Shown one piece after another: positions 1 through 64,000 of a stretch of DNA of 64,000 nt (its first letter is position 1; every line of letters begins with the position of its first letter). Below the pieces are notes generated by a model that was given only the letters and a program-made list of their open reading frames with translations, did not search any database and was not told the DNA's origin. Position numbers and translations under genes: made by a program. The DNA is from Gekko japonicus (Eukaryota). Where the stretch lies: contig NW_015163630.1 of assembly GCF_001447785.1 (NCBI RefSeq), positions 37,272-101,271 of the forward strand, in the 5' to 3' direction.

Positions 1-162
1 GAATGGGTTGATTTCGGTCCCCAGCACCGCGAATGGGTGGAAGAAGGGGATATTCGGGCCCCTTACCTGATCCGTAGGTTCCACAGAAGGTTCCCGGACA
101 AACCGGGAGGTCTCCCGCCCAGCCCGGGAGATCTCCCGCCCAGGCCGGGAGGTGTGTTGTAA
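1..162 (+). CDS. pol: C-terminus of Ty3/Gypsy (chromovirus, sushi-like) pol: chromodomain end; 5' part lies outside the window
   Basis: Frame +1 reads EWVDFGPQHREWVEEGDIRAPYLIRRFHRRFPDKPGGLPPSPGDLPPRPGGVL*, matching the W..(F/Y)GP...W....I.AP.L..FH..FP.KP pattern of chromoviral integrase chromodomains. It is followed by a PPT and an LTR. Confidence 0.85.
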   Translation, partial: EWVDFGPQHREWVEEGDIRAPYLIRRFHRRFPDKPGGLPPSPGDLPPRPGGVL

Positions 163-171
163 GTGTATTTT

Positions 172-184
172 AAGGGGGGCAGTA
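172..184 (+). other. Polypurine tract of the Gypsy element
   Basis: AAGGGGGGCAGTA immediately before the TG that starts the LTR. Confidence 0.75.
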
Positions 185-516
185 TGTCAGCAAGCTGCCA
201 TTCTGTTTTCTGTGACCTCTGTGTACATATCCTTTCCCTGTTACACCCGGCTTGGTTTCTATCATCCTGCTCCTGCTTTGGAATGCGTAAGATAACTGCT
301 GGAGGTTGTGTGGGGGAGAAGATGCTGTAATGCTTGCCTATTGATTTTCCCATGAGTACTGCCACCTGTGTTTTGTCTGATGCCCTGCCTGGTTCCCACG
401 TACTGGGCGCGCAACCGTTTCATTAGCCCGCCAGCGGGAAAGCAATTCATTGGATCTGTATCTATTTGAAGTTCCTTTATTATGCTTGACCTAACTGTGT
501 ATCCCCAGTTCTAACA
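185..516 (+). mobile_element. 3' LTR of the Gypsy/chromovirus retrotransposon
   Basis: Starts TGTCAG and ends CTAACA (imperfect TG...CA inverted ends), directly after the PPT. AAGAA at 517-521 is the expected right TSD. Confidence 0.75.
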
Positions 517-865
517 AAGAACGTGTTTGAGTATGTCTTCAACGCTTTGAAATAAATTTTGCTTTTCTTGAAAACGTGGATTTATTCTCGATGCTTGGGG
601 ATCCAACAATCTGATAGCTTGTGTAAAATAGTAGTCCATATTTGATAGTATCTGACATGTAGCAACATGCAGTAGCAGTAAAATACTGTCAGATTCCACA
701 AAATCCAAACTGAAAAATGCAGCATGTGACAGTCATTGACATCTGACATGCAGCAGTTGCCAGAATAGGACAGTACCAGACATGTAGCACACAGCATTTG
801 CCAGTGTTTGAAAGCAAGTATGCAATAGTACTCCATTTCAAAACAGACCTCTCCCACCATCCACT

Positions 866-1062
866 AGGGTGGTGTAGTGGTTAGAGTGTCAGACTAGGGT
901 CTGGGAGACTCAGGTTCGAATCCCCCCTCTGCCACTGAAACTTGCTGGGTATCCTTATTCTCTCTCTCAGTCTAACCTACCTCGCAGAGCTATTGTGAGG
1001 ATAAAAAGGAGGAGATGATAAGGATGTAAGCTGCTTTGGGTCCCCATTATGAGAAAGGCAAG
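866..1062 (+). mobile_element. tRNA-derived SINE (MIR/CORE-like squamate SINE)
   Basis: A box GGTGTAGTGG, B box GGTTCGAATCC, core GTGAGGATAAAA. Related copies at 8281, 9595, 10288, 17004 and 31558. Confidence 0.8.
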
Positions 1063-1595
1063 GTACTTGAAGGGCTGTCATACAGAGGATGGTGAGGAGT
1101 TGTTTCCTGTTGCCCCAAAAGGTTGGACCAGAATCAACGGGTTGAAATTAAATCAGAAGAGTTTTCAGCTAAACATCAGGAAGAACTTCCTGACAGAGCT
1201 GTTCCTCAGTGGAACAGGCTTCCTCAGGAGGTGGTGGGCTCTCCTTCTTTGGAGGTTTTCAAACAGAGGCTAGATGGCCATCTGATAGCAATGCTGATTC
1301 TGTGAACTTAGGCAGATCATGAGAGGAAGGTCAGGAAGGGTTGCCTCAGTGCTTAGTTCTTGTGGCCCTTTCTTACACGCCCAGGGAAATGCTGATTGCC
1401 ACTTTGGGGTCAGGAAGCAATTTTCTCCAGGCCAGTTTGGCCGGGGATCCTGGAGGATTTTTTCTTTTTTTGCCATCTTCTGGGCATGGAGGAGGGGTCA
1501 CTGGGGATGTGGGGGGGGGAGGTATTTGTGAATTTCCTGAATTGTGCAGGGGGTTGGCCTAGATGACCCTGAAGGTCCCTTCCAACTCTATGATT
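1063..1595 (+). mobile_element. CR1 LINE 3' fragment
   Basis: YLKGCH...FQLNIRKNFLT...WNRLPQEVVGSPSLEVFKQRLD (CR1 ORF2 end); 3' UTR GGTCCCTTCCAACTCTATGATT. Confidence 0.85.
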
Positions 1596-1952
1596 GTAGC
1601 ATTGTAAATGAAGTGTAAGAAAATTAAAAATGAATGTGTGGACTCAATCCCTATTTATTATTATATATTGTTTATGCACACTACCTACCTGCTCCTTGGG
1701 TTACCAAACATCTCTGCATCTCTGCTTTGCAAGAAAATAGGGCTACTTTCTTCCATCTGCCTAAATTTGAATGAGGAATACAACTCCTGAGAATTTCATC
1801 TCAACTGGATGAGAGGAGAAATACTACATCTGGAACTGTTTCCCCATTGAAAGTAATGGAAACAATGACCCAAGACAGGGTTTTTTTTGTTTTTTTAATG
1901 TGATAACCCCACAAAAAGTGATTTTTTTCTGGAACTGGCATTCACAGAGCAA

Positions 1953-2785
1953 GAGCTTGGAGTGCTCATGGACCCACCCTTGCCATTTGAAGAGCAAGTT
2001 GCTTTCTATCAGCTGCATTGGGTTCACCGACTCTTCTTTCTTAGACACAGGCAAACTGGCCATGCTAATCCATGCTTTTGTAACTTTGCAGTTGGACTAC
2101 TGTTACATGCTCTAAGTTGGGCTGCCCTTGAGGATAACCCAGAAAGTACAACTGGTTCAGAATGCAGCAGTCCAACTGCTGTTCAGGGATAGCCAATGGC
2201 ATATCTTGACTATTTCAAAACAGGTACATTGGTTGCCAGCACTTCAATCAAGATCCTGGTTGCAGCTTTTAAAGCCTTTGACAGTCTAGGACCAACACAT
2301 CTGTTATATGTCCACAGGCACCAACTGTGGGCTTCTGGTTGCCACCTTGTGTTGTTAGCCTGCTTGAAATGGCCCCTTTGGCATCTACTATAGCTCGTTC
2401 CTTTCCTATACAGGCTCCCACTTTGTGAAACATGCTTGCTGAGGAAGTGAGGAGGAGTGTGCTATCTTTAGGGGTGATTTCCCACAAGCGCTGCTCCGCG
2501 CTCACTCTTCTCTTTGGTCCGATGGTACGTGTCAATTTCACACAAGCTGCTGTGCGACCGCATTTTGCCCCGCAGCTTTGTGCGATTTTCCCCACGTCTA
2601 CTCAAGTAGACACGGGGAAAATCGCACGAAGCTGTGGGGCAAAATGCGGCCGTGCAGTAGCTTGTGTGAAATTGACACGTACCATCGGGGCAAAAGGGAG
2701 GAGTGAGTGCAGAGCAGCGCTTATGGGAAATCACCCTAGATGTTTTTAGAAGACACTTGCCTGCCTCAGTGCAATGGGCCTGTGT
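1953..2785 (+). mobile_element. Degenerate L2-type LINE ORF2 fragment, interrupted by a foldback MITE
   Basis: LIHAFVTLQLDYC, KVQLVQNAA and IKILVAAFKAF motifs across frames. Confidence 0.65.
2472..2736. mobile_element. Palindromic (foldback) MITE, PIF/Harbinger-like
   Basis: About 130-bp imperfect inverted arms centred at 2603-2604; ends GGGTGATTTCCCA / TGGGAAATCACCC; 3-bp TSD TAG on both sides. Confidence 0.8.
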
Positions 2786-2792
2786 ATTTAAT

Positions 2793-2900
2793 ATGTTGTT
2801 GAAGGCTTTCACGGCCGGAGTTCATTAGTTATTGTAGATTTTCCGGGCTATACAGGCCAAAACCACAGCCATGCAGCCCGGAAAATCTGCAACAACTAAT
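2793..2900. mobile_element. Penelope-like terminal remnant (inverted, internally deleted)
   Basis: TGTTGTTGAAGGCTTTCACGGCCGG start, and inverted ATTAGTT..GATTTTCCGGGCT / AGCCCGGAAAATC..AACTAAT, as seen in squamate Penelope ends. Confidence 0.5.
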
Positions 2901-3787
2901 GGCCTGTGTATTGTCAGGGGCTGGGATGCCTCCGCTCCCCATCCCAGCCTCCTTGGGTCCAGGCTGTGGGCTGTGGGCCCAATTATCTTGCTTAGCCATG
3001 GAGGAGAGAGTCAGTCATGTGGGTATTGCCTGGACGCCTCAACAATTCTACCTGTGTAATACCATTTTCTGCATTGTTTAGCACATCATGCCTAATACTC
3101 TGTGCTTCGTTTCATATTCCTGTAATCTGTCCTATTGCATGGCTTATTAGATATGTCATCCTATGGATTGCATTTACTTACACTGCATCATCCGCCTTGA
3201 GTCTCTGTGAGAAAGGCAGACTATAAACACACGGTTAGTAATAAATAAATACTTATAAAATGCTGTCTTAAATGTCAGTTGCATGATAAATTGAAATCTT
3301 CACAAACAGGAAGGAGACTTTTAAAGTATCTGTCCATTCCTACCCAAAAAGGTGCAAGACACACAGCATCCTCAGTAGATACTCTCTGTGAAAATTTCCA
3401 GTACCAATGGATGGGGTATCAATCACACTGTGGCTGATGTGTATCCTATACAAGGGTCACTTGTACCTCCATTTATTGAACGATAGCACCTGGCCCTCAT
3501 TGAATGTTGACAGTAGATCCATACAATTCAAGCCTGATCAAAATAGTGATTTCTCAGTGCTAAGCATTCTGACATGCCACACTGAGGTCGTATGGGACTC
3601 AGAATGAATCACAGAGAAGAGAATGAGCAGAACAAATCAGAACTAATAGAAAAAAATATGTCAACAGAGCTGGAAAATAATCCAGCCCCACACATGCAGA
3701 GTTGCTTTCAAGAAAGTTTACTGTAACAACAGGATTTGCAAAAAGCATTAAGTTACTGCAAGCCTTACAGAGTTACTGCAGGCATTC

Positions 3788-4432
3788 TAGGGTTGCCAGG
3801 CCCAGCTGGAGATTGGAAGGGGCAAGCTGTTGGGTGATAGTGTGACATCACTTCTGGTAAGACCTGGAAATGATGTCATACCTCTCTAGGAATTGGGTGA
3901 ATCTTTAAGGTAAAATCATAGATTTTCCCCGGCCATTCCTAATGAGGACTGACTTCCACGCAAATAATGTCAGTCCTTTTAAGAATTGCAAAAAAATCTA
4001 TAGTTTTACCACGGAGTTTCAGCCAGTTTCTAGAGAGGCATGACATGACTTCTTGGTTTCCCAGTTCCTAGACAGGTGTCATGTCACTCCAGGTTTTCCC
4101 AGAAATTACTCTGCACCATCTCCCAAAAGCCATTTTTTAAATTCTTTCTCCAATCACTGCTCAGAGTGATTGTGGGAAATTAGGGTTGCCATGTCCCCTC
4201 TCACCACTGGTGGGGGATGGCTGGGTAGGGTTGCCAGATCCAGGTTGGGGAGCCTGAAGATTTGGGGATGGAGCCTGGGGAGGTCAGCATCAGGGACCTC
4301 AGTGGGGTACAATGAAACAGAGTACATCCTCCAAAGCATCCATTTTCTCCAGGAGAACTGATCTCTGTAATCTGTAGATTAACTCATTCAGGGAGATCCC
4401 CAGGTCCCACATGGACGCTGGCATCCCCATGG
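3788..4432. mobile_element. Compound TAGGGTTGCC-family non-autonomous DNA transposon cluster
   Basis: Several TAGGGTTGCCA ends, repeated TGACATCACTTC/GAAATGATGTCA motifs, terminal TGGCATCCCCA. Confidence 0.55.
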
Positions 4433-4769
4433 GAAATGACAGATGAGCCCAGCAACCTTAAAGCCTTGCAATAGAAAAGGGAAACTTTCAGGATATAAGC
4501 ATTTACAGCCAGATAGGAAGCAAAACAAGAGGCAGAGGGGAAAACCAGGGAAGCATTCAACAAGCTCTAAACAGTAGACAGAATGCACTTCAATTCCCCC
4601 TAGAGTTCAGATAGACTAACATACCCTGTATCTGCCTTTATATTCATAAAATGCTGACACGCTGTAGCTACTCCAACAAACTATTTTGTTAAAAATTTCT
4701 GTGATTTCTTTGTCAAGTATATTTAAAGACATTCCACGTTAAGAGAAAAACTGACTTGCTATTTTATTT

Positions 4770-6281
4770 GTAGTTGCCAAGCAGTTCCAGAGTTTTCTGG
4801 ATGACACATCAGCACTGGATCTATTCCAGTCCGGCTTCCACCCTGGCCATGGGATCGTTGCCCTGATCGAGGTGGGTCAGCGCTGTTGTTGTTATTAGAT
4901 CTCACAGCATCCAACAAAGTTACGATCTTCTAACTCACTGCCTCACCAACATGAGAGTTCGTGGGGGAGCCTTACAATGGTTTACCTCATTTCTCCACGG
5001 TTGGGAACAGAGTGTGGTGCTATGGGAGAGGGGGGTCACCTGGGTACCCCCTGATGTGTGGGGTTCCCCAGGGAGCAATCCTCACTCCGATATTATTTAA
5101 CATCTATATGCGCCCCCTCACTCAGCTGGTGCGGAGTTTTGGGCTGGGGTGTCACTAGTAACTATGCTGACACCCAGCTATATCTGTTTTTGGATGGCCA
5201 CCTGGATACCGCTCCTGACAATCTGGCTGAGGGTTTGGAGGCCACGGTGGGGTGATTAAAAAGAGCAAAGTGAGACTGAATCCGACAAAGACAGAAGATC
5301 TGTGGCTGGGGGAGGGCTTTGGGATTGGGGCACAGACTTCCCACTCTTGATGAGGCACCACTGGTACTGGGACCATCCATCAGGAGTCTGGGCGTGACTC
5401 TGGATGCCTCTCTAACTATGGACACCCAGGTCACAAATATTGCCAGGTGGGCATATTTCCATCTCTGCCAAGCTTGGCAACTAGCCCCTTTCCTGTTGCG
5501 CCATGACCTAGCCACTGTAATCCATGCAATGGTCACCTCCAGGCTAACTATTGTAACTCACTCTACACTGGCCTGTCCACGAGACTGACCCAGAAGCTCC
5601 AGCTTGTCCAGAATGTGATGGCACAAATCCTGACTGGAACGCCTCTGACAACACATATACAACCGGTGCTGTGTCAGCTACACAGGCTCCCAGTGGAATA
5701 CTGAGTCAGGTTTGAGATTCTGGTGTTGACCTTCGAAGCCTTGGCCAGTTTGGGACCTGCGTATCTTCAGGACCACCTCCTCTGGTATGTCCCCAGAAGA
5801 GCATTACACTCAGCTGAGAACAATCTACTGGTGGTCCCTGGCCCTAAAGATATCCAGCTATCCTTGACCAGAGCCAGGGCCTTCTTGGTCCTGGCTTTGA
5901 CCTGGTGGAACTCTCTGCCAAATACCACCTGGGCCTTGCAGGACTTAATGAAGTTCCGCAGGGCCTGTAAGGCAGAGATGTTCCACCAGGCCTTTGGTTG
6001 AGGACAGTGACAGCTCCATCATAGCCAGCACCCTCCTCCTCCTCTTCCTCTTTTTTCCTTCATACTTGCTTCAGCCCTCTCCTCACCTGCAAGCAGTCAG
6101 TGATGCAGACCAGAGCAGGGTAGTGAAGAAACTGACGCCATCTGAAATAATGTAGTCATCCTTTTTGGGGTTTTGTTTTTAATTTGTTTTTAATGGTTGT
6201 ACATCGCCTAGTGTCTTATATCGTAGGGAACACGTAATAATAATAATAATAATAATAGTAATAATAATAATAGTAATAATA
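4770..6281 (+). mobile_element. 5'-truncated degenerate L2-type LINE (RT domain to 3' end)
   Basis: LDLFQSGFHPGHG, CGVPQGAILTPILFNIYMRPL, YADTQLY, LGVTLD and WWNSLP motifs with frameshifts; (TAA)n tail at 6235-6281. Confidence 0.85.
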
Positions 6282-6527
6282 ACTTTATTCTTGTGAGTGG
6301 CTTTGGGTACTCCGTTTGACTTCCGCTATTTCATTATATAAATTTCTTGTGCCCAGGGGGGGGGGGGTTGTGTTAAATCAGAAGATGGGAGGTAGCATTT
6401 CAGTCACTTTCTTCTTCCCCCTGCATCACAGCCCTGATTGAAATTGCCCTCTTCTCTACCCTCTTAGATGCTATTTGCAACTTTCAAAACAGCAGACAGT
6501 ATGTTTACAGATGTCCTGTAACCATGA

Positions 6528-6883
6528 ATTATGGTGCTGGAGAAGACTCTTGAGAGTCCCTTGGACTGCAAAGAGATCAAATCAGTCAATCCTAAAAGAA
6601 ATCAGTCCTGACTGTTCCCTGGAAGGCCAGATACTAAGGCTAAAGCTCAAATATTTTGGCCACCAAATGAGAAGGGAGCACTCACTGGAGAAGACCCTGA
6701 TGCTGGGAAAGATTGAAGGTAAAAGAAGAAGGGTAAAAGGATGAGATGGGTAGACAGTGTTATTGATGCAACGAACATGAAATTAAGCAAACTCCGGAGG
6801 ACAATAGAAGACAGGAGGGCCTGGCATGACGTGGTCCGTGAGGTCACAAAGAGTCGGACTCGACTATGCGACTGAACAACAAA
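6528..6883 (+). mobile_element. BovB 3' fragment
   Basis: ELWCWRRLLRVPWTAKRSNQSILKEI...LEKTLMLGKIEG; ends GACTGAACAACAA; TSD AACCATGA at 6520-6527 and 6884-6891. Confidence 0.9.
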
Positions 6884-8280
6884 AACCATGATTTATTAAA
6901 ATCCTGAGTTTGCCAGCTTCATGCAGCAAAACCTGCTTCAGTCCAGTGCTTTTCAAGGCACTAATGTTGCATATGCTTGACACCAAACCACAGGAGTGCT
7001 AAACGAAAGGAGAGCCGCAACCTTTTCACAACCAGAATGAGAAGATGTTCAAACAAGTGACACTATTGCTGTAGATGCATTGATAGCCTGCTAAGTGATT
7101 CCTCCCTCCCTCGTTCCTGTTCTATGGTTTACAGGTAGCCTTAAATGTCAAGGCACTTGAGCGTTTTAACACATGTTAACCACTAAAGCTGCCTTAAACA
7201 CTTGAACTGTTTTAGTGCCTTGGGTCACCTCCAAGAGTATCTTGAGTTAATCAGAAAAGCAATGCTTAAATCAGGACAATAGACAGGCAACCCTAAGAAC
7301 AGCCATACTGGAGACACTGCCGGAGGTGCTCACCTCAAAGTGTTCAAAAGCCACGCAAATCTACGTTGAATTCTGCTGTGTTGAAATTTAGATGACTACA
7401 TCTGATTATGCTTGTGAATTTCAGCCTTAGGGACAAAACCACTAGGGAGACACATTAATGAGTTTAAGTCGCTCGCAGATTTTGCAAAATACAGCATGTG
7501 TACAGTACAGCAATGAGAAACAGCTCAATCTCTCTTGAACGACACACATTCCAATTTCAGTCTGCTTTTAATGAACCATAAAACAATCAGTGAAAACTGC
7601 CTGCAATATTTTCAATAAATTCTTCCAACCTCTCTATTTACAGCTTGCAAATGAAGTGGGTACATGGGGGAACAACTGAAATAATTACACTGGGTCCTGA
7701 CAAACCTTTCTCTGACCTCTCTGCCTGAGGGTGTGTGAAAGGTACAGTTAACCAAAAGACCTCTCTTTCTTAAAACAGCTTAGAAAACACTCCCTCCTCG
7801 ATCTAATATGTGCAAGAAGTCTCAGAGCTTAGTGAGACAATAAAGATGCAGAAGTTGCTATCTTAAGGTTGTTAGTACATGCTTATCACCCCCAAATTCT
7901 AGGATATTTCAGAACTGGACTATACCTTACCATGGCCATAGGGATGCCACCAAACATGGCATAGCTGTGGTAACACTCTTACTTTTTCTACCATAACATC
8001 TAAGGGTATTTCATCATGTGGATTCAAGTCAAATGGTGCATATGTGGCATGGCATCTTCTAGACTTTATGATAAGGGATGTAGAAGAACTCATCATAACC
8101 ATGCTGTTTTCAAAGATGCCTTCATGGCAAGTATAGCTCAGAGCCTTAAATTTCAGCAATACCACCTCAGTAATTTCCTCAGGCCATTCCCAGGCTCTGT
8201 GTTCTCTATGGATCTGTGATGCCACCTTTAAATATTTGTAGCCCAACTTTTCTTGGGGCTCAAGGCACTATACAAGTGTG

Positions 8281-8500
8281 AGTCAGCGTGGTGTAGTGGT
8301 TAGAGAGGGTCAAACTGGGATCTGGGAGACACAGGTTCAAAGCCACACTCTGCCATAAAAGCTTTGCGCTTGAGCAAGTGACACACACTCAGCCTAACCT
8401 CCCTCACAAGGTTGTTGTGAGGATAAAATGGAGGAGAGGAGAATGTTGTAAGCCACTTTGGGTCCCCAGTGGGAAGAAAGGTGGGATGAAAATAAAGTTA
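8281..8500 (+). mobile_element. tRNA-derived SINE
   Basis: A and B boxes, CTCAGCCTAACC..GTTGTGAGGATAAAATGG core, A-rich tail. Confidence 0.8.
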
Positions 8501-8644
8501 AAAAAATAAAAATCACAATTAAAACATTATAATTTAAAAGCAACAGAATAAAACCCCAAATACCCATTCTGTCTGAGATAAAGCAAGATGTTTCTACTAG
8601 TCAGCCCCATACCTAGGAATTTGGGGGGGGGGCACCGGGGGCAC

Positions 8645-8928
8645 TAGGGTTGCCAAGTCCCCCCAGGGGGCAGATTTCCCCCCGCTTTGGAAGCCCGATT
8701 TCCGCCCCCGCGGAATTGGGCCCCAGGGGAAACCCCACCCCCACATGTGCGCTGCCCGGATGTGACATCATGACGCCGGGCACGCTGCGGGTGGGGCCAC
8801 AGCCATTTGAGGGGAAAACTCTATGACGTCACATCCAGGCGGCACGCGCGCACTTTGCGCGCACACACACACTCAAGACGCCGGGCAGGAGCCCCCCGCC
8901 GCCAGGTAAAAAAGATTTGGCAACCCTA
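8645..8928. mobile_element. hAT-type MITE (TAGGGTTGCCA TIR)
   Basis: TIRs TAGGGTTGCCAA / TTGGCAACCCTA; perfect 8-bp TSD GGGGGCAC; CpG-rich, so probably young. Confidence 0.85.
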
Positions 8929-9713
8929 GGGGGCACTAATTTAATTAATTTAATTAAGGCAGCTGTGGAGTAAGAGGGGTGGCCTTACTGGGTCTTCCTG
9001 CTCACCGGCTCACCGCTGGCTTTTCAAAGCCCCTCTCCCTCCTTTCCTGCTTAGAAAGCTTTGAAAGGAAGCATCAGGAAGAGCCAGCGAGGTCACATGA
9101 CCTACCCTGCCACCCTGCCTCTCCTCCATCCCTCTCCCTTCGGAGCATCAGCAGGTGTCTGCCCATGCTCAACTTGCCCGGCACAACTGCTGCAGGAGCC
9201 TCAGCAGCAGCCATGAGCCAGGCAACCTCCCTGTCCTTTCCAGCTGCTGTGTCAGCATCAGCCCCAGCCCATGCTTGGGGAGTGTTGTGATGGGGGCACC
9301 CTGATGAAATAGGGATGCCGCCTGCTGTGTTCCCCCCCCCCGGCTGCAGCACTGCTACCAGTTGTTCACTTTCATCAATTAATTTAAGTCTTTGCCCCTA
9401 GATGTTAACATGACTTGAAAGGCTTTTTTAAGGTTCACATGTGTGATAGTTTAAGTGTACTTTTAAGAATATAAGCAGAAGTTTACAACAAATGTACAAA
9501 TACAGTTTTTGTATAAATGGATATCATTCAGGTATTCTTGCCAGGGATCAAATTCCTTGTTGAGTATATACTCATTAGTATTCTAGCTCAGTAGGCAGTG
9601 TAGTGCAGTGAGTACAGTGTTGGACTAACTCTGGACAGAATTGGGTTCATATCCCCATTCAGCCAATCAGACTCCCTAGGCCAGTCAATCTCACACTCAG
9701 CATAACTCGTTCA

Positions 9714-10259
9714 TGTTGGAATATGTAAGGTCTATCATGCATAGATAAAGAAGATGACAAGAACATCCTGCAGGGGGCAGCAAAGGGAACAACTACTTAG
9801 CATAGTGAGATTAGGGGCTTCCTGCTATTTTCAAATAGTCTCCTTCCTGTCTCCTGATTGGCCCAGTTAGGACTCTTTCCTGCTCCTGCTGAGAACAGGT
9901 TGTTACTGACTTTCTCCTGGCTAGTTAGGAACGATGCTCCCTCTAAGCTGTGGAGTCTTGTGAGCAGAAATTCTACTTTGTGAGCTATTGGCATTAAAGC
10001 TGTGAGCAAACAATTTGGCTACTGTATGAATTAGTTTGCTCTGGAGCCATCCTTCCTGAGCTAAGACAAAAATGTGTGAGCTGAAGGCTAAAAAACTGTG
10101 AGCTAGCTCACACTAACTCAGCTTAGAGGGAACACTGTTTAGAAAGACATCTCTTTCTCTCTCTTCTTTCTTACAAAGTTTGTTCTCTTCTTAATAAACC
10201 GACTTTACTCTTTAAACATCTTGTGCTCCACTTCACTGAGTCTCTACACTCTGCCAAGA
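9714..10259 (+). mobile_element. Solo LTR inserted in a SINE and carrying a nested hAT MITE
   Basis: Ends TGTTGG / CCAAGA (one mismatch); 5-bp TSD GTTCA at 9709-9713 and 10260-10264; AATAAA near 10193; SINE head at 9595-9708 and core GTGAGGATAA resuming after the LTR. Confidence 0.6.
9932..10137 (-). mobile_element. hAT MITE family A, copy 1
   Basis: TIR ..CCCTCTAAGCTG / CAGCTTAGAGGGAACACTG; degenerate TSD GTTAGGAA / TTTAGAAA. Confidence 0.85.
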
Positions 10260-10287
10260 GTTCACAAGTGAGGATAACCTCTAATCC

Positions 10288-10505
10288 TTTTTTTAATTTA
10301 TACCCCACTTTTATCCCCAGTGGGTATCCAAAGAGGCTTACAATATCATTCTCCATTTTATCCTCACAATAACAACCCTGTGGAGTAGATTATGCTGAGT
10401 GAAGAGACTGGCCTATGGTCAACTAGTGAGTTTTCATGGCAGAATAGGGATTTTAACCTGGGTCTCCCAAATCCTGGCCCAATGCTCAAGCCACTATACC
10501 ATGTT
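10288..10505 (-). mobile_element. tRNA-derived SINE
   Basis: Reverse complement of the 8281 SINE (CCATTTTATCCTCACAA...CCACTATACCA). Confidence 0.75.
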
Positions 10506-11749
10506 GGTTCTAAAATGGAAGGGGGGGGGGGAAACCATGTATGCCACCTTAACCCCCTTGAAGAAAAGGTGGGGAGTGAAAACATAACAGCCAGCCAAGA
10601 TTTTCATTACATAATGCATGAAATACATTTATAATTCATCTCTTGAACATATAGACAACTCACTGGCTATGCAGGGGTTATTACCCCACAATAACTGATT
10701 GTGTAAATAGGTTTGAAGGAAGAGGTTGCTTGCTCGAACCAAATTTAAGCTAGAAAAACAAAGTATTTGGCTGCCTGTAAGAAATGGGCTGTCGGATATT
10801 CACTAACACAAACCATTTACTAATTTGATGGTTTAGAAAAAGCAAGAAAGCCAGGCTAATTTAAAGGGGGGGACTATAGCAACACAGCTAATTACACTAG
10901 CCATGAGGGAATCAGGAATGATTAGAGTGCCCAGCTCTACAAGGGCCCCTTCGGGATCTCTGGGTTTTTGGAAAAGGACTAGCTCAGCTGCTCCACAGAC
11001 AACTCAAGTGAAACTGCCAAGTTAGATCTGGTTTCAATTAAAGCAAATAAAGATGAAATCAATGAATTAATTCCACATGGCTTCAAATAGATTAGTGGGG
11101 TGTATAATGTGAGGAAAGATTACAGTAAATTTGCAGGGTATTCCAGAATCGGTTTTAAAAAATAGTTGACCCATTACATTTTACATGATTTGACCCCCCC
11201 CCCGCCACCACCAATGCATTGTTCTCAATATTGAAATGGACAACTGAAATATCACAGAAATATGTTCGGCTATATTGGGCTCAGCAATGATGCTGGGCCT
11301 TTCCTATAAAACAGTTGCAATTTCTACAGAAGGGCAGCCTCTAGGTGGTGCCATCTATCCAGCAGATATGCCAAAGAAGGCATGGAAGGAGGCTACACTG
11401 GTAGCTGCTCCCCAGATTTAGAGGTTCGGAAGGGGGGGGGACATATTGATTTTTGAGTAATCAAAGCTCTTCATAAATGTCATCTCAGTAGTCCTTTCAA
11501 CAACACTGTAGGGCTGAAACTTAGGAGACCGTGGCTTGCCTAAGGCAACCAAGTAAAGCAAGTCCATAGCTGAACTGATCTGAACTAGGGACACACCAGG
11601 GACACCAGACTGTACCAGTCCCCATTTACTGTCCCCCCCCCCCAGCATTACCTCTGGCTGGCCTGATGAAGAGTTATAGTGAACGGAAAAAGTTGTACAC
11701 AGTTGTGTGTCATTGGGCCGGTCCTAATAATTGGACATGGAATGTGTTC

Positions 11750-11930
11750 ATAAAGTGCTGTCAAGTCACAGCCAACTTATAGTGACCCCTTTAGGGTTTT
11801 CAAGGCAAGAGATGTTCAGACGCGGTTTGCCATTGCCTGCCTCTGCCTAGCAAGTACTGACCACGGCTGACTCTGCTTAGCTTCCAAGATCTGATAAGAT
11901 CGGGCTCGCCTGGGCCATCCAGGTCAGGGT
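11750..11930 (-). mobile_element. 5S rRNA-derived SINE with an RTE/BovB-like (Sauria-type) tail
   Basis: Minus-strand head GCCCGATCTTATCAGATCTTGGAAGCTAAGCAGAGTCAGCCGTGGTCAGTACTTG is 5S-like; tail GGCAATGGCAAACC...CTTGCCTTGAAAACCC. Confidence 0.75.
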
Positions 11931-11977
11931 GTTCCTATCTGTGTAGCCGTTCAAAACTGATTCCACACATGCCCGTC

Positions 11978-12402
11978 CAGGGGTCGTTTCGTAGAAAAAG
12001 AGCTAGGGGAACTCATTAGCATCTCAGCATATGCCACACCCCCTGACATCACCGGAAGTGTGTCATAAGGCCACACACCCCGCCCCCAACGGTGCCGGCC
12101 GCCGGTGCCGGCCTTGCAGCTCCACTGCCGAGCCCCATGAGGGGCCCGGTGGTGAACCTGCAAGGCCGGCGGGAGTGCAAGGAAGCCCCGCAAAGGCCCT
12201 CCCTGGCCCCAGGCAGGCAGGGGTGGGGAGAGGCAGGGAGGAAGCAACTTACCCTCCCTCTTCTCCTGCCTCCTCCTGGCTGAATGAGGGCCGGAAGCGG
12301 GGCGGCCGGAAGCAGGGGGCGGGGCTTCGTCATGTGCCCCACCCCCCGTACCTTACCCGGGGGAACTGCGATCCCCCGCGATCCCCCCCGAAATGACCTC
12401 TG
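11978..12402 (+). mobile_element. hAT MITE family C, copy 1 (GC-rich)
   Basis: TIRs CAGGGGTCGTTTCG / CGAAATGACCTCTG; TSD TGCCCGTC / TGCCCATC; homologous to 43501-43845. Confidence 0.85.
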
Positions 12403-12520
12403 TGCCCATCTGATCTGGAGGCACTAACGTCTCATGACTAGTTGACATAAATAGCACACTTCATTTATTTGGAATATTTATAGAGCCTACCTTTCTACTG
12501 ACACAGTCAGGAATCAGGAC

Positions 12521-12725
12521 CAATGCTACCTCTGAGCTGTGGAGTCTTGTGAGCAAAAATTCTACTTAGTGAGCTACTGGCATTAAAGTTGTGAGTGAGC
12601 TGATTTAGCTACTGCATAACTTAGTTTGCTCTGGAGCCCTCCTTCCTGAGCTGAGACAGAAATGTGTGAGCCGGAGGCTAAAAAACTGAGCTAACTCACA
12701 CTAACTCAGCCTAGAGGAAAAACTG
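12521..12725 (-). mobile_element. hAT MITE family A, copy 2
   Basis: Homologous to 9932-10137; TSD ATCAGGAC / GTCAGGAC. Confidence 0.85.
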
Positions 12726-12797
12726 GTCAGGACCCAAGGTGGACAATAACAACAAATGCTATACAACAATAATTATCTATTAAGATAGACATTAAGA

Positions 12798-12917
12798 CAG
12801 GCCCCACTGGTGGACCTCCTGATGGCACTGGTATTTCTGGCCACTGTGTGATACAGAGTGTTGGACTGGATGGGCCTTTGGCCTCATCCAACATTGGCAT
12901 CTCTTATGTTCTTATGA
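12798..12917 (+). mobile_element. CR1 3' UTR fragment
   Basis: GTGTTGGACTGGATGGGCC...(TTCTTATG)n tail. Related pieces at 28247-28367 (+), 41033-41210 (-) and 44846-45090 (-). Confidence 0.7.
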
Positions 12918-13550
12918 TAATTACACATTCACCAGACAAGGCAGAGCCTACGTCTGTAACCTTCAAGCTGCCCCATAAACTCTCTGAAATAGCAATTACA
13001 GCTAGGGGTGCCTCAAATTTTGCATCAGAATTGTTCAACAGTCAAGCTACCATGTTCAACTGTGAGTATCACGTGGGAATCAACCCCCACGGGGATTGTA
13101 CACTTGTACTAACTACCCTAAGATAAACAACTTCAGCACAAAACAATGGGAATTCCTGCCATACAGGTTTGCACTGGTTGTTCTTTTTCAAAACTATGCA
13201 TGTGCCAAAAAGCTGCTAATCCAAACAGACTGGCAGCCATTCATGTTGCTAAGGGGTACTCAGACAAACACTGAATAGCAGGACTTTTTGAAAACAACAA
13301 TGTTTATTTATGATTGGTTTATAAGATTACTGACTGATTTAACAGTATGTTTAAACAATTGCCTGCTGAGCAGAGCAGCAAGGAATGGGAGAGTGGAACT
13401 TAAACAAGCTGTAGGAGAACGTGTGAAAACCCAGTTGCTCTGTTAGAAAGCACTGAGGTGAAGTAACCTGCCAAATAGCCATGATGATCAATCTGTTGAA
13501 AAATCAGCTCCCTATTTGCAATTTATGAACAGGATGCAAGCTTAATAAAG

Positions 13551-13630
13551 TTTGAGTCCAGTGGCACCTTTAAGACCAACAAAGTTTTATTCTGGGTATA
13601 AGCTTTCATGTGCTCACACACTTCTTCAAA
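13551..13630. mobile_element. Penelope-like terminal remnant
   Basis: GAGTCCAGTGGCACCTTTAAGACCAACAAAG...AAGCTTTC, homologous to 54298-54436. Confidence 0.6.
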
Positions 13631-15444
13631 ATGTGACGGATGTGAGCTTGTGTTTGAACACTTCTACTTACAGCCTCAGTGGAAGGCACTGATGGTAGGA
13701 TTTTCTACAGCCGTGGGGCAGAAACAGAAAAGGCCCAGGCCAACACTCTCAAGAGTGTTGCTAAGAGAACAATTGCTGCACAGGTTCATATTAGGAAAGA
13801 CTGTCCTACTAGGACCAAATAGAATAAATGCTCTACCATTTCCCTCAACAATCTCTAAGTGAAAATAGTCAAGCAAAGCTGCACATGGGAATCCCTTCCA
13901 TGATTTGCTTCTGCAGAAAAAGAGCTGCTCCCTCCCCAAATAAACTCAGATAACTGTCTGTTGCTCATTAACTGAGTCACTGGAATACAAAACAGAGTTG
14001 TCATTTTCTGCTCATTTGGCAGGACAAGAAAAGGTGAAGCCCAAAGGTACTCAAAGTAATTTTTTAATCTTTCTGCACCTGAAAGAGAGAGCAAAGATCC
14101 ACCCATTTTAGAGGAGCTCCTTCAGCTGCCAGAATGACTAGGAGTTTGGAAGAAGAAAAAAGATTTAATGTGGAAAAAAGTCAGGGTGGGAATGACCTTC
14201 TGCACTGATTGACTTTAGCTGAATGTAAATGAAGGGCAGTAAATCAGGTGACACGCAGGCCCCACAGTGAATCATACTGTTCCCTTCAATCCCATCAACA
14301 GGGGGAGGCATAAATCCTCCCAGTTCATGCCAGGCCATGAGCAGTCCTTTAAATTTCCAATTAAAGATATACTGTCCTTTGCCTGGTGCTCACTTGAGAG
14401 GCTGTATATTAATATGATAATAGGCAACCAAGGAACACACCATGGTGGTCTCACCTTCTCTGGAATATTGATCTCCAGGCTTCCATCAACAAGGACTCTA
14501 GTAAGTCCAGGTTCTTCAATCAGATTCAAGCAACATCAAACCATTACTTATTCCAGTGTATCTTATGGCTGTATTGCAAGCACCTTGAGATTTCACACAT
14601 CTTTGCAATGGGAGAATGAGGCGAAAAATGTATCCATTTTTCACAAATAAGCACATCACTGGAAAGTGGCTAGACTTTTCAACAACCAGTGCCATGCTCT
14701 GTGCGGTATGAGATGCCACACATTAAGGAAATAAAATGTTTTGCCCTCACGATATTCAGCAATGAGTCTGCTGCACAAATCAGGAAATATAGGGAATAAT
14801 ACAGGTTCCTCCAATTAACTTTCATATGTAAAGGTAGTTAAGAGATGCTTGCATGCTCAGATTCTGATCACTTTCTGATCACCAATCACAAGCAGAGAGT
14901 CAATTTTTCAACAGACTGTTCAGCACAAGGGACACAGGCAGAACCTTGGAAAAGGAGACCAAGAGCCAAATTTCAGCTGACTGAACAGCTGAGAGTCTGC
15001 TGTTGATCACCCACCCACCCCTATTGGGGGGGGGGACAGAAGTGATCGGCTTCTGATCTCCTTACCCCAAGTTTCTTGGACCCAGCAAAACGTTATGATA
15101 GGGTGGAGCGTTCTGTTTCTATTCTCCACAGCCTAAGATGACACAGTGAAAAGCTGGGATTGAACAACAGAAACTGTTGATGCCTATTCTCCCTACCCCA
15201 AGATTCTGAATGGGTCCCAGCATCATGGCATGGGGAGAATAGAAGCCAGTCACTTCTGTTCTCCCCACCCCAAGTTTCTTCCTGCTTCCCAGGCATGCAG
15301 AATCTCAATTCATCCCCCCCCCCGACTTCTCACTGTGGTCCCGCACCAGCTCAGTTGGAAGTTTGTTAGGCAGCTTCTGTTTGGAAAGGGTTTTCATTTT
15401 TCAACATGAGTCCAGCTGATCCAAGGATTAGCTCACCTGTGTTC

Positions 15445-15722
15445 AGTTTGGTGTAGTGGTTAAGTGCGTGGACTCAAATCTGGGAGAACCGGGTTTGATT
15501 CCCCACTCCTCCACTTGCACCTGCTGATGTGACCTTGGGTCAGTCACAAGCTCTGGCACAGCTGTCCTTGAAAAAGAGCAGTTTGTGTCAGAGTTCTCTC
15601 AGCCCCACCCACCTCACAGGGTGTCTGTTGTAGGGAGGGGAAGGGAAAGGAGTTTGTAAGCCGCTCTGAGACTCCGAGTGAAGGGCGGGGTATGAATCCA
15701 ATCTCTTCTTCTCTTCTTCTTC
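15445..15722 (+). mobile_element. tRNA-derived SINE (second subfamily)
   Basis: TGGTGTAGTGG A box, GGTTTGATTCC B box, CCTCACAGGGTGTCTGTTG core, (TCT)n tail. Confidence 0.8.
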
Positions 15723-16630
15723 ATGACATCTGAAAGCCACAGCCAGAGAACTTCACTAGTTTCCAAGGATCCATTCCTAAAGAAAAAAGTTTGGGCAGAA
15801 AGGGTTACTCAACTAATCCACCACATAAACAACAGCTTTAAATGCAGGTAAATTGGGGTTGCCAACCTCCAGGTGGTGGCTGGAGACCTCCCACCATTAC
15901 AACTGATCTTCAGGTGACAGATATCAGTTCCCCTGGAGAAAATGGCTGCTTTGGAAAGTGGACTCTATAGCATTATACCCCATCAGAGTCCCTTTCCTGT
16001 CAAATCATCTATGATATGTCCAATGTCCAGAAAGTGGGGATCAATTGGTGCTTCCCATACCCCCTGTTTAATTCTTGACTGATGTTCAGGGATGTGAACC
16101 TTTACACTTCGAGTGGTACCACTGTGCCCACTTCCTGAACACTGGACATACCATAGATAATTTGAAAATATTTGGATAGAACTACTTGGAAGCAAGTGAC
16201 TACTTGAGAGCAAAAAGCATAAAACAGTTTGTATCTCTTGTCTACAGAAGCACCTTGAAGTTTGTACACTACAACCAAGAATGACAACAGTCTGCTATCT
16301 TTAAAGAAGGACTTTATTGTTGGCACAGCACTTTATTCCTTCCTTCCTTCCTTCGCAGATTAGAGTCTCAGACTATTAAGTGTATATCAGATTACCTGTG
16401 ATTTCCACTACAGTGTGATTGGATTGTACAATATATGAGTTTTGCCTTTACTATGTGAATGTATATTTATATATATGATCTGTTGAGATTGCACTCTTTA
16501 ATATTGTTGAAATATATACATACTTCGTTAATATAACCACAGTTTTTTGTTTGGATTATATAGCTCTATCTCCATGCTTCTCTCCTATATTGTATTGCAA
16601 TTGTCTTCTGCAATTATCATATTGCCCCTT

Positions 16631-16918
16631 CAGGGGTGGACTGGCTATTAAATCACAAGGAAATGTTCGGGTGAGCCATTAACCTAGAGGGCCACTGGTG
16701 GCCAAGAGCAAGCACAGCTAAGCTCTAGCCACTCTGTCCCTCAGGAGCCACTTGGCAGCGACATCTCATCGGCAAAGGTAATTTGCATCAGATCATTAAT
16801 TGCCTCTTTCCATACTGCTACCAATTTGGGGGAGGAAGCCCTTTGTTGGCACTGCAGAGCTGAGTAGTCCCAGCTTGGTTTTGCTCCAGGGACATCTTCA
16901 TTTCCCAGTCTACTCCTG
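16631..16918. mobile_element. Old hAT-like MITE
   Basis: TIRs CAGGGGTGGACTGG / CCAGTCTACTCCTG; partial TSD (..CCCTT). Confidence 0.55.
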
Positions 16919-17003
16919 AATCCCTTACAGACAAAAAAAAAAAGGTCAGGTGGCTGATTTCATGGCAGACCTCACCTATGTACACTCAGTGTACACTGAG
17001 AAC

Positions 17004-17222
17004 CAGGGTGGTATAATGGCTAGAGTTTTGAATTGGGATCTGGGAGACCCAAGTCCAATATACTGCTCTGCCATGGAAGCTCTCTGGGTGACCTTGGGTC
17101 AGTCACACTCTCTCAGCCTAACCTCAGTGTTGTTGTGAGGATAAAATGGAGGAGAGGAGAATGATGTAAACCACTTTGGGTCCCCATTGGGGAGAAAGGT
17201 GGGGTATAAATGAAGTAAATTA
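17004..17222 (+). mobile_element. tRNA-derived SINE
   Basis: Highly similar to 8281-8500. Confidence 0.8.
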
Positions 17223-17449
17223 ATATATAATAAATTCTATAGCAGGCTATGTAAAAAGCCTCTAAGCCTGTACTATCTTATATACATAGGCCTGTTAGTG
17301 CAGTTGGGGAGTCCATGTTTTGCATACATTCAGTTTAGATGTAGGATCTTTCAGGTCTTTTTGTACAATGTACTGAACATGTATGTTAGGGCAGTTGGTC
17401 ACTACAATCCCACTCACCCCCATATCTGTTCAGTCAACCAGCATTTGTA

Positions 17450-18820
17450 ATCTGAAAGGACTTCTGAGTTGGACCATTATGTTACCACCAGTGGCCTGCC
17501 TCATTGTTGGGGGAAATTAGCTATGAGACAGAGGAGGCCAGATAGGTACCAGGGACCACACACCTATATATACCAACGTCCAGTACAGTAGGAAGACTCC
17601 AGATTTGAAGAGTAAATTAAATAGTTTTATTGAATAATTTCCCTAATTACAAGCATACTAAGCATTCAGGAAAATGCTAAGAAAACAGAGGTGATGATAG
17701 AGAATAGTAGGATCAGTTACAGGGGTTATACTACCCATCGAGATGTGCAGAGGTCTGTGAAGAAGATAGCACCAATGGCCAGTGTTCCACGCTATGGAGA
17801 AGGAGGAGACCCAAAGAAGAGACTTGGGGGTGTACTCAAAAATATAGGCACCCTAAGAAGACACACCAAGGTGGGACATGCTGTCTATTTTATAGGAATT
17901 CTGGAAGCCATCTCTGGGGCCAGAACTTGGTGGGATTAATGCCTGTTAATGGCCCTACCAGAGCTGGCTGAATGGATCTGATGACCATCACGAAGGATCA
18001 TTAATAATTGGAATGTTTGAATAGTTCAGTGGTGGCGAACCTATGGCACGGGTGCCAGAGGTGGCACTCAGAGCCCTCTCTGTGGGCACGTGTGCCATCG
18101 CCCTAGCCAGGCCCAGACCATCATTAAAGTGTTGAATTCTCTGCCAAATAATTTTAAGTAAATGAAAGCATTTGGGATTGCTTTTCCTTACTTTGTTTGG
18201 ATCATCTTAAGTTAATGTATGAGTTGTTTTTTCTAAAGTAAAACCTCCGTATTCAGGTTAAATTGCCATGTTGGCACTTTGCGATAAATAAGTGGGTTTT
18301 GGGTCGCAGTTTGGGCACTTGGTCTTTAAAAGGTTCGCCATCACTGGAATAGTTTATCTTGGTATCCTGCAGGAGGGGTCAGGAACAACAGGTGGGGAAA
18401 TAAAGGATTTCCACATAGACATAGGTATCACACAAAAGGGCTATGTGAAGGTTTGGAGACAGAGGAGCTATTCGCCAGGTGGCTACTGAATAGCTATAGA
18501 AATGTAGATACTTTACCTGGTAGAACTCGCTATTGTTTCATATGCACACCTTTGCTGGGTGGGGGAGGGGAGACTATAGAGATTGCTTTGAGGACTACCT
18601 TGTGCAACCTGTACTGGGAACCATTTTTCAGAGCTTTGACTAGCTCTGTGGCTCAGGCTAAGAGTGCCCTCCTTGGCCTGATTTTGTGCATCTCTGGCTC
18701 AGGTCAGAAGTCGGGTGCACTGCTATTAGGACTACCCACGAGTAAGGCAGTGCCTCTGGGCTACAATTATTCCTTCTGTCCTTGTGCTGTCTACTCAGTT
18801 AGTGAATCTCCAAGACTACA
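17450..18820 (-). mobile_element. Probable ERV-type solo LTR (boundaries approximate)
   Basis: Minus strand begins TGTAGT, with TATAAAA near 17890 and AATAAA near 17630; no TSD identified. Confidence 0.4.
18027..18346 (+). mobile_element. hAT-Charlie non-autonomous element
   Basis: TIRs CAGTGGTGGCGAACCT / AGGTTCGCCATCACTG; perfect 8-bp TSD GAATAGTT. Confidence 0.9.
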
Positions 18821-19644
18821 GTCTGAGAGTCACTTCCAGCCCTGCCATTAGATAGCCTTTTAATGATATTATGAACAAAGTAAACAGTTTAACTGGAAAT
18901 GCCATGAACTGAAACGAGGACCTTCTGCATGCATACACCTGCTCTTCCCTTCCAGCATCAGATTTGTTGAAAAAGCTACATACTACAAGGGAAATAGGGG
19001 TGGGAGAAGTACACAAAAGAGTTAGTAATAAGACTTATTCAAAAAATCCTTTCCAAGTGCAAATATCAGACCAAACCTCAATCAGACCATTTTTTCTGTA
19101 TGAGGGTAAGGCATTAGAGCTGCTTTCAACCAGGTAACAGGTGGTTGCCATCATGTCTTGAATTAATATTTTGAAATGGGGTGGGAAATGCTGGGAAGAC
19201 ACTGTTTGTGGTAACTTGTCAAGAGCCGGATCCTGTGCACAGTGGTGCATGAGCACAACCAGCTGGCCACAGAAAGGGAACTAGCTTATGCAAAATTTCC
19301 AAGCACATTTCCCATGGTTATGGCATTCCCATTGCTCTGTGGATTAGCAGACAGATGGAATCAGGCAACAACAGACATATCACCACACCCACCCATGTCA
19401 TTTCCATCCCCATGACTAAGGGTGTAGACTTTCCAATTTCCCGGGGGGGGGGGGCTGGGGCTGGGCCAGAGGCATTGCTTTGCTAGGAGCAAGGTTGACT
19501 CCCGGGGGAGGCTGAGCACCTTCCTGAAAATTTCGGCAGGGGCTGACGCCCCGCCGCCCCCACGAAGATTACGCCTATGATTCAAATTCAAGAACTGACA
19601 TCAGCACCAGCCTTCAAACAGAACTATTCCAACAGTGTGCTATT

Positions 19645-19850
19645 CAGTGTTCCCTCTAAGCTGAGTTAGTGTGAGCTAGCTCACAGTTTTTTAGCCTCTG
19701 GCTCACACATTTTTGTCTTAGCTCAGGAAGGATGGCTCCAGAGCAAACTAATTTATGCAGTAGCCAAATTGTTCACTCACAACTTTAATTCCAGTAGCTC
19801 ACAAAGTAGAATTTTTGCTCACAAGACTCCACAGCTTAGAGGGAACATTG
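19645..19850 (+). mobile_element. hAT MITE family A, copy 3
   Basis: TIRs CAGTGTTCCCTCTAAGCTG / CAGCTTAGAGGGAACATTG; no clear TSD. Confidence 0.85.
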
Positions 19851-22800
19851 GTTCCTGTCACAAGGAGGCATCTGGCTTTCAAGCAGCTACCTTTCTGTTT
19901 AGTTACACAGTATAGCTTAATTGCTCCTTTAACTCCGTACTTGTCTATTGGGAGGACAGAGTCAAGTGTGTGGAATTTGATTTGGGTTCCCATGTCCCAA
20001 ACCAGGAGGCACTGGATGCTTTGGAAAAGTAAGATCCAGTTTCTAACAGACACCAGGTGCCAAGTCTTAACTGTAGGCCATACCCATTTCCAGCTTTAAT
20101 TTTAAAAAAAATGGAGCAAAAATTCCTCTTCCAGACCTAGCATACAGATGCAACAAAACAAGATAAAGTACTGCAGAAAGCTTTTTTTAAGCAAAAACAA
20201 AAAGTGCAGGAGATTTTTAGAAATCAGGCAGTTAGTTGAAGCAAAAGTTGTTCCCCTGCATCAGCAAGAAGAGAATTTTCTAAGCAACACTTTACAATAA
20301 AGCAGACTTAATGAGCACCACACAGTTCTGTAAATCCTGTAGAATTGCATATTGAAAAGCTGCATTCACACCCAAGGAGCCCATCAGGATGGGTATTGTT
20401 AGCATGAATGCTAAAAGAATTGCAAAAATGATGTGCTGGCATATCGTCAAGTACTTCCGATTTTCTCCATCCTGCCACCTGTGTCATTTGAAAGATGTGG
20501 AACAGCGGAGGTCCGATCTTGGGACTTCTGAAAGGCAGGACATGTGGAAATCATCCTGCAACACATTTCCCCATATGCTTAGGGTAAGCTCATGGAAATC
20601 AGACTTTATTGGATATTATCAAATCAGTAAAAAATTCACAGCTTCTCTGTGGTTTCTTACTTATCTGTATAGTCATAGGTTCATTGTTGTATCACAGCAG
20701 GCATTTTCAAGAAGGGAGAAGAGGGTTTTTTTATTGCACAGGTGTGAATATTATGGGGGCGGGAGATAATATTTCGCTATATTTCATACAGGATCCAAGC
20801 AGAAAGCACAGCTTACGGGGACTTGTGCAGTTCAACAGAAAGCCCGGGGGGAGAGGGGCTTGAAGACTCGAAGACCTATCTAGTGCTTCAGCTACTATGG
20901 TCAAGCCCAGGCAAGTTTTCTGATCCAACTATACAATGGCCAACTTGTTTTCCTAAATACATCTATATCCGTACATCCTGATTTATATTAGATGAAAGCT
21001 ACATATAAGAGTTCTTTGTGTATTTAAATATGGTTATTATATCTGCTGGCCCATTCGCATGTAACATTAGCATGCCTGCATCTGATAGTTCTGGTGGGTG
21101 CCCAGCTGGCATGCTAACATCGCTCACAAATGTTATGCTCATAGAAAGCGCATTTAAACACATGGGGTGTTTTCTTTATCTATGACCCACAACTGCTGTA
21201 CATCAGATCTGACACTGGGGTGGGGATGGAGAAAGACTTAGGCTGTTATCAGAATTTGGACTGTCACAAACAAATGGAAACCGGATTTTTTAAAGAAAAA
21301 AATCTGCATCCTCGGATTTCCAAGATTTGTTACCAAATTGTAGCCTCTCCTATTTCAAAACACTAGAATAGGCAAGTAGTCTTTTTTGGTGGCTGCTGAT
21401 CACCCGTGGTTTCATAGTCCTTTTCCTTCTTTTTTTTAACCATTTTCTCCCAATGTCCTGCTTGTTGCCCAGTGTCTTCCAGCGACTTCACGCTCCTCAG
21501 CTCCTTCCTTCACTTCCTATAGTTCCTGAACAACAGAAGCACCTCACCAAGATAACTTTAACAAGGAAATAAGCTAGGAGAATGCTTGACTCTTCCCCAT
21601 AAAATGCTACTCTTGCAACTGCCTAGGGTTACATTAATAGAACATCCCACCCATTTAGCATCCTAGTAAAACAACAACAAAAAATCTTTCCCTCCAAGCA
21701 CCAAGGTCGAGGATGGAAAGCAAACAGAACCATAAAACCCCATTCTAAGCAACAATGTGACAAACAGTTACCAAACCAGTTCAAAGCCTTTATCTTCATG
21801 AGCACAAACATCCAACCAGAAAAAAACTGCCCAAGAATATGGCCTCAAGAGTATAACCACTCCAACTTTCAGAATAAACTCCTGAGTGGCTCTTAGACTC
21901 TGCTTCACAAAGGTTTCCGACTGTTGGTTGGGGTTTATAATAGGCCTGATTTATTGTTGTCAGCATGGGACCTGATTCAAAAGCTCAATCACCGTGACTC
22001 CCCATGGTGGGGTTTGCGTCCTGGAACAGGCCTTGGAATTGGAGAGGAATTTACCTCCTGCTGCAGAACATTACATAACAATCAACAGAAAACAAGCGGA
22101 GAGCAGCGGGTGGTCCCGTCATTAGCCTGCACAGTCATGTTAATGGAGATGGTACACACACTCATCTATCTGTACTTATTATGGAGCTTGCCAGCCTGAA
22201 GGATTATACAGAAACGGGAGGCTGGAGGACAGCAGTAACATATGGGCAAACAGCTTCCAAATTAAAGAGTAACAACTGGCAATTGGCCCTCTCATAGCTG
22301 ATATCCCCAGGTTCTCTCAATACTGCATGTTCCAGGACATGATCCAGTATACCTCTTGTATTATATGCAAACTCTATATGTTTGCTCGTCCTTAAATTGT
22401 CGATACACTACTACACACCAACTCAGCAATAGGTCACTGCCATATGACAACTTACTGCCCAATACATAAATATACTAGTCATGTGCCCAACCTCAAATGT
22501 ACCATATATATTTAGATCCTGCAACATTCCTGTACCATATTATTCCTTCCTTAGAGACCAATGGCCTGACTTCACTTATCATAGACTAGTTAAGCCTCAG
22601 TGGCCCTTGCTTACACATCAGCTAACTTCTCTTCTTCCTCCACCTGCTGGACACAATTTTTATTTTCTGTATTTGAAGGGAAGATATTTTATGCCCTGGA
22701 GACACGCTAGCCCAGTGGTCTGTGCATGTTCTCTGTGTTATTTCTTTACAATAATGGCTCAGTAGGACACACTGTGATTCCCATCTAGGTCTATATGAAA

Positions 22801-23234
22801 TGTGACAAGGAACAAGACACTGAGATCATTGTCATGCCCTGGAAGTTCAAGATGCTATGAAACACACCAGGAAGTTCATGGGGTTCTGACAGACCCTTGT
22901 TTCCACAAAGAACCGAGTGGTAGAATGCACCAAGAGGTCAAAGAGAGAGCAGAGCTGTTTTTCCATAGGGAGGGCAAGATGGATAGCTTTTGTAAAACAT
23001 ATCTGGGTATTGAGATGTGTGGGACATGCACCCTAAGTTAATTGGGAGATTGGGGTTCACCTTCCCAAGTTGAATCGAGTTCCCTAAAAACAGATTGGGT
23101 AGAGTAGAGGTTTCCCACCAGCAAAGGCAGGAAGGGTTAAAAGATTGGTAACATCCATTAGTCTTTATTCAAATAATGGAGGATGGATTCCCTGCATGCA
23201 GCGGGGGGGGGGATTGTTCCATGGACATCTGTGG

Positions 23235-26200
23235 TTGTTGTTGTTGTTCAGTCGCACAGTCGAGTCCGACTCTTCGCGACCCCATGGACGAGCTCTCTCC
23301 AGGCCTTCCGGTCTTCTGCCGTCCTCTGAAGTTGGCTCAACTTCATGTTCGTTGCATCGATGACACTGTCTAACCATCTCATCCTTTGCCGTCCCCGTCT
23401 TCTTTGACCTTCAATCTTTCCAAGCATCAGGGTCTTCTCCAGTGAGTGCTCCCTTCTCATTTGGTGGCCAAAGTATTTGAGCTTCAGTTTCATTATCTGG
23501 CCTTCCAGGGAACAGTCAGGGTTGATTTCTTTGAGGATTGACTGATTTGTTCTTCTTGCAGTCCAAGGGACTCTCAAGAGTCTCCTCCAGCACCATAGTT
23601 CAAAAGAATCTATTCTTCGGCGCTCGGCCTTCCTTATAGTCCAGCTCTCGCAGCCATACATGACTACTGGGAATACCATTGCTTTGACCATGCGGACTTT
23701 TGTTGGCAGGGTGATGTCTCTACTTTTTATCATGCTGTTTAGGTTCGCCATCGCTTTCCTCCCAAGGAGCAGGCGTCTTTTAATTTCATGGCTGCAGTCA
23801 CAGTCTGCGGTGATCTGGGATCCCAGGAACGTGAAGTCTGTCACTACTTCCACAGCTTCCCCTTCTATTTGCCAAGGAGTGATGGGGCCGGATGCCATGA
23901 TCTTAGTTTTTTTGATGTTGAGCTTCAAGCCCACTTTTGCGCTCTCCTCTTTTACTCTGAGCAAGAGGTTCTTTAGATCCTCTTCACTTTCAGCCATTAG
24001 AGTGGTATCATCTGCATATCTGAGGTTGTTGATCTTTTCCCCAGCAATCTTAATTCCCGCTTGTGATTCATCCAGGCCAGCATTTCGCATGATGTACTCT
24101 GCATATATATTAAATAAGCAAGGTGACAGTATACATCCTTGTCGTACTCCTTTTCCTATGCTGAACCAATCAGTTGTTCCGTATCCGGTTCTAACTGTCG
24201 CTTCTTGGCCCTTATACAGGTTTCTCAAGAGACATGTGAGGTGGTCTGGTACTCCCATCTCTTTAAGGACCTGCCATAGTTTGTTGTGATCCACACAGTC
24301 AAAGGCTTTAGCATAGTCAATGAAGCAGAAGTAGATATTTTTCTGGTACTCTCTTGCTTTCTCCATAATCCAGCGAATGTTGGCAATATGATCTCTCGTT
24401 CCTCTACCTCTTCGAAACCCAGCTTGTACTTCTGGTAGTTCTCTATCCACGTACTGTTGAAGCCTAGCTTGTAGGATCTTGAGCATGACCTTGCTAGCGT
24501 GTGATATGAGTGCAATTGTGCGATAGTTTGAACATTCCTTGGCATTGCCCTTCTTTGGGATTGGAATGTATACTGATCTTTTCCAATCCTGTGGCCACTG
24601 TTGCGTTTTCCAAATTTGCTGGCAAATGGAGTGCAGAACTTTAACAGCATCATCTTCTAAGACTTTGAATAGCTCAGCTGGAATACCATCACCTCCACTA
24701 GCTTTGTTGTTAGTAATGCTTTCTAAGGCCCATTTAACTTCACATTCCAGGATGTCTGGCTCAAGGTCAGTGATTATACCGTCGTGTTTGTCAAGGACAT
24801 TGAGGTCTTTCTTGTATAGTTCTTCTGTGTATTCTTGCCATCTTTTCCTAATCTCTTCTGCTTCTGTTAGGTCCCTACCGTTTTTGTCCTTTATCATGGC
24901 CAGCTTTGCATGGAACGCTCCCTTGATTTCTCCAATTTTCTTGAAGAGATCTCTAGTCCTTCCCATTCTATTGTTTTCTTCTATTACTTTGCACTGTTCA
25001 TTCAGGAAGGCCTCCTTATCTCTCCTTGCTGTTCTCTGGAAATCTGCGTTCAGTTGGGTAAATCTTTCCTTTTCGCCTTTGCCTTTCGCTTTCCTTCTTT
25101 CCTCTGCTATTTGTAAAGCCTCATCAGAAAGCCACTTTGCTTTCTTACATTTCTTTTTCTTTGGGATGGTGGTGATTGCTGCCTCCTGTACGATGTCACG
25201 AACCTCTGTCCATAGTTCTTCAGGCACTCTATCTATCAAATCCAGACCCTTGAATCTATTCTTCACCTCTACTGTATATTCATCAGGGATGCGATCTAGG
25301 TCAAACCTGAATGGCCTCGTGGTTTTCCCAATTTTCTTCAGTTTAAGTCTGAATTTTGCAATGAGTAGCTCATGATCTGAACCACAGTCAGCTCCAGGTC
25401 TTGTTTTTACTGACTGGATAGAGCTTCTCCATCTTTGACTGCAAATTATATAGTCAATCTGATTTCGGTGTTGCCCATCTGGTGATGTCCATGTGTAGAG
25501 TCGCCTCTTAGGTTGTTGGAAAAGGGTGTTCGCTATGACCAGTGTGTTCTCTTGACAAAACTCTGTTAACCTTTGCCCTGCTTCATTTTGCTTTCCAAGG
25601 CCAAACTTGTCTGTTATTCCAGTTACCTTTTGACTTCCTACTTTAGCATTCCAGTCCCCTATGATGATGAGGACATCATTTTTTGGTGTTAGTTCTAGGA
25701 GGTGTTGTAGGTCTTCATAGAACCGGTCCACTTCAGCCTCTTCTGCATCAGTGGTTGGGGCATAGACTTGGATTACTGTGATGTTGAATGGTTTGCCTTG
25801 GAATCGGACAGAAATCATTCTGTCATTTTTGAGATTGTATCCCAGTACTGCCTTTTGCACTCTCTTGTTGACTATAAAGGCCACACCATTTTTTCTACGA
25901 GATTCCTGGCCACAGTAGTAGATATAATGGTCTTCTGAGTTAAATTCGCCCATTCCTGTCCACTTTAGTTCACTGATTCCTAGGATATCGATGTTCAGTC
26001 TTGCCATCTCATTTTTGACCACGTCAAGCTTACCTTGATTCATAGATCTTACATTCCAGGTTCCTATGCAGTATTGTTCTTTGCAGCATCGGACTTTCCT
26101 TTCACCATCAGACACATCCACAACTGAGCGTCCTTTCGGCTTTGGCCCAGCCGCTTCACTCTTTCTGGGGTTACTTGTACTTGTCCTCTGCTCTTCCTCA

Positions 26201-26449
26201 GTAGCATATTGGACACCTTCCGACCTGAGGGGCTCATCTTCCGGCGTCATATCTTTTAGCCTTTTGATACTGTCCATGGGGTTTTCTTGGCAAAAATACT
26301 GGAGTGGGTTGCCATTTCCTTCTCCAGGTGGATCACGCTTGGTCTGAGTTCTCTGCTGTGGCCTGTCCGTCTTGGGTGGCCCTTCACGGCATAGCCCACA
26401 GCTTCATTGAACTGCGCAAGCCCCCTCGCCACGACAAGGCAGTGATCCA
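23235..26449 (-). mobile_element. Full-length BovB (RTE clade) LINE
   Basis: 3.2 kb; (CAA)n 3' tail; perfect 11-bp TSD GACATCTGTGG at 23224-23234 and 26450-26460; BovB-like 5' motif GGAGAAGGAAATGGCAACCCACTCCAGTAT. Confidence 0.97.
23248..26277 (-). CDS. BovB ORF: APE endonuclease plus reverse transcriptase, 1009 aa, uninterrupted
   Basis: IGTWNVRS, GISE, GDWNA, IDY and SDH endonuclease motifs; GVRQGCILSP and YADD RT motifs; RRRGRQRMRW C-terminus. Confidence 0.97.
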   Translation of the reverse strand: MDSIKRLKDMTPEDEPLRSEGVQYATEEEQRTSTSNPRKSEAAGPKPKGRSVVDVSDGERKVRCCKEQYCIGTWNVRSMNQGKLDVVKNEMARLNIDILGISELKWTGMGEFNSEDHYIYYCGQESRRKNGVAFIVNKRVQKAVLGYNLKNDRMISVRFQGKPFNITVIQVYAPTTDAEEAEVDRFYEDLQHLLELTPKNDVLIIIGDWNAKVGSQKVTGITDKFGLGKQNEAGQRLTEFCQENTLVIANTLFQQPKRRLYTWTSPDGQHRNQIDYIICSQRWRSSIQSVKTRPGADCGSDHELLIAKFRLKLKKIGKTTRPFRFDLDRIPDEYTVEVKNRFKGLDLIDRVPEELWTEVRDIVQEAAITTIPKKKKCKKAKWLSDEALQIAEERRKAKGKGEKERFTQLNADFQRTARRDKEAFLNEQCKVIEENNRMGRTRDLFKKIGEIKGAFHAKLAMIKDKNGRDLTEAEEIRKRWQEYTEELYKKDLNVLDKHDGIITDLEPDILECEVKWALESITNNKASGGDGIPAELFKVLEDDAVKVLHSICQQIWKTQQWPQDWKRSVYIPIPKKGNAKECSNYRTIALISHASKVMLKILQARLQQYVDRELPEVQAGFRRGRGTRDHIANIRWIMEKAREYQKNIYFCFIDYAKAFDCVDHNKLWQVLKEMGVPDHLTCLLRNLYKGQEATVRTGYGTTDWFSIGKGVRQGCILSPCLFNIYAEYIMRNAGLDESQAGIKIAGEKINNLRYADDTTLMAESEEDLKNLLLRVKEESAKVGLKLNIKKTKIMASGPITPWQIEGEAVEVVTDFTFLGSQITADCDCSHEIKRRLLLGRKAMANLNSMIKSRDITLPTKVRMVKAMVFPVVMYGCESWTIRKAERRRIDSFELWCWRRLLRVPWTARRTNQSILKEINPDCSLEGQIMKLKLKYFGHQMRREHSLEKTLMLGKIEGQRRRGRQRMRWLDSVIDATNMKLSQLQRTAEDRKAWRELVHGVAKSRTRLCD

Positions 26450-26773
26450 GACATCTGTGGAGGATGTTGTAAATAACTCTTCTGTGTTGTTAAGTTTATC
26501 TTAGTTATCATGCTTTTACTATTCTTTTCTTAAGATCTGTAACCAGCACGCATCATAGATTATTTCCCCTATTTTGTGCTCTAGTTTAATTTATAGCCAT
26601 AAAGTTTTCGTGTTTAATAGAGCAGACTGTGATTCAAAGTCCTCCTCACACATCTCAAATATGCTTGCATAACAGTGTTCCCCCAGAAATTGGGAAGCTC
26701 TGCCCTTTGTACATGCTCAGAGGTAGCCTTTATTAGTGTCCTCCAAGTCATTGGTAATGTGGGAGCCTAGATT

Positions 26774-27196
26774 CAGGGCCGGCTCACCCACTAGGCGAAC
26801 TAGGCATTCGCCTAGAGTGCTGGGCCCTGGATGGGGTGCCAAGCTGTGCCTCCCCCCCCACCAAAAGCCCGCAAGCAGCTCTCCAAGTGTCAGCACTTCA
26901 CTAATTGGGGAGAGGCATCTGGTGAGCATCCCCCGCCTGGAGACAGAATCCCCCCCACCTCCCTCCCAAACTGCCTTCGGAAGCGGAGCACGAGAGAAAT
27001 CTCTCTTCCATATTGGAGGGCGCTGCAGGAACATGTGGGGCATGCTCACTGGGTCTGACAGCTGCGGGGGGGAGATGGTGGCGGCGGTAGCAAAAGGGTG
27101 GGTGGCTCCAGAGGTCTCCAGGCCCCACCAGGAGGTTGGCATCTGCGCCACAAGGCAGCCTCTCCTAGGGCGCAGAAACACCTCGAGCCACCCCTG
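26774..27196 (+). mobile_element. hAT MITE family B, long copy
   Basis: TIRs CAGGGCCGGCTC / GAGCCACCCCTG; perfect TSD CCTAGATT; homologous (inverted) to 49932-50179. Confidence 0.9.
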
Positions 27197-28467
27197 CCTA
27201 GATTTATTACTTGTGGCAGTGGCATGAAGAAAAGGAAAATGCTTTGCATGCACACCTAAATGCAACACACCTGTAAGCATACATAGACCCAGGGTGGGAT
27301 TATGACAATCATGTGTGTTAATTTCATATGAACATTTGTTCACTTCCTTTGATCCAGAATTTTCTGAATGCAAAGCATTTCTCTAATGACTGAACATTTA
27401 ACGTCACCAGTATTCTCTCTGCTGATCACAAAGTTAGTGGCCCATTTCATAATATTTTTCTTTCTCATCCTAATTAAAAGTGACAGTGTTAAACAATCAT
27501 GATTTCATAATCAGATCTGCTGGCATATCATTAGTTTGTAGACTGCCACTTCTGTTTACTGATAAAATGATACTGTTTTCTATTAGGAGCAATGATGTCC
27601 TCTTGCAACCCATAAGCAGCTAGCACATTAACCAAGCTCAAATGGACTATTTCTATCCCTGGGCAAGTGATTAATCAGTAGAAACTCTCCTTAGATTCCC
27701 CCCCCCCCTTCTTTTCCTATTTGGATTCTTAAGTCTCTATTTCACTCACCTCCATTGCCCCCCAAATATCAACAAACATTTGCAAACTGCAAGCTATCTC
27801 ATATTTCACAACCTATCTTCACCAGTTTGTTTGACAAGGCCCTGATTCATCTGGACTAAGGACTGATGTTTAGTCACTGTGAGGACATAACCTGTCAAAC
27901 GGGGTCAGCCACCAACCTAAGATTGCCTTGCTTGTATTTCATTATAATTCTCTTGTTGCAATCACTCTTGTAAAATCCAGTTGTAAAGTTCATTGAAAGT
28001 GGATTATTTAGTAAGTGTGATCGCAGGAAGACTTAATGTCTGCCTCGTGTTAGTGTCAGAGAAGAAGCAGTTGTCAAGATGGTGGCTGGAGTTCTCTAGG
28101 CCCAAGTTGTATTATATGTAAACCTATTGATTTTATTCAGAAGGGTCTCCTATCAGATATTTGGGGAACCTGAAAGATCTGAGTTCAATAGCACCTTAAA
28201 GACCAACAAGAGTTGGTCTTTTAAGTCAAAGCTCCCTTCACCAGATAGGCCACTGTGTGAGAGAGTGGTATTTTTGGCCACTGTGTGACAGAGTGTTGGA
28301 CTAGATGGGCCATTGGCTTGATCCAACATTGGCTTCTCTTATGTTCTTACGTTCTTATGTTCTTATGCTTGTCAGAGTTCTGATTCTCAAAAGTGCTACT
28401 GGACTCAAATCTTGCTCTTGAAGACCAACACAGCTGCCCATTTGAAGCTATCTTCTTGGAGAACCAG

Positions 28468-29152
28468 GGCCCCGGTCACACAAGCAGGAAAATGCAGGAG
28501 GGAAGCGTGGCTGTTTGCCCCGGAGCAAAATAATGCACGGCTGCGCGATCAGGCGTCCAGTCGAAGTCCCGTCGAGGTCCCGTGGTTAGGGGGGAGGTGC
28601 CGATCACAGGACAATCCTGCGGCGCGGCAAAGAAGCGGCCTCTCTAGCAAAAGGCTCCGCGGGTTTAACCCCTTCCAGGGCTGCAGAGGAATGCAAACTG
28701 TGTCCTCCGTCCAGTCCCCTCCAGGAGGAGCTTCAGCCGGGCCACCCTCCCGCCACGCCCCCCGCACCTCCCCCTCTGCCGCCCTGTGCAGAGAGTTCCT
28801 TTCAAGCAGGCCGGGCCAGGAGTGGGGGGGTACGGAAAAGAGGAGAGGGCTGTGTTGTTTGTGCACATCCCGTGGAGACTTTGGGGGAAAAAACTTTTAG
28901 GGACGGGACATGGGTGGGCGCCGGATGCCACGACCTACCACCAGAAATGCGATCAGGCGCCCACCCTTGCCCCGCGGTTTCCAAAAACTAGTACCTCGGA
29001 GGTACTAGTTTTTTACCCCGCATCTTTGGCAGGAAGCCTCGGGTTCGCCATGGGAGCTCTACGCTTCCCAGATGTGGCACTGTGATCGCGCCCGGAAAAT
29101 CTGCCTATCTTCCATCTTTGTAGTGTGGCTAATGCTCCGTGTGACCGCAGCC
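28468..29152 (+). mobile_element. GC-rich non-autonomous Harbinger-like DNA transposon
   Basis: TIRs GGCCCCGGTCACAC / GTGTGACCGCAGCC; 3-bp TSD CAG; internal palindrome. Confidence 0.7.
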
Positions 29153-29774
29153 CAGGAGCGTCTTCCTGAGTTCCCATTATAACAACTGGCAACAAGGCAC
29201 ATAAGAATCCTGTATGGCTTTCTTGAGAGTCCTTTAAGTGTCTAACGGAGCATTCCTAAAAACATTCTGAATAGCGTTTGAATAGATTTGACAAGGATGC
29301 AAAGTAGACCTGATTAGGATTGCTTTTTAAATCTGCAAAGGTTGAGAGCTGACCCCCGGCAAAATGGGTTCTCTGCCAAGAAGTGCAGATTTGACCTTGG
29401 AAGAAGATTCTCCTATGATATCAAAAGATTTAAACAGATTTTGTTGGCCAGAAGTGTGGTAGCTGAGTCTAAACAGAGTGCTATTTTCCTGTCTTCAGTG
29501 GGAAAGCATTGTTCTGCACTACTGATTAACTTTTTGGCCTCAGCCTTGCCTGCAGGGACCTTGCTAGATATAGTATTTCAGAATTTACAGCAGCGTGTTG
29601 AGCCTAAAAAAAATAAACTGACTTGCAGATTCTTTTTAGTATCCAGGAAGAAGCTAGCAAAAGAATATATGGCTTGTTTAAGGAAGTTAGCAATCCCCTG
29701 GAAGTCTGTGATTCCTTACAGGAAAGATCACCAAAACTAGTTGTTGGGGGTCTCTAGCGATGATTGCATTCTAT

Positions 29775-30139
29775 GGCCCTGGTCACACAGGCCAGATATC
29801 GCGGGGGGAGGCGTGGCTAATTGCTCCGGTGCAGTTTGATACGTGATTACGAGATCAGACGCGCCGGCGGCACACCACGGGTCCTTCCCTCGGCGCCAGC
29901 AGGTAAACGAGGGACCGGAGGGGGATGCCACGCACCGGCGTTGTCACACCACGGGCGTCTGGAGGCAGCCCGTGGCAAACGTTTACTAGTACCTTGGAGG
30001 TACTAGTTTTTTAAGGCACACTGTCGGCAGTAAGCCACGGATGCGCTCCACTTCCCAGATGTTGGGGTGTGATCGCCCCCGGATAATCTGCCCACCATCC
30101 GTGCCTCTCCCATGGCAACTTTGCCATGTGACCGGGGCC
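29775..30139 (+). mobile_element. Related Harbinger-like MITE
   Basis: TIRs GGCCCTGGTCACA / TGTGACCGGGGCC; shares the ACTAGTACCT..AGGTACTAGT palindrome and CTTCCCAGATGT..TGTGATCGC with 28468-29152. Confidence 0.7.
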
Positions 30140-30809
30140 AAAGTTGTGTTGTGGTTTTTTTTTTTTGAGAACTAACCTTTTCCCAGCTCCAGTGGCTGCC
30201 CTGGCTCCCTGTGGGCCTCCACCAACCAACTAGAGGAAGTATAGCACTACCACAGGACTATTAATCAAAGTGGAGGCATCTCATGGCTGAAAAAATACCC
30301 GGTGATCTCTTGGTTCACAAAACTTCTCAAGCAAAGAGCTGGCGAGGATCCTGGGTTTGAACACAACTCAAAGTAGTAAGGAAAATAATGATAGCTTGCA
30401 AATTCAACTTCAGCTTGCAAATTCAACTTCACGCGATGGCTAGCCATCAGTTCGATTAACAGTCCTGTGGACAGTATGAACTTTGGGGCGTATCTGCATT
30501 TGAATGCCATTTTTTGAGTTCACAGTGTGTTTCACAACAGTAGTAGAGGAGGTAGTTTATTACGTTCATTGTTACGAATACATGTTGTTATTTTTGTGCA
30601 TTATTTTATTATAGAGAATTGTGTTCAATTAGTGTGTTCATTCATTTACACAGTTTTTGATTGGTATTTCTGCTTTACTGTGTATTTCTGCTTTGTAATT
30701 TTGCTATTGCCCCGCTGATACTAAGCATGTAGTAAAAGTCTTCACCTTCCACCAAGTTCTTCATACATCACAGACAACTCAGAAGGGGAGGGGTACCAGC
30801 TAGGAGATA

Positions 30810-31272
30810 AAGGGTTGCCAGCCCACCTCTGGCAACCAGCAGGAGACTAGAGGGACAGAGACCTGGCAAAATGTCACACAATGCCATAGAGATCAGGGAC
30901 ATTCTTAGAGCATCATGTGACATGGCAAGATCACTTCAGCTTTCTACCCAGAAGTGACATTGCAGTGTTGCATGATGTCACCCTCTCCCCATTTTTCCTC
31001 CAGGAAGCAGGAGGAAAATGGGAGAAGAGAAACAGCAATGTATGGGTCATGATGTTACTTCCAGCAAAACCCAAAAGTGACATCACAGCCACCCTGTGAT
31101 GCTAGGAATTACCCAAATCTCTATGGGGAATCCCTAGAGCATCATGGAGTGGCTGTGATGTCACTTCTTGTTTTTTGCCATAAGTGATGTGATGACACAT
31201 GCAACACTATTTTTTCCAGGATTGTGCCCCCCAAAGCTCCTGGTATTTACAGGTATCAGACTGGCAACCCTA
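30810..31272. mobile_element. TAGGGTTGCC-family element
   Basis: AGGGTTGCCAG ... CTGGCAACCCTA ends with GAAGTGACAT-type internal motifs. Confidence 0.6.
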
Positions 31273-31557
31273 TCTCTAGCACCTGGTACAAAGCATTTCT
31301 TGCTTCATCCTAGGCTGTAGGTCAGAAACTATGAGAAAGACTCACGTCTTCTGACTTTCTCCAGTATTCTCTGCATGTCACATTTTCTTCAAATCTAACT
31401 AGACTAATTGCCAGTGGAAGTTCAGAAGACCCCAGTTGTCTAGGTTCTGCAAACTATGTAAAGCTATTCTATCCCTGTGAAATGCTCACACTTGATCTGG
31501 TGGTTGAGAGTTAGATTGTTTGGGCTCTATTTTATTGAAGCTGTTTTTAGACTTCAT

Positions 31558-31770
31558 GATGTAGTGGGCACAGTAGTTGTCTAGAATTTGGGAGATCCAC
31601 ATTCAGATCCCCAATCCCCATTGTCATAAAACTCACTGGATAATCTTGGGCTTTCAGCCTAATTTACCTCACAGGGTTGTTGTGAGGATAAAATGGGAGA
31701 AGGAAGACCGATATATGCTGTGCTGAGCTACTTGGACAAAGGCTGGGATAAAAATGTACTAGATAGATAA
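31558..31770 (+). mobile_element. Degenerate tRNA-derived SINE
   Basis: CCTCACAGGGTTGTTGTGAGGATAAAATGG core. Confidence 0.65.
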
Positions 31771-32737
31771 TTACACATTTTATATATTTAATTAAATAGG
31801 TTTAATCTAAATTTGTGATTTTATACACTTGCCTTTTTATTGCATACACACACATGCACACACGTTTGTATTAAATGCTTTTTAAAGTTCAAAATATTTG
31901 AATGTGTGGAAAGGTGGCGAGGAACATTTTAAATAAGTTAATAGTATCACCTGGGTATGCCCCCTACACTAGGTATCACTACACAAGCCTCCAGACCTCT
32001 AGTAAGTTAAGTATTTGATGATAACACCGTCAGGCTCTCAGCATTCCAGACTTCATTTCTACTATTTCCAAACCAGACTAACAAGACTATTCCCAAAACA
32101 TGCTGGAACAAGTTAGACCCCAGGTCAGCTCAAGGACAGAACTTTCTGTGCCCTGGTTTGAATCACATTCCTATAATGGAGATATTAAGCAAGCTTTACT
32201 TGATTCCTAAGATAATAGATTCTCCTAAGGCTCTCATTGCTCCTTACTCACTGTGTCTTTCACTTCAGCACTTAGAAAGAACAAGTGGGAACCTGCAAGG
32301 ACCTGTGAGGTACATCTTATTTCCCTCTTCCCCACTATTTCTTCTTTCCCTTCCTTGAAAGTCTCCCTCTTTCCTTCCCCATTCGTTCCTTCCCATCTGC
32401 AAACTGACCTACCTTTATCTCCTCCCCACCTACAGTTTTCTGCCCTTCCCGAGCCCAGCACTCTCTATCTAGGAAAACTATGGCCTGTGTTGTCCAAGCC
32501 AGATCCCACTGTCTGCCTCACCTCGCACAGGGCTCAGCCATGCAGGGCACAGCCATCTTTCTTGTGGGGCTTGGCTGGACCAAGTGCCACTGTCTGCCTC
32601 ACCTCAGATGGAATCCAGCCAGGCTCTGCCTTCTCCCTTGTCTCTCATAGGGGTTCAGCTAAGTTGGGCACCACAGTCTGCCTCACTGTGTGTGCTGCTT
32701 GGCTGGGCCAGGTGACACTATCTGCATCACCTTGTTT

Positions 32738-33099
32738 TAGGGTTGCCAGCTATGGGTTGGGAAATACCTGAAGATTTTAGGAGTGGAGCCTGAAGAGGGT
32801 GGGGTTTGGAGAGGGGAGGGACTTCAATGGGGTAAACAAACAAACAAAACCTTTATTGGCATGAAAGCACAAAACATCATGGAAATACAGGAAAATACTA
32901 AGATGCATCAGTCACACTTGGCTATTCAAGCCTCGTCTTCTGATTGCAATATAAAAATTTTGCAACAGCCTTCAATGGAGTATAATGCCATAGTGTCCAC
33001 ATTCCAAAGCAGCCATTTCCTCCAGGTGATCTCTGTTGCCTGGAGATCAGTTGTAATAGCAGGAGATCTCCAGCCACCACCTGGAGGTTGGCAACCCTA
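32738..33099. mobile_element. TAGGGTTGCC hAT-type MITE carrying a nested LINE 3' end
   Basis: TIRs TAGGGTTGCCA / TGGCAACCCTA; TSD CCTTGTTT / CCTTGTGT. Confidence 0.8.
32835..32969 (-). mobile_element. 135-bp 5'-truncated LINE end (RTE-X-like)
   Basis: Minus strand AVAKFLYCNQKTRLE*, then CCAATAAAGG and a (TTTG)n tail; 13-bp TSD CTTCAATGG(G/A)GTA. Confidence 0.7.
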
Positions 33100-33411
33100 C
33101 CTTGTGTGGGGCTCAGCTGGGCTGGGTGCCACACCTACATTGCTTTGTATTGGGCTTGGCCAGGTTGGGTGCCAGCATCTGCCTCACCTCGCCTTGTGAG
33201 GGGTTTGGCTTGGTCAGGCACCGCCATCTACCTCGCCTCATGTGGTGGTTTGGCTGGTCCAAGCACCACCATTTGGATCACTTTGTGTGCCGCTTGGGCA
33301 GGCCGGGTCACCTGCATCATTTCTTGATGGCAGAGAATGCTACTGTACAGGGTCATGTAACATACAGTCATTATTGTCACCTCATTATGATGTCTAGAAT
33401 AGTTTCTAGAA

Positions 33412-33813
33412 CAGGGGTGTCAAACTCATTTGTTATGAGGGCTAAATTTGACATCAATGAGACCTTGTTGGGCCGGACCATGTGTGTCATAAAATGTAAT
33501 GCCTGGTAGCAGAGATATAAACTTTATAAAGGACACAAACGCAAAGAGTTTTTGTTTACTTAAAATAAAAACATGCTTAAAACACTAGCACTCTTGCAAT
33601 ATTTTGTTTATTTAACAGTGTCTGATAACTGACACCTCTTGCTCTGAATTATTGCATCAAAATGTCTGTGCTGTTGCAATCTTGAGTATGCTGTTCAGGT
33701 GTGTATCTGTAAGCTGCAAACCTATGATGACGCAGCAGCAGCAGAACTGGAAGAAGCAGCAGAAAACAGCCAGTTCCACTGCAGAAGCCCTCCGGGGGCC
33801 TGATGTCCGCATG
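33412..33813 (+). mobile_element. hAT-Charlie non-autonomous element with eroded right TIR
   Basis: CAGGGGTGTCAAACTC left TIR; TSD TTCTAGAA on both sides; related to 42350-43339. Confidence 0.75.
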
Positions 33814-34723
33814 TTCTAGAATATATTTCCTGCAAGACTTTCTTTTTTCTCTGAGTTTTTGACAAGATTTTTTTTTCTGTCTGGATTTTTTTTCCTGTCT
33901 GGATTGCATAATATTTCCAGTTTTACTCTCGATTATATGCTTATTAGATTATTGGACTCTTGTGTTCATTCTATTGTATTGACTTTTAATGCAGTTTTTA
34001 TTCTATGATTTTATCATGCAACTAATATTAAATATTCACTTGTTAAACTATTCAATGACCCACCATGCTTGTAGAGCTCCAAAAGGTGACATTTTAAATA
34101 TTGATAAATATAGCATGCTTCTTTTAAAGTGCCTAAACCATCATGTGTGCACTTCTATAACAATCCTTATTTTTACCATCTTTTCTATGCACAAGTCCAA
34201 AGTGTGGATCCAGTAATCAGCACAATGGAGCTAGGTAGAGAAAGGGGAGATGTTTCTACAAATCTGGGGAAACTGCCAGGTTTGTGGGGAAATCTTACAT
34301 TTTAAATAAAGGGGAGAAAGCAAAGGGGGCAGGTTTGTGTATTACTATTAGTAATACTAATTACTAAATGGCAGGTTCGTGCATTATTAATAGTTTGTGA
34401 ATATGGCAGGTTTGCGTATTGAAGAAGATCACTCTACCCTTTCTCAGAGATTTTTCTAGAGACCTTAGAGAATAATTCTAGCAGTGCACACTATTTCCAG
34501 ACTTGCAGAATCAGACCTTCCAGAATCAGGAATGAAAAGTGTTAAATAGTGGGTTCCATGGATGAACAGGCTCGGGTCTAGTGATCAGCTCAACTTTATT
34601 TGTGATTTCAGCAAGAGCAAGACAAGACTCCACAGCCTCAGCTCTGTTAAATAGCATGCAATTGCCACACCCAAACACACCTCACTCCCAGTGATAGGCT
34701 ATTTACATAAAATTACTACTAGA

Positions 34724-34978
34724 AAATGAAACTGAAGCTCAAATACTTTGGCCAACAAATGAGAAGGGAGCACTCACTGGAGAAGACCGTGATGCTGGGA
34801 AAGATTGAGGGTCAAAGAAGATGGGGACGGCAAAGGATGAGATGGCTAGACAGTGTCATAGATGCAACGAACATGAAATTGAGCAAACTTCAGAGGACGG
34901 CGGAAGACTGGAAGGCCTGGCGTGATCTGGTCCATGGGGTCGCGAAGAGTCGGACTCGACTGTGACTGAACAACAACA
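34724..34978 (+). mobile_element. BovB 3' fragment
   Basis: MKLKLKYFG...HGVAKSRTRL, near-identical to the full-length copy; (CAA)n tail; TSD ACTACTAGA. Confidence 0.92.
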
Positions 34979-35485
34979 ACTACTAGATTGGTTACTTTCA
35001 GAATCCTGGTATGATATTGTGCTCCAAGATCAGCCAGTCTCTGGGGTGATTCAATCAGGAAGGATACAGTCAGTCCCAATTCATAACAAGAAGGAAAGAC
35101 TAGAATGGAGACTGGAAGGAAGTAAAGCTAGAGTAGAGTGAGGAAAGAAAGGAAAATGAAGCAAAAGGGGAAAGAAAGGGGATGGTGGGGAAGAAAAAAC
35201 AAGGAAAAGGAGAAACTGCAAGGACTGCATGGAAGGGGAGAAGGGGAAGTTGTCCAGTGATGGGAGGAGACCCCTGTTCGATTCACTTTTTACCCCTTAT
35301 GCTGACAATGTCCCAACAATGTAAATGTCCCTTCCACATATTCAAGGGTCTGACTACAGAAAAGAAGATTCTCCACACATACCCATCAACCTAGCAGTGT
35401 TCAATGCCACCACACAGGAACTTTGGAAAGATCCTATCCTTGAACAGGGTCTTAAGGATAGGGTTGCTCAGTGACTAGTTATAAC

Positions 35486-35530
35486 ATTTTATTGTTTTAT
35501 ATGCCAATAAAGGTGTTGTATTGTATTGAT
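35486..35530 (+). mobile_element. 45-bp extremely truncated LINE tail
   Basis: GCCAATAAAGG plus a (TGTAT)n-like tail, between 14-bp direct repeats TGACTAGTTATAAC. Confidence 0.65.
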
Positions 35531-36722
35531 TGACTAGTTATAACTGTACAATAAAAGAGTGGAAAAATAACCTAAAAGCAGCCATTTCAGTTTTTTTTAA
35601 TAAATGCAAATATTCTGAAAAAACTCCTAGACAATCCAGTAAAAGAAATATGGTGCATAAGTACCATAGTATCTACCCTCTTCCAGTCAACTGTCTAAAT
35701 TATCCAAGTACCTAATAAATTTGAGATGTCATCTGAGAATCCAAATATGGGTCAAAATATCCCCTGCTGTAAAGTGTTATCATGCCCATGGGTGATGCAA
35801 CTGAAACTCCGTAAGGGTATTGTGATGAGGCTGAATGATCTTGCCAGTCTTTGGTGCTGGTGATTCCTGGGGAAGACTGTCAATAATTCTATTTCATTGT
35901 TCATACTATTCAGAAGAATGTAAAATACTCAGGTTCCCAATTCTCACTTTCCCCCCTTCTGATTTAGGTATTACGCACCATGTAGCAAACACAGGAAGCT
36001 GACTCCCATGATAGCCTTACAGCAGATCCTGATCCCCAACAAAGCTTCACACCAAGCAAAACTGTCCTAAAAGAGTTTTCCTACCATTAGGCTATTTCCT
36101 ACTTTCCTGATAGGCTATTCTTGGCTGTTCCAGTACATTGACTTGAAGGACAATAACCTCTAGCTTGTTTAACAACTTGCACAGCAGGGACAATTACACT
36201 CCCTTTAATTGGCTTGTGGGGTTTAATCATCCCCTGGGACACAACTTCCAGTGTTTCTCATTAACTGCCAGCTTGCAGAGTTATTCTAGGGAAGACGGGA
36301 TATACTAGGGAATGACTAACTAAGGGCAGCTTTGGGTCTCCACATTTAAAGACAGCAGTGGTTACTACCAGTGTGATAGACCAACAGCCAGCCAGATAGA
36401 TGGATGGATTCCATAGCTATTTCATATCCATGCTCCACAATTTGCATAGAAGTGACCTATTAGATACAAAAGAGTGTTGTGTGTCCCCACCATCAAACAG
36501 AAGTTACTTCTGTTGATGCTCCTCTTTTTTCCCTCCAGATTCTCACAAGATACATAGTCCGTTGCACAGGTTTATATGTAAACATGCTCCATTTGTACTC
36601 TATGCAACATAGAATTCAGAAAGAAACAGAAAAAGTACTTCTCAGCCAGCTGCCTAGGGGTAGCTTCATGGGAAAGGTGAAGGAATAGGCAACCTGGGAT
36701 TTGCCTCTGGCAGAACAAGTCA

Positions 36723-36869
36723 GTGCTTTCACACACACTAAATAACACACTTTCAATTCACTTTCAGTGTACTTTGCAGCTGGATTTTACTGTGTGAAAT
36801 GGCAAGATCCACTTGCAAATGGTCACTGAAGTGGATCAAAACTGCATTATTTAGCATGTGTGAAAGCAC
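36723..36869. mobile_element. Small palindromic MITE
   Basis: GTGCTTTCACACA..CTAAATAA / TTATTTAG..TGTGTGAAAGCAC, with imperfect inverted symmetry throughout. Confidence 0.65.
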
Positions 36870-37361
36870 CATTTGTGCATTTCTGTGGCAGTCACTACAG
36901 CAGCTTCCCAAAAACATAATCCATGAGCCAGAAATGAAGTTTAATGTGAATAGCTAGAAGTCTCCTATGCATGAGTCTTCTACTTGGGTACCCTTGACCT
37001 CCAAAACTTACAATGGGACACATGTTTGTTCCCACTGGTGTCATGGCATAAAGGTATGCATAATTACTTGCTAGTTATTGTAGCTCAAACAAGGGGCAGC
37101 TACAAAAACTTCAGTAGCTGGCATCCTTAAGCCTTGATACCAAGAAAAAGGCTTGTGTAGGCCTTGTTTGGCCTCTGCTGTCATAAACTGAATATAAGCT
37201 TTCATTTTTTCTCATGACCCATAGCACTGGTTCTGATACTGTGGGAGACTGTTGGAGGCAGTAACTTCTGGGAGACTTGGGCGGCGGGAATTCACCAAAA
37301 TGATGTTCTGTGATGCTGTAACATCATTTCCGGCTGTATAACTGGAATGTTCCAGGATTTC

Positions 37362-37652
37362 TAGGGTTCCCAAGTACTTACCATGATCCGGCGGGGGAAA
37401 CATGCTCCCCAGCCGGACCATTCCTCCCTGTAACACACCATGCCATTGCCAGGAAGTGATGCCGGATGATGCTCTGGCAATGGGACTGAAAACTCGATGG
37501 TACCATCGAGTTTCCAGCCCCATTGCCAGAGCGTCGCCTGCCGTCACTTCCTGGCGACGGCATGGTGCAGTGCGTCTGTTGTCCCCGCAGGAATGATCCT
37601 GCGAGGACGTCTGTGTCCCCTGCTGAATCACGGTAAGTACTTGGGAAGCCTT
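37362..37652. mobile_element. Foldback MITE
   Basis: TIRs TTCCCAAGTACTTACCATGAT / ATCACGGTAAGTACTTGGGAA; central hairpin AAACTCGATGGTACCATCGAGTTT with arms of about 50 bp. Confidence 0.75.
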
Positions 37653-39559
37653 TCCCAGATACTCTGTGATAAATAATACAACATTTGGGGAAATCCTAAA
37701 GCGTACCATGATACAGTGACTTCACTTCTGGTTACACTGCCAGAAATGTCATCACTGTGCCAAGGAATGCCATTCCAACTCCATCATTTTCCCTTTGTGC
37801 TTACTGGAATGAGGGCAGGCAATGGAGGTAGGGGCAGGAGTCCTCCACCTTTAGTGAGCAGTTGGCAACTCTAGGTGATGAAGATAAATGTTTTCAGCAG
37901 TCACCACTGACTAGATGGCTCTTTCCTCCACAAAAGCAGAAGGCACAGAGCAGCCTGTGGCTGCACTCTTGAAGAGCGCTTTCCAGAAAGTAAGCCCTAC
38001 TGAATAAAATGGAACTAAATTCTGAGTGGACAAGTTTCTCCTACCCTGTATGAGCATGAATTTGGGTAATTGCAATAGGTGTTCATTTGAAGGACAGTGA
38101 TGGGGGGAATGGGAAAAATATTTGATGTGACAGAGGACTAACATGGTGTTATCAAGACCCGGAGAACCAAAGAGCTTTCTGTTTTTTGTTTTATTTTTTT
38201 CAGCAGGATCCTTAGTCCAGTCAGTTCTCTTTACCACAGGGAGAAGTTGCCAGGAAAGAGACTGAGAAGCAAGGGTCTGTCAAACAGTTGTTTTATTTCC
38301 TACAGTGCCGGCTGACTGGTCAAAATCCTATTAAAAAAATCAAATTTAGGAAAACAACCCTGAACATGTCAAGGCTGTTGGAACAAATGACACAACAGAG
38401 GGTTTTTATTATTATTCTTTTGGTCCAGCTACAGGCAAGCTATTTATTTATTTATTTAAACACCTTTTCCTTTGCTGTAACACACCATTTCCCCCAAAGG
38501 GCTGCAAAGGTTCAAAGGGACTGAGAGCACCGATAAATCACGGCCATATAAATGTCTGCTGGTGAGGCTTGATTCTTATTTACCCGGGGCCCTACAGCCA
38601 ATGTTCAGGCTGAATTCAAAAGGAGGCAGATTTACCTCCTTTGAGATGCCCCCAATTCACAGAGCACTCATCTTTCCAACTGCATCACTTCAGCTTTCTA
38701 CAGCCAAAATGGAAGCCACATTTCAAGGGCTGAAGGGTTCAGCGTTTGCTTTATCCGCCTCTGCTCTTTCTGCTTCCTCAAGCTGGCTGAAGCTGACTGG
38801 TGTACTGTTTGTAAGCGACTGTAAGATCAGTAGCTATCCATGACACAAAGTGTGAGATGATAAATTATGACCACATATCAAAAAGACTTCTATTTCCAAG
38901 AAGTCTTGGCTTCTGTTTCCACCACACCACCATCTGCCTGCCCATAAAGACACACACTACTTTCAAACATTGTTTTTGTAGGCTGTACAATTAATCTTCA
39001 CATTAAAAAGATTGTGTGGTTTATAATGGCTTGACTTTTTTTTTTTTTACCTCAGATACACATCAAAAAATGGCTGAAGGCTGGCAAAGGTATCTGGAGA
39101 GGAAAGGGGATGAGAGTCCTGAGTTTCTTTCTCTTTGTGGAAGCCTTCCCCACCTATGATGATCCCAGTGTCTCTCAGACACAACCCTACAACTACTACA
39201 AAGTGAAGGGAAGCAAAAGGAAGTCTATCACTGCCCAACATCATGGACTCCCAAGCCCCACAGAAGAGATCTTGCTGGAGTGTAGGATAGATCGAGCCGG
39301 GCTGCACCCAAAGGCTGTGATAACATATTTTTGTTAGTGAATGCTAATCAATTCATCAAATCAGTTTCCCTTCTCCAGTGTCTGCAGTGATGACCAGTCT
39401 GTTTGCTTGGGATGGGTCACCTCCAGGTCTTTAAAAATCTAAAAGAGAGCACTGAACTTTAAAGTAAATGGTAAAGGGGACTCTTCTCCTATACATATTT
39501 TCCTCACACCCAAATGCTTTTTAAAGCCATTTTCTCTGGCAGAGCTATGTATGAGTAAC

Positions 39560-40725
39560 ATTCAATAACTGCAACTGGTTCAGAATACAGCTACCAGATT
39601 ACTGGCCATTTTCAACAAGCAAAATTCTATTTTCTGATCAGAACCTTTAAATCCCTAAATGACCCAGGACCACAGTATTTTAAGCACTGTTTTCCCCCAT
39701 ATCAACCTACTCAAACACTGAGATCATATTTTAGAATTCCTCTCTACATGCCCCCCACTTGGAACGTGGATAGGTCATGATGAGAGAAACAGCCTTCTTG
39801 ATAACAATGCTGTGGGTTGTGGATTAGGATCCCTTCTCTAGGGAAGAACACCAAACTCCATTTCTCTTGATGTTTCATGGTTGGCTGAAGATGATTCTTT
39901 CTGAGATGGCCTTCATTATGTCAATGATGATGGGTCTCTGACTAGCTGTGAAATTCTGAAGTTATCCCATTTAAAATGATTTGGTTTTTAAAAAATGGTC
40001 CGAGACCAGCATACCTTCAGGACTGCCTCTCCTGGTACATCCCCCAAAGAGCGTTATGCTCCAGTGAGAACAATCTACTGGTGATCCCTGACCCAAAGAG
40101 TGTCCAGCTGTCCTCAACCGGAACCAGGGCTTTTTCAGCCCTGGCTCTGACCATTTAGAACATTCTGCTGGGTGAGATTAGGAGCCTGCAGGATCTGATG
40201 CAGTTCCACAGGGCCTGCAAATAGAGTTGTTCTGCCATACCTATGGCTGAGGGCAGTGACAGCTCTTCCATCTTCCATTGGCCCCCCTTTCTCCTTCCCA
40301 TCCCCTTTCCTTCATATCAGGCAGATTTTAAGATATTAATCTCACTCCTGGGATAAGAACTACTGGACTGTTTTGGACCAGGGGGCCGGGAGGGGGGCTC
40401 TGCAATTTACCTGGCTGCTTCTTGCTCTGACTGAGGGCTGCTGGGAGTAGGGGGTGGGGCTTGTTGCATGTGCCCACCCCCTGGGCTCTTTACTGCCGGA
40501 GCTCCGCTCCTGTGCGCTCCTGCAGGAAATGACCCCTGAGGAGCACTAGGCTGTGCCCTTTTATACACCGTCTATAAGTGGTTGTTGGTTGTTGTTAACT
40601 TATTGTATTATAAAATTGTTTTAAAACTAACTGTATGGAATGTTTTATTAATGTTGTTACCTGCACTGAGACCTGTTGTACAGGAAAGGGAGGGCTATAA
40701 ATCGAATGAATGAATAAATAAATAA
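39560..40725 (+). mobile_element. Cluster of L2-type LINE 3' fragments
   Basis: LQLVQNTA and PAYLQDCLSWYIPQRAL..ENNLLVIP (matches 5723-6001); (AATG/AATA)n tail near 40705-40724. Confidence 0.7.
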
Positions 40726-42349
40726 TTGCAACTGTGTTTTTTGTGGTGACGGTGACTATTTTGCATACTGAAAACTAGAAGCTGCTATTGATTTTGTTAT
40801 TTTTCTTTATATTGCTGTACTTTTAATGCTTTTAAAAATTTGCAATCTGCTTTGGCGATATTCCAGGATTGAAAAGCAGGCTATACATATTTTTAATAAA
40901 TACTAATAAATTACATATCCAAGGAAATGGCAGTATTGAGAAGAGTTAGAGGTGGGGCATGAGGAAGTGGAGCATCTTCCCAGAAGTGACATTGCTGTGT
41001 CACATGATGCTCTAGGAATTCTTCCAAATATTTAAGAACATAAGAACATAAGAGAAGCCAGTGGCCCATCCAGTCCAACACTCTGTCATACAGTGGCCAA
41101 AAATACCAGGTGCCATCAGGAGGTCCACCAGTGGGGCCAGGACACTAGAAGCCCTCCCACTGATGCCCACCCCCGGAACCAAGAATACAGAGCATCACTT
41201 GCCCCAGACTGAGGTCCAATCTGCATTGGTCTTTCCTGCCACTGTGCCTTTGATTTCACATCATCTCACAAATTACTGTCTAGATTGCATGCCGCTGTCA
41301 CCTTCCTATTGTATCAACTCAGCATTGGCGATCTGCATCATTTTATTGCCCTGTAGTGGCAACACCAAGGTCACTATGGCATCTCACTGCATTATCTGGA
41401 TCTTGTTTAAAGCAGTTCCAATTGCTCCTCCCCACCCCCAAGACGCTGTGAGCAAAAAGCAAACAACTGGAACCAAATCCCCCCCCCCAGTCGTCTGTGT
41501 GTTTAAAAGCAGCCAGGGAACCTTTTTCTGTGATCATATCTTTTTTGCTGGTTGGTTGGAAGCATGCCCACCCAGCTTGTTCATGTTCTAGCCCCCTCTG
41601 CCCCCCCTGCCAGGTCACGCCCCTTTACTTTCTGCAGGGGAGTCGTGGGTGCCATTTCCTCCCTGCAGCATAGTGCCCTGCTGGCACCCTGGGAGGCCTC
41701 CCCCCTCTTGCATGCTCTCCCTCCTGCTCCCCCACAGTTGCCATGGAGTGGACTGATGCAGCCTTAAATAGGTGCAGTCTTAAATAGAAGCCTCACTGAG
41801 CAGAGGGTGGGGCCAGCAGCTATTCAAATTACACCCAGGCAATCCAATTACAGCCAAACAATCACCCTTTCTCAAGCAGCCAGGACTCTGCAACAACGTA
41901 AAACTGACCCACACACTCCCAAACACCGTCCTCCCACACACTACTCTCAGCTAAATTACCTCAGCTGAAAGCAAATAAAAAACACTCACCCCTCTAGCAG
42001 CTCTGTCTCCTGCTGCTTCTCAGAGCTCAGCTGGGTCAGCTCCAAGAGCTTCATGAACACTGCAAGCAGAAGTGACACTGCCATGTCTGTGACATCTCCC
42101 ACCCTCTGTTTTCTCCTGCCGTGAGAGCAGCACAGACCTGGCAAACTTGCATACAAGACATTTGAATGGATGAACCCAGATCAACCACAGGTGAGTCTTT
42201 GACCTTTTAGGGCCTCAAAGGTTATAACCAGCAGTTATGCTTGGGGAAAACTGGCAATCATTAACTACTGAATAAAGAATAACATGATGGTGATTAGTGC
42301 CAAAGTCTGCAGGCCCAAAGGATAAGGGCTGAGTTTTCACTCTGTAGGC

Positions 42350-43339
42350 CAGAGACATCAAACTAATTTGTTATGAGGGCCAGATTTCACATGAATGTTA
42401 CTTTGTTGGGCTAGGCCATGTCTGCCATAAAATGTAATGCCAGGTACCAGAGATATAAACCAATTAACAGTATTATTTTTTTACTCAATATGCAAACAAA
42501 AGCAATTGATTCCTAGGAGTTAAAGCAATTGATTTACTGGGGAATCCACAAAAGCGCCAATAAACGTATTTAATCATATGCAAGACTAGGTTTTTTCCAA
42601 GAAATACCATAAAAGGGTATCTTACATTTCCATACAAATTAGTTACTTTTTGTATATATAGCACTTTTAGGAGATGAGGTCTTCCTTGCAAGTAAATAAG
42701 GTAATTTTTCAGCATGTGCACACACACACACACACACACCAGAACCTGGCTTTTCCAGATCCCCTCCTGCATTTCCCACAGAAGTGGCAGGGCTGAGGGG
42801 AAGGTTTGATGGAGAGACTGTTTCCAAAACCTCCAAGGGGTGCTTTTTGTCCTCCCATGACCCTTTTTCCTTCATAGGCTGAGAACAGGTGTGGGGGAGA
42901 AGGAGGTCACCATCTCCCACCCTACCCAACACTCACTCTGTCTCCCAGCTCTGTGGGAGACATGCAGAGGTGACAGCAGCACCCCTTTCCCCCTTCAATC
43001 CTCCACTCATTTCCAAGGCCAGGACATCTTTCCCCTCAGTTGCCTCCCAATCCATGTGCTGGCCCTCTTTCTCCTTTCTCCTCGGCCAGCCCCATCCCTT
43101 CAGCCCTTTCTCCAACTTCAATACCATTCCCCCTATACTATTTTACCTCCGCCTTGCAGTCCTGCCCCCTAGCAATTTCCTTGACGGTTTAGACAACACA
43201 CAAACCTCACTGCATGCACCCCCTCACCCTTCCCTGAGCAGCCTCATGCCTTCCCTCCCTCACACCAGTTGCTCACAGGCCAGGTAAGAGCCCTAGATGG
43301 GCCGGTTCTGGCCCCTGCGCTGCATGTTTGACACCCTTG
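42350..43339 (+). mobile_element. hAT-Charlie non-autonomous element (about 990 bp)
   Basis: TIRs CAGAGACATCAAACT / GTTTGACACCCTTG; perfect TSD CTGTAGGC. Confidence 0.8.
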
Positions 43340-43500
43340 CTGTAGGCAGACGCTGTAAGGGGCACTTTGCCAGCTAGTAGGGGGAAGCTGAGAAACAAGT
43401 AGAGAAGGTTAATTTCTCCAGTTCAAAGCCATTCAGGGCCATAGAAATGCTGGTGATCCCAGCCAGGGGAGTACAATGGGCAGCCTGAGTCACACCTAAG

Positions 43501-43845
43501 CAGGGGTCATTTCATAGAAAAAGAGCTAGGGGAACTCATTAGCATAACTCATTAGCATATGTCACACCCCCTGATATCAGGGGCCGGGCGGTGGACCTGC
43601 AAGGCCAGCGGAATGCGAGGAAGCCCTGCCAAGGCCCTCCCTGGCCCCAGGCAGGCAGGGGTGGGGAGAGGCGGGGAGGAAGCAACTTACCCTCCGTCTT
43701 CTCCTGCCTCCTCCTGGCTGAATGAGGGCTGGAAGCGGGGCGGCTGGAAGCAGGGGGGGGGGCTTCATCATGTGCCCCCCCCCCCTGCCCCTCACCCGGG
43801 GGAACTGTGTTCCCCCGCGTTCCCCCCCCCCCGAAATGACCTCTG
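43501..43845 (+). mobile_element. hAT MITE family C, copy 2
   Basis: TIRs CAGGGGTCATTTC / GAAATGACCTCTG; perfect TSD CACCTAAG. Confidence 0.9.
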
Positions 43846-46800
43846 CACCTAAGACATATAACCTCAGGAACCCAAGATGAGAGTGGACCTTTTGGTAGAC
43901 AGAAAGAAAAGGAGAGTCTCCTGAGGACAGGGTTGCCAGGCAACCAGTGGCAGGGTTGTGGGAGGGACAGTCCTTGGAGAAAAATAAAAATAAGGCCTTT
44001 GCTACTTACCAAACGTTTGGACCACAAGAGTCCCAGGCAATTCCTAGAGCTACCCAGAAGTGACAAAGGTACTTCTAGTAATTGTCAGAAACTTGTTTCA
44101 AACCAGCACTTTTATGATGTGTGTTTTTAAAAGTGCCAGTACTTAGATAGATACAAGGTTTTTGCAGTTTCCACCAATTCCCCCCTCCAGACTTGGGAGA
44201 GCCCCGAATAAGGTGCTGGTCCTCAGTACTGGTGAGTTCTGTCACACATCCAAAACAAAACAAAACAAACAAAGAAACAAAACCCCTGCATCATCAAACA
44301 CACACAAAACTGTGTTTTCAAGCTGTGGAACTATAATAGTTCTAAAGCAACCCAGGGGCTCTGCTCTTACTTTTCCATTCCATATAAAGATATTCCAAGA
44401 CCAAGGAGAACTAGAGATAGATATATGGACTCAAAGCATAGCAGCGCTTCACTTTCCCCCTTCCTTTTCTTCCATCAATCCATGTGTGTGTGGGGGGGGG
44501 GGAGTGGAAGACAGGTAAGTGACCTAAATGATTGGCCAGCAAGGAATATTTGTGTGCATGAATTAATGGATGAAGGAAAATAGACAGGCAGACAGGCAGA
44601 CACCTCGTAGCTCTTGGCCATTAATATTTTTAATATGTTACATTTCAGTAACTTTGCTTCCCCCATCCTCCACATCTTTATTAAAAAATTCTCAGTGCTT
44701 CATTTATCTTATCTGTATAATACAATCTTCAGCTCAAAGAATCATGTAGATCAGCATACCCCTAATTCAGCTGAATAGTGTGCCATGTAAAGCACACATT
44801 CTGTGTTCATGATCCTCACTTCCTACCTCCAGTATTGTTCCAGTTCTTATAAGAACATAAGAGAAGCCATGTTGGATCAAGTCCAGTCGAACACTTTTAG
44901 TCACACAGTAGCCAAAACCCAGGTCTACCAGTGGGTCCAGAACTCCAGAAGCCCTCCCACTCTTGCCCCCCAAGCACCCAGAATATAGATTATCACTGCC
45001 CCAGACATAGTGTTCCATCTGTACCTTGTGGCTAATAGCCACCAATGGACATCTGCCCCATATGTTTATCCAATCCTTTCTTGAAGCTGTGGTGGACAAG
45101 CCAGATTTGAAGTTGGCCAAGAAACTGTCTAAGATCAAAATTTGTAGGATGACTAATAGTGTCACATTTGAGCATTATGGATGAGAGATAGAATGTGCAA
45201 CAAAAGAAAGGGAAAAGAGGAGAGGAGAAGAAAACTGCCGTCTCACAGTATACTGCAGAATTTTATTTAATTATTTAAAATGTTTCTATTTCACATTTCC
45301 TGAATCAACGGGGCTCAATGTGGTAAATTTATTCTACTCCCAAAAGAAACAAAATCTTAAAACATTCATCTCCTGATGGTCTTTTTTAGGTGACAGCTGT
45401 ATTCCTAAGCATATTTGCTTGGAAGTAAATTACATTGAACCTGGTGGATTTTATACACAACATTCGGCTATAACCTTATTTGTTTATTTATTTATTTAAA
45501 TCATTAACTAGCACCCTTTGTACCTTATAGGAACTCAACCTTCTTTTTTTGTTGTTCAGATTTTGTATCCCAAATGCAGTTGTGGGGTGTACAATGTCTA
45601 ACGCATACACACACACCGATGTATAGGCTCAAGCCTATTTTCCAATCAATGACAGTGAAAATCTATCTCTCACAAAATGGACAGATATAATTGCTGCACA
45701 TACGGTTAGAAATGTGTGATTGATACAAGCAGAATGAAAGGTAGGGAGGTTGAAATTATAATGATCTATAAAGATCTGGATGGAAGAGAAGAAAAGAAAG
45801 GCAGGGAATCATTTTTAATATGATTAATATTGTGGCACAAAGGGGAAGAAAGGAAGGAGATGGGATTTCTCCCCCCTCCCCATTCTAACATTCCGTTCCC
45901 TTGCAATACTGCTTAGCAGGAAAAGCCTTCCAGCGGAGGGCTATGAAACAGTTATCACTGTTAGGTGATTAAGTTACTAATCCTTCAGGGAGAAGACATT
46001 TAGAGGCCCATATTAAAGGAGAGTGAGGCAAAATTACATTCCGTTTCAATTTAGTTTAGCAATTCTAGTGATTTAGTTAAATTAAAAGCAATTGTTCCAA
46101 TTAATAGTATTGAATGTTATTCATCAAAAGTGTCAAAACAGCTGTGTTGGTGCATTAGTAACCTATTCTCTTGTCAGAGATATGGATAATTCCCATGGAC
46201 TGAAGCAGGGAAATGGCACAGCATTCCGGAGCCTTTGGAAACAATTGCAGCTGCGGAAAGCGTTATTGTGGCACTTGTATTAGATTCTTTGGAACGGTTT
46301 CAAAGGGATGAGAGTCGAACCAACACGCTGAGATGGAGGATGGATTGTATGAACAGAAAGATCATCCTCCCCCTTCTTCTGCAGTGATCAGCAGACTTGC
46401 AATTTTTAAGAGGCAAAAAGCAAGTCTATTACATCTTGTAATGTGTATTAATTAAATCTGAGACTAACTGCATGTTGTAAGAAGATGATCTTGCTAGGTA
46501 GGTATTTTAGAAGATGTCATTGCTTCCGATTCAGAGTTGCAAAATATCATGGCACTTCCATTTAACAAGAACTTCTGCATTTTTCAATAACATCTTTACA
46601 GTCACTTTGGGGGCATCTGTGTTGGGGCCTTTGTTTTGGGGCTTCTATCAACAATAGATTTTTTTAGGGAGGAAAAAAAGCTACTATAAAATATGGCATT
46701 AACATTTTATACAGTGCCATGTAGCTGAAAATTAAATTGGCTGATAATAAACTTCAAGCAATTTGCGTGGGCAAATCTGAAATATGAGAATTCATTTAGT

Positions 46801-49800
46801 ATGATATCCATTTGTTTCATTGCATTTATGTATATGGAACAGAATTTTGTATGGATTGCTTGTTATTTCATTGGGGAATGAAAGCAACTTTCTTTGCTCC
46901 CCCTTCTACTCTCTGCCACCTATCTATCTTCCAGAGGGCACAAGCAATATGATTGCTTCTTCCCTCTGCAGTTACGCTGCCTATCACAGCGAGAGGGGCA
47001 ATACAGTTCCTGGTTCTGTACTACTTCTGCAGTTCCTGCATTTCTACAAACAATATATTTTCCCCTGGCAGGAACGTGCAGCACTGAGCAACTGAGACAG
47101 TGTACTGCTTGGTGGAGTATAGAAACACAGTGCACAGAAATGCCTGTGGAGACAATACGCTTTGGTTGGGAACACCTGCTAGCTCTTCTGAAGGTGCTCC
47201 AGCAGTTAGATTATCTGCTAAATCGTTCTGTCTTCTCACTATCCCCAATTTGTGCAACGGTTAAAAGCAAACGCCAAGGTGCCAGAATGATATCCATTTC
47301 CAATGGTCTCTGAAGATTACTAATTGTCATTAATTTTAGCAAAAGGTTAGCTACATGAAAGAACATTGTTTCAGATTTTTCCTGGTTAATATAGGAGTGC
47401 ACATGCCTAGCATAAAGAGGTATACTGATGGGGACCAGGGAGATGTCATTTAACTGTCACAAAGATAACAGTCCTAATAGACCCATTCTCCATAATCTGA
47501 GTAGGTCTTTTTCCAAGTTCTGTAATCTAGCTGCCATCACCACTCCTTGTAGTAATAAGGTTTCCTTCTCTGGCTTGGGAAATTCCTGAAGATTTGGGAG
47601 TGGAGCCTGGGGTAGGAGGGAGGGAACTCTTGGGGATAAGATTCCATAGTCTGCCCTCCAAAGCTACTATGATTCATAGTCTGCCCTCCAAAGTTCTAGG
47701 GGAGCTGGTCTCTGTTGCCTGGAGATCTGTTGCGTGTAATTCCAGGAGATCTCCAGTTACCACCTGAAGACTGGCAACACTATGAATTTGATACATCAAT
47801 TGGGCTTTGTGTGAAGAAGTACTAATACAACAGTGCTTTGTGAAACTGCCTGGGCTTGTTTTCCTTCATTGCTTCAGAAAAGATGGGAAGTGTGTTGGAG
47901 AAAGGAGCAATCCAGAGCACCACATACCAATGCTGTGTCATGAGTTGCAGTTTTTGGAAGGAAAAATTTGGAGCTCAATCTATACATCTTTCTTGTACTC
48001 TGCTAATGGGCTTCATGAGGTCCCTTGATTCCATCCAGCTGAGCCATGTTTCTAACGGCAGTCAGCTAAATGCTTGGTAAGTTCACAAGCAGACCATGTG
48101 AGCAACTGTGTCCCTTGGTTGTTTACTGATGACTTCAGAGGTATAAGACTTCTGAACATAAAGGCTTCATTTATTTATCCTTGCTGATAAGAAAAGTCTG
48201 CAAGAATGGAACAGGTAGGAGAAGTTTCACACAGGCAGAACCAAGGAAAGATGTAACATGAGTTACTTGGCACAGGAAGGCTTATAACCTCCTTTTTTCT
48301 TTTTCTTTTTTGAGGCACCAACCACCCTGGAGTCTACAGTATTTAAAACTTTATAAGTAATAACTTGCCCTTTGAATTGTTCTCCGAACAGTAGTGGCTC
48401 ATTGGTGCAGGGAATATTCCAGCCCACACCACTGAATGCCATCGAAGGAGGAGGGGAAAGTAGTACTCTTACCAGAGCCACATCACCAGATCTTGCCATC
48501 TTTTTTGTGCTCGGTCAGTATTCAGCCTTAGATAACTGCCAGGTTTGGCAAGAATTGTCTCAAAAGCACTAAACAAGATGTGTAGCACTAAACAAGATAT
48601 AGCACGTGTAGCACTTCCTTGCACGCACAGGCAGGTAGCAATGATACTGTATACGAGTTAAAGCCCCAACGAGCCCCTTTCTTTTATGCGTTAAGCATAA
48701 GTCAGGTCAGACGTTTCAGCAGTTGTTCTCAAGGAATCAATCCATCAAAATGAAGGATTAAGAAGCTAAGAGGAAAAGTTTGGATGGAACCTCAGCACAC
48801 AATGGGGTAATAAAAGACAATGGTGCTGATAGCCTGGGAATATGACACTCTGGCACAAGACAGGGCCCTTCTATTTTTGGCAACATAGACTATTCTGAAC
48901 ATGGCCGAGGGCATCCTGGAGCTCATTAATCTGCAAGGGAATGACAGAGACAGGATAAAAGGTCTGATAAGGCTTTCCTCCAGCCTTTTCCTTGCAGAAC
49001 ACTGGCCCCGCAGCCGCCACAGCTATCTCCACTCAATAAGGCTTTATTACATTTCCTCCCGGGACTTATAATTGCCGTCTCTGGATGGGCGATACTATCA
49101 TTTTCCTTTCCTTTCAAATTTCCATGGCCTTTTAAAGAAGAGATTACAAAACCCCTGTCTTTTTTGAACTCTATTGTTGTTGGCTTCCCTGCTCCCTGCC
49201 CCCAGCCAGTTGTGGAAGGGGGGGGGGAGTTATACTGAATGTCTATAAAGCATGTCCAAGTTGAAGGACAGAGGAAAATAATCTTAGAGGCCCAGATCTT
49301 CAAGGGTCACTGACAGGCACCCGGACAGGAGAGGAATGCACAAAGATGAAGCAGTTTCTGTATCAGATTGGCAGAAGGGTGGTTTCATGACTGGCCAAAT
49401 TTTGTTCAAGGCCAAATATAGCAGCTGGGAGTCTGTAGTGCACAGAGAGGGATAACAACTTGTTCTACTGGTGGTTCTCCTCAAACCCCCCCCCTCCAAG
49501 TTTCAACAAGATTGGACCAGGGGGCCAATTCTATGAGCCCCAAAAGAAGGCTCCCCCATCATCCATTATTTCCAGTGAAGGGAAATCATTTAAAAGGAAC
49601 GTGGTGCCTTTAAATGTGATGGCAGCTGACCTGGAACTTGCTTCAGAGTTCTCTCTCCCAGAGCCTCCTGGTAAGTCCCCCACCTGCTTGTTGGCCTCAC
49701 CTGGCAACCCTACAGGGAGGGCACCACTGTGGACAGGATGCTTGAGCCCCAGACAGGATGGATGTGAGTAGAGGTTGCGTGAGCCTGCTCTTTTTCTTCT

Positions 49801-49931
49801 TTTCTCCCCTCTGTCAGGGGAGCAGGGCAGCCAGCCCTGGGCAGCTGTCCCTAGTGCCCATTGGCTAAGACCACCTCTCTCCCAGTCTGATGAGACAGGC
49901 TGACCCATCAAGCTTTACAGTGCCCGACAGC

Positions 49932-50179
49932 CAGGGCCGGCTCGAGATGTTTCCGCGCCCTAGGCAAGGCTGACTTGTGGCGCAGATGCCAACCTCCCGG
50001 TGGGGGCTGGAGACCTCTGGAGCCAGCCACCCTTTTGCTGCCACCACCACCGCCTCTTCCCCCCCCGCCACCACTGCCACCAAAGGGGGGGGAGGAGGGG
50101 GAGGCACAGCTTGGCGCCCCATCCAGGATCCGGCACTCTAGGCGAATGCCTAGTTCGCCTAGTGGGTGAGCCGGCCCTG
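49932..50179 (-). mobile_element. hAT MITE family B, short copy
   Basis: Perfect TIRs CAGGGCCGGCTC; perfect TSD CCGACAGC. Confidence 0.9.
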
Positions 50180-50455
50180 CCGACAGCAGGTCCTAAAACT
50201 CAAAACAGAAAAGAGTTAATGTGTGTGTTCATTCGCTCTGATGTCTCTGTTTTCATCAAAAGGTGCACTCCCAAGTTTGAGCAGAAATGTCTCCATTGGG
50301 CAATCAAGCCAGCCCAATTCATGCAGCACAGAAGTCTTGCCTCATCATCAGACCACCTGTCCCCTCATTCTTGGTGGCCAGATGCTGACAAGTCCCTCTT
50401 CCTATCACATTACTTTACAAAGAGTTCCTGTCTTTATAAGCATCTCCGGTAGCAG

Positions 50456-52389
50456 TAGGGTTGTCAACCTCCTGGTGTAAATTGCTGTTACAATTGATCT
50501 CCAGACTATGCAGATAAGTTCCCTTGGAGAAAATGGCTCATTTGGAAGGTGGGCTGTATGGCATGATACCCTGCTGAGGTCTCTCCCCTTCTCAAGCCCC
50601 ACCCTCCCTAGGCGCCAGCTCTGTCCCCATTCTCCAGGTATTTCCCGACCCAGAGTTGTCAGGTAGCAAGCCTATCTGTAGCCTCTGCAGGATCTCCCTT
50701 ACAATTTCCCAGCTCTCCTCCTCTACCCAAAATCTTCCCTAATTTGTGAGATATCTGCTCAGTTACAGGTACTGTAGATGTGTTCCTTTACTGCTGGCTC
50801 TTTGCTAGGGTTACCAGGTCCCTCCTGGGGGTGGGGGGTGGGGACTTACCAGGAGAAGGATGGAGGCCTAGCTGACGTGCAGCTATGTGCCTACATCACT
50901 GTCCACATGACATCATCATGTCAGGGCCATTGGGGCAACACTCTGGTATCTGGGCAAAAGCTCTATGGTAAATTTGGTTTCTACCATAGAGTTTTTACCC
51001 AAATACCAGAGTGCCACCCTGACATGATGATGTCACTTCCAGGTCACATGGGCAGTTATGTAGGCACACTGCTGCACGTCAACTGGCTCTTCCTCTTTTT
51101 CAGGGTAAGTTCCTCCCACCAGCCAGCTGATCAGCAGCAGGGCAGTGGGGCCTGGTAGTGGGGGAACCTGCCTCCACCGTGGGGTCTGGCAACCCTACTC
51201 CTTGCCTTGCACAGACATCCTGCTGGTCTGGGAGGCCCCTTTTATCTTTTTCAGGAAGAGGTTACCTGGGTTTACGCAAACAAATATGCCATTACCATCT
51301 GTAACTAGAGCTTTAGAAGATCCTGTAAGGCCTTCCTTTCCAGTCAGTTCTTTTCATTTGATTCCTGCTGCCTTTCTGACAATTTTATGATAGTTTACTT
51401 TATGTGTTATTTTATTCTGTCACATGATAATTTTATGATTTATCTGTAAGCAACTTTGAATTTAGAGAGATAGAAAGGGTAGACTTTTAAAAATAAATTG
51501 TTTCCCATCAATTACGTGGAACCCTTCCTGGCCTTTTAATTTTTTTTACGGGCATGGTCGAGGATATTCTAATAAAACATGAAAGCTTAAAATGGTGAAA
51601 GCAAGATCTGTAAAAAGTTTTCTAGGTGGGTGTTCCACAGGCAACATATAGCTTATAGAGAATTCTGACATTTAAAATCTTCTTCCTATTAATTATGAAG
51701 TACATTGGGAGAGTAGGGCTAAGAGCTGTACCTTAATTAGGGTTGCCAGCTCTAGGTTCAGAAATACCTGGAGATTTTGGGGGTGAAGCCTGAGGACGGT
51801 GAGGTTTGGGGCATAATGCCATAGACTCCAACTTCCAAAGCACCCATTGCTTCAGGGGAACTGATCTCTTCTGCTCTGTCTCCAGGAGATCAGTTGTAAT
51901 AGTGGGAGATCTCCAGCCACCACTTGGAGACTGGCAAACATTAAGAATGCTATCAAAAATGGGTAGGAAAAGGGGGGCTTAATTTGAGGTCTGTCTAATA
52001 GACTGCATGGGGGAAATTGTTCCTGATATGTTTCCCCATCCCCATTCCCAGCATTTACAGAGCTCTCTATGCCTATAAGAGAGGCCTCTAAGCCTTCAGC
52101 ATGTACTGGGTACTAGGTGTGCTTTCTGCGACCTCAATATATCCAGGGTTACTTTACCAACATCCCGGTGGGCCCTGGAGTGCTCCTGAAATGACAACTG
52201 ATCTCTAGCCTACCAAGATCAGTTCCCCTAGAGAAAATGGCAACTTTTGAGGACAGACCGCGACAGAGTATACCATAGAGTTTAGGGAAAATGGACGTCC
52301 TACAGTAACATCATATCCACAGTGAGCTCCTTCTCCCCCCTCCACCACCAAATCTCCAGGAATTTCCCAAGCTGGAGCTGGCAACCCTA
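50456..52389. mobile_element. Cluster of four TAGGGTTGCC-family MITEs (about 50456-50660, 50806-51197, 51738-51940, 52146-52389)
   Basis: Repeated TAGGGTTG / GGCAACCCTA ends and shared ACAACTGATCTC..GGAGAAAATGG internal sequence; also at 15856 and 47567. Confidence 0.7.
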
Positions 52390-52539
52390 CGTATATCCAT
52401 TAAATATCATGTCAGTTTAATTAAAAAGGGTGAAATTATTTTAAAGCTAACTAAAGTGAAGAATCAGACGGTGGTACCTTCACAGGATGACTAGTTGTTA
52501 TAGTAAGCCAACAATTCCAACTAATATCTTCAAAAATTA

Positions 52540-53230
52540 ACATAGAATCATAGAATGTTAGAGTTGGAAGGGACCTTGCAGGTCATCTAGTCCAACCCCC
52601 TGCACTCTGCAGGAACATAGCCAAAAGATAGCCCTACAACATACCCAAAAGATGGTCATCCAGCCTCCGCTTGAAAACGTCCAGCAGAGGAGCATCCACC
52701 ACCTCCCGAGGCAGACTGTTCCACTGCTCAACCACTCTTACAGTTAGGAGGTTTTTCCTGATATTTAGCCGGTAACAACTCCCTTGTAATGTCCACCCAT
52801 TAGATCTAGTCCGGAACAAGAGAGAATAGATCTGCTCCGTCTCCTACATGACAGCCCTTCAAATACTTGAAGACTGCAATCATGTCCCCTCTAAGCCTTC
52901 TCTTTCCCAGACTAAACATACCCAACTCTTTCAGCCTTTCCTCGTAAGACTTGGATTCAAACCCTCTCACCATCCTGGTTGCCCTCTTCTGGACACGCTC
53001 GAGCTTGTCAACATCCTTCCTAAAATGTGGTGCCCAAAACTGGACACAGTACTCCAGGTGGGGCCTGACCATAGCAGAATAGAGCAGAACTACCACCTCC
53101 CTTGATCTGGACACAATGCTTCTGTTTATGCATCCTAAGATTGCATTAGCTTTCTTCACAGCCACATCACACTGCAGGCTCATGTTTAGCTTGTGATCAA
53201 CCAGAACACCCAGATCCCTTTCACATGTGC
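52540..53230 (-). mobile_element. CR1 LINE 3' fragment
   Basis: [10 protein letters not shown]...[15 protein letters not shown]...[12 protein letters not shown]...RRLRGDMI; 3' tail (ATTCTATG)n. Confidence 0.92.
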
Positions 53231-54297
53231 ATGCTAATATAGATTTATTTTTAGTATGGAAGAAGTGATCAGCAGAGTTATTATGGTAGATCTTAAGACC
53301 TAGAGCACAAAAAATATTGGCTCTTATAAAACACTCACTTTCCTAAAAGCACTCTCAGTTGCAAGTGTTTCCTTACTAAATTAATTACAGTTTTCTCCAT
53401 GAAATGCAATCAACTGCATCCTGCTAAAAAATGAACTATCTTGAGCCTCCATTCAAATCTAGTGTCTTTTGGAAATGGCAGAAGGTAATGTGCTTGGTGA
53501 TGAAGGGGTCAAATTACGCCAGTGAAAATGCTAACATTTATATTATAAGCAATGTTGCTGCAATATAAATAAGGCCAGAAGATGCATTATTTATACATTT
53601 AATATTGGACTTGCTTATAAGTTAAGTTTGCCTTCAGTTTTTCCCCCAAGAACCACATTTCCAGTAGTAGCAGGAAGATGCAAGAGGAAGAAATAATGTA
53701 CAAATTCTTCTGAAGTACTTGGGAGATGTTTTGATTAATGATATTAGCATGCTTCTAAAATTCCCATCTAAATATCTCCCCATATTTCTTAGCTGATCGT
53801 GTTTCTAATGATGAACTATTGCATTAAGAATCCTCCACTGCTCTGGAGTTTTTTCCTGCAAATTCTGTGCATGTGTCGTTTGCCACAGGTTTAATTTCCT
53901 TTACACCTGTTCCCCTTGTTTGTATCACCAATGTGCAGATGCCCATTGATAAAACTGCAGAAAGTAATCTCACTGTAGCTAGACATGAGTCCATTAACAC
54001 CTTAGAGGCCAACAAGATTTTCAGGGTATTGTCAAAGCCTTTGTCAAAGCATTGATTCTCAACAGTCATACCCTGGAAATCTTGTTGGTCTCTGAGTTGC
54101 TCCTGAACTTGTCTCAAGTCGTTCTACCGCAGATCAACATGGGTACCCTCTGAGACTATGCTCACTGTGACTGTTAATAATGATTGCAACGTTTTGTGTG
54201 TGTGTGTGCATGTGTGTGTGGTGTTTTGCCAGTGCACAAGAGTGCATGCTCACATCAGTAAATATACCAACAAAAGAAAGAAAGAAAGAACAAAGTC

Positions 54298-54436
54298 CAA
54301 GTCCAGTGTCACCTTTAAGACCAACAAAGGTTTATTCAAGGTATAAGCTTTCGTGTGCACGCACGCTTCTTCAGTACACATGAAAGCTTATACCTTAAAT
54401 AAAATTTTGTTGGTCTTAAAGGTGCCACTGGGCTCA
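54298..54436. mobile_element. Penelope-like inverted terminal remnant with a hammerhead-ribozyme-like core
   Basis: About 60-bp inverted arms; minus strand CTGAAGA-A-GCGTGCGTGCACAC-GAAA-GCT...TTGGTC. Confidence 0.65.
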
Positions 54437-55172
54437 AGCCTTGTTCTGCTGCTTCAGTCTGACACTACTGAATCTATGCACACACACAAAAAACCCCTCA
54501 CCCTCAACACAATCATCCTGCGCAATCACATCAACATCAGTTTTTCAATGTTTTATCAGTGTGCACAGAGCCATCTGGAGCACAGAGAAGAAATACTCAT
54601 GAGCAGTGTTCCCTCTAAGCTGAGTTAGTGTGAGCTAGCTCATAGTTTTTTAGCCTCCGGCTCACACATTTTTTTTTATAAAGTTTTATTTCCCTCTCCT
54701 AAAAAGGAGAGAATTTTGCTTTTACAATAGAAAATTAGGGAGGGGATATAGAGGGATAAAGAAAAGTGTTGAGTGATGTTAAGTATTAGTAAATTAAACT
54801 TTTTTAAAAAATTAAAGTTATAGTCTAAGCTTCTTCTGTGGTTAGGCAATCTTCTTTTCTTCTCTATTTTTCAAAACCAAATAGTTAATATGTTAGTAAT
54901 GTCCCTTTGGGGTTAGTATTACTTTTATAGCATAATCCAAAATAGTTAGTTTTGGGGGCCTTTCCCTTTTTTGTCCCTTAAGTTGTACTTTGTGCCAGTC
55001 GCTCCTTTGTCTTCCTCATCCTTCACCTCTCCCTCAGAACTGCTGTCCTCTCCGCTACCTCCCTACATCCACTTGGTGAGTTCTTTTTTTTTTTTAACAG
55101 TTTTATTTAAGTTTTTTTCACAAATATACAACCATTACATTGATATTTTAACATGTTATCTGTGTAAGTCTA

Positions 55173-56453
55173 TTACAGATCATTATGCTCTATCCATTTG
55201 TAAAAATCTGCCCATCTTTCTTTAAACACCTTATCATCTTTACCTGACAAAATGAGTGTTAATTTATCCATTTCTGCTACTTCCATTAATTTCTCTACTA
55301 TTTCCTTTCTTTTAGGTAGCTTTTCTTGCTTCCAGTATTTGGCAATCAAAATTCTAGCCGCTGTGAGCATATATGTTAATATATAATAATTATTCCCTTT
55401 ATATTCATTCGGGATAATATTTAACAAGTAAGTCTCCGGATTTAATTTTAGATTTAAATGCAGCATATCCTTTATCAAGTCATTCACACTTTTCCAAAAC
55501 TTATACATTTTTTCACAATTCCACCACATGTGGAGGAAAGTCCCTACGTTGTTTTTACATCTCCAGCAGTTTTTATTAGCAGTTTTATATGCTTTAGATA
55601 ACTTTTCAGGGGTCCAGTACCATCTATGGAATATCTTAAATATGTTTTCCTTAAATGCTACTGCCCGCATTAATTTCATTGATTTCCAAACTTTTGACCA
55701 ATCCTCGATTTGTATGGTTTTTCCCAAGTCCTTCATCCAAAGAATCATAACATTCTTTATATTTTCGCTAAAAAGATAGTCCTCAAGAAGGAACAAATAT
55801 GTTTTTTGGATAAGTTTGTCGTTTGTTGACAACCATATTTTGTCCAGATCTGTTTGGGTGTTTACAAATTCCCCATTTTTGTCTTTGTTATATCTATCTT
55901 GGACTTGCATCTTCTCCCACCATGTTAAATGGATATTTTTGTCTATTAATCTTTCTAGAGGTCTTAGTTTATTTTCTTCATCTAATAATACATCATATGA
56001 TATAGCTTTTTCTTTTGACATTAATTTTGTATTAATAAATGCCTCCAGGGGGGATACCCATCTTGGTGTTTTGTTGTAGAATCTATATTTCATCTCTTTC
56101 CACACCTTAATTAGTGCAGCTCTAATAATATGGTTATGAAAATTGGAGTGTACTTTATCTTTTTCATACCATAGGTACGCGTGCCACCCCATGTAGAGGT
56201 CGTGGCCTTCTAAATGGAGTGTTCTCCAATTTTTTAACTGGATCCAATCTTTAATCCACACCAATGCCGCAGCTTGGAAATATAGTTGCCAATTCGGAAG
56301 GCCCATTCCACCTCTCTCTTTTTTATCTTGTAGTATCTTTAATTTTATACGGGCTCTCTTTGGGTGCCAGATGAAGGACCTGACTATTTTATCCATATCC
56401 AGAAAGTACTGCTTTTTCTTCAAGATTGGGAGATTTTGTGCTAAAAATAAAAT
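55173..56453 (-). pseudogene. L1 ORF2 C-terminal part (disconnected)
   Basis: ILFLAQNLPILKKKQYF...GGMGLPN...CWRC(x8)HMWWNC zinc knuckle; out of frame with the N-terminal part. Confidence 0.9.
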
Positions 56454-56572
56454 CGACGCTGGTTCTTGGTGTAAGTCATTACAAGCGGTTTGGCCAATCC
56501 TATGCCAAACGTTGGATGCGGCAAAGGCCGCTTACAAACTGCAGGCTGACAGAGGTCGGGTGGTGGGTTGGG
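56454..56572 (+). other. Captured Ty3/Gypsy pol (post-integrase-core) fragment replacing part of L1 ORF2
   Basis: GC/CpG-rich island inside AT-rich ORF2. The plus strand reads DAGSWCKSLQAVWPILCQTLDAAKAAYKLQADRGRVVGWD, resembling the Gypsy integrase L..W...L..A...YK..AD..R helix. Confidence 0.65.
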
Positions 56573-58923
56573 ATACTGTTTCTGTTTGTTAGTGTTACAC
56601 CTAGATACTTTACTCTCTTTACTATTTGTAGGTTAGATAGCTTTTGTATTTCGTTTTCTACATTTTGGGGGCAGTTTTTGGTTAAAATCTTTGTCTTTTT
56701 ATAATTAATTTTGAGACCAGCCGCACCTCCATATTCCTCTATTTCCTTTAATAGGTTTCTAACGGTTGTTGTCGGGTTTTCTAATATGAAGACTAAGTCA
56801 TCTGCAAAAGCTTGTAGTTTATACTCTTCATCTTTGATTTTCAATCCTTTTATAGATGGATTTTTTCTAATATTGTCATTTAAGGATTCAAGTATGAAGA
56901 TGAATAGTAGTGGTGATAGCGGGCACCCTTGCCTAGTGCCTTTCTGGATCTCTATTTTTCTAGTTATCTCACCGTTTACTACAATGCTTGCTTGTTGTTT
57001 CTTATATATTGTTTTTATCATATTCAGAAAATCCTGTCCACATTCCCACGTCTTCAATTTTAATTTTAGAAAGTCCCATGACACGTTATCAAATGCTTTT
57101 TCAGCATCTAGAAAAATTAACGCCATTTGTTTCTCAGGGTGTTCTTCATAATATTCAATTATGTTAATGACTGTTCTTATGTTATTTTTCATCTGTCTTT
57201 TTGGTAGGAAGCCCGCTTGGTCTTGATGTATCTCTTGTTGTAACACTTTTTTAAATCTTGTAGCTACAATACTCGCAAAGATTTTATAGTCTGCATTAAG
57301 TAAAGAGATTGGTCTATAATTTTGTATCTCTTTTTCGTTTGAGTCCGGCTTGTGGATCAATGATATAGTGGCATCCTCCCATGATTCTGGCATAATTGCC
57401 TCCTTGGGTATCTTTTGGAGAACTTCTTTAAAAGGTATAAGAAGTTGGTCTTCAAACTTTTTATACACTTCTACCGGAATACCATCTGGGCCTGCTGCTT
57501 TGTTTATTTTTTGCTTTTTTATTGCCTCTGTTATTTCATATGGTGCTATTTGGTCATTTAATATTTTTTTTTGATCTTCATTGAATTTTTTTTTATTATG
57601 TTGCATCAAGTATTTACTTAAATCTTGTTGATTTTGTTTCTCTTGGTGATACAATTTCTCATAAAAAAGTGTCACTATATCCTTAATTTCATCCGTCCTG
57701 TATTTAAGCTCTTTCTTTTCATCTATTAGAGCAAGGATAGTTCTTTTTGCCCTTTCTTTTTTCAATTTATAAGCTAACCACCTTGTCGGCTTATTTGCAT
57801 TTTCAAAGAAATTTTGCTTTGTGTATTCTATTTTTCTAGCTATTTCTTGTGACAATAAGAGGTTCATTTTGTGATGGAGTAATTTCAGGTGTATTCTTGT
57901 TGTTTCTATTTGTGTTAATTTTTTCAATTTGTCTTCTTCTAATTTTATATTATTCTCAACCTTCCTAATTGTTTCCCTTCTCCGTTTCTTTCTCCATGCG
58001 TCTTGGTTTATGAACCAACCTCTTAAGAAGGCTTTGAATGCATCCCATATAACCTGTATTGGTGTTTCTCTAGAAGTATTGACTTTAAAGAATTCTTTTA
58101 TTTCTCTATTGGTATCAATTATGAACTTTTTATCTCTTAACAAGTTTTTATTTATATTCCATCTCCCGCTTTGCTTCTTTAACTGTAATGATATTTGTAT
58201 TGGACTATGATCTGCGTAAATGTTCGTCAAAATTTCTGCCTCATTAAGGTCTTTTATCATTGTCATGGAGATCCAAGCCATGTCGATTCTCGACCATGAT
58301 TTGTGTCTAGCGGAAAAATAGGTATAGTCCTTTTTATCTACGTTTCTCACTCTCCATGCGTCTATCAAGTTGTATTCTTCTGCTATATTTAGAAAAATCT
58401 TTGGTAACAACATTCCTGATTTGGCAGATTTGTTCTCTTTTGTTCGGTCCAATTTTGGATCAAGAACTGCATTATAGTCGCCTATAATACAGATGTAATC
58501 AGTTTCTTTCTTCTCCAAAATTTTTTTGATTTCTTGGTAAAAATTTTCTTGGGTTTGGTTTGGTGCATAGATGTTAATTATAAGTATTTCTTTCCCATTA
58601 CTCATAATTGTTATTGCTATTATCCTTCCATCTGTAGATTTGTATAACAATTTGGGATGTAAGTACTCTTTGGAGTATATTACCACTCCTCTTTTCTTAA
58701 CACTGTCTGATGCGGTAAATTCAATCCCCAATTTTTTACGTTTTAGAAATTTTTCATCTTGCTTTTTTATGTGTGTTTCCTGAAGGCAGATTAAATCTGC
58801 TTTTGTTTTTGCTAATTGATGGAAGGTTCTATTTCTTTTTTGTGGTCCGTTTAGTCCATTTATGTTTATTGATAAGATCTTGAGTTTCTTATTTGTCATT
58901 GTATTTGTTTTTTGTTCCAGCAT
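56573..58923 (-). pseudogene. L1 ORF2 N-terminal part: APE endonuclease plus RT, terminating early in the foreign insert
   Basis: ILSININGL, CLQET, GDYNAVLD, SRID, YRPISLLN, LDAEKAFD, GTRQGCPLSP, FADD and KYLG motifs. Confidence 0.95.
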
Positions 58924-60034
58924 TTTGATTTCTATACTGGAATCTAGTTTGCATTTGGGACTGCATTCTTTCTACTGCTCTACGTCTTTGTCTTTTAGTA
59001 TCTTTTTCTTTCTCTCTCTCTCTTTCTTCGTTTCTTTCTTGGCTTAATTCTCTCTGTGATGCTTCTGTTTTATCTTCTTGTTCTTTAGCGCATTCTCCCT
59101 CTTCTTCATCCTCCTCTTCTTCTCCTTCTTCCCTTTGCCACCCCAGATTTTCGCCTTCATTATCAAGGAAATTTTCTAATTTAAAAATTGAGTTTATTCG
59201 GTATCGTTTACCTTTATATGAGAAAAGGACTCCTTCTGGGATTAACCATCTGAATGTAATTTCATTTTCTTTCAGTAAATCTGTTAAAATATTGTAGTTA
59301 AATCTTTTCTCCCTGACTCTCCAAGGCACATCTTTGAGTATCCTAATTTCCTTTTCATTTATAACTACTTTAGCTTCATTTGCCGCTTTCAATATTTTAT
59401 TTCTGGTTTCTTTTTTATAGAATTTTACGTGGGCCTCTCTGGGTAGCTTTTTTCTCTTGGCATAGGCTGAATTTCTTCTAAACACTGTTTCTATTTCTCC
59501 ATAAATATTATCTTTAGTGTCAATATTTAATTGCTCTGCAAAGGATCCTGCTATAACTTCTTTTAAACTGTCTTCAATTTCTTCTGGGATGTTCTGACAT
59601 CTAATTATAAATTCCGCTCTTTCCATTTCAAAATTTATAACAGTTTCCTCTAGTTTCTCATTTTTTACTTTCATTTCTTGCATTTCTGCATCCAACATTT
59701 GCGTTTTTTCTACCAATTTGTTAGAGGTTTTTGCAATTTTAGTTATTTCTTTTTTATTTTCAACCATCTGCTTCTTAATTTCCTCCGTTTCCGTTTTAAT
59801 TTGGTTTGCAATCTCTTCCATCCTATCACTTATGGGAGTTATTTCTTTCTTAATTAGGTTTGGTAAAGTTACTTCCATGTTCTGTTGGAACATTAATGCC
59901 AAACTTTCTTGTATATATTGTTTAAGTTCTTTCATTGATTGTTGAGAAATATTAGAGGTTAATTGGGATATATTTCCTGCCTGTCCTGGGGAAGGTATGG
60001 ACCCTTTTCTGTTACTTCCTGCTCCTGATGCCAT
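58889..60034 (-). CDS. L1 ORF1p (coiled coil, RRM-like region, CTD, acidic tail), 381 aa, intact
   Basis: Heptad-rich N-half, IRCQNIPE, PRE..VKF, IRILKD and FRWLIP motifs; directly upstream of ORF2. Confidence 0.9.
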   Translation of the reverse strand: MASGAGSNRKGSIPSPGQAGNISQLTSNISQQSMKELKQYIQESLALMFQQNMEVTLPNLIKKEITPISDRMEEIANQIKTETEEIKKQMVENKKEITKIAKTSNKLVEKTQMLDAEMQEMKVKNEKLEETVINFEMERAEFIIRCQNIPEEIEDSLKEVIAGSFAEQLNIDTKDNIYGEIETVFRRNSAYAKRKKLPREAHVKFYKKETRNKILKAANEAKVVINEKEIRILKDVPWRVREKRFNYNILTDLLKENEITFRWLIPEGVLFSYKGKRYRINSIFKLENFLDNEGENLGWQREEGEEEEDEEEGECAKEQEDKTEASQRELSQERNEEREREKEKDTKRQRRRAVERMQSQMQTRFQYRNQNAGTKNKYNDK

Positions 60035-61254
60035 TATTTACTGTATTTACTGTACTTGCTGTAATTGTTGTGTTTATTTTCGCTTGGGTATTTTTTGTTA
60101 CCCTTTAATAACTTTTTTTTTTTTTACCCTCTCTTTTGGATCACACTGGGTGCTAGTCTACCTTTAAGTGTCTCTGCCTTAGGTTGTATTTATGTTTACT
60201 TTTGGTTGCACGTATATATGTAATGTCACTTTAATTCCACTTTATTCTACTTTATTCTAATTTCAATTAAAGTCTCTTAATTTCCCCTTCTCTCCTTCAC
60301 TCGTGTCTTCCTCTCTGCTGTTCACTTCCACTTCTGTTCACCCCTATGCGCTATTAACCTTGCCTCTTTGTAAACAAGCGTCTCTTTTAGCTTCCGGGTT
60401 CTGCGTCTCCTCCTGTAACTTTCCTCCGCGTCTACTTGCTTCCGCTGCTGTTTTTTTTTCCACTGTTCAACTGCTCAGCCGTCCCTCTGCTCTTGTCTCC
60501 TCTTCCTGGTCTGTCTCCACCTCTTTTGTCACGCCTCCCTCTCCGCGCTGCACTGTGACGTCACCTCTCCTCCGCTCCTTCTCGTCGCCGCCGAGATCGA
60601 AGGGAAAAGGAAAAAACGCCTCGTCACCCGGGAGCCCTCTCCTCCTCCGTCTTAAAGGAACCGACTTGTTCTGCAAACTGGAGATAAAGTTATAGGTTAT
60701 GTAATATTTATTTTCCAATCCTTTTGCGCTTAACTGATTTTCGTTCCTCTTTCTGTGCGCTCTGTTAGTAGCCGCTTTTTCCCCCCCCCTCTAGCCCCTT
60801 CCCACCCTTGCGCACAGCCTCTTAGTTCACCCCTCCTTTCTGCTCTTTAGTTTTCTTTTAAGCCTGTCGCACTTTGCATTTAATAATAATAAATTATAAA
60901 TGTACTTAGCTTCGCCTATTGTTGGGCAGTTCTCTTTGTAGACTCCTATGGTTCTGTGGTCTCGGCTATTGCAGGAGCTGACGGGACTTCTCGTCTCTCT
61001 TGCTTCTCACGCCTCCCTGCCTCGGAGCAAACCCAGAATTAACTGGGGGGGGTCGCCACCCTCCCCAGACCTGGGGGCGAGCTCCTTGCTAAGTCTCTCT
61101 CTACGGGAGAGAACTTTGCTTGTTGTATTTAGTCAATGGGAGGAGTAGAAAAGAGAAGAACGCTCAGAGCTCGAAAAGAGAAGAACGCGCAGAGCTCTCT
61201 CTCCGTGCGACCTCTCTCGTCGGGACCGGAACCGGATCCTCCAAGAAAGGTTAT

Positions 61255-62084
61255 TCTCGATTTAAGTTTGTTATTCTCATCTAGTAGTGTGTCATATGTT
61301 ATTCTACTGTGTTTTGCCATAAGTGTTGGCTTCACAAAAGCTTCCATTGATGAGACCCATCTAGGAATTTTTCTATAATATCTCTGTTTAATTGGGTCCC
61401 AAACTTTTACTAATGCTCCTCATATTATATGGTTCTGGAAATTGGAATGGATCTTATCCTTCTCGTACCAAACGTACGAGTGCCATCCCATATATAGGTC
61501 GTGCCCTTCCAACTTTAAACATCTTAAATCTTCCAACTTAATCCAATCTTTAATCCAACAAAGTGCAGCAGCCTGATAGTAAAACTTCCAATTCGGGACA
61601 CCAAAAACCCCTCTTTCTTTTTTCTCCTGTAGTAATTTTAATTTTATCCTTGCTCTTTTTGTATGCCAAATAAATTGCCTGGTTACTTTATCCAACTCTG
61701 TAAAGAAATTGTTTCTCTTGAGGACTGGAATATTCTGAGCTAAAAATAGAAATTTTGGCAATATGTTCATCTTAATCGTGGCAGTTTTCCCCATAAGAGA
61801 TAATTGCAGTTCTTTCCATTTGGCTAAATCTCTTTTAATCTCCCCCAATAATTTGTTATAGATTATTGTTTCTATTTGACAATGTAATCCCCAGATATCT
61901 GGCTTTTTCCACAATCTTCATATCTGATATTTTTTTAATTTCTTGAATCGTATCCTGAGAACAATTTTTAGTTAACAGTTTGGTTTTCTTAATATTAACT
62001 TTAAGTCCAGCTACTACTCCATATTCTCTTATTAAATCTAGTAAGTGTATCATTGAGACTTGAAGATTTTCCATTATAAACAAG
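61255..62084 (-). pseudogene. Internal ORF2 fragment of a second, diverged L1
   Basis: LFIMEN...EYG.VAGLKVN...RYLGITL...IKMNILPKFLFLAQ...LEGHDLYMGWH...YDTLLDENNKL; paralogous to the inner L1; has a frameshift and a premature stop. Confidence 0.9.
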
Positions 62085-63394
62085 CTTCGCCCCCCCTCTT
62101 TTCTCTTAAAAAAGTCTCTTCTTCCATTGGGGGGGGAAGCCTCCACCTCCCTTCCAATTTTCCCGGGGGAACGAACGCGTTTATAACGCCACTTCAAATT
62201 CGATCACCAACTCACAGTTCATCGCTTTTTCGCTTTTGTTCCGACTTTGCTTTAACGCTCCGACTTTGCTTTAACGCGTTGCTAGTCCCCATGCAGGGCA
62301 TGTCGCAGCCAGGGCCATTTGGGGCAGAGGGGGAGCCTCAATTCCCGACCTTCTGGCTGGCAAGAGGCTTTTTCCCTTAAGCGCTCCCTAGTTTGGAGCC
62401 CTTACCCTAGGGCTCCTTAGGATCTCCGCTTACGTGGCCCCCCGCCAGACTGCATGTGGGCGATCCGGCTCCGGAAGCGCCCCGAGAGCAGGTCGCCATT
62501 TGCGCCGCCCTGGCCGGAAGTCCGGCTCACACATTTTTGTCTTGGCTCAGGAAGGAGGGCTCCAGAGCAAACGAATTTATGCAGGAGCTAATTCTCTCGC
62601 TCACAACTTTAACGCCAGTAGCTCACAAAGTAGAATTTTTGCTCATGAGACTCCACAGCTTAGAGGGAACATTGCTCATGAGGAGTTACCATGTTAGTCT
62701 ATGGCAACCAAAACAACTATCTTGTGTCATTATTAATTATAGCATAAGCTTTTGTGACCCAGAACCCACTTCATTACACTCAGAAGGCATAAAAGTGTGT
62801 GTTCAGGGCATTACCACGATTCTCCAGAACAATTACACAAATCTTAGGTAATACAAAACACACACACCAAAAAAGATCACATAGTATTTTGTGTTTGGCT
62901 GCTTACCATAATCAGCAATGAGCATCTTCTTTGATTCTCCAAAAATCCCAGGCAGTGGCCTGGGAATGCAGCTCCTGGCTGCCACAAGACAGGTGTAGGG
63001 CCCAGCAGAGTTGCAGTTAAGGCTCTCTCCTTCCCCTTCCCTCCCTCCTTTGTGGTGGTGGGGCCCTTTCCCCCCTCTGCAAGTAGGATGGCTGGGGGAC
63101 TTTGTTCAAGGTCCCATAGAATTGGGCACCTTGGTCCAATTCACTTGAAACTTGGGGTAGGGGTGTCTTAGATTAGTGGATGAATATGTTCTTTGCACAT
63201 TTGGTGCCATTATATTTTTAAAAACAGCTACCCCAGATCCTCACATTTGTTCCCCACTGAAAATAATAGTCCCCCAAAAACATGGATTTTAAACCTGAAC
63301 TGGTAATGTCCTACCTGAAAACCAGCAATCGAGATAAGCCCCCCCCATATTCCACACAAGTAAAAGCAGATCTTTAGGTAGGGGTAGATGTCAT

Positions 63395-63596
63395 CAATGT
63401 TCCCTCTAAGCTGTGGAGTCTTGCGAGCAAAATTTCTACTTTGTGAGCTACTGGCATTAAATTTGTGAGTAATTCAGCTACTGCATTAATTAGTTTGCTC
63501 TGGAGCCATCCTTCCTGAGCTAAGACAAAAATGTGTGAGCCGGATGCTAAAAAACTGTGAGCTAGCTCACACTAACTCAGCTTAGAGGGAACACTG
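63395..63596 (-). mobile_element. hAT MITE family A, copy 5
   Basis: TIRs present; perfect TSD GATGTCAT. Confidence 0.9.
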
Positions 63597-64000
63597 GATG
63601 TCATTACCAAAGTAGAACAAGAGTTGGGAATGCTCTAATTGGAATGTTCTGTATTGAGCAGGTTGGACTAGTCCGCCTATAAGATCCCATTCGAGTTTAT
63701 TATTTCATGAAAAAAGAAGTGTGTTAAATGATACTCATGATGAGGGAAAACTCTGAAACCCCCTCCCCACAAAAAATCCAGAATTCCATTTTGTTTTGGC
63801 ATTGAGAACATTTAGATGGGTATTTGTGAAACCCTCACCCAGAATGTTTGACCCTCTGACAGAGGGAAATATTTTTGAGGCTTTTGACATTTCCAGTTCT
63901 GATCACAGGGTGTACTGGGGGGGGGGGATCTTTCAACTATGAAAAATGTTTTAGAACACTGTCAAAAAAGCAGGTTTCACATTGTATCAAGGGCATAAAT

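Follow-up and report, generated by a model that had tools for sequence, protein, structure and literature searches.

How does a short stretch of unrelated DNA come to replace an almost equally long part of an L1 retrotransposon, where did it come from, and at what stage in the life of the element was it put there? This question was raised by a full-length L1 on the minus strand of a 64,000-nt stretch of the Gekko japonicus genome, which is called the window here. The second open reading frame (ORF2) of this L1 is interrupted by foreign DNA. Our analysis makes it likely that the interruption is a real, one-off templated patch of ~119 bp, taken from the integrase gene (linker helix) of a young LTR-retrotransposon family of ~100 copies, most likely Ty3/Gypsy. 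The reading frames of the recipient L1 and the patch were located as follows.

58889-60034, minus strand: L1 ORF1, intact, 381 aa.
55173-58923, minus strand: L1 ORF2, total span, with its start at 58923 and its stop at 55173, interrupted by the patch.
56573-58923, minus strand: N-terminal part of ORF2 (endonuclease and reverse transcriptase), open from the ATG to the patch.
55173-56453, minus strand: C-terminal part of ORF2, open to the stop, in a frame shifted against that of the N-terminal part.
56454-56572, plus strand, antisense to the L1: foreign patch with the sense of an integrase-like coding repeat, recognised by composition, read depth and coding frame.
56500-56502, minus strand: TAG inside the patch, the first in-frame stop for the frame of the ORF2 N-terminal part.

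The N-terminal part of ORF2 matched the Pfam families Exo_endo_phos (1.1e-09) and, over its complete length, RVT_1 (1.9e-40). Its homologues in the word search showed 49% identity for the Varanus L1 ORF2 over the full N-terminal part and ~41% for Anolis, and the ORF2 homologue P0001 matched the solved human ORF2p at 4e-178. The element belongs to LINE-1 by its ORF2 with an APE-type endonuclease and a reverse transcriptase, its upstream ORF1, its poly(A) tail and its TSD. The upstream part of ORF2 ended ...YLGVTLTNRNSI and gave way to unrelated sequence, after which the frame resumed as ILFLAQNLPILKKKQYF; the downstream part began ILFLAQNLPILKK. ORF1 and the remaining ORF2 were open, so that the patch was the sole ORF-level lesion. 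As both ORFs were otherwise open and the element was flanked by a perfect 18-bp TSD, the L1 is young; it is otherwise intact and recently inserted. Read from its frames, the patched copy would be unable to make a working reverse transcriptase, as its ORF2p would be truncated and the frame beyond the patch shifted.

The lost segment was measured in an alignment of the two ORF2 parts, joined by X at the break, with eight full-length L1 ORF2 proteins (Varanus, Anolis, horse, and others). It amounted to 42 codons (126 bp), made up of 39-40 gap columns and the 3 X, and its length was nearly constant in all eight relatives. With the Varanus homologue aligned to human ORF2p (8sxt), the lost codons corresponded to approximately residues 779-820, directly after the RVT_1 match and the palm of the reverse transcriptase. 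These residues of ORF2p (~779-820) would form the thumb in the published structures. In place of the 126 bp stood the 119 bp of the patch (56454-56572), which resulted in the frameshift.

The limits of the patch fell at 56450-56454 and at 56571-56574, giving an extent of ~117-122 bp. They are uncertain by a few bases, because L1 homology was detectable in other L1 copies up to 56449-56452, where their alignment ended, and from 56578, where it resumed. One short sequence is placed across the second limit.

56572-56574: GAT (ATC on the L1 strand), candidate junction microhomology, fitting both the donor family and the likely L1 sequence.

Contigs of the donor family remained aligned through 56574, and L1B, a paralogous L1 fragment described below, has ...AATAATC at the corresponding place; the three nucleotides GAT may represent a microhomology at the junction. 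An inverted 11-mer was also seen between the patch and the L1 just past the junction (56464-56474 and 56595-56605, 10/11 match). It is probably meaningless, with ~0.3 such pairs expected by chance according to our estimate, though it could represent a fold-back microhomology. Reading of the junction sequences showed no TSD, A/T run or poly(A) signal at the ends of the patch. A patch lacking TSD and poly(A) was therefore copied or ligated in, and not transposed.

The composition of the patch was foreign to the L1. It showed 55.5% GC and 7 CpG, compared with 33% GC for the L1, and none of the 4507 windows of 119 bp in the L1 ORFs attained either value (maxima 46% GC and 5 CpG). The first-pass annotation had described about 40 missing codons, their near length-neutral replacement by about 120 bp of CpG-rich foreign DNA with no TSD, an added stop and frameshift that inactivate ORF2, and no further visible lesion in the L1. 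All of this was borne out by the alignment, the composition and the junction sequences.

Several sources for the patch were rejected. For an inverted or diverged L1 origin, none of the three minus-strand frames resembled the missing L1 peptide, and the L1's own GC-rich 5'UTR showed no match to the patch. A donor within the window was also rejected, as blastn-short and tblastn searches of the patch against all 64 kb resulted in 11-mers only. For a small-RNA origin in the style of U6/L1, Rfam at E<=10 and ARAGORN were blank in the patch, and Rfam was blank over the whole inserted unit that contains the L1.

The donor was approached through two contig sets and ~1% of two independent raw WGS runs, aligned to 55554-57353 at 80% likeness and with an estimated coverage of ~1x. 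Over the patch, which spans two 60-bp bins, read depth in the two runs was 64/80 and 110/127; in the adjoining L1 bins it was 15/25 and 14/11. The patch depth was thus 4-10 times that of the L1 flanks, and this excess identifies the patch as part of a repeat with roughly 100 copies, which is more abundant than this part of the L1. The family majority differed from the patch in having G for A at 56481 (TTA>TTG) and A for C at 56557 (CGG>AGG); only in the plus frame from 56440 are both changes synonymous, two sites being a small sample. Some reads of the majority type were otherwise identical to the patch, and some copies stood one letter away from it over a whole read. As such reads carried no further difference, the donor family is young.

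The contigs that left the L1 alignment gave the continuation of the donor. A diverged contig leaving at 56537 showed YKTQADKGR against YKLQADRGR in the patch, with 14/22 positions in register; this register holds only if the loose letters start one place past the stated position, which fixed our reading convention. Five contigs leaving at 56574 continued in frame as LQPGDL(V), and only seven residues of the following domain were visible in them. The donor family reads ...AAYKLQADRGRVVGWD LQPGDLV, and at the join of patch and continuation …KLQADRGRVVGWD is followed directly by LQPGDL. A helix ending in K.QADR.R with PGD.V some ten residues on would correspond to the linker of a Ty3/Gypsy integrase and the first strand of its SH3-like domain, and the motif spacing presumably agrees with that of vertebrate Gypsy integrases. 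The frame and the continuation support, indirectly, a reading as the linker helix of a Ty3/Gypsy-type integrase together with the first residues of its SH3-like C-terminal domain.

A region of the same L1 with its own depth pattern lies outside the patch. At 57114-57233 the read depth of the raw runs rose to 220-330, with sharp loose ends at 57130 and 57179. Within the reverse transcriptase-coding region, a core of 50 bp is common to a repeat family much more abundant than the rest of the L1.

Homology searches returned no significant similarity of the patch to integrase families or known Gypsy pol in Pfam, phmmer, the word search or the PDB. Pfam gave nothing at E<=10, and the word search with the patch peptide gave no candidate. 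With the 42-residue plus-strand peptide, phmmer against 1.84 billion representatives found only two repeat proteins, P0059 (LRR repeats) and P0060 (DUF11 repeats), and both were rejected as their scores were sums of weak repeat matches. A thioredoxin-like match in the PDB (E 0.6) was attributed to chance. The same applies to the IMG/VR scan, in which three phage contigs had the word KLQADRGR in common by chance. Three of the six frames were open across the patch, and openness by itself was therefore uninformative. In the protein-atlas feature search the nearest named clusters carried SH3_Tf2-1 (twice, in the best two) and MLVIN_C, with scores of 0.83-0.85, below the reliability line of the tool. 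A linker helix of 42 aa may be too short and too variable to score. The first-pass annotation had read the plus strand of the patch as a Gypsy integrase helix. The ~100-copy coding repeat, its frame and the LQPGDL continuation speak for this reading, and a significant integrase match did not appear.

Taken as a whole, an origin from an LTR-retrotransposon integrase, antisense to the L1 and most probably of the Gypsy type, is well favoured. We infer the family name from the short motif, from language-model leads below the reliability line and from the general features of Gypsy integrases. Another coding repeat is an unlikely donor, be it an endogenous retrovirus, a BEL/Pao element, another integrase-bearing element or an unrelated multi-copy gene, and it could be combined with any of the mechanisms discussed below. 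The Gypsy integrase match never reached significance, the motif K.QADR.R...PGD.V is short, and MLVIN_C, which the atlas also returned, is a retroviral integrase C-terminus; all three would suit such a donor. Against it stand the best two named atlas clusters, both with SH3_Tf2-1, and the motif spacing, which would agree with that of vertebrate Gypsy integrases.

A nearby donor had also been proposed, at the very start of the window.

1-162, plus strand: open frame ending ...EWVEEGDIRAPYLIRRFHRRFPDKPGG..., entering from upstream of the window.

The first-pass annotation had labelled the element ending at base 162 a chromovirus and suggested it as the source of the patch. This frame resembles the second half of a chromodomain at the C-terminus of pol. 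For bases 1-159, Pfam showed no Chromo match and the word search found no relatives, and the chromovirus label is putative. As donor of the patch, a copy 56 kb away is disfavoured because the genome holds ~100 copies, several of them within one or two letters of the patch. That the window-start element lies on the same strand is a 50% coincidence.

Other coding sequences were noted elsewhere in the window. An uninterrupted ORF of 1009 aa runs over 23248-26277 on the minus strand. ORF fragments at 52806-53183 (minus strand) and 5319-5588 (plus strand) resemble, by eye, the C-terminal regions of CR1/L2-like LINE ORFs.

The timing of the patch depends on how the L1 itself arrived, and its insertion was delimited by the following features.

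54656-54673: 18-bp TSD, 3' copy, exact.
62521-62538: 18-bp TSD, 5' copy, exact.
61265-62100, minus strand: 5'-truncated fragment of a different L1 family (L1B), retaining the segment lost from the main L1.

A composite of 7847 bp (7.85 kb) between the two TSD copies contains the L1. In four uninterrupted copies of the target repeat (19645-19850, 12514-12732, 9934-10137, and 63395-63596) the 18 bp were present once, between the left and right flanks, and the composite was therefore inserted as one unit. Its parts, in the order of the L1 strand, are ~420 bp of GC-rich DNA (62100-62520), the L1B fragment, the full-length L1 with an A-run, and ~400 bp (54683-55083) ending in AATAAA and a second A-run; the A-runs lie at 55084-55095 and 54674-54682. 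A read-through transcript of the source locus, with 5' and 3' transduction, may underlie the composite, or it may be a chimera of several templates. The first-pass annotation had pointed to a paralogous copy that retains the missing segment. The segment is indeed present, in the paralogue peptide at 61420-61914 on the minus strand, but the paralogue, L1B, belongs to another L1 family, with 70% nucleotide identity to the main L1. L1B showed a frameshift of its own and a short deletion near NRNNNL/YNKLL. That it spans the exact ORF2 region patched in the main L1 is probably a coincidence.

The current data fit both a template detour during the retrotransposition of the L1 and a break repair after it. 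We tentatively place the detour first, giving it somewhat less than an even chance; its timing and the detour itself are inferred, and its rank above later break repair is argued from rates. The patch would have been made while the L1 was being copied into the genome. A polymerase working on the L1 RNA or cDNA intermediate would have left its template and copied ~119 nt of a transcript of the Gypsy family, antisense if this took place in first-strand synthesis and sense if in second-strand synthesis. At a short microhomology (GAT/ATC) it would then have rejoined the L1 template 126 nt further on. With the cis-preference of L1, one would expect a working ORF2p to have been encoded by the copied RNA. 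By rate reasoning, a structural accident is far more likely in any one retrotransposition event than in one generation at a resident locus of 6 kb. The detour is preferred on these two grounds and because a very young element shows no ORF-level lesion other than the patch.

The near-equal lengths (119 vs 126 bp) are either a coincidence of the order of 5-10% or the result of a steric constraint acting on a detour with return to its original template. One form of such a constraint, which we regard as doubtful, is an in-and-out detour in which the arms of a bubble are anchored at both ends and two stiff hybrid duplexes lie side by side, so that near-equal lengths would follow.

LINE reverse transcriptases are documented to make double and multiple template jumps (PMC2104539), and template switching was described for L1 chimeras (10.1101/2025.02.02.635956). 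The patched L1 resembles these template-switch chimeras (U6/L1, Alu/L1, and 28S/L1, together with tripartite retrogenes; 10.1101/2025.02.02.635956, PMC2104539) in that a foreign piece is joined without a TSD of its own and the whole stands under a single TSD, and more than one template jump per event is documented there. The known chimeras also count against the detour. Chimeras of the U6/L1 type have a truncated L1 preceded on its 5' side by the foreign RNA copy in like orientation, with no return to the L1 template, whereas the patch here is internal to a full-length L1 that is collinear on both sides of it, so the locus falls outside that type. It differs further in its foreign template, the coding region of an LTR-retrotransposon in antisense.

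Break repair after integration is a less probable account. Here a DSB in the resident L1 would have lost ~126 bp, and end joining would have captured cDNA, RNA-templated DNA or genomic DNA of the Gypsy family. The lack of TSD and poly(A) and the possible 3-nt microhomology at 56572-56574 are in line with it, the abundant young donor family would have kept cDNA or homologous copies on hand, and either orientation is equally likely under this model. Class-2 templated insertions measure 73-414 bp, without TSD and with microhomology and microdeletion at their junctions (Onozawa & Aplan, PMC5110952), and the patch falls within this experimental size range. As in class-2 TSI, TSIP and filler DNA (PMC5110952), the patch is templated from elsewhere, is about 100-400 bp long and has no TSD or poly(A), with loss of target and possible microhomology; a retroelement-derived template is plausible in both. 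Unlike class-2 TSI, the target loss here, 126 bp, is nearly equal to the gain; it also exceeds a microdeletion, which speaks against break repair. The recipient is an L1 that had only just inserted, and the event may therefore be part of retrotransposition itself; it is the template family, not a single donor copy, that is known. The rates also tell against break repair, as a rare structural event would have to precede any ordinary stop or frameshift in an L1 that shows no other ORF-level damage.

Two further systems bear on capture and copying at breaks. Moore and Haber, and Teng et al., both in 1996, reportedly observed cDNA of the yeast LTR-retrotransposon Ty1 captured at chromosomal breaks. 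As there, an LTR-retrotransposon fragment serves here as a patch without integrase-type ends or TSD; the yeast events were experimental, whereas the present one occurred in a vertebrate germline, inside another retrotransposon, with cDNA as only a possible origin. In FoSTeS/MMBIR, which is replicative template switching, a short templated stretch likewise replaces one of similar length with microhomology at the joins, and a direct template on the same chromosome would fit the window-start element. Among ~100 copies, the nearest template has no demonstrated advantage.

It is improbable that the patch is older than the insertion. In that case it arose in the source L1, and its defective RNA, together with transduced flanks, was mobilised in trans by the proteins of another L1. 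The 7.85-kb composite under one TSD, with extra sequence on both sides of the L1, does have the look of a read-through transcript from a source locus. Given the cis-preference of L1, however, a defective copy is seldom mobilised in trans, and the rest of both ORFs is intact. Only 32 of ~2200 reads per run were at least 99% alike over the L1, and a family of patched copies was not apparent. An assembly or polishing artefact, with 119 bp misplaced into a collapsed or mis-polished L1 copy, is more improbable still: both partners are repeats, a faulty local re-assembly could yield a near length-neutral replacement, and no bridging read or contig over either junction was found among the pieces listed from the two contig sets and ~1% of the two raw runs, but the replacement is collinear and clean on both sides, two letters of the patch are not those of the family majority, the 64 kb around it are free of gaps, and the two runs contained 0.77 and 0.67 of the sampled words of 56000-57000, junction words not necessarily included.

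The locus holds one dead L1 copy with an unusual scar, a one-off accident and not a new kind of system. No effect on the host is evident. As a natural case of templated patching between two classes of retrotransposon in a vertebrate germline it is clean, and the youth of both partners allows the joins to be read at base level. It would become more valuable if further near length-neutral patches were found in the genome. A source copy that placed the patch at the time of retrotransposition would show that the L1 machinery had made an internal in-and-out template switch. If length-matched detours recur, retroelements could exchange short internal modules, and these would leave a signature distinct from that of 5'-end chimeras.
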